From Vicugna vicugna (taxonomy: Eukaryota), in contig MU057989.1 in assembly GCA_013265495.1 (NCBI GenBank), forward strand, positions 2,001,513 through 2,034,011: DNA of 32,499 nucleotides, given 5' to 3'. The notes beneath the pieces are model-generated. The model was not told where the DNA came from. It saw only the letters and a program-made list of their open reading frames with translations, and did no database searches. A program made the translations under genes and the position numbers. Each line of letters starts with the position of its first letter. Position 1 is the first letter of the stretch. Positions 1 to 32,499 of this stretch are shown here, piece by piece.

Positions 1-92
1 ATCTGTGAAATACTTCAAGTGTTTACTGCCCTGTTCATTCCCCCCAGTTTTACTGTTTGTTCAGGATCTTTTGGGTTTTGTTTTCGTTTTCC

Positions 93-262
93 CTGAGGTA
101 TAATTTACCTACAATAAAGCTTACACTTTTTAGCTGATGGTTCAAGATTTGACAAATGTATACGGTTGCATAATCACCAACTAATCAAGCTGTAGACAGT
201 CTGTTAACCCCAAGAGGCTCTCTCTTGGCCCTTTGCAGACAATTGGCTCCTTCCAACCCCAA
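93..262 (-). mobile_element. Old L1 (L1M-type) 3' end fragment
   Basis: TGAGGTATAATTTAC...TTTGACAAATGTATAC...ATAATCACCA, typical of an antisense L1M 3' UTR. Confidence 0.7.
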
Positions 263-364
263 GGTTTTGGTGAATTTTTAAAACAAAAGGTTCCGTAACA
301 CTGAATTGATTCACGTTGTTTTTGATCCTAGCACCCAGCTGTTGGCAGTTTACTTCCCTCATCT

Positions 365-1460
365 AGCGACGGTGCCAGGACCGGGAGTCAGACCGATAGA
401 GGTGCGAATCACCCCTGCCATGGAGCAGCCCCGCTGCCCCCGCTTTTCCGGTTCCCATCCCCCGACCCCGCCGTCAGTTGCCCGAGGGGAAGTCCGGGGC
501 TTGCAGCGCCGAGAAACGCCAGGCCCGGGTTGAAACCAAGTTTTCGCTTCCCAGGTGATCTTGAGTGGAGACATCACAGTCTTGGACAGGTTTCCCGGAG
601 AAGATGGGGCCAAGAGGCCTTTGACCTTCCAAAGCCGGATGCGCGCGGTGAAGGGGCACAAGGGAAGCACCTGGTCGGCCAGAAATCCAAAAGCTCCCCC
701 CGGCCTGAGTGCGAGTCAGCCCAGAGCACTCGTGCCTCTCCCCCACTTCTCCCTGCCACTTAACAGCCGTTAGGGAAATTCGGCTCTTAATAGAACTCTG
801 GGTTCGTGTTTGCAAACATTTTAATGGGGTGGTGGGGGGGAGGGGACACCAAAACCAACCCACACACCGTTTTCCTTCTTTTCAGCTTCTGCATCAGAAT
901 CAGAACTGAGAATAGAGCTCCAGACAGGGGCTTCCACTTTGACCTTGCCTGGCGCTCTTGTTCCTGGGCCCCAGATGCCTTCAAAACCTGGTAACCGGGC
1001 TCTGGGCGGTAGCTTCGGGGAGGCGCTGGGCCGCCGCCTCCCTGACAGGCTCCTTCTCCGAGCCTGGAAGAAGAGCAGTGTGAGACCACGCCTGTGTTCC
1101 AAATACTCTCTCCTCAAAAGGAGTCAGCAGTACGGGCTGCCGGGGTTGGCCTGGAATCTGAGAGTACGAGGTCAGTTAGGTCCTCTAGATCCCTTGCAGA
1201 GAAGAACCCCCTCCCCGCCAAGGCGAACTAAGAGGATGAGACCGCTGCCCAGGCACAGCCAGGAGGCATCAAGATCCCCTGCCCAGGGAACCTTTCACTG
1301 TCCGGGGTCCCGTACTTGGCGGTGCAGGGGCCTGTTCGCAAGACTTCGCAGGTGCACCCGGCCCGAGCGCCTCATCTGGATCCTCCCACTTCCAGGTGCG
1401 CTGGTAGAGGGCGGAGCTCCGGGCTTGAGCCTACGACTGGGAAACTGTGGAAGCAGTTAA
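365..1460. promoter_or_regulatory. CpG-enriched, repeat-free segment (possible weak CpG island or regulatory region)
   Basis: CpG density and GC content are higher than in the flanks; no recognisable protein in any ORF. Confidence 0.4.
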
Positions 1461-1874
1461 CTGTGGACTCAGGGAGGTGAGGACGGTCCCAGAGAGGTAG
1501 GAGAGATCCAACACCAGGAAAATATCTTTCAGAGAAGCGAACTGATATTTGCAGACACCTGGGTGCATTTCAGACAGTTCTAATGGTATCAGTTTAGCAT
1601 TCCGGAGGGGTTGGAATAACTTTTAAATGGAAAACCTAATTAAATACATGGGAAAGCAAAAACTTAAGGGGGTAAAAAGGTGTTCAAAGCCTTAAGTCCC
1701 CCACTTCCTCCTGAACCCTGATCACCGAGTTCCCTCCCCAGATCCCAGTACATTTCCGTCTTCTTCCTTAGCATATTAGAGACAGCTGAGCACAGCCAAT
1801 AGCGGCTGGTCCCTGTGGTTTGGACACCAGAGGAAAATCCCTTAAAAATTTTTTCAATTCTCTAAATAACACGA

Positions 1875-1952
1875 TTGCCTAGCATGTATGAGGTCCTGGG
1901 TTCAATCCCCAGTACCACCATTAAAATCAATCAATCAATCAAATTAAAAAAT
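1875..1952 (+). mobile_element. tRNA-derived SINE (vic-1-like), 5' truncated
   Basis: B-box GGTTCAATCCC, A-rich tail, approximate TSD AAATAACACGATT/AAATAGCATGATT. Confidence 0.85.
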
Positions 1953-2555
1953 AAATAGCATGATTATATCTTCATTTCTTGATTTTTCTTCCAGCTTAAA
2001 GCACTACCTATTAGCTGCTACTCAAAAAGGTAAAGCTATGTATTTCTTCCATCGGTAGTTGGGGTGTGATGGCTAGACTCAGGGCTAGATCCTTAGAATT
2101 CAGCCAGGCTCATCCTTGTGTCCTTACGGGAGTTCTGTAGGCCAAAGAAGTGCATGAGAAATTTGCAGGTGTCTGTCTGTCAGGGTCAAAATATGAATAT
2201 GAGGCCTTAGCAGAATATGAATTAAGAGTCAAAGAAGGGCAAAATCCATTCGAAGGATCACAGGATGGAGGTATAAACTTCTGCAGCTAGGCAGACCGAC
2301 TAGGTGAGTGTGTACCTGAAACCCAAGGATCTGGGCTACATAACTCTTTTCAGTCACTCACTGCACATTGAAATGTGAGGTCCCATCAGTGTCACCAACA
2401 AGAATCCAATCCAAGAAGCATCCCCACGAAAATCTATGGTCTGAAATCTGTTTGTTATGTCAAAATGATATAGGAGGATATTTTTATTCTTTAGTTGGCT
2501 TAAGAGGATACTTGCTGTGCTATGCATGTTATTGTCGCGTGCACACGCGCACGCA

Positions 2556-2576
2556 TGTGTGTGTGTGTGTGTGTGT
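2556..2576. repeat. (TG)n microsatellite
   Basis: Direct reading. Confidence 0.95.
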
Positions 2577-2687
2577 ATAGAGCTCTTTTAATTCCTTGAA
2601 GTTTCAGGATTGGGTATAGAAATATTTAAGAGCATTAAAACCATAGCATTAGTAGTTGTGTTAAAAAGGAATCTGTCATTTTTATAG

Positions 2688-2900
2688 AGCTTCTAGAATG
2701 TGCAAAATTTATACTGATAGAAATCAGGGAGTGATTGCCTGAAGATAGGGATGGAGAGGAAGGGATTGGAAAGAGGAATTGGGACATTCAGAGGATGATG
2801 GAAATGTGCATTATCTTGATTACAATGGTGGTTTCACTGGCTATGACTGTATGTCAAAACTGCTCAAATTGTACACATTTTGTTTTTGCTTTAAAAAAAA
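2688..2900 (+). mobile_element. Old L1 (L1MB/L1ME-type) 3' end
   Basis: GATGATGGAAATGTGCATTATCTTGATT...TGTCAAAACTGCTCAAATTGTACAC motif. Confidence 0.75.
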
Positions 2901-4129
2901 TTTTTTAAAATCCTGTACACATTGTACTACAAGCAGTTTATTGCATTTTATTCTCCAAAGTGGTTACAAAGAGGAAGGAGTCCGTATACGTGGTGTTTTG
3001 TGTTCCTGAATATTTCAGATAATGACACATATTAGAGGGACAGGTTTGCAACTCCAATTTAAAATGTATTAAGTAATGGATTTAGATGTGTGGCTTTAAG
3101 ATGAAATCCTAGTTTATATTGGATAGCGGATCACTGAAGAGAACTTTAGGTTCAACATGTTAATGTGTCATTTATTTGATGTCTAGGAATTATTAGAACT
3201 CTCCCACATGGACTGAGGTCCTCTCCTGGAAGAGCTCTGTACTTTGTGGATGTCCTTAGCGAGCACAGTGTTACATTCCTTACTGGGGGGTGGGGAGCTT
3301 TAGAGAAGACAGAAGGCAGCGTCCTAAGGGGGCTAAGTGAATGAAGTGCTGCTTCTGGGTCCAGCAATCGCCCAGGTTGGGGCTGGCATCTTCGGCTTCC
3401 AAGGTCCGCGTGGCCGGCCCCCATTCTGCAGGATGCCCCCGGCACCAGCGAGAAAACCCTAGTGAAACCGGGGGACGCGGACCCTCCAGGGCAGCCGACT
3501 GCGCACAGGGCTGGCCAGGGGAGGCTCTGGCCCAGGCTCCAGCCTCTCGGGGGACATTGGGAAGGTAGGTGGGGCGTTTTTAGCAAAAACTAGGGCCGCG
3601 TTTCTTGGCAGGGGGAGTTCCTTGTGGAGATGGCATAGACCCCCGGAATCCGCCAAGCGGTGGGGCTTGCAGGTGCCCCTTATTGAAGGGATAGTGACAC
3701 TGCTTCCCCGGTCTCTGATTTCAAATGCAATTTGGCGAGCAGCTTCGCTTCGGGAAGAGATTCCAGGATTCCTTTCTATTTTTTCGATTTCTCTCTCTCC
3801 TTTCTAAGGGAGCCACCGGCTAGGGGTTTGGAGGGAGCTTGAGGAGATAGGGCCAGGCCCCCACCCCTCCCTCCCCCGGGCTGGGGTGCCAGCCTGGCCG
3901 CCCCATCCAGAGACCACCTTGGCAGGCAGGAGGGCTGGGAGCACAGAGGAAAGAGGGGAAGATGAGGAGTGGGGGCTATGCCCGCCCCACCCCACGCACC
4001 AACCCGCACCCCTACAGAGAACCCAGGGCCAGGCTTCCCACCTTCTCTCCCAACAGCTACCACTTAACTCCGTCAGTGATCTCTGCAGTCTTCCCGCATG
4101 CAGTCATGCCTCCGCGCTGATGATCTCGG

Positions 4130-5042
4130 CCTCCCCTTCCCAAACCCTCCTGCTTCTGTCTAGTTAATCCTCAAAGCGTCCCCACTACCTAGCGCACACA
4201 CCTGCTACCTCTGTGGTCTTCTTCACATCAGTTCATGGCGATGCCATCCTTCTGGATTTCCAGCCCCAAACCTTGGAGTCCTTCCACGATTTCTCTCTCT
4301 CTCTCTCTGCCTCTCTCTTTTAACCCACCCCTTCAACAAATCCCCTTAGATGAAACTTCACAGTATGTCCAAACTCTATAGTCACGTCTTACCGCCTCCG
4401 TGCTATCCCTTTGGCCCGGGCCCCCACTCCCCTCTTGGTGACTGCAGCCGCCTTGCTCCCCTCACCTGCTTCAGTCTCCCCTCCAACACAAGGGCAGGAA
4501 GAATTCCACTGCAGGGAAATTAAGCCGTGTCACTTAAAACCCTGGATGGCCTCCTAGTTCCCTCTGAGTAAAAGCTGAGATGTTTGCGTGGGCGCCTCCC
4601 CGTCTTTGAGTTGTCCGCCTTCTCCTTCTTGGGTTCCTCCACACTGCATTCTAGTCCCAGAGCCCTCTGCTGTCCCTTAGTCCCCATGCTCTAGCTTCAG
4701 GGCCTTTGCTCTTTTCCCTTTCCCTCCACAAGTTGGTAGTTTGCCCCCACACCACCACTAGCATCCTCATAACACTTGAAGACCTTCCACGGGCTCTGGA
4801 TTTAAAATCACGGCTTCATCCTCCTTCCTTGCTTTCATTTTCTCCAAATCACACCTTATCTCACCAACTCTGTATTTCACTCAGTTTTGCTTACATGTTG
4901 GTTTCTCCTATGACAGCTGTACCAATCCCAGACTATGAGCGCAGGGACTTTTTTTTTTTTTTAAACTGCGGTGTTCCCTGCACCTGGAACCCTGCTGTAT
5001 ACACAGACGTGCTCCACAAATACTTGTTGGATGAAAGAATGG
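4130..5042 (+). mobile_element. L2 LINE 3' region
   Basis: Pyrimidine-rich L2-like text ending ...GTGCTCCACAAATACTTGTTGGATGAAAGAATG. Confidence 0.7.
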
Positions 5043-5375
5043 GCACAGTGCAGGGTACACTCACTCAATGTGACGTCCAGAGTCATGGATGCAAGTGCGT
5101 CCGTCTGTCAGTGGGTTTGGCCAAACACTGAAAGTGAGAAAGAATAGACTCACCTCTTTGATTTGCAAATGTCCCTGCCCTTTAAAGCCAGTGGGGGAAT
5201 CAGGTTTCTGTGAAATTAAATCCAGTCCTGCCTAATCCCAGACTCCCAGATTTGCTGTTTTCCTCTGACTTGTCTCAGCATGGTTATTCATCTCCAATCG
5301 ATTCAAACCAAATTCTGATAAAATATTTCCCTTAGTTCTTCATGATCATACTCTACACAGAACTGGGAAGAGGTG

Positions 5376-5563
5376 TTTTTTTAAACTGAAGTGTAGTTGT
5401 TTTACAATGTTGTATTCGTGTACAGCACAGTGATTCAGTTATACACACATATATTCCTTTTCGTATTCTTTTTTGTTATGGTTTATTACAAGATATGGAA
5501 TGTAGTTCCCTGTGCTCTACAGTAGGACCTTGTTTATCTCTTATATATAGTGGTGTGTATCTC
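5376..5563 (-). mobile_element. Young lineage-specific L1 3' end, truncated
   Basis: Antisense L1 3' UTR (GTTCCCTGTGCT...ACAGTAGGACCTTG); TSD GAAGAGGTGTTTT/GAAGAGGCATTTT. Confidence 0.85.
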
Positions 5564-5989
5564 CGAAGAGGCATTTTTTACTCAACAATATATTTGGTGC
5601 ATTTTGTTTTTTAATATACTTAACTCTACCTCATTCTTTTAAAGATTGCCTGTCCCTATAGCCATTCAAGAACACGCATATGATCTAATTTTTCTATTTT
5701 AATGATTCCAAGAACACTCTGGAACATATGTACCTGGGCCATTTGCAAGTAATCAAAATGCCAAGAGACAGAATTCTGTGTGCAGTGGGGAGCCATCTTC
5801 TCCCTTTCCAGTGTGGACGCCTTTTCTTTCTTTCTCTTGCCTAATTGCTCTAGCTAGGGCTTCCAACTCTGTGTTAATTAAGCCTTTTAACTGTCCAGCT
5901 TCCATTACCAACAGAACACAGTGTTGTATGGCAGTTAAAGAGGGATTCTGAGATCAGGACTTACATTCAGACAGATTGAAATTTTTTTA

Positions 5990-7545
5990 ATTCTGATTTT
6001 TAAAAATTAAACCTTTTAAAGATAATTATAGGTTCATTCATAGTTGTAAGAAATAACACAGAGAGCTCCCATGTGCCCTTATTCAGTTTCCCCCGATGTT
6101 AATGTGTTGCAAAACCGTAGTACGGTATCACAATCTGGATGTTGACATCAATACAGTCAAGAAACAGAACATTTCTGTCACCACAAGTGTCCCTCATTTG
6201 CCCTTTTATAGCCACACCCACTTCCTTCTGGCCTCCGCCCCGTCTTTAATTCCTGGCAGCCGCTGATGTTTTTCATTTCCATAACTTTGTCATTTCAAGA
6301 ATGTTATATAAATGAATTATACAGTATGTAAACTTTGAGATTGGCCTTTTTTTTCACTCGGCATAATTCTCTGGATGTTCATTCAGGTTGTTGCTTCTAT
6401 CAGTAGTTTATTTTTACTGACAAGAAATAGTCTATAGTATAAATGTCTCACAGTTCATTTGTCCATTCACCTGTTGAAACAAATGTGTTGTTCCAGCTTT
6501 TGGCTGTTACAGGCAAAGCTGCTATGAACATTCATGTGCAAGTTTTTGTGTGGACTCATGTTTTATTTCTGTTGGGTTTGTCCCTAGGAGAGGAACTGCT
6601 GGGTCCTATGAACTCTGTCTTTAATCAGTTGAGGGACTCTCAGATGGTCTCCAAAGTTGCTGCACCATTTCCCGCCCACCAGCAATGCACGAGTGACCTC
6701 CTTGTCCTGCATCCTCCCCGACTCCCGCATTGTCCCTGTTTTCTGTTTTAGTTGTGCTGACAGCTGTGTGCTGACCTCTCAGTGTGGCTTTAACCTGCCT
6801 TTCCCTAACAGCATGTGACGAGGAGCAGCTTTTCGTGTGCTGACTAGCTATCTTCACAGCCTCTCCACTGGAACAGCTTTTGCTTATATTCTAAATGTAT
6901 TGATCTTTTTCTGCTCTTGGATTTTGAGAGTTCTTTGTGTTCTTGATATTAGTCCTTTGCTGGATATGTGATTTGCAAAAATTCTCTCCTAGTTTTAGTT
7001 TGCCTGTTCATCTCATTAACAGGGTGTTTCACAAAAGTTTTTACTCTAAGTGGGGAGGGTACAGCTCAGTGGTAGAGCGCATGCTTAGTATTCGGGGGAC
7101 GCTGGGCTCAGTCCCCAGCACCTCCATTAAACATAAACATATAAATAAATAAACCTAAGTACCTCCCCCCTCAAAAAATTTTTTTTAAGTTCTTACTTTA
7201 GATGAGGTCCAATTTTTCTTTTCTGTATCAACCTTTTGGTGACACATCTCAGGATGTATTAGCCCTTGTTCCCAAGGTATCATCCTGTGTTCTTTTTCCT
7301 AAAGGACGTACAGCTCTGCATTTTACATTCAATCTGCCAATACTGCGTCATCTTGATTACTATAGCTATATAATAATAGTTAAATTTAGGCAGGCAGATC
7401 TTTTTTTCAAAAACTTTTTAGCTACTGTAGTTCCTTTGTTGTTTTAAATGTAAATTTAAAAATACTCAATATCTACAAAGAAATCTTGACAGCACTTTGA
7501 TAGGAATCGCATTAAGCCTGTATGTCAATTTGGAGAGAGTTGATA
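5990..7545 (-). mobile_element. Old L1 (L1MB/L1MC-type) 3' portion, interrupted by a SINE
   Basis: Antisense L1 3' UTR and ORF2-end motifs (GCTGCTATGAACATTCATGTGCAAGTTTTTGTGTGGAC). Confidence 0.85.
7051..7185 (+). mobile_element. tRNA-derived SINE (vic-1-like), inserted in an old L1
   Basis: GGGGAGGGTACAGCTCAGTGGTAGAGCGCATGCTTAG head, AAATAAACCTAAGTACCTCCCCC tail, approximate TSD. Confidence 0.92.
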
Positions 7546-7789
7546 GAGGATGAGATGGAAGCAAAGGGGTTTATGCACCCTTGAAGGCTGGGAAGCAGCA
7601 GAGATGGAGAGGAAGCAGGGCAGGATCAGACTTGAAGCATCACACACCTTTGGAAGCACACCATTTTCTGGAGGCTGAGGATACAGGTGTGCCTGGCACG
7701 TGAACTCTTTGGAGATTGGTTTCCACTGACCTAGTGATTCTTCCAGGTGTGTTGTGTTTTACACACATCATTTTTTTCTTCTACATTTA

Positions 7790-8370
7790 AAAATTTTATT
7801 TTTTTATTGAAGTATAATTGACTTACAATGTTTCAGGTGTACAACAAAATGATTCAGTTATACATATATTCTTTTTCAATTATTTTCCATTATAGGTTAT
7901 TACAAGATATTGAATATAGTTCCCTGTGCTATACAGTAGGCCCTTATTGTTTATCTATTTTATATATAGTAGTGTGTATCTGTTAATCCCAAATTCCAAA
8001 TTTATCCCTCTTCCCTTTCCCCTTTGGTAACTATAAGTTTGTTTTCTGTCTGTGGGTTTATTCTGTTTTGTAAATAAGTTCCTTTCTATAATTTTTTTAG
8101 ATTCCACATATAAGTAGTATCATACAATATTTGTCTTTCTCTGACTTACTTCACTTATTATGATAATCTTGAAGTCCATCCATGTTGCTGAAAATGGCAT
8201 TATTTCATTCTTTTTTATGGCTGAGTAGTCTTGCATTGTATATATGGACCACATCTTCTTTATCCAGTCATCTGTTGATGGACCTTTAGGCTGTTTCCAT
8301 GTCTTAGCTATTGTAAACAGTGCTGCTGTGAACATTGAGGGTGCACATATCTCTTCCAGTTAGAGTTTTG
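7790..8370 (-). mobile_element. Young L1 3' end including the ORF2 C-terminus
   Basis: ORF 8120-8335 MFTAALFTIAKTWKQPKGPSTDDWIKKMW matches the L1 ORF2 C-terminus. Confidence 0.95.
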
Positions 8371-8701
8371 AATCAGGTGCCAACATTACAAAAATGGGAG
8401 ATTTGACACTGAACTCAGAATACCTGGCAGTTGTGGGACTCACATCCCTGCATGGCAATTGGCCAATGGTAATGAATAATCCCCTTTTTGTTTGGGGACT
8501 AGGAGGAGAGACCTGGCGGGGCAGGGGGTAAGGCAGGCTACTTAGTGGATTCCCTCATGTTGAAAAGGGACGGAGCCCAGCATATGTTGTTATATAGGGA
8601 TTGAGAGAGCGTGCACTAGAAAATTGGCTAATTACATCACATTTTTCTATCTACCGGTTTTTACCATCTAGGCATGGTCTTCAGTAGTTGAGGTACCTGT
8701 A

Positions 8702-8856
8702 ACCTTGCTATTCAAAATGTGATCCATTAACTAGCAGCATTAGCATTCCCCTAGAAATGTAAAAATGAAGACTCTTAGACCTGCCCTGGGCCTCCTGAAG
8801 CTGCATTTTAAGAACATCCCTACAGGACTCTTCAATCCATTCAAGTTTGAGAAGCT
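8702..8856. mobile_element. MER5-type hAT-Charlie MITE
   Basis: CAAAATGTGATCC...AGCAGCATTAGCAT...CTGCATTTTAA...AGTTTGAGAAGC. Confidence 0.7.
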
Positions 8857-9149
8857 CATCTCTAATACATCAGGGTACATTATTACCTAAAAATACAGGA
8901 AACAGCAGATTCTAGTTGGTGGGTGTACAAATTTAAAAACATTTAGTTTTTAAACGCTGTGTTTTGCAATAAACTAACAACTGAAATCTGGATGCAGGCA
9001 CTTATTCCAGTGGGAAGGCAAACAGCTGAGAATCATTGATGGCAGTGGCGAGATGGATGCTTGTAAACTGGTGACAGGACCCACTGTCCTGGTCTAACTG
9101 GACATGAACTCTTTAGAAAGGACATTAGTTATTACTACTCAGTTTTAAA

Positions 9150-9760
9150 AAAATTTTTAAATTAAAGTATAGTTGCTTTATAATGTCGTGTTAGTTTCGG
9201 GTATACAGCAAAGTGATTCAATTATACATACACATATACTCTGTTTCAGGTTCTTTCCCATTATAGTTTATTACAAGATACTGAGCATAGTTCCCTATGC
9301 TACACAGTAGATACTTTTTGTTTATTTTATATATAGTAGTGTGTACTTGCTAATCCCAAACTCCTAATTTATCTCTCCCCCCACTTTCCCCTTTGGTCAC
9401 CATAGTTTGTTTTCTATGTCTGTGAGTCTATTTCTGTTTTGTAAATAAGGTCCTTTGTATCATTTTTCTAGATTCCACATATAAGTGATATCATATGATA
9501 TTTGCCTTCTCTGACTTGCGTGATCTGGTAATCTCTAGGTCCATCCATGTTGCTGCAAATGGCAAAATTCATTCTTTTTTATCGGTGAGTAGTGTTCCAC
9601 TGTATACGTATACCACTTCTTCTTTATCCATTTATGTGTTAATAGATATTTAAGGTTGTTTGCATGTTTTGGCTATTGTAAATAGTGCTACTGTGAGCAT
9701 TAGGGTACATGCGTCTTTTCAAATTAGAGTTTTCTCTGGATATATGCCCAGGAGTGGGAT
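9150..9760 (-). mobile_element. Young L1 3' end
   Basis: Same antisense 3' UTR and ORF2-end sequence as 7790-8370. Confidence 0.95.
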
Positions 9761-9852
9761 TATTTATTTATTTTTAATGGCAGTACTAGGGACTGAATCC
9801 AGGACCTTGTGCATGCTAAGCAGACACTCTACCACCGAGCTATACCCTCCCC
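9761..9852 (-). mobile_element. tRNA-derived SINE (vic-1-like)
   Basis: Reverse complement of the SINE head, ending ...GAGCTATACCCTCCCC; abuts an L1 fragment. Confidence 0.9.
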
Positions 9853-10111
9853 TCTTTATTGACTTGAATTGTCTAAGAATTTAGAAAGTCGCAGCTCTGT
9901 CTCTTCTTTCTAGCAGTAGATTCAGAAGAGAGGCCGGTTGATGGCCAAGCCCACGGACATAGCCTGGTTACAGATCCCTGGGGGGTGAGGAAACTGCTTG
10001 TCATCTCATTCCTGAAAAAGGGATTACATTCAAAGAACAGTTTATCTCTTGTTCAGGGCACTGATATGCTGCTTTTCTTTAAGTGCTAATAAAAACATCA
10101 CAAAGTAGAAA

Positions 10112-10270
10112 GTGGAGGGTATAATTCAAGTGGTAGAGTGCATGCTTAGCATGCTGAGATCCTGGGTTCAATCCCCAGTACTGCCATTAAAAAACATAAT
10201 AAATAAATGAATGAATAAATAAATAACCTAATTACCTTCCCGTACCAAAAACCAAACCAAAACAAACAGA
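10112..10270 (+). mobile_element. tRNA-derived SINE (vic-1-like)
   Basis: A and B boxes, A-rich tail, TSD AACATCACAAAGT/AACATTACAAAGT. Confidence 0.92.
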
Positions 10271-10327
10271 ACATTACAAAGTGGTCAACAGGATCACGAA
10301 TAGAGCAAGTGAAAGATTTAAAAAGAA

Positions 10328-10448
10328 ATTTTGGGGGCGGAGGTAATTAAGTGTACTTATTTATTTATTAAATGGAGGTACAGGGGATCGAATGCAGGAC
10401 CTCATACATGCTAAGCATGTGCTCTACCGCTGAGCTATACCCTCCCCC
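10328..10448 (-). mobile_element. tRNA-derived SINE (vic-1-like)
   Basis: Full reverse-complement copy; TSD GAGCAAGTGAAAGATT/GAGCAGGTTAAAGATT. Confidence 0.92.
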
Positions 10449-10886
10449 TGAGCAGGTTAAAGATTCTGAAGGACATGTCATTTCCTCATCCCTCTGCCCT
10501 CTGCCCTGTGGGATGCAAGCTGAGTACATTCTCTTTTGGAAGGGAGCGCACGGCCCCACACTTAATGTCCTGCTCTTCTAGTTGTGTTTATCAAACCCTT
10601 TTTCTTGTATATAGGAAGAATTCTCACCTGGGGAATGGACTCCGGCTACTTCAAGGGCTTCCCGGTCCAACAGCTGCTTAAAACCTTGGCTCCACAGAAG
10701 GGCAACAGCCACTGCGGACGGCGGTCTGCTGCGAGACAAAAGCAAAGCAAAAAGAACAACATCAACTACCAACAACAACAAAAACACCCCTACCTCCCTG
10801 GTACTTTCATCCTCCTGGGCAGCTTTAGTCTCCGTAAATGTCCCTCTTTGGTGGACTTTTTCATTTATTAAAATATCTCCCCAGAT

Positions 10887-10992
10887 GGGAGAAGGTACAG
10901 CTCTGTGGTAGAGTACGTGCTTAGCATGCATGAGGTTCTGGGTTCAATCCCCAGTACCTCTGTTAAAAATATTTTAAAAAATAAAAATAAAC
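10887..10992 (+). mobile_element. tRNA-derived SINE (vic-1-like)
   Basis: A and B boxes; TSD AAATATCTCCCCAGAT/AAATATTTCCCCAGAT. Confidence 0.92.
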
Positions 10993-11709
10993 TAAATATT
11001 TCCCCAGATTTCATTATCACCTTCATGGATCACATTTTAGGAGACTGCCAGGTGGGAAGATTTACTTTCCCTTTGCATCTATAAAGGATGTATTTTATTT
11101 AAAACAAAACTTTTCCTGAAACAAGAGGTGACTTTTTTTTTAATGCAGTGGGTGTGCGTTCCACACTGTTCCCGTCATGCGCTGGGTAAACCAACCGCGC
11201 TGCTAAAACAGAAGGCGGGAGACTCACGGGATTTATGGTCTGCCTATTACACAGAAGCCTGTTACTCTGTTTAAGGGATTAAAAAAAGATACCTTGAGAA
11301 TGGAGGATTGACTAAAAATGTCATTGTCGTTTGAATAGACTTCCTTCCTTTGTCGGAAGTTATTCAATTAATGTTTTATTTTAAATATGCACATACAAAT
11401 ATACACAGTATGGAAGGATAACATGACAGATAATATTCCCCTTTCTAACTAATCATCGAAACATACTCTCAGACTTCTTTTTTCCTTTCCCATATCTGGG
11501 CATATAGATTTAACTCATTCCTTTCTATTAAACTTTCTATTAAGAAAAACAGACCAAAAGGAGGTAGAGAAACAGTGTAATGAACCCAGTCTATCTATTG
11601 TTCAGCTTCAAAAGAAATCAGTGATCTTGTTTGTATATATTACCTACATTGAGATTGTTAAGAGGTAAAGTCTAGATGTACCATTTCATTTGTAAATAGT
11701 TCCTGCTCA

Positions 11710-11929
11710 CCGTTGACCCTTGAACATCACCAGGATTAGGAGAACCGATCCACTACACAGTGGAAAATCCACTGATACCTTACAGTCACCCCTCCATATA
11801 CCGGGTTCCTCCCCACCTGCCACTCAGCATTTGTGGAGTCAGCCAACTCCCAAGCCTACTTACTACTGAAAATATCCACGCACAAGGGGACCTGTGCAGT
11901 CCAAACCCGTGTTGTTCAAGGGCCAGCTG
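11710..11929. mobile_element. Tigger2/MER8-type TcMar MITE
   Basis: Terminal inverted repeats C(A/C)GTTGACCCTTGAACA...TGTTCAAGGGCCAGCTG. Confidence 0.85.
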
Positions 11930-11939
11930 GATTTAATTT

Positions 11940-12400
11940 TCCTACTAGATCTTAACTTTCTACAGTAGTGTTAGATTTATAGAAAAAAGGAGCCAATAGT
12001 AGAGTCCCACACTGTATCTTTTCAGTTTTCCCTATCATTAACAGTCCTCTATAGAGTGTATTATACACACTGTTAATCATCGTTAAAATCAACAATAGTG
12101 ACACATTACTATGAAACAGTTCCTACTTATTCCCATTTCCTTAATTATTATTATTATTTTTAACCAATTATCCCTTTTGTGTTGCAGGACCCCACATTGC
12201 CTGTCATCTCACCATCTCCTTAGGCTCCTCTTGCTTGTCACGTTTTCCCAGACTTGCATAGGTTTTGATCACCTTGACACTTTTGAGGCGCACAGCCTGC
12301 CCCTCCTGGAAGTCGTGTAAGGTTTTCGCCAAGATTAGGGTGGGATTATATGTTTTGGGTACGAAGATCAAAGAGGTCAAGGACCATTTACATCACATGC
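11940..12400 (-). mobile_element. Old L1 (L1MC-type) 3' UTR fragments
   Basis: TTAGATTTATAGAAAA...; CATCTCCTTAGGCTCCTCTTG...GACCTTGACACTTTTGAGG-like motifs. Confidence 0.6.
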
Positions 12401-12987
12401 AAATTTTCTCTCTCCAAACAAGTTGTTTCAGGTGTTGGAGCTTCCGTTTTCTGGAAAGAGGTCTTGAATGGTGGGTGCAGGCACTCAGTGAGCGCGGCTC
12501 AGGGTCATACCGCCGGGCTCCGCGGGCTGCAGGTTCCCCCAAGGTGGGCAGGTGTGGTTCCTACAGCTGTGGCTGCGGGAGACCTCAGCCTGGAGAGAAG
12601 GGCCTTCTAGAAGACATGGAGGCTTCGAGGACGGTGGAGTCCTCCGAGGCCGCCCGGCTTCCTCCCCTGACCCCCTTCCCAAATTCTCTCCGCTTGGCAC
12701 CCGAGGAGCCCGATCTGCCCCAGCCCACATGGCTATGCAGCCGGCCAGAGACCCTCGCAAACTCAGCCTAGCGGGCCTGGGGGTGTTCCAGGGCCCTCAG
12801 ACGGCGGAGTCGGTGACGGACAGCAACCCTGTTCCGGAACCGCTGGTTCGGAGGGCCGGAGGGCCGGAGGGGCGCGGCGGCTGCGGCGGCTGCGGCGGGA
12901 TGCTGGTCTGGGCGCGCGGCAGGGGCGGGGCCGGAGCCGTGAGAGGCCGCCTCCCCAGCTCCCTCCCTCCCTCCTGCGCCCTGGGAG

Positions 12988-13114
12988 ATGCTGCTCCCGG
13001 TGTCCCACCGGCGCCCGGGGCATCGTCGTGCCCTAAGTCTGAGGCAGATTCCAGACGACAGTTACAACCCAGAGATCCTTTACGTGGAGCTGTGGATGCT
13101 GCCCGTGTTGTTCG
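12988..13114 (+). CDS. KHDC1: Exon 1 of a KHDC1/KHDC3L/DPPA5/OOEP-family atypical KH gene (MLLPVSHRRPGHRRALSLRQIPDDSYNPEILYVELWMLPVLF/G)
   Basis: ATG at 12988 with G at -3, inside a CpG island. The peptide NPEILYVELWMLPVLFG resembles, from memory, KHDC3L NPKVVRLEVWLVEKIFG and DPPA5 DPEVFQVQTRLLKAIFG. Strong phase-1 donor CG|GTGAGT at 13115, at the position where this family's first intron falls. The symbol is a family-level, 5'-exon assignment. Confidence 0.8.
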
Positions 13115-13336
13115 GTGAGTGAGCCCGGAGCCCCGCGCCCTTGGATGTCCGCCGGTGGCATCCGGTCCGATGCCGCCCACGTTACTTCTCACGGGTGGGG
13201 CTCTGTCAGTGCCCCCGAAGTTTCCTGGAATCCTGGACGCTCCGTGGGCCAGTCTGGGCGGACTCCGACCCCGAGGGCCCCTTCCCTTCGTGACCCTGGG
13301 GCCCGAGGCTCAGCACCCCTCTCCTCCCCTCCCCAG

Positions 13337-13519
13337 GCCCGGACTGCCAACTGATGACGGCGCTCCACCGGTGGTGGTGGTTCGGGGTCTTACTCGTGGT
13401 GAGCGCGGTCCCAGGATGCGGAGTCCTGATCTTCATTATTGGGCTGCCCTTCTACCAGCATCTTACGATGCTCCTCATCGTGGCGATGTCTTTCCAGCTT
13501 CGGATCCGCGAAAACCGAG
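13337..13519 (+). CDS. KHDC1: Exon 2 of the KHDC1-like gene (G/PDCQLMTALHRWWWFGVLLVVSAVPGCGVLIFIIGLPFYQHLTMLLIVAMSFQLRIRENR), hydrophobic
   Basis: Polypyrimidine tract plus CCCCAG acceptor (13335-13336); in frame with exon 1; phase-1 donor GAG|GTAGGA at 13520. Closely resembles the recalled human KHDC1 N-terminus MLSAFQRLFRVLFVIETVSEYGVLIFIYGWPFLQTLAMLLIGTVSFHLWIRRNR. Confidence 0.88.
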
Positions 13520-13867
13520 GTAGGAGTTGCAGGGGTCCCAGCAGGGAATGCTTCCTCCGCCCAGGAGCCCGGGAAGGTGGACTTGCTTGCTGCATCTTTG
13601 CGGCTCATTCCACTTCCTTAGTCTCAGGGCCTGGGACAGTTTTGAGAACAGTCACCAGGTCTTAAAAATCCCTGGGTGTGGGCCCCAGCTCCCGAGCCGG
13701 GAGAGCGAGAAGAGTTTGGGAAGGAGACAGGGGCAGGACCCAAAGGTGAAAATCTAGCACATCTCTGCACTCTGGGCGAGGGTCCTGGAGGGACGTGGCA
13801 GCAGCACTTTTCGGGGATGTCCTCCGCAGTCTCTTGTGGGCCTGCCCTACCACTTAGATAACTAGGA

Positions 13868-14057
13868 CAGCAGATTTCCAAGCGTAGTCCCAGGACCAGC
13901 AGGATCAGCATCACCTGGGAGCTTGTTAGAGCTGCAAACTCGGGTGCCCACCCTGACCCACGGAATCTGAAACTGGGGATGGGACCGAGTAATCTGTGTT
14001 TTAACATGCCCTGCAGCTAATTGTGTTACACACCAGAGTTTGAAAACCATCGCTCTA
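13868..14057. mobile_element. MER5A hAT-Charlie MITE in intron 2 of the KHDC1-like gene
   Basis: GGACCAGCAGGATCAGCATCACCTGGGAGCTTGTTAGA...AATCTGTGTTTTAACA...AGTTTGAAAACCA. Confidence 0.9.
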
Positions 14058-14104
14058 GGGTCGTCTCCTCAAAGCCTGCACCCAACCAGCTGCTTTCTTT
14101 TTAG

Positions 14105-14163
14105 CCAGAGCTCGGACCAGACGGCTGCTAAATTCTGCGCGGGCCTCCGGACACTCGGTTTAA
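14105..14163 (+). CDS. Probable terminal coding exon 3 (A/RARTRRLLNSARASGHSV*), giving a 122-aa product
   Basis: Acceptor TGCTTTCTTTTTAG| at 14104; phase compatible with exon 2; TAA at 14161-14163; AATAAA at 14378 downstream. Supported by splice logic only, with no recognisable protein homology. Confidence 0.5.
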
Positions 14164-14377
14164 GGCTGGGACCGGTCCTGAATCCCTTATCCTTATCCAG
14201 AAGTCAGCTCGTGGCGGACCTCACCACAGGGACGGCATTGCAGGGGGATGGAGGCCAGGAGGCTAAGGCGCTATGAAAGATGCAGATGACGATGGGCGTG
14301 GAGACCACCATCCTTCATTCTGTCACCTTCAAGTTATTGCAAGCTCAAGCTTTTAAGGAAAGTTTCAGTGGTTTTAT

Positions 14378-14420
14378 AATAAATGATCTTTATTGGTTTT
14401 GTCTTGTTTGGTTTTTTTTT
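14378..14420 (+). terminator. Candidate polyadenylation signal of the KHDC1-like gene
   Basis: AATAAA at 14378-14383 followed by a GT/T-rich downstream tract (TTGGTTTTGTCTTGTTTGGTTTT). Confidence 0.5.
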
Positions 14421-15247
14421 TAAAGTGAAAGTAAATTTATTTAGAGAGATACACACTCCATAGAGAGTGCAGGTGGTCTCAGAAGGCAAGAGAGAGAACG
14501 ACCCATCGGTTTGTGTTGATCAGTGTTCTTTCCAGGTTATAATGGGAAAAGGCAAAAAAAAAAAAAGTTTCCAAACTGTTTTCAGCTCCTCAGAGTGTTA
14601 GGGAAGGGGGTGATGGAATCTCTGGAGGAGTCCCCAATACCCTGGCTCTGGAATCAAGCTCACCTTTCCTGCCTGGGTCCCCACCGGAAAGAGCAGGGAG
14701 CTTCAGGGAGCAAGATGCCTGTTATGGGGGTACAGCCCAGCAGTCCAGGCAGGTGAAGGCCAACAGCTGTTCCTCAGTTGGGGTACTCCGGCTCTCTGCT
14801 AGCTTTTCAGGAACAATTCAGCTGCAGCTATGAGCTCTTTGAAGCCAGTTTGGAGGGAATTGAAGAACTTAAATGGAAACATGTGTGGAATATATCTGGT
14901 GAATGTGCTTGATAAGCAGAATTGATGCTCCGTATTTTTGTAGAGGTGGGGAACAGAGAAATAGCTGGTGATGGAGAGGGCATTGAGTCAACAGTGCTTT
15001 TATTTCCCTCAGTAGGATAGGATGGGATGGTGGGCCAGGTGTGATGCTGGGGGAGGGAGAGGCTAACAACCTAGAGGCAGGTGGGGATGATAGCGGCCCT
15101 CAAGCCCTGTGAAAGCAGGAAGAAAGCAAACCCAGGGCCCTGGAGGAGGGAGCAGCTTCTGGAAGGAGGAGCATATGTAAGAGGAGGCTCACAGGGCAGG
15201 ACTGGAAGCGTTGTGGAGAGATTCCTTTAGCCTGAGGAGAAAAACTT

Positions 15248-15948
15248 TCTTTTTTAAATTGAAGTATAGTCAGTTTACAATGCTGTGTCAACCTCTGGTG
15301 TACAGCATAATGTTTCAGTCATACATATGCATACATATATTCCTTTCATATTCTTTTTCATTATAGGTTACTGCAAGATATTAGAAATGGTTCCCTGTGC
15401 TATGCAGTAGGACCTTTCCTTATTTATTTTATATATAGTAGTTGGTATCTGTAAATCTTGAACTCCCAATTTATCCCTTCCCATCCCTCTTCCCCCCAGT
15501 AACCATAAGCTTGTTTCCTCTATGAGCCTTTCTGTTTTGTAAGTAAGTTACGTTATGTCTTTTTTTTTTAGATTATACATATAAGTGATACCATATGGTG
15601 TTTTTCTTTCTCTGTCTGACTTCACTTAGAATGATGATCTCCAGGTCCATCCGTGTTGCTGCAAGTGGCATTGTTTCATTCTTTTTTATGGCTGAATAGC
15701 ATTCCATTGTATATATAGACCACAATTTCTTTATCCAGTCCTCTGTTGATGGACATTTAGATTGCTTTAAAGTCTTGGCTATTCTAAATAGTGCTGCTAT
15801 GAACATTGGGGTGCTTGTATCTTTTTGAATTAGAATTTCTTCTGGATATATGCCCAGGAGTCAGATTGCTTGATCATATGGTTAAGTCTATTATTGGTTT
15901 TTTGAGGAATCTCCATACTGCTTTTCATAATGGCTTCACCAAACTACA
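15248..15948 (-). mobile_element. Young L1 3' end including the ORF2 C-terminus
   Basis: ORF 15573-15806 MFIAALFRIAKTLKQSKCPSTEDWIKKLW. Confidence 0.95.
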
Positions 15949-16194
15949 AAGAATACTCATATTTACATCTTCTTTGACCTCTGATTACTTAATCTATGGC
16001 TATTTATCAACATTTCTCTAAGAAAGAAACATTAAAAACTGTATACTACTTTCATAACTAATAAGCCAAAATTTACACTTTTACAAATGTGTTTGCTCCA
16101 ATTTTTAAATGAGTGTATATATTGAATGGAACTTGTAAAATTTAATGAAATCACAAATCCGATAGAGTCTCTTCAATGCTAAAAGTAGCTATAA

Positions 16195-16430
16195 CATTAA
16201 TAAAATAACATTTGCTAACATCTGCGAGCTTAAGTACCAGGTCCTGTTCAGGTTTAGATATGTGACACTATCAATCTTCAAAACAGCCCCATGATATAGG
16301 TCCTCTGATTATGGCCTTGAAATTCAGACATGGAGAAACTAAGCAACTTGCTCATGGTCACACAGGCAGTTGGGACTGGAGTCCAGGGTCCCATGCCATG
16401 TGCCCCTTTATCATTATAGTGAATACAAAA
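16195..16430 (-). mobile_element. MIR SINE
   Basis: Core-like text: AATCTTCAAAACAGCCCCATGATATAGG...AAGCAACTTGCTCATGGTCACACAG. Confidence 0.7.
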
Positions 16431-16880
16431 TAGATTTCATTCAAACCAATTAGAGAAATGCTAATAGTAATCACTTCCTTGTTTTTGTTTGTAGTTTTGT
16501 CATCTAAGGATTCGCTCCTAGACATTATATGTAAGTTTTCATTTATTTCTGAAAAAGCAGAAAAATACATACTGGATGATGTTGTGTCCAGCACTATTTA
16601 TTCAGCATGACTTATGAGATTTATCCATTTGTAGCCTGTAGTTGTGTTCCATTCATCTCCTTGTTGTATAGTCTTTTTTCTTTATTTTGTATTTTTAATT
16701 GAAGTACAGTTGGTTCACAGTCTTGCGTCCCTTGTTGTATGGTCTTTCACTGTATTTATATTTGTATACATACTTATATCACAAATCATGTATGCATCCT
16801 GATACGGATGGGCTTTGGGGTTGTCTCCAGTTTTGGGCTAGTGTAACGAATATGACACTGAACAGTCCTATGCATGCTTC

Positions 16881-17270
16881 TGTATTTATCAGCTCAGGCT
16901 ACAATGACAACACCAGAGACAGGGTAGTTAAACAACACATTTATTTTCTCATGGTTCTGGAGATTAGAATTTCAAGTTCAAAGGTGCCACTATGGGTGGT
17001 TTCTGGAGCGACTTCTGTCCTCGGTCTGCAGATGGCTGCCTTCTCTCTGGGTCCAAATGGCCTTGGATGAGCTGAGGAGGAGGGGTGGAGGGGCAGGAGA
17101 GGGAGAGGTTCTGGTATCTCTTCTAATAAGGACACCAGTCCTATCAGATTAGGGCTCCACCCTGAGGACTTCACTTAACCTCCATTTGGCCCTGTCTCCA
17201 GGTACAGCCACACTGGGGATGGGGCTTCAACAAAGGAACTTTGGGGAGGGACACAGCTCAGACCGTGACA
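16881..17270 (-). mobile_element. MLT1 (MaLR) solo LTR
   Basis: TG...CA ends; ATTTATTTTCTCATGGTTCTGGAG, TAAGGACACCAGTCCTATCAGATTAGGGC, GGGGAGGGACACAGCTCAG. Confidence 0.9.
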
Positions 17271-17459
17271 GTCTCCCAGGGCACACGCACGTAGTGTTGC
17301 CTTTTGCATTTAATATATAATTTACCGGCATATGTTGTTTTATTGTTCTTTGCTTCATTGCACTACGAAGATACTGCGTTACTTTACAAATTGAGGGTTT
17401 GTGGCAACCCTGCCTTGTTTGGTGATGGTGAGCAGGTTTTAGCAAGAAAGTATTTTTAT

Positions 17460-18140
17460 TTATTTTTGGGTGTTTTTTTGGGGGGAAGGGGATTGTTACT
17501 GAGTCCAAACTCGTTCTGCTCGCCGCATGACAGGCCAATAAATTGGGAGACAGGGTGTTGGGGCAAGGAATAGAGACTTTATTTGGAAAGCCGGCAGACA
17601 GAGAGGATAGAAGACTACTATCTTGGAGGACCATCCTACTCTAGTTAAAATACAGCCTCTCTTTATACAAAAAGAAAAACAAAAAACAAAAAACAAAAAA
17701 CAGGGTGGGCTATAGTTCGTTGTTGCAAACTTCTTGCTGTAGAAATTCTTTGTTCTTGTAGCCGTCCGTGTGGGTCAGGCCATGGTGTCCCTGAAAATAT
17801 CCAGGAAAAGAAAGGTTATTCTCTGTTTGCAACTTGCCATTTCTCATAAGTGCAGAAGTGCATCCTTAAAGGTCAGAGTCCTGAGAACAGGCTCTCCTGT
17901 CTATTTTAGGCTAAAGGCAACATTGTTTAACAAAAGGTGCAGAGCTGGCAAGACTGAGCCTGGAAAACAGGGCACATGATTATAACTAAAGGAAGAGATC
18001 CAGTATAGTTAGTTCTGTTCTCCTCTATTACAGGATTAGGTTTGTTTGTTTGTTTATTTATTTCTGGAGGGACCGGGGATGGAACCCAGGACCCGTGCAT
18101 GCTAAGCATGTGCTCTACCACTGAGCTATACCCTCCTCCC
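17460..18140 (-). mobile_element. tRNA-derived SINE split by a solo LTR (pieces 17460-17493 and 18033-18140)
   Basis: The SINE tail sequence is continuous across the LTR once the GGAT duplication is removed. Confidence 0.85.
17494..18032 (-). mobile_element. ERV1-type solo LTR
   Basis: TGTTAC...ATTACA ends; perfect 4-bp TSD GGAT; minus-strand TATAAA (17662-17667) and AATAAA (17578-17583). Confidence 0.9.
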
Positions 18141-18412
18141 ACCAGAAAATATCCTTAAATTCAAGAGTCTATGTTGTTTTTTTAGACAGTGCTCTTGCAC
18201 ATCTAGCGACTACGATGAAGTATCAGCAACACTTTTACCTGCACTGGGAAACCAAAGCTTTGTGTGACTCACTTTGTTGCAATATTTGCTTTATCACATG
18301 GTCTGGAACTGAACTCACAGTATTTCCGAGGTCTTACTGCACCTGGAATTTAATGAAAGATTTTATTGTGTTAATTGCAGATTCCCATGCAGTTTTAAGA
18401 AATAGTCCAGAG

Positions 18413-18563
18413 AGGGATGGGATAGCTCCATGGAAGAGCGTGTGTCTAGCAAGCATGAGGTCCTGGATTCAATCCCCAGTAACTCCATTAAACATAAGGA
18501 AAGAAAGAAAAATCCAACTACCTCCCCCCCAAGTAAAATCATACATTTTAAAAAATAATAAAA
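18413..18563 (+). mobile_element. tRNA-derived SINE (vic-1-like), diverged
   Basis: Head GGGATAGCTCCATGGAAGAGCG...GGATTCAATCCCCAG; TSD GAAATAGTCCAGA/GAAATAATCCAGA. Confidence 0.88.
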
Positions 18564-18693
18564 GGAAATAATCCAGAAAGTTTCTTTGTACACTTTTCCT
18601 AGTTTCACATCCTGGTGCCATTTTGAGGAACTATAGTAAACCATCACAACCTGGACATAGATATGGGATTCTCCCCTAGTTTTATTTGCACTT

Positions 18694-18695
<2 letters not shown>

Positions 18696-18728
<33 letters not shown>
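18696..18728. repeat. (TG)n microsatellite
   Basis: Direct reading. Confidence 0.97.
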
Positions 18729-18731
<3 letters not shown>

Positions 18732-19176
18732 TAAGGTCTACTCAATTTTCTCACCTATGTAGCTCTCTGCATCCACCATCACAGTCAGATCCTTGATGTT
18801 GCCTTCTTTATAACCACAACTGCTTCCCTCCCACCAGTTGATTTTTGTGTATAGTATGAGGTCATATTTGTTTTCATTTCTTTTTTAAGTGATCTGTATT
18901 CAGTGGCCCTGGCATCATTTATTTACAGGGCCACCCTTTCCCAAATTCTCTGAAGCATCCCCTCTGCTGTAAGTCGTCTCCATGTATGTATGAGTCTACG
19001 GTTCTTCCATTCATAGTCCTGTTTGTTCCTTCTCACATCGGGACTGCGCTGCCTTAATTACTACTGCACCTTTAAAAAGAGGTTGCTATCTAGTAGAAAA
19101 AGCTGTTTCTTACTTTTCCTCTGTAAACATTGTCTTGGCTATTCTTGGCCCGTTGTATTTCTTACTAGTTTCCAAA

Positions 19177-19316
19177 GGGGGAAGGTATAGCTCAGTGGCA
19201 GAGCATGTACTTAGTATGCATGAGGTGCTGGGTTCAATCCGCAGCCCCACCATTAAAAATAAATGGACGAACCTAATTACCTTCACTCCCACCCCCACCA
19301 AATAAACAAGAAAACT
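19177..19316 (+). mobile_element. tRNA-derived SINE (vic-1-like)
   Basis: GGGGGAAGGTATAGCTCAGTGGCAGAGC head; TSD ACTAGTTTCC on both sides. Confidence 0.92.
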
Positions 19317-20239
19317 AACTAGTTTCCTAATGAATTTTCCGCAACAGGACCTATGCGACATCTCATTCTCAGAACTAGAGTGAACTCACACCGATGTTTC
19401 TTCTCTCTCACAAAAGGGGGCTCCAAGGCAGCAGGTGTGTGTTGCCCATCAATGTTGTTCCATTGATCTGACCTCGGGCTCTGGTCTCTAATACCCTCTG
19501 GAAGGAGCTGGGATATTGGGAAGCTGGTTCTTACAATCCTTTGGCTATATAACTTCCTGCCATGAAATAAGGAGTAAAAAACCAAGCAATGTGAAGTTTA
19601 GATCCCCCGCCCCCCCTTTTCTGAATGGATTAGGCAGCTGGACTGCAGGAACCAGTCATCTCTGGCGGAACTGAGCTGGGAGTGGCAGTTGGGAGGCTTG
19701 GGCCGTCTTGCCTCCCATGTGCTGCAGTGGGTCCCAGGATCAGCATCTGACCTGCAGCGGTGCGGGAAGGGCGCTCCAGAATGGTCCTAAGTTGGGGCAG
19801 GAGAGCGGAGCCTCAGGACCCCCTACATCCATCCACAGCTGCAGGTGGGGTTGGTCCAGAAGGGAGCAGGACCCTGGGCGGAGCAGCTATCCTCAGACAA
19901 GGCAATCCTTCTGACTGGCCTCTGAGAGCTGCTTCCTGGTACCTGTGCTACCTGCAGCTGAGGGATGTGCCCCAGGATCCTGGGGTGGGTCTGGGAGATG
20001 CCATTTCAGATCTGCTGCTCAGGTATGTGCTGGGAGCAACAACTCCAGCACTCTGGGGGGGGGCCTCAGTTCCTGGGATAAACTTACAAGGGTCTTTAAG
20101 GACTCATCATCCCCTCCTGTTCTATCCTTTGTAGGTTCCCCTAACTCCCATTTGGCGCCTCCGCTGGTCTCAGTAGCTTGCCTAGAGGTATGAGCCTGAC
20201 CTTCATCCCGGAGGGGTCAGCATCCCCTTCTTGGGTCTT

Positions 20240-20995
20240 GCCTGCTGTACTTTTCCAGGCCACCAACAGAGGGCCAGGGAGCAGCAAGAGAAGGCCAAGC
20301 AGAACCCGAGACCGCACACTTCCCTGCCCTCACTGCTGACACCGAGTCTCCCTCCTCCCGGTCCTCGCGGTCAGTCATCCCTGTCCGGGTGCTGAGCTGC
20401 TGATCCCAGAGGGCTCGGGCAGCAGCTGGAGCTTTTAGTGTCACAGACTCGCCACGACCCCTGGTAGAAGTGTTCTCTCACCTTTGTGAACCAGGGTGAG
20501 AGGCCCTGGTTGCAGGGACGGGGAGCGCCACTTCCCCACGTGGGTCGCTTGGACAGAGTAGGGCCTCCTTTCACCTTTTTCCTCCTCTGCCCTGAGTTTT
20601 GTTGGTGATGGAGCGCTACATACATGTGATGTGACTGATGTGAATTCAGATAGCTTCCTGGGTGAGGGCATCTTGTCCCGGGCTGACACTCTGTGCCAGT
20701 GTGGGCCTGACACTTGCTTGGTGCCAGATCATGTGATCAGACCCAGTGGGTCCCCTGGCCATGTTACCCACTCCTGCTCCACTTTTTGCCATAAAGTGGG
20801 GTCCCTTGGTCTGAGGTGATATCATGTGTGACCCTGTATTGGTGGTTTCAACATTGTTTAGAGATGCTGGCTCAGGTCCTGTGGGCAAATTCATATCTGG
20901 AAAATGTTTCTAATCCCATCAGAATTAACTGTTGCCCCTTTCAGGGCAGAAGGGGCTCCACTGTCATCAGCTTTGTTGATGCTGCAACAAACACA
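20240..20995 (-). mobile_element. Decayed ERVL internal region (integrase core plus dUTPase)
   Basis: Manual minus-strand translation gives EPLLP*KGQQLILMGLETFSRYEFA and HDITSDQGT/HFMAK, against recalled ERVL GPLPSWKGQRFVLTGIDTYSGYGFA and HSIASDQGTHFTAK. Further on, LVHKGERTLLPG and GMTDREDREE resemble ERVL dUTPase. Stops and frameshifts are present. Confidence 0.8.
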
Positions 20996-20999
20996 GGAG

Positions 21000-21508
21000 T
21001 GTTACCAAGTCCAAACTCAGTCTGCTTGCCGCACGACAGGCCAATAAATTGGGAGACGACGTCTTGGGGCAAGGAATAGCGAGTGTATTTGGAAAGCCAG
21101 CAGAGCAAGAGAACGGCATACTAATGTCTTGGAGAACCATCCTGCTTTACTACAAAAACCCAGGGGAGGGGGTGTACTTGGTTGTTGCAAACTTCTTGCT
21201 GTAGGAATTCTTCCTTCTTACAGCCACCTATGTGGGTCAGCTCATGGTGTCCCTGTTAACTGCAAACAAAACAAAGGTTATTTTCTATTCTGCAACTTGT
21301 TATCTTTATGTAAGTGCAGAAGTGTTCATATCCTTAAAGAAAGGTCGGAGCCTTGAGAAAAGGCTCTCCTGTTTACCAGGCAGCCTAAAGGCAACATTGT
21401 TTACAAAAGGTGCAGAGCGAGCAAGACTAAGCCTAGAAAACACGGCACAGTGGTTAAAGCTAAAGGAACAGATCTAATACGGAATCAGATTTTTCCTCCT
21501 CCATTACA
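21000..21508 (-). mobile_element. ERV1-type solo LTR, same family as 17494-18032
   Basis: Colinear similarity along its length (GACAGGCCAATAAATTGGGAGAC...AAAGGCAACATTGTTT...ATTACA); TSD not clear. Confidence 0.9.
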
Positions 21509-22297
21509 AAGTCTTTTAGGCCCAAATCCACAGGAGACCAGAACCCCAGGTGCCAAGGGGATCCCTAGAACCTGACAGTCACACACCATGGCCTAGGCTT
21601 CCCAAGGGACTGCACCGTGCATTGGTTCACCTGTCACACTTCTTTAAACTGGGCTCTTAGACTGTGGGCATCCCTGTTTCATCACTGAAAACAAATGTAA
21701 AACAAGGTCAAAGAGCAATGTGAAAACACATACCCTGGGAGGAGCGGAGAAGAAAACTCAGTATTCCTGGCTCCTGACAACTTCATTTATTATGACAGCC
21801 CCAGCTGCTTCTCCACACTGCCTCCCTGACGCTTCATACTTAAAAAGGAAAATGACCTAGTAGAGATTTTTAATTAGTCTAAAACCCTTGAGAAGTTTAC
21901 TCGAAGAACACCTGCTAAATTTTCAACTTTTCACTCATTAACAGTGATATACAGACATTAAACATAGTTGTCTCTCTTCCCAGACAGCTATGTTCCCCCA
22001 AAATGAGAGGAATACTTTCCACTGGCCCCTGACTCTCATGACTGAGAACCTCCTCTGTGACTTGCCTTTCTAGAGCCCAGATCCCCCTCGCTGCTAGAAC
22101 TCTCCTTCAGAGGGGTTCCTCTTACTAGCATCAGCGAATCAACTCAGTCCTTCTTGCCAAAGACTGTCCCTCGTCCAGGATGCAGCACACACGCGGTCAT
22201 TCCAATAAGTACTCTCAGTGTTCCTGTCAACACGTAAGTCAGTCAGTTCCGCACACTGAGTTGGACTCTGTGGGGCCTCTTGCTTCTAACAATTCAT

Positions 22298-25200
22298 CCC
22301 GCATCATCTCCCTAAGCCCAACATCTCCCGAAGCCCGCATCATCTAGCCGAGCCCGCATCATATTCCCAAGTCGGCGTAGTATCTCTGAGCCTGCACCAT
22401 TTACGCACGCCTGTGTCATCTCCCAGAGCCGCATGATCTCCCGAAGCCCGCATTATCTCCCCGAGCAAACGTCTCCCCAAGCCCACATAGTCTCCGAAGC
22501 CCACATAATCTCCCCAAGCCTGAATCATGTCCCTAAGAACAATCATCTCGCCAAGCCGGCATCATCTCCCCAAGCCTGCATCCTCTCCCCAGGCCCGGAT
22601 GATCTCCAAAGCCCACATCATCTCCGAAAGCCTGCATCATCTCCCTGAGTCAACAGCATATCTGCAAGACCGCTTCATCACCCCAAGCCTGAGTCATCTC
22701 CCGCAGTCCTCATCTCCCGCAGTCCAATCATCCCCCAAGCCTGCATCGCTCTCCAAGCCGAAGTCATCTCCCTGAACCCGTGTCGTGAACCCAAGCCGGT
22801 GTCATGTCCTAGAGCCCACGTCATATCAGCGAGCCCAAGTCATGTCTGCGAGCCTGAAAAATGTCTGCAAGCCCGCTCCACCTCCCGGGGCCCCCACCAT
22901 CTCCATGAGCCCACGTCATCTCCCCGAGCCGGTGTCATGTCCTCGAGCACGTGCCATGTCCCTGAACCGACGCCATATCAGGGAGCCCACATCACCTCCA
23001 CGAGGCTGGGTCATCTCCCTGAGCCCGGGTCATCTCCCTGAGCCCACGTCATCTCTCCGAGCCAACATCTCCCCAAGCCAACATCATCTCCTCAAGTGTG
23101 AATCATCTCTCCGAAACCCACATATTTCCAAACCCACATCTTCCCAAGCACACATCAGCTCCCCAAGTCCACGTTATATGCCTAAACCCATGTCGTGTTC
23201 CCGAGCCGGTGTCGTGTCCTCGAGCCCGCGTCATATCAGTGAGCCCAAGTCATGTCTGGGAGCCTGTAAAATGTCTGCAAGCCCAACTCATCTCCCCGAG
23301 CTGCTGTCATGTTCTGGAGCCTGCGTAATGATCCGAGCCGACGCCATATCAGGGAGCCCACATCATCTCCACGAGCCTGTGTCATCTCCCGAATACCACA
23401 TAATCTCCCCAAGCCCAATCATCTCCTCAAGCCCAAATCTCTGAAAAGGCACATTATCTCCCCAAGCCTGCATCATTCCCAAGCCCGCATCATTTCCCCA
23501 AGCCCGCATCAGCTCCCCAAGCCAAAATCTCCTAAAAGGCACATTATATCCCCAAGCCCGCATCTTTTCCCAATCCTGCATCATCTAGCCGAGCCTGTGT
23601 CATGTCCCAAAGCCGGCGTAATATCTGCAAGCCCACATCATTTACACAGACCTGCATCATCTCCTCAAGCCAACATCATCTCCCCAAGCCCGCATCGTCT
23701 CCCCAAGCCCGCATCATCTCCCCAAGGCCAATAATTTCCCCAAGCCCGCATCATCTCCCTAAGCCCAATCATATCCCCAAGCCCATATTATCTGCCCAGG
23801 CCCAATCACCTCCCCAAGCCCGCATCATCTCCCCAAGGCGACATCATCTCCCCAAGCCTACATCTCCCAAAAGGCACATTATCTCCCCAAGCCCGCATCT
23901 TTTCCCAGTCCTGCATCATGTAGCCGAGCCTGTGTCATGTCCCAAAGCTGGCGTAATATCTGCAAGCCCGCATCATTTTCGAGACCTGCATCATTTCCTC
24001 AAGCCAACATGATCTCCCCAAGGCCACATCATCTCCCCGAGCCCACATAGTGTCCCCAAGCCCGCATATCTCCCCAAGCGCGCATCAAACCCCCAAGCCC
24101 GCATCATGTTTCCTGGCCCACATGTCCCCAAGCCGACCTCACCTCCCTAAGCCCGCATCATGTCCCCAAGCATAAATCATCTCCCAAAGCCCGCATGATC
24201 TCCCAAGCCCATGTCATCTCCCAAAGCCTGCATGATCTCCCTGAGCCCACAGCATATCTGCAAGACTGCTTCATCACCCCAAGCCCGAGTCATGTCCCAC
24301 AGTGCAATCATCTCCCCAAGCCCACATCATGTTTTCAACCCACATCTCCCCAAGCCCGCATCATGTCCCCAAGCCCACGTATTCTCCCTGAACCCGTGTC
24401 GTGTTCCCGAGCCGGTGACATGTCCTTGAGCCCACGACATGTCAGCGAGCCCAAGTCATGTCTGCGAGCCTGAAAAATGTCTGCAAGCCCGCTCCACCTC
24501 CCGGGGCCCCCATCATCTCCATGAGCCCACGTCATCTCCCTGAGCCGGTGTCATGTCCTCGAGCACGTGCCATGTCCCTGAACCAACGCCATATCTGGGG
24601 CCCCCATCATCTCCACGAGCCCGGGTCATCTCCCTGAGCCCGCATCATCTCTCCGAGCCAACATCTCCCGAAGCCAACCTCATCTCCCCAAGTCTAAATC
24701 ATCTCTCCAAGCCCACATATTTCCAAACCCACATCTTCCCAAGCGCACATCAGCTCTCCAAGTCCACGTCATCTGCCTGAACCTGTGTTGTGTATCCGAG
24801 CCGGCGTCATGTCCCAGAGCACATTTCGTATAAGTCAGCCCACGTCATGTCCACAAGCCTGAAAAATGTCTGCGAGCCCGCATCATCTCATGCCCCTGTG
24901 TCATGTCCCCATCCCACATCTCCCGAAGCCCGTTTCATGTCCCCAAGCCCACATCATCTCCCCAAGCCCACATCTCCCAAAAGGCACATCATTTCCCCAA
25001 GCCTCCATCATATCCCAAGCACGCTTCACCTAGCTGAGCCCGCATCATGTTCCAAGTCGGCGTAGTATCTGCGTTCCTGCATCATTTACGCATGCCCGTA
25101 TAATCTCCTGGAGCCACATCATCTCCCCAAGCCCGCATTCTCCCGAAGACTGCGTCATCTCCCAAAGACCAATCATCTCCTGAAGCCCACATCATCTCTG

Positions 25201-25740
25201 CAAGATGGCATCATCTCACTAAGCCCGCATCATCTCCCCAAGCCCACATCATCTCCCCAAGACCGCATAATCACCCCAAGCCTGCATCATTACCCCAATC
25301 CCGCATCATCTCCCGAAGCCTACATTATCTACACAACCCGCATCATCTCCCAAAGCCCGCATCATCTCTCTAAGCCCAATCATCTCCCCAAGCCCAAATC
25401 TCCGAAAAGGCACATTAACTCCCCAAGCCAGCATCATTTCCGAAGGCGCATCATGTAGCCGAGCCTGTGTCACATACCCAAGCCGGCTTAATATCTGCAA
25501 GCTCACATCATTTACATAGGCCCGAATCATCTACCCAAGCCAACATGATCTCTCCAAGCTCACATCATCTCCCCTACCCCACATAGTCTCCCCAAGCCGG
25601 CATCATCTCCCCAAGCCTGCATCATGTCACCAAGTCCACATCATCTCCCAATTCATCCTCACTTCCGTAAGCCCGCATCATGTCCCCAAGCATAAATCAT
25701 CTCCCTAAGCGCGCATGATCTCCAAGCCCGCATGATCTCC
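22298..25740. repeat. Satellite array, monomer about 19 bp (CATCATCTCCCCAAGCCCG), with higher-order structure
   Basis: Continuous degenerate tandem copies; distinctive variant blocks recur at offsets of about 335 and 1520-1616 bp. Confidence 0.97.
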
Positions 25741-25951
25741 CTTCCCACCCCCCCATCCCCCTGTCAACCACAAGTTTGTATTCTATGTCTATGAGTCTGT
25801 TTCTGTTTTGTATTTATGTTTTTTTGTTTTTTTGTTTTTTTTAGACTCCACGTATGAGTGATTTCATACGGTATTTTTCTTCCTCTTTCTGGCTTACTTC
25901 ACTCACAATGACATTCTCCAGGAACATCCATGTTGCTGCAAATGGCATTAT
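25741..25951 (-). mobile_element. Young L1 3' UTR fragment (near-copy of 30328-30537)
   Basis: Nearly identical to the L1 at 30130-30648; starts abruptly at the satellite edge. Confidence 0.9.
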
Positions 25952-26189
25952 NNNNNNNNNNNNNNNNNNNNNNNNNNNNNNNNNNNNNNNNNNNNNNNNN
26001 NNNNNNNNNNNNNNNNNNNNNNNNNNNNNNNNNNNNNNNNNNNNNNNNNNNNNNNNNNNNNNNNNNNNNNNNNNNNNNNNNNNNNNNNNNNNNNNNNNNN
26101 NNNNNNNNNNNNNNNNNNNNNNNNNNNNNNNNNNNNNNNNNNNNNNNNNNNNNNNNNNNNNNNNNNNNNNNNNNNNNNNNNNNNNNNNN
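25952..26189. other. Assembly gap (238 N)
   Basis: Run of N. Confidence 1.
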
Positions 26190-26732
26190 ATGTATATTAT
26201 TCATTTGATAGTGTCCCATAAATCCCTTAGGCTCTTTTCATTTTTCTTTATTCTTATTTTTTGCTCCTCTGACTTGATAATTTCAAACGATCTGTCTCCA
26301 CATCCACTGTTTTCTCCTCTATTCGATAAGTCTGATGTTGAACACCTTTAATCCATTTTTCAATTCGTTTATTGTATTTTACAGCTCCAGAGTTTTTCCT
26401 CTTATTGTTTGCATCTCTTTATGATATTCTCATTTTGTTCATAAATCATTTCCTAATTTTGCTTATTTGTCTGTCTACATTTTCCTTTTGGTTTTTGAGT
26501 AAACTTAAGGCGGTGTTTTGAAGTCTTTGTGTAGTTGGTTAGAAGTCTGAATTGCTCTAGGGTTAGTTTCTGGATGTTTATTTTGTTCCTTTGAATGGGC
26601 TGTTTCCCTGTTTCTTTATGTACCTGTGATTTTTACTGAGACTTGGGAATTTGAAAAAGCAGCCATTTGTCCAGCTTTTATGGAATAGCTGTGTATAGAG
26701 GAAGACCTTCACTTATCAGCTCAGTTTAAAGG
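26190..26732 (-). mobile_element. Old L1 ORF1 and 5' region (duplicated block, copy A)
   Basis: Same sequence as 30852-31019 and 31648-32193, which encodes L1 ORF1-like DRSFEIIKSEEQKIRIKKNEKSLRDLWDTIK. Confidence 0.88.
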
Positions 26733-27185
26733 GAGGGGGCGGGGCCGGGCAGGGCCGAGGGGGCTCCGGAAGGGCCGCGGGGGCTTCCGCGGCGTCCAGG
26801 GTTCTCGTCCGCTTGTCTTGGGGCGGCTTCGGTACCGCACTTTCTGGAAGAAGGCAGGCCGCCTCGCTGCGCTGGCGTTTTCACCCTGAGACTCAGCCAG
26901 CTCCCCGGGGTGGGGTCGCGGTGGAGACAGAGCCGGGCGAGGTGAGTGCGGCGGACCTACGGGCGCCCGTGACCAGCCGGGTGGGCGGCCTCCGCGCGCG
27001 GGGTGGTCCCGCCGAGGCCGGGAGCTCAGGGCCGCTTGGCACGAAAGAGCGGGCTGTCTGGTACCGGAGACAGGGAAGGGCCCAGAAGGTTGTCCTCGAG
27101 GTGGTGACTGGAAAGGAGGTAGGAGGCTGGAAAGAGGGGCGTCCCCGGTGAGACACGCCCCAGCACAGCGGGACCCTCGGGCGCT
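26731..27185 (+). promoter_or_regulatory. CpG island with GC boxes and a probable non-coding first exon ending at 26941
   Basis: GGGGCGGGGC at the start, dense CpG, consensus donor GAG|GTGAGT at about 26941-26947, then AT-rich intron-like DNA. Gene not identified. Confidence 0.6.
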
Positions 27186-28499
27186 CTCAGGTGCTCATTC
27201 CCTGAGATAAATTTATCAAATTGAGGGGGAAGACATAGCAAAACGTTGCAATATATTGACCATTATTTCCTCACTTAGACGTGGCAAGTTCTTTATAAGC
27301 GCTATTGATGATGGAACACGTCTCTTTTCATGAAATATGTGTGTATATAATTTCAACAAATAATTACAAAACCCTAAAATGTTGCTAGCTGCCGCACAAG
27401 ACAGCAAAAGGATGGCACAGTCCCTAAAGACTGACTGCGAAAAAAATTGAAAGTAGAACTGGAAATTTTAAATTTACATTCAGTATCTCAATAATTGAGG
27501 ACATTTATGAGAGTAGAAGACAGTGATTGGTTATTGGAACTATAATTTGTAGCCTTGATAGAACTGACAGAGTATTTAAAAATATCAAATCTTTGGGGAA
27601 TCTTTTATTTTGTATTATTTTTGAAGCTCTTTCTCCAGGCACTGATAGCAAAGGATAAAGAAACAGTTCAAATAACAGTCACTTCACAAGGCTTTGTAAA
27701 ACTCGTGAAAAATATATTTCAAAAGAAAGAAAAACTCAAGTTATCCCAGGAGTAAATGCTAGTGGGTTCTGTTAATCATTTTTGTTTCCTCGTCTGAGAA
27801 GTTTGGGAAGGGAGCCTGAATTGAAATGGGTTGCTAGTTTTGGTTATAATTCAAGGGGCTTTATAATGAAAATTAAGTGGGATTAGAATTTTTAAGTATA
27901 ACCGAAAAGGCCCTAAAGCAAATGTTTGTGTTACCAAAATAGAAACTTAAAAATGATTACTGGTGACTACTTCTGATATTCAGAATTCAACTACTTTTTT
28001 CCCTTGTATCCTCCCATCTTTCTAACCTGAAATGAATATAAAGTATTTTGAGATTTTATGCATGTATGTTAAATATATTCATATACAACTTTGGTATTTG
28101 ATAACTAAAATTTTTAGAATGTCACCATATGTATCACATAGAAACATACAAGTTTTTCATGAAATGTATTTTCTTCTAGAAGTTAATGAAAGCTTTAAGA
28201 TTCTCATTCCCAGGACTGTAATAAAGCAGGAAAGTTAGTCCCACAGTATTAAGAAAAGGACATCAACTTGATTAATTCATTTTATAAAATGAAAGTATCT
28301 GAGATTAAATATCTTTTGAGTTGAATTTTTATTTCAACTCCTATTGTGTATTTTTATTTATTAAATAGCCTTAACTCTCAGGCTCTTTGGTTTCTAATCT
28401 TGTTTAATGATCTTATAACTATGTCTTTATTAGTTACTGTTTGAAAGTCTAAAATGAGTCAAAAAGGAACCAATTATTCTATTTTAAATGGTAACCTAT

Positions 28500-28501
<2 letters not shown>

Positions 28502-28532
<31 letters not shown>
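28502..28532. repeat. (TG)n microsatellite
   Basis: Direct reading. Confidence 0.97.
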
Positions 28533-28536
<4 letters not shown>

Positions 28537-29129
28537 AAGCATACATATATAGCAAATGCCTAGTAGATTACAATTTAAACTCATCCTAACTATTGATGAA
28601 AGTTGTGTTGCATTCCTTGTAATGTTGGCTTTGTTTGGTGTGAAAAGTACTAAGACAGCAAATTCTCAAGCTGTAACATAGCAGCAAGAGAGAACAACCT
28701 TTGAAATAGTTTTCAGGAGCCAGAAAGAACACCTACGTAACCTTGCACCGTGTACCTGGCTTGCATATCAAGCACTGGGTGAAGATGTGATTTCTGCTGT
28801 TTCAGTTGTCCTACAGTAACAGCCCTTGCCTGCAGTAATAGCCCTTGCCACTGTTAATATAAAAAAGACTTCCAGAATGCATCTCTCTGAGCTATATAGT
28901 CAGTCTCCCAACAGAAATTACTTTTTAAAAGTTATAGTAGATGTTCTTTCTCATGGTGGTTTTATAAGACCAGATTATATACCTTTGTTGTTTAAATTAA
29001 TGAGTTTCCGAGTACTTTGTATTTTGGGAAGTGACAGTATTTTACAAGTGCCCACCATGTGTAACAAGGTGATCAAAATGAATTAAGATGGTTGGGTATT
29101 AGAAAAATCATGGTAGTATTTTCTGACTT

Positions 29130-29345
29130 TTTTCTAGTTTTATCCAGATATAATTGCTATATAACACTGTAGAAATTTAAGGTGCAAAGCAGAATGATTT
29201 GATATATGTATATATTGCTGGATGATTGCCACAGTTAGTTTTGTTAACATCCATCAGCTCACATAGTTACGGATATTTTTCTTGTGATGAGAACTTTAAG
29301 ATATGCTCTCCTAGCAAATTTCAAATATACAACACAGTATTAACA
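29130..29345 (-). mobile_element. L1MA-type 3' end
   Basis: GTTAACATCCATCAGCTCACATAGTTAC...GTGATGAGAACTTTAAGAT...AGCAAATTTCAAATATACAA. Confidence 0.8.
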
Positions 29346-30129
29346 GCATCCTCCAAACATTTCAACTTGTTTTAATGTGAAATATAACTCATCCGTAACC
29401 ATGGTATATGTCGATAAATATGGAAACAGATGTAGTTCTAGATACAAATACAGATATAGAATCAAGGTTTGTGTTAGAATTCAGAAGCCTCTCCATATAT
29501 TCTAAGAATAGCAAAGGTCAGAGTAGCCAGCAGAACGAAGACAGGTGTTCTCGACAAATCTGTAGAAAGTTGCTGCAGTTTATAAGACTATGTAGGCAGT
29601 CCTCACAAACTTCCTTGTTTGGGCCACAAAAGTGAGCAGTTTTCTAGGTAGCCAGCTCTGCAATTCATATCTGTAACTGCCTCAGTAACCCCTTCTTCCC
29701 TCCTGAGAGACACGTTTTGTGATGCCACTTGTCATTGACAAAATTTAGAAGAGAATAAAGTGATGGTGAATTGCCCAGAGACTATCCAGGACAGACACAC
29801 ATACACAAAATACTACAAAATAAAAACTGCTGAGCAATAAATTAAAAAGCAATCAGCAGTGTGTCACTCAGATAAAAAATGAGTAGCAGTTGCATTTCCA
29901 GCATCCATGAAGATCCTCTCATGATCCCTCGTAACTATTCTCTTTCCACCCAAGAGGTAATCATAAGTAAGTGTTATGTAGTAATCGCTTCCTTAACATT
30001 TCTTTATTGTTTTGCCAATACAAGAATTCTTAAATACGATAGTTTAAAGTATCAAATTTGATCATTATGTAAATGGAGTCTTAAAGTATATGTTCTTAAT
30101 ATCTTGCTTTCGTGTACTTTTTTATTTAA

Positions 30130-30648
30130 GCTTTTTTTATTGAGTTATAGTCGTTTTACAGTGTTGTGTCAAATTCCAGTGTGGAATTTGAATATACATG
30201 AACATACATAGATTCATTGTCACATTCTCTTTCACTGTCAGCCACCCCATGATCCTGTATATATTTCCCTGTGCTCCACAGTACAATCTTATTTATCTGT
30301 TCTACATTTTGAAGTGTCAGTCTGTCCCTTCCCACTCCCCGTCCCCCTGTCAACCACAAGTTTGTATTCTATGTCTATGAGTCTGTTTCTGTTTTGTATT
30401 TATGTTTTTTTGTTTTTTTGTTTTTTTTAGACTCCACGTATGAGTGATCTCATACGGTATTTTTCTTCCTCTTTCTGGCTTACTTCACTCACAATGACAT
30501 TCTCCAGGAACATCCATGTTGCTGCAAATGGCATTATGTTGTTGTTTTTGTTTATGGCTGAATAGCATTCCATTGTATAAATACACCACATCTTCTTTAT
30601 CCAGTCATCTGTTGATGGACATTTAGGCTTTTTCCATGTCTTGGCTAT
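30130..30648 (-). mobile_element. Young lineage-specific L1 3' end
   Basis: Poly-T start, 3' UTR, antisense ORF2 C-terminal sequence (CATCCATGTTGCTGCAAATGGC). Confidence 0.93.
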
Positions 30649-30789
30649 GCTTTCCTTTACTAAATAATACTTTTGTGAAATTCATTCATGTTGCTTTGTA
30701 TAGCAGATATCTGTTCATTTTTTTCCTAATTTTTTTTTGTGTGATAAAACACACCATTTATCAACTTGACCATTTTTAACTGTTCAATT

Positions 30790-31019
30790 CCTCAGATAAG
30801 CTCTCTGCTCCTTTTTCTGTCTTCTTCTTCCCTTTTTGGGTTTCCCAGACTATGTATATTGTTCCATTTGATAGTGTCCCATAAATCCCTTAGGCTCTTT
30901 TCATTTTTCTTTATTCTTATTTTTTGCTCCTCTGACTTGATAATTTCAAACGATCTGTCTCCACATCCACTGTTTTCTCCTCTATTCGATAAGTCTGATG
31001 TTGAACACCTTTTAATCCA
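30790..31019 (-). mobile_element. Old L1 ORF1 fragment (copy B)
   Basis: Minus-strand peptide SLRDLWDTIKWNNIHSLGNPKREEEDRK resembles L1 ORF1p. Confidence 0.88.
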
Positions 31020-31292
31020 NNNNNNNNNNNNNNNNNNNNNNNNNNNNNNNNNNNNNNNNNNNNNNNNNNNNNNNNNNNNNNNNNNNNNNNNNNNNNNNNN
31101 NNNNNNNNNNNNNNNNNNNNNNNNNNNNNNNNNNNNNNNNNNNNNNNNNNNNNNNNNNNNNNNNNNNNNNNNNNNNNNNNNNNNNNNNNNNNNNNNNNNN
31201 NNNNNNNNNNNNNNNNNNNNNNNNNNNNNNNNNNNNNNNNNNNNNNNNNNNNNNNNNNNNNNNNNNNNNNNNNNNNNNNNNNNNNNNNNNNN
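31020..31292. other. Assembly gap (273 N)
   Basis: Run of N. Confidence 1.
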
Positions 31293-32499
31293 AATGACAT
31301 TCTCCAGGAACATCCATGTTGCTGCAAATGGCGTTATGTTGTTGTTTTTTATGGCTGAATAGCATTCCGTTGTATAAATATACCACATCTTCTTTATCCA
31401 GTCACCTATTGATGGACATTTAGGCTGTTTCCATGTCTTGGCTATGCTTTCATTTACTAAATAATACTTTTGTGAAATTCATTCATGTTGCTTTGTATAG
31501 CAGATATCTGTTCGGTTTTTTTCCTAATTTTTTTTGTGTGATAAAACACACCATTTACCAACTTGACCACTTTTAACTGTTCAATTCTTCAGATAAGCTC
31601 TCTGCTCCTTTTTCTGTCTTCTTCTTCCCTTTTTGGGTTTCCCAGACTATGTATATTGTTCCATTTGATAGTGTCCCATAAATCCCTTAGGCTCTTTTCA
31701 TTTTTCTTTATTCTTATTTTTTGCTCCTCTGACTCGATAATTTTAAACGATCTATCTCCACATCCACTATTTTCTCCTCTATTTGATGAAGTCTGATGCT
31801 GAACACCTTTAATCCATTTTTCAATTCGTTTATTGTATTTTACAGCTCCAGAGTTTTTCCTCTTATTGTTTGCATCTCTTTATGATATTCTCATTTTGTT
31901 CATAAATCATTTCCTAATTTTGCTTATTTGTCTGTCTACATTTTCCTTTTGGTTTTTGAGTAAACTTAAGGCGGTGTTTTGAAGTCTTTGTGTAGTTGGT
32001 TAGAAGTCTGAATTGCTCTAGGGTTAGTTTCTGGATGTTTATTTTGTTCCTTTGAATGGGCTGTTTCCCTGTTTCTTTATGTACCTGTGATTTTTACTGA
32101 GACTTGGGAATTTGAAAAAGCAGCCATTTCTCCAGTTTTTATGGAGTAGCTCTGTATGGAGGAAGACCTTCACTTATCAGCTCAGTTTAAAGGCTCTATG
32201 TCCTTTCATATCTTTTCCAGGAAGGATGCATCTTGTCTGGCCTAGATTTTTACTTTGGGAATTTGAAAAAGCAGCCATTTCTCCAGTTTTTATGGAGTAG
32301 CTCTGTATGGAGGAAGACCTTCACTTATCAGCTCAGTTTAAAGGCTCTATGTCCTTTCATATCTTATCTTTAGGACTGTAGATGTAGCTCCAGCATGTCA
32401 AGTACCTAAACTCTCCCACCACTCTCATCACTGGTCTGAGTCAAGCAAGACAGAAATAACGCCCTCAACCAACCCCTAGAATGGGACAAGAAAAGAAAA
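31293..32499 (-). mobile_element. Duplicated L1 mosaic (copy C): young L1 piece plus old L1 ORF1/5' region
   Basis: 31293-31815 repeats 30493-31019; 31648-32193 repeats 26190-26732. Confidence 0.85.
32104..32365. repeat. Direct repeat of 111 bp (32104-32214 and 32255-32365), period 151
   Basis: TTGGGAATTTGAAAAAGCAGCC...CCTTTCATATCTT appears twice, apparently identical. Confidence 0.93.

Follow-up and report, generated by a model that had tools for sequence, protein, structure and literature searches.

The window considered here, the whole 32,499-nt stretch of the Vicugna vicugna genome that was analysed, carries on its + strand one compact gene, for which an initial annotation had proposed three exons, spliced GT-AG in phase 1/1 into an intact 122-aa open frame. 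That structure is borne out: exons 12988-13114, 13337-13519 and 14105-14163 join into 369 nt, i.e. 122 codons plus TAA, both junctions are repeated in a processed copy of the mRNA elsewhere in the genome (L009, below), and the predicted alpaca protein P0036 is identical at 121/121 aligned residues with one single-residue gap. As the retrocopy repeats both junctions and also the 3′ end, and P0036 matches, the splice structure is beyond chance. The features, in window positions, are as follows.

12916..12987, + strand: 5′ UTR, minimum extent (the L009 match begins at 12916)
12988..13114, + strand: coding part of exon 1, 127 nt, 42 codons and 1 base; donor TCG^GTGAGT
13115..13336, + strand: intron 1, GT-AG, phase 1; missing from retrocopy L009
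13170-13194, inside intron 1: alternative first exon of predicted isoform X3 (protein P0035 opens with translated 13170-13193; GT donor at 13195)
13337..13519, + strand: exon 2, 183 nt; long polypyrimidine tract before the acceptor; donor GAG^GTAGGA
13520..14104, + strand: intron 2, GT-AG, phase 1; missing from L009, L011, L012 and L015
14105..14163, + strand: coding part of exon 3, 59 nt; acceptor TTTTTAG^; TAA stop at 14161-14163
14109, + strand: alternative acceptor TTTTTAGCCAG^A, 4 nt downstream of 14105; shifts the frame, giving the 109-aa predicted isoform X2
14164..14398, + strand: 3′ UTR; AATAAA at 14378-14383, cleavage near 14398, ~15 nt beyond AATAAA

The transcription start is at 12916 or further upstream, within a GC-rich region (GC 0.57-0.61 over 12001-14000); there is no ATG within 12916-12987, and an in-frame upstream stop lies at 12940. 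Intron 1 splits a Gly codon directly after Phe (TTC G^GC); the initial annotation gave the 'F-G' codon as the one split by the first intron of DPPA5, OOEP and KHDC3L. Exon 3 codes for a basic C-terminal tail with 5 Arg and 0 acidic residues. Over exon 2 the alpaca protein P0002 shows 100% identity; 14108-14128 encodes its C-terminus and that of P0037, in line with use of the alternative acceptor at 14109, and all retrocopies have the 14105 acceptor. From 12 to 16 kb the AATAAA at 14378 is the sole poly(A) signal, with a G/T-rich run downstream of it, as the initial annotation had noted; the L009 match ends at 14398. Elsewhere in the window, tblastn of all collected proteins gives no match outside the three exons, and a Pfam scan of 300 window ORFs of at least 45 aa yields 0 families (300/334 listed ORFs, excluding + strand ORFs at 12262-14420, the last four + strand ORFs and minus-strand ORFs within the 22-25.5 kb minisatellite). 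One further match, L002 (C1192:2003208-2003450), was rejected as a family member and is read as a repeat because both strands and several frames match.

That these exons constitute an mRNA of their own is evident from L009, a processed retrocopy on contig C10560 (G000:C10560) of the same genome, which matches window 12916-13115, 13336-13519 and 14103-14398, joined head to tail. It aligns in full, as three blocks, with the 676-nt modelled mRNA, the only indels being of 4 nt and 6 nt, and both splice junctions are gap-free with exact junction sequences. At the 3′ end, the match stops at 14398, where a short poly(A) remnant, AAAATAAAAAA, takes over; the GAAACAGGGCA that comes next also stands immediately before the 5′ end of the insert (a target-site duplication of 11-13 bp). 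L009 keeps an intact 120-codon frame. Because it reproduces the junctions and the 3′ end, exactly this spliced, polyadenylated mRNA was once present in the germ line; heritable retrocopies need expression in germ-line or early embryonic cells. L009 reads as a natural cDNA of exactly these exons, complete with a 5′ end and a poly(A) site of its own, and as captured in it, exon 1 is part of the mRNA and AUG 12988 is the first AUG, in keeping with the earlier view that exon 1 belongs to the transcript. Older intronless fragments are also present: L011 and L012 (mRNA 120-433, 77% identity) and L015 (mRNA 318-431, 79% identity) each span the 13519^14105 junction, so that exon 3 is present in 4/4 intronless copies.

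The description of the gene as hidden does not hold, as it already exists as a RefSeq-type model in alpaca, camel and sheep. XP_072798180.1 (alpaca), XP_032316215.1 (Camelus) and XP_042110489.1 (sheep) represent the same gene with the same exon set, and are computer predictions named 'uncharacterized protein'; the window protein, for which alpaca gives the best protein match, equals the first except for one Leu absent from the model. The gene is, in short, one already predicted by annotation pipelines, an uncharacterised family member. It is nowhere described as a member in its own right in the literature searched, a scope that does not extend to the family's first description (Pierre et al. 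2007), which may bear on the point. Models of ~120 aa with the same three exons are present in alpaca, camels, sheep (P0058), goat (P0012), reindeer (P0013) and rat (P0034). Camel P0003 is identical at 114/120 residues (40/42 in the exon 1 part), and ruminant identity is just 69-72/122 residues, which points to a fast-evolving protein. Carnivore models are without exon 1, and the fin-whale model P0032 has a frame change inside exon 2. The exon 3 tail is kept in camel, sheep, goat, reindeer, canids and rat. No primate protein was among the matches of the protein searches, and no relatives were found in metagenome contigs with P0048 and P0044 as queries. Annotators label some isoforms of the window gene 'KHDC1-like'. 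In 86 kb of C1192, the contig carrying the gene, tblastn finds only the three exons and the upstream ORF extensions of two camel models; these long N-terminal extensions of P0005 and P0006 (upstream ORF 12350-12860) are unsupported in the window sequence and were rejected, because the in-frame stop at 12940 closes the frame and the retrocopy begins at 12916.

Family relationships are discernible at several levels. Against Pfam PF16005 (MOEP19, KH-like domain; cut-off 30 bits), the camel orthologues P0003 (36.8 bits) and P0038 (33.6 bits) pass, aligning with positions 12-79 of the 86 in the profile, and the alpaca protein scores 18.9 bits (E 0.0014), under the Pfam cut-off; the profile check proposed at the outset therefore succeeds with camel sequences and falls short with alpaca. 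With P0003 as phmmer query against 177,635 PDB sequences there were 11 matches at E <= 10, the top 10 all being OOEP or KHDC3/FILIA, and the best, to OOEP, has E 1e-5 over residues 26-110, covering exons 1, 2 and 3. A profile of 16 orthologues did less well than P0003 alone, retrieving the OOEP/KHDC3 chains with E-values of just 0.04-0.6. The AlphaFold2 model has an OOEP-like/KH-like alpha/beta fold with a C-terminal helix at a moderate mean pLDDT of 68, and its best structural matches are OOEP chains from subcortical maternal complex (SCMC) and cytoplasmic-lattice structures. ESM Atlas neighbours, all below 0.85, are small bacterial or viral hypothetical or membrane proteins and are at noise level. 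Exon 1 codes for the first strand and helix of the domain, up to the L-F-G loop (from the fold model and the OOEP alignment), and exon 2 corresponds by homology to the KH-like core. Likeness to OOEP is greatest around the exon 1/exon 2 boundary, and the exon 3 tail aligns to the C-terminal helix of OOEP.

The gene has the compact three-exon plan with a phase 1 first intron in the Gly codon of (L/I)-F-G. Mouse Khdc1a/b also have three exons (PMC2938380). On contig C556 of the window's genome, a canonical KHDC1-type gene has that Gly codon after Phe likewise interrupted in phase 1 by its first intron; its second exon, too, has 183 nt, with a phase-1 donor behind it. This gene is a locus distinct from the window gene, having a start Met and an exon 1 of its own. 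Taken with the L009 cDNA and the MOEP19 and OOEP matches, it favours the initial proposal that the three exons form a complete and separate paralogue within the family. The locus is probably an independent three-exon gene of the camelid genome, specifying a small hydrophobic relative of OOEP and KHDC1, and the gene is, with good confidence, a divergent paralogue of the eutherian OOEP/KHDC3(FILIA)/DPPA5/KHDC1 family (Pfam MOEP19) in which the family gene plan has been kept.

What sets the protein apart, as judged from its residues, is that polar positions of the KH-like core are replaced; the OOEP core is polar in the alignment where the window protein is hydrophobic. Exon 2 specifies a run of 43 residues without a charged residue, followed by an Arg-rich tail, whereas the longest uncharged run in the KHDC1-type exon 2 is 15; charged residues number 6 versus 11, and mean KD is +0.90 versus -0.23. 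Hydropathy windows of 19 residues peak at 2.6, and a long uncharged run with high 19-residue hydropathy is typical of membrane segments. In the fold model, however, the residues of the uncharged run are strands and helix of the KH-like domain, in conflict with a transmembrane reading. At the position of the G-X-X-G loop, alpaca has G-P-D-C and ruminants have G-Q-D-S or G-Q-D-E, only camel having G-P-D-G, and the segments that follow are almost wholly hydrophobic. The intact G-X-X-G loop and the polar nucleic-acid-binding groove of a canonical type I KH domain are accordingly absent from the predicted protein, and because the KH-like core is so hydrophobic, RNA binding by it appears doubtful. 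A hydrophobic, predicted membrane-anchoring segment is reported for mouse KHDC1A (PMC2938380); there it is a C-terminal extension after an ordinary KH-like domain, whereas in the window protein the domain core itself is hydrophobic.

Several consequences of this hydrophobicity can be envisaged. One, which is quite possible though not probable, is that the protein is a soluble OOEP-like subunit with the KH-like fold kept, in an SCMC- or cytoplasmic-lattice-type assembly where partners bury the hydrophobic surface. The KH-like AlphaFold2 model, with OOEP chains as its best matches, and the peak of OOEP likeness at the exon 1/exon 2 boundary are in its favour, as is the precedent of OOEP (MOEP19/FLOPED), scaffold of the subcortical maternal complex and of cytoplasmic lattices. 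According to PMC13441485, OOEP binds NLRP5 and TLE6 in its scaffold role, and in the oocyte cytoplasmic lattice both it and KHDC3 serve as scaffold subunits. Such a soluble subunit sits uneasily, nevertheless, with an uncharged run and hydropathy peak of the membrane type, and the confidence of the fold model is only moderate, AlphaFold2 being assumed to follow homology whatever the solubility.

An improbable alternative is that the locus is transcribed and spliced with its frame free of protein-level selection, as a decaying member or a non-coding or regulatory transcript, the open frame persisting via short evolutionary distance and GC-rich composition. Several observations lean that way. 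The parent and L009 differ by 5 coding changes of which 4 are non-synonymous (ratio ~1.4, from very few changes). L013, a paralogue that has kept its introns, is no more alike in its exons (81.9, 88.7 and 88.1% identity) than in its introns (91.8 and 88.7%), and L013 has lost its frame (frameshift and stops); the whale model is also disrupted. Alpaca has a two-Trp insertion specific to it as well as the one-Leu difference, both within the domain, and its Pfam score is sub-threshold. Against this, the complete three-exon frame persists in alpaca, Camelus, sheep, goat, reindeer and rat and the exon 2-3 frame in two canids, whereas non-parental copies at only 77-82% nucleotide identity are already frame-broken, L011 and L012 with 2-3 TGA codons. 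Mismatches to L009 are fewer in coding sequence (5/363) than in the UTRs (14/307; Fisher p 0.018) even though the coding part is CpG-richer, and conservation of the exon 3 tail is in the 14105 frame and not in the 14109 frame.

The genomic neighbourhood is pertinent to the relationship with KHDC1. C1192 ends ~21 kb downstream of the gene and carries a Mab-21 (cGAS-type) gene 65 kb upstream of it. The canonical KHDC1-type gene, on the same strand, is 77 kb into C556 beside KCNQ-type exons. The Mab-21/KHDC1-type/KCNQ-type arrangement agrees with the human gene order, and in view of this agreement C1192 and C556 may abut. The 86 kb of C1192 examined contained no KH-core exon, and no other MOEP19 exon turned up on C1192. 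Three fusion-type models are known, P0009 (326 aa), P0018 (reindeer, 396 aa) and P0027 (295 aa), and the second half of the last is a whole KHDC1 domain with its own Met in front; these models, P0027 especially, would fit a long KHDC1 that is a read-through fusion. That the three exons are instead a mere 5′ part of a long KHDC1 unit, the short RNA being a minor premature-termination isoform, has such fusion models, the nearness of the contig end to a same-strand KHDC1-type gene and the fitting Mab-21 and KCNQ-type neighbours to commend it, but is highly improbable in view of the exon 3 found in all four intronless copies, the end of L009 at the gene's own poly(A) site, the shortness of all isoform models found (three alpaca and two camel), the independent Met and exon 1 of the KHDC1-type gene, the differing linking segments of the three fusion models, the want of a KH-core exon in the 86 kb, and the retention of the gene in ruminants. 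For the latter, according to a review (PMC7226043), ruminants and horse have neither KHDC1 nor DPPA5, yet sheep, goat and reindeer do carry the short window-type gene.

On the preferred reading, of an independent gene, transcription begins at 12916 or earlier, the RNA is spliced at 13114^13337 and 13519^14105, and its frame runs from the first AUG, at 12988, to the stop at 14161-14163. Exon 1 ends in the Gly codon, exon 2 supplies the rest of the domain and exon 3, as in OOEP, a basic helix. Beyond what is shown, namely the gene structure, the spliced and polyadenylated mRNA in germ-line cells, the homology and a frame kept open across camelids, ruminants and rat, the protein would be produced in germ cells or early embryos and would no longer be a soluble RNA-binding KH domain. 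Its OOEP-type scaffold would serve as a module embedded in a membrane or buried by partners: a hairpin with both ends cytosolic, or a hydrophobic subunit within an OOEP-like complex. Read-through splicing that joins exon 2 to the downstream KHDC1 gene would, in some species, generate the long 'KHDC1' models. This specific combination, of a germ-cell or embryo protein, a membrane or partner-buried module and read-through fusion models, is advanced tentatively, as something that could well be so yet falls short of being probable. A bolder extension, which must be rated rather unlikely, is that an ancient eutherian OOEP-like gene had its soluble KH-like core converted to a membrane-inserted hairpin with the exon plan kept, has survived loss of KHDC1, and provides the N-terminus of long 'KHDC1', perhaps in humans too, via read-through.

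The OOEP/KHDC3L/KHDC1 family includes maternal-effect genes required for the first embryonic divisions. An extra, independently transcribed and extremely hydrophobic member would be a new candidate link from the family to membranes or hydrophobic partners, and one that survives in ruminants, reported to be without KHDC1 and DPPA5. If the membrane-hairpin reading is true, a membrane-bound member of the family has gone unrecognised in germ cells and embryos. Models that treat 'KHDC1' as a single long gene may include, as its first exons, those of another gene, and if they are separate, expression data, knock-outs and variant calls at the KHDC1 locus would read differently.

Each element of the model put forward in the initial annotation (three exons, GT-AG joins, phase 1/1, a 122-aa ORF and an AATAAA) holds on reading the sequence and joining the exons by script. 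The exons are:

12988-13114, + strand: exon 1, with donor TCG/GTGAGT
13337-13519, + strand: exon 2, with a long pyrimidine tract before its acceptor and donor GAG/GTAGGA
14105-14163, + strand: exon 3, with acceptor TTTTTAG/

Joined, they yield 369 nt, i.e. 122 codons and TAA, both introns being phase 1 and the first interrupting a Gly codon right after Phe. An upstream in-frame stop is at 12940, and the AATAAA at 14378, the sole poly(A) signal within 12-16 kb, is followed by a G/T-rich run. Tandem acceptors, 4 nt apart (TAG/CCAG/), are present at 14103-14109.

The window is C1192:2001513-2034011, + strand, of an assembly in which a search with P0003, the Camelus orthologue, yielded a contiguous, stop-free match to P0003 residues 1-120 on a different contig, C10560:

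L009 1425-2098 (G000:C10560, about 2196474-2197147): processed retrocopy with an intact 120-codon frame

In it window 12916-13115, 13336-13519 and 14103-14398 are joined head to tail at 95-97% identity at the DNA level, with the exact exon 1/exon 2 and exon 2/exon 3 joins as junctions, and the full 676-nt modelled mRNA aligns to it with one 4-nt and one 6-nt indel and no others. The match stops ~15 nt past AATAAA. Beyond it come AAAATAAAAAA, a poly(A) remnant, and next GAAACAGGGCA, a copy of the sequence directly 5′ of the insert; this is an 11-13 bp target-site duplication. L1-mediated processed retrocopies are marked by such a remnant, such a duplication and intron loss, and since both introns are lost here and the other two marks are present, L009 is a natural cDNA clone of the proposed transcript. 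It shows a transcript 5′ end at or before 12916, both of the junctions that had been proposed (13114^13337 and 13519^14105) and use of the 14378 poly(A) site, with the match ending at 14398, where a 3′ end near 14400 had been anticipated. Window 12916-12987 has no ATG, and the first AUG of the captured transcript is at 12988. The retrocopy implies expression of its parent in germ-line or early embryonic cells, and could itself be expressed. Like the camel proteins, it is without the parent's two extra Trp codons, the window encoding three Trp at 13364-13372 versus one in L009 and camels. At window 13100-13114, Leu-Phe-Gly is encoded by both window and retrocopy, the Leu being missing from the alpaca RefSeq-type protein.

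Three older intronless fragments run unbroken across 13519^14105, all with acceptor 14105 and never the alternative 14109, and the first two listed also cross the exon 1/exon 2 junction:

L011 1500-1805 (C2062): mRNA 120-433, 77% identity
L012 1500-1799 (C4943): mRNA 120-433, 77% identity
L015 1500-1613 (C2791): mRNA 318-431, 79% identity

Because L011 and L012 are 94% identical, flanks included, they probably stem from one event, with a later segmental duplication suggested.

The contention that the gene was a hidden one stands as regards its being separate, but not as regards annotation, since RefSeq models XP_072798180.1, XP_032316215.1 and XP_042110489.1 exist. It is already in annotation pipelines, named merely ‘uncharacterized protein’ or ‘KHDC1-like’; no account of it as a separate family member was found in the literature searched. 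A protein search with the exon 2 translation gave 19 proteins, exclusively from camelids and ruminants, with alpaca P0002 being 100% identical to the query. Cluster look-ups give three predicted alpaca isoforms, of which the frame-shifted one, from the downstream tandem acceptor, is also predicted in camel.

Predicted isoforms and three-exon equivalents
Alpaca XP_072798180.1 (P0036): 121 aa
Alpaca XP_072798181.1 (P0002): 109 aa, acceptor 4 nt downstream and consequent frame shift
Alpaca XP_072798182.1 (P0035): 88 aa, alternative first exon 13170-13194
Camelus XP_032316215.1 (P0003): ~120 aa
Sheep XP_042110489.1 (P0058): ~120 aa
Goat P0012: ~120 aa
Reindeer P0013: ~120 aa
Rat P0034: 128 aa

All 121 residues of P0036 that align with the 122-aa window product are identical, one Leu being absent from P0036. 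Two canids have models covering exons 2 and 3.

The match to a MOEP19/KH-like profile that had been envisaged is found with the camel orthologue, P0003, which scores 36.8 bits with Pfam MOEP19 (PF16005; cut-off 30 bits), residues 26-92 corresponding to profile positions 12-79 of 86 in a match that bridges exons 1 and 2. A second camel orthologue, P0038, scores 33.6 bits; the proteins of goat and reindeer are at 24-25, and P0036 of alpaca, with just 18.9 (E 0.0014), is under the cut-off. With phmmer, P0003 has 11 matches at E <= 10 among all PDB sequences, the top ten being OOEP or KHDC3/FILIA chains and the best human OOEP (1e-5; residues 26-110, the Arg-rich start of exon 3 included). A 16-orthologue profile finds the same ten chains, yet with E 0.04-0.6. 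Relevant also is a gene elsewhere in the assembly:

L017 7419-7840 (G000:C556:77419-77840): canonical KHDC1-type gene with its own ATG; first intron 148 nt, exon 2 183 nt

Its exon 1 ends TTTG/GTGAGT, in phase 1 and inside a Gly codon after Phe, and its exon 2 is followed by another phase-1 donor, the Gly-codon phase-1 intron and 183-nt exon 2 being a plan common to it and the window gene. According to PMC2938380, Khdc1a and Khdc1b of the mouse each comprise three exons. The retrocopied cDNA, the MOEP19/OOEP homology and the common gene plan support the proposal of a separate three-exon family paralogue.

No KH-core exon was found in the window or in 86 kb of its contig, C1192, assembled locally, and a genome-wide MOEP19 scan gave no match on C1192, which ends ~21 kb downstream of the window gene, past a 1.7-kb N run. 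The KHDC1-type gene is 77 kb into C556, on the same strand, and adjoins KCNQ-type exons, which start at about 87.7 kb and have the opposite orientation; a Mab-21 (cGAS-type) gene is 65 kb upstream of the window gene on C1192. Because these neighbours fit the human order, KCNQ5-KHDC1-...-CGAS, the two contigs may adjoin, and read-through is therefore physically possible. Fusion-type long ‘KHDC1’ models do exist (P0009, reindeer P0018 and P0027), with linkers differing among all three. The second half of P0027 is a complete MOEP19 domain (105.5 bits) with its own Met in front, a layout such as read-through of two genes would be expected to produce. A review (PMC7226043) states that ruminants and horse have neither KHDC1 nor DPPA5, yet sheep, goat and reindeer retain an intact copy of the short gene. 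On the combined evidence, from protein searches that returned no primate sequence, the short gene stands alone; a KHDC1 fusion would at most be an extra isoform that varies with lineage. On G000:C1192:1950001-2014000, between the cGAS-type gene and the window gene, where OOEP, KHDC3L and DPPA5 would presumably lie given the human order, no other MOEP19-type exon was detected. Further MOEP19 matches are on C4623, C9932 and C516; the gap may be due to a fragmented assembly, to genes being arranged differently or to insufficient sensitivity.

Other features of the window are:

22298-25741: 3.4-kb minisatellite in which a C-rich 19-bp unit recurs ~186 times; GC skew strongly negative
25952-26189: assembly gap, downstream of the minisatellite
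9778-10962 and 18065-18487, both strands: six tRNA-model matches just over threshold (29-45 bits), most likely tRNA-derived SINE copies, not tRNA genes

From the sequence comparisons, the evidence for selection is mixed. Mismatches with L009 are fewer in coding sequence (5/363) than in UTRs (14/307; p 0.018), but four of the five coding changes are non-synonymous. The complete frame is kept in at least six named lineages, whereas the whale model is frameshifted and only 69-72 of 122 residues are identical in ruminants. Non-parental copies at just 77-82% nucleotide identity are already broken, with TGA codons in the frames of L011 and L012. A further copy retains introns:

L013 161-3188 (G000:C724): paralogue of window 12001-15052, 81.5% identity

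Its splice sites are intact, but its exon 1 differs by 5 nt in length (frameshift) and contains stops, so that it is probably a pseudogene, to which camel paralogue models P0007, P0008 and P0030 may correspond. Relative to L013, introns of the window gene are conserved at least as well as its exons. Genes expressed in oocytes commonly evolve fast.

AlphaFold2, with P0003 and 16 aligned sequences, gave a mean pLDDT of 68, with 76-83 across residues 51-110, and a model whose elements run strand, helix, helix, strand, strand, long helix; the best Foldseek matches are OOEP-type chains of mouse cytoplasmic lattice and human/mouse SCMC structures (TM up to 0.70). By contrast, hydropathy is extreme, with 19-residue windows up to 2.6. 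In exon 2 it averages +0.90, charged residues number six and the longest uncharged run spans 43 residues; the corresponding values for exon 2 of the KHDC1-type gene are -0.23, eleven and 15. Many positions that are polar in OOEP are hydrophobic in the aligned product, the G-X-X-G position is G-P-D-C in alpaca, and beyond the hydrophobic run comes a tail with five Arg but no acidic residue. Because of these features the product is not regarded as an RNA-binding KH domain; it may be a membrane hairpin or a hydrophobic subunit buried by partners. Predicted already, though uncharacterised, the locus is a genuine gene that is transcribed independently, an OOEP/KHDC family member that evolves fast and whose product is unusually hydrophobic.
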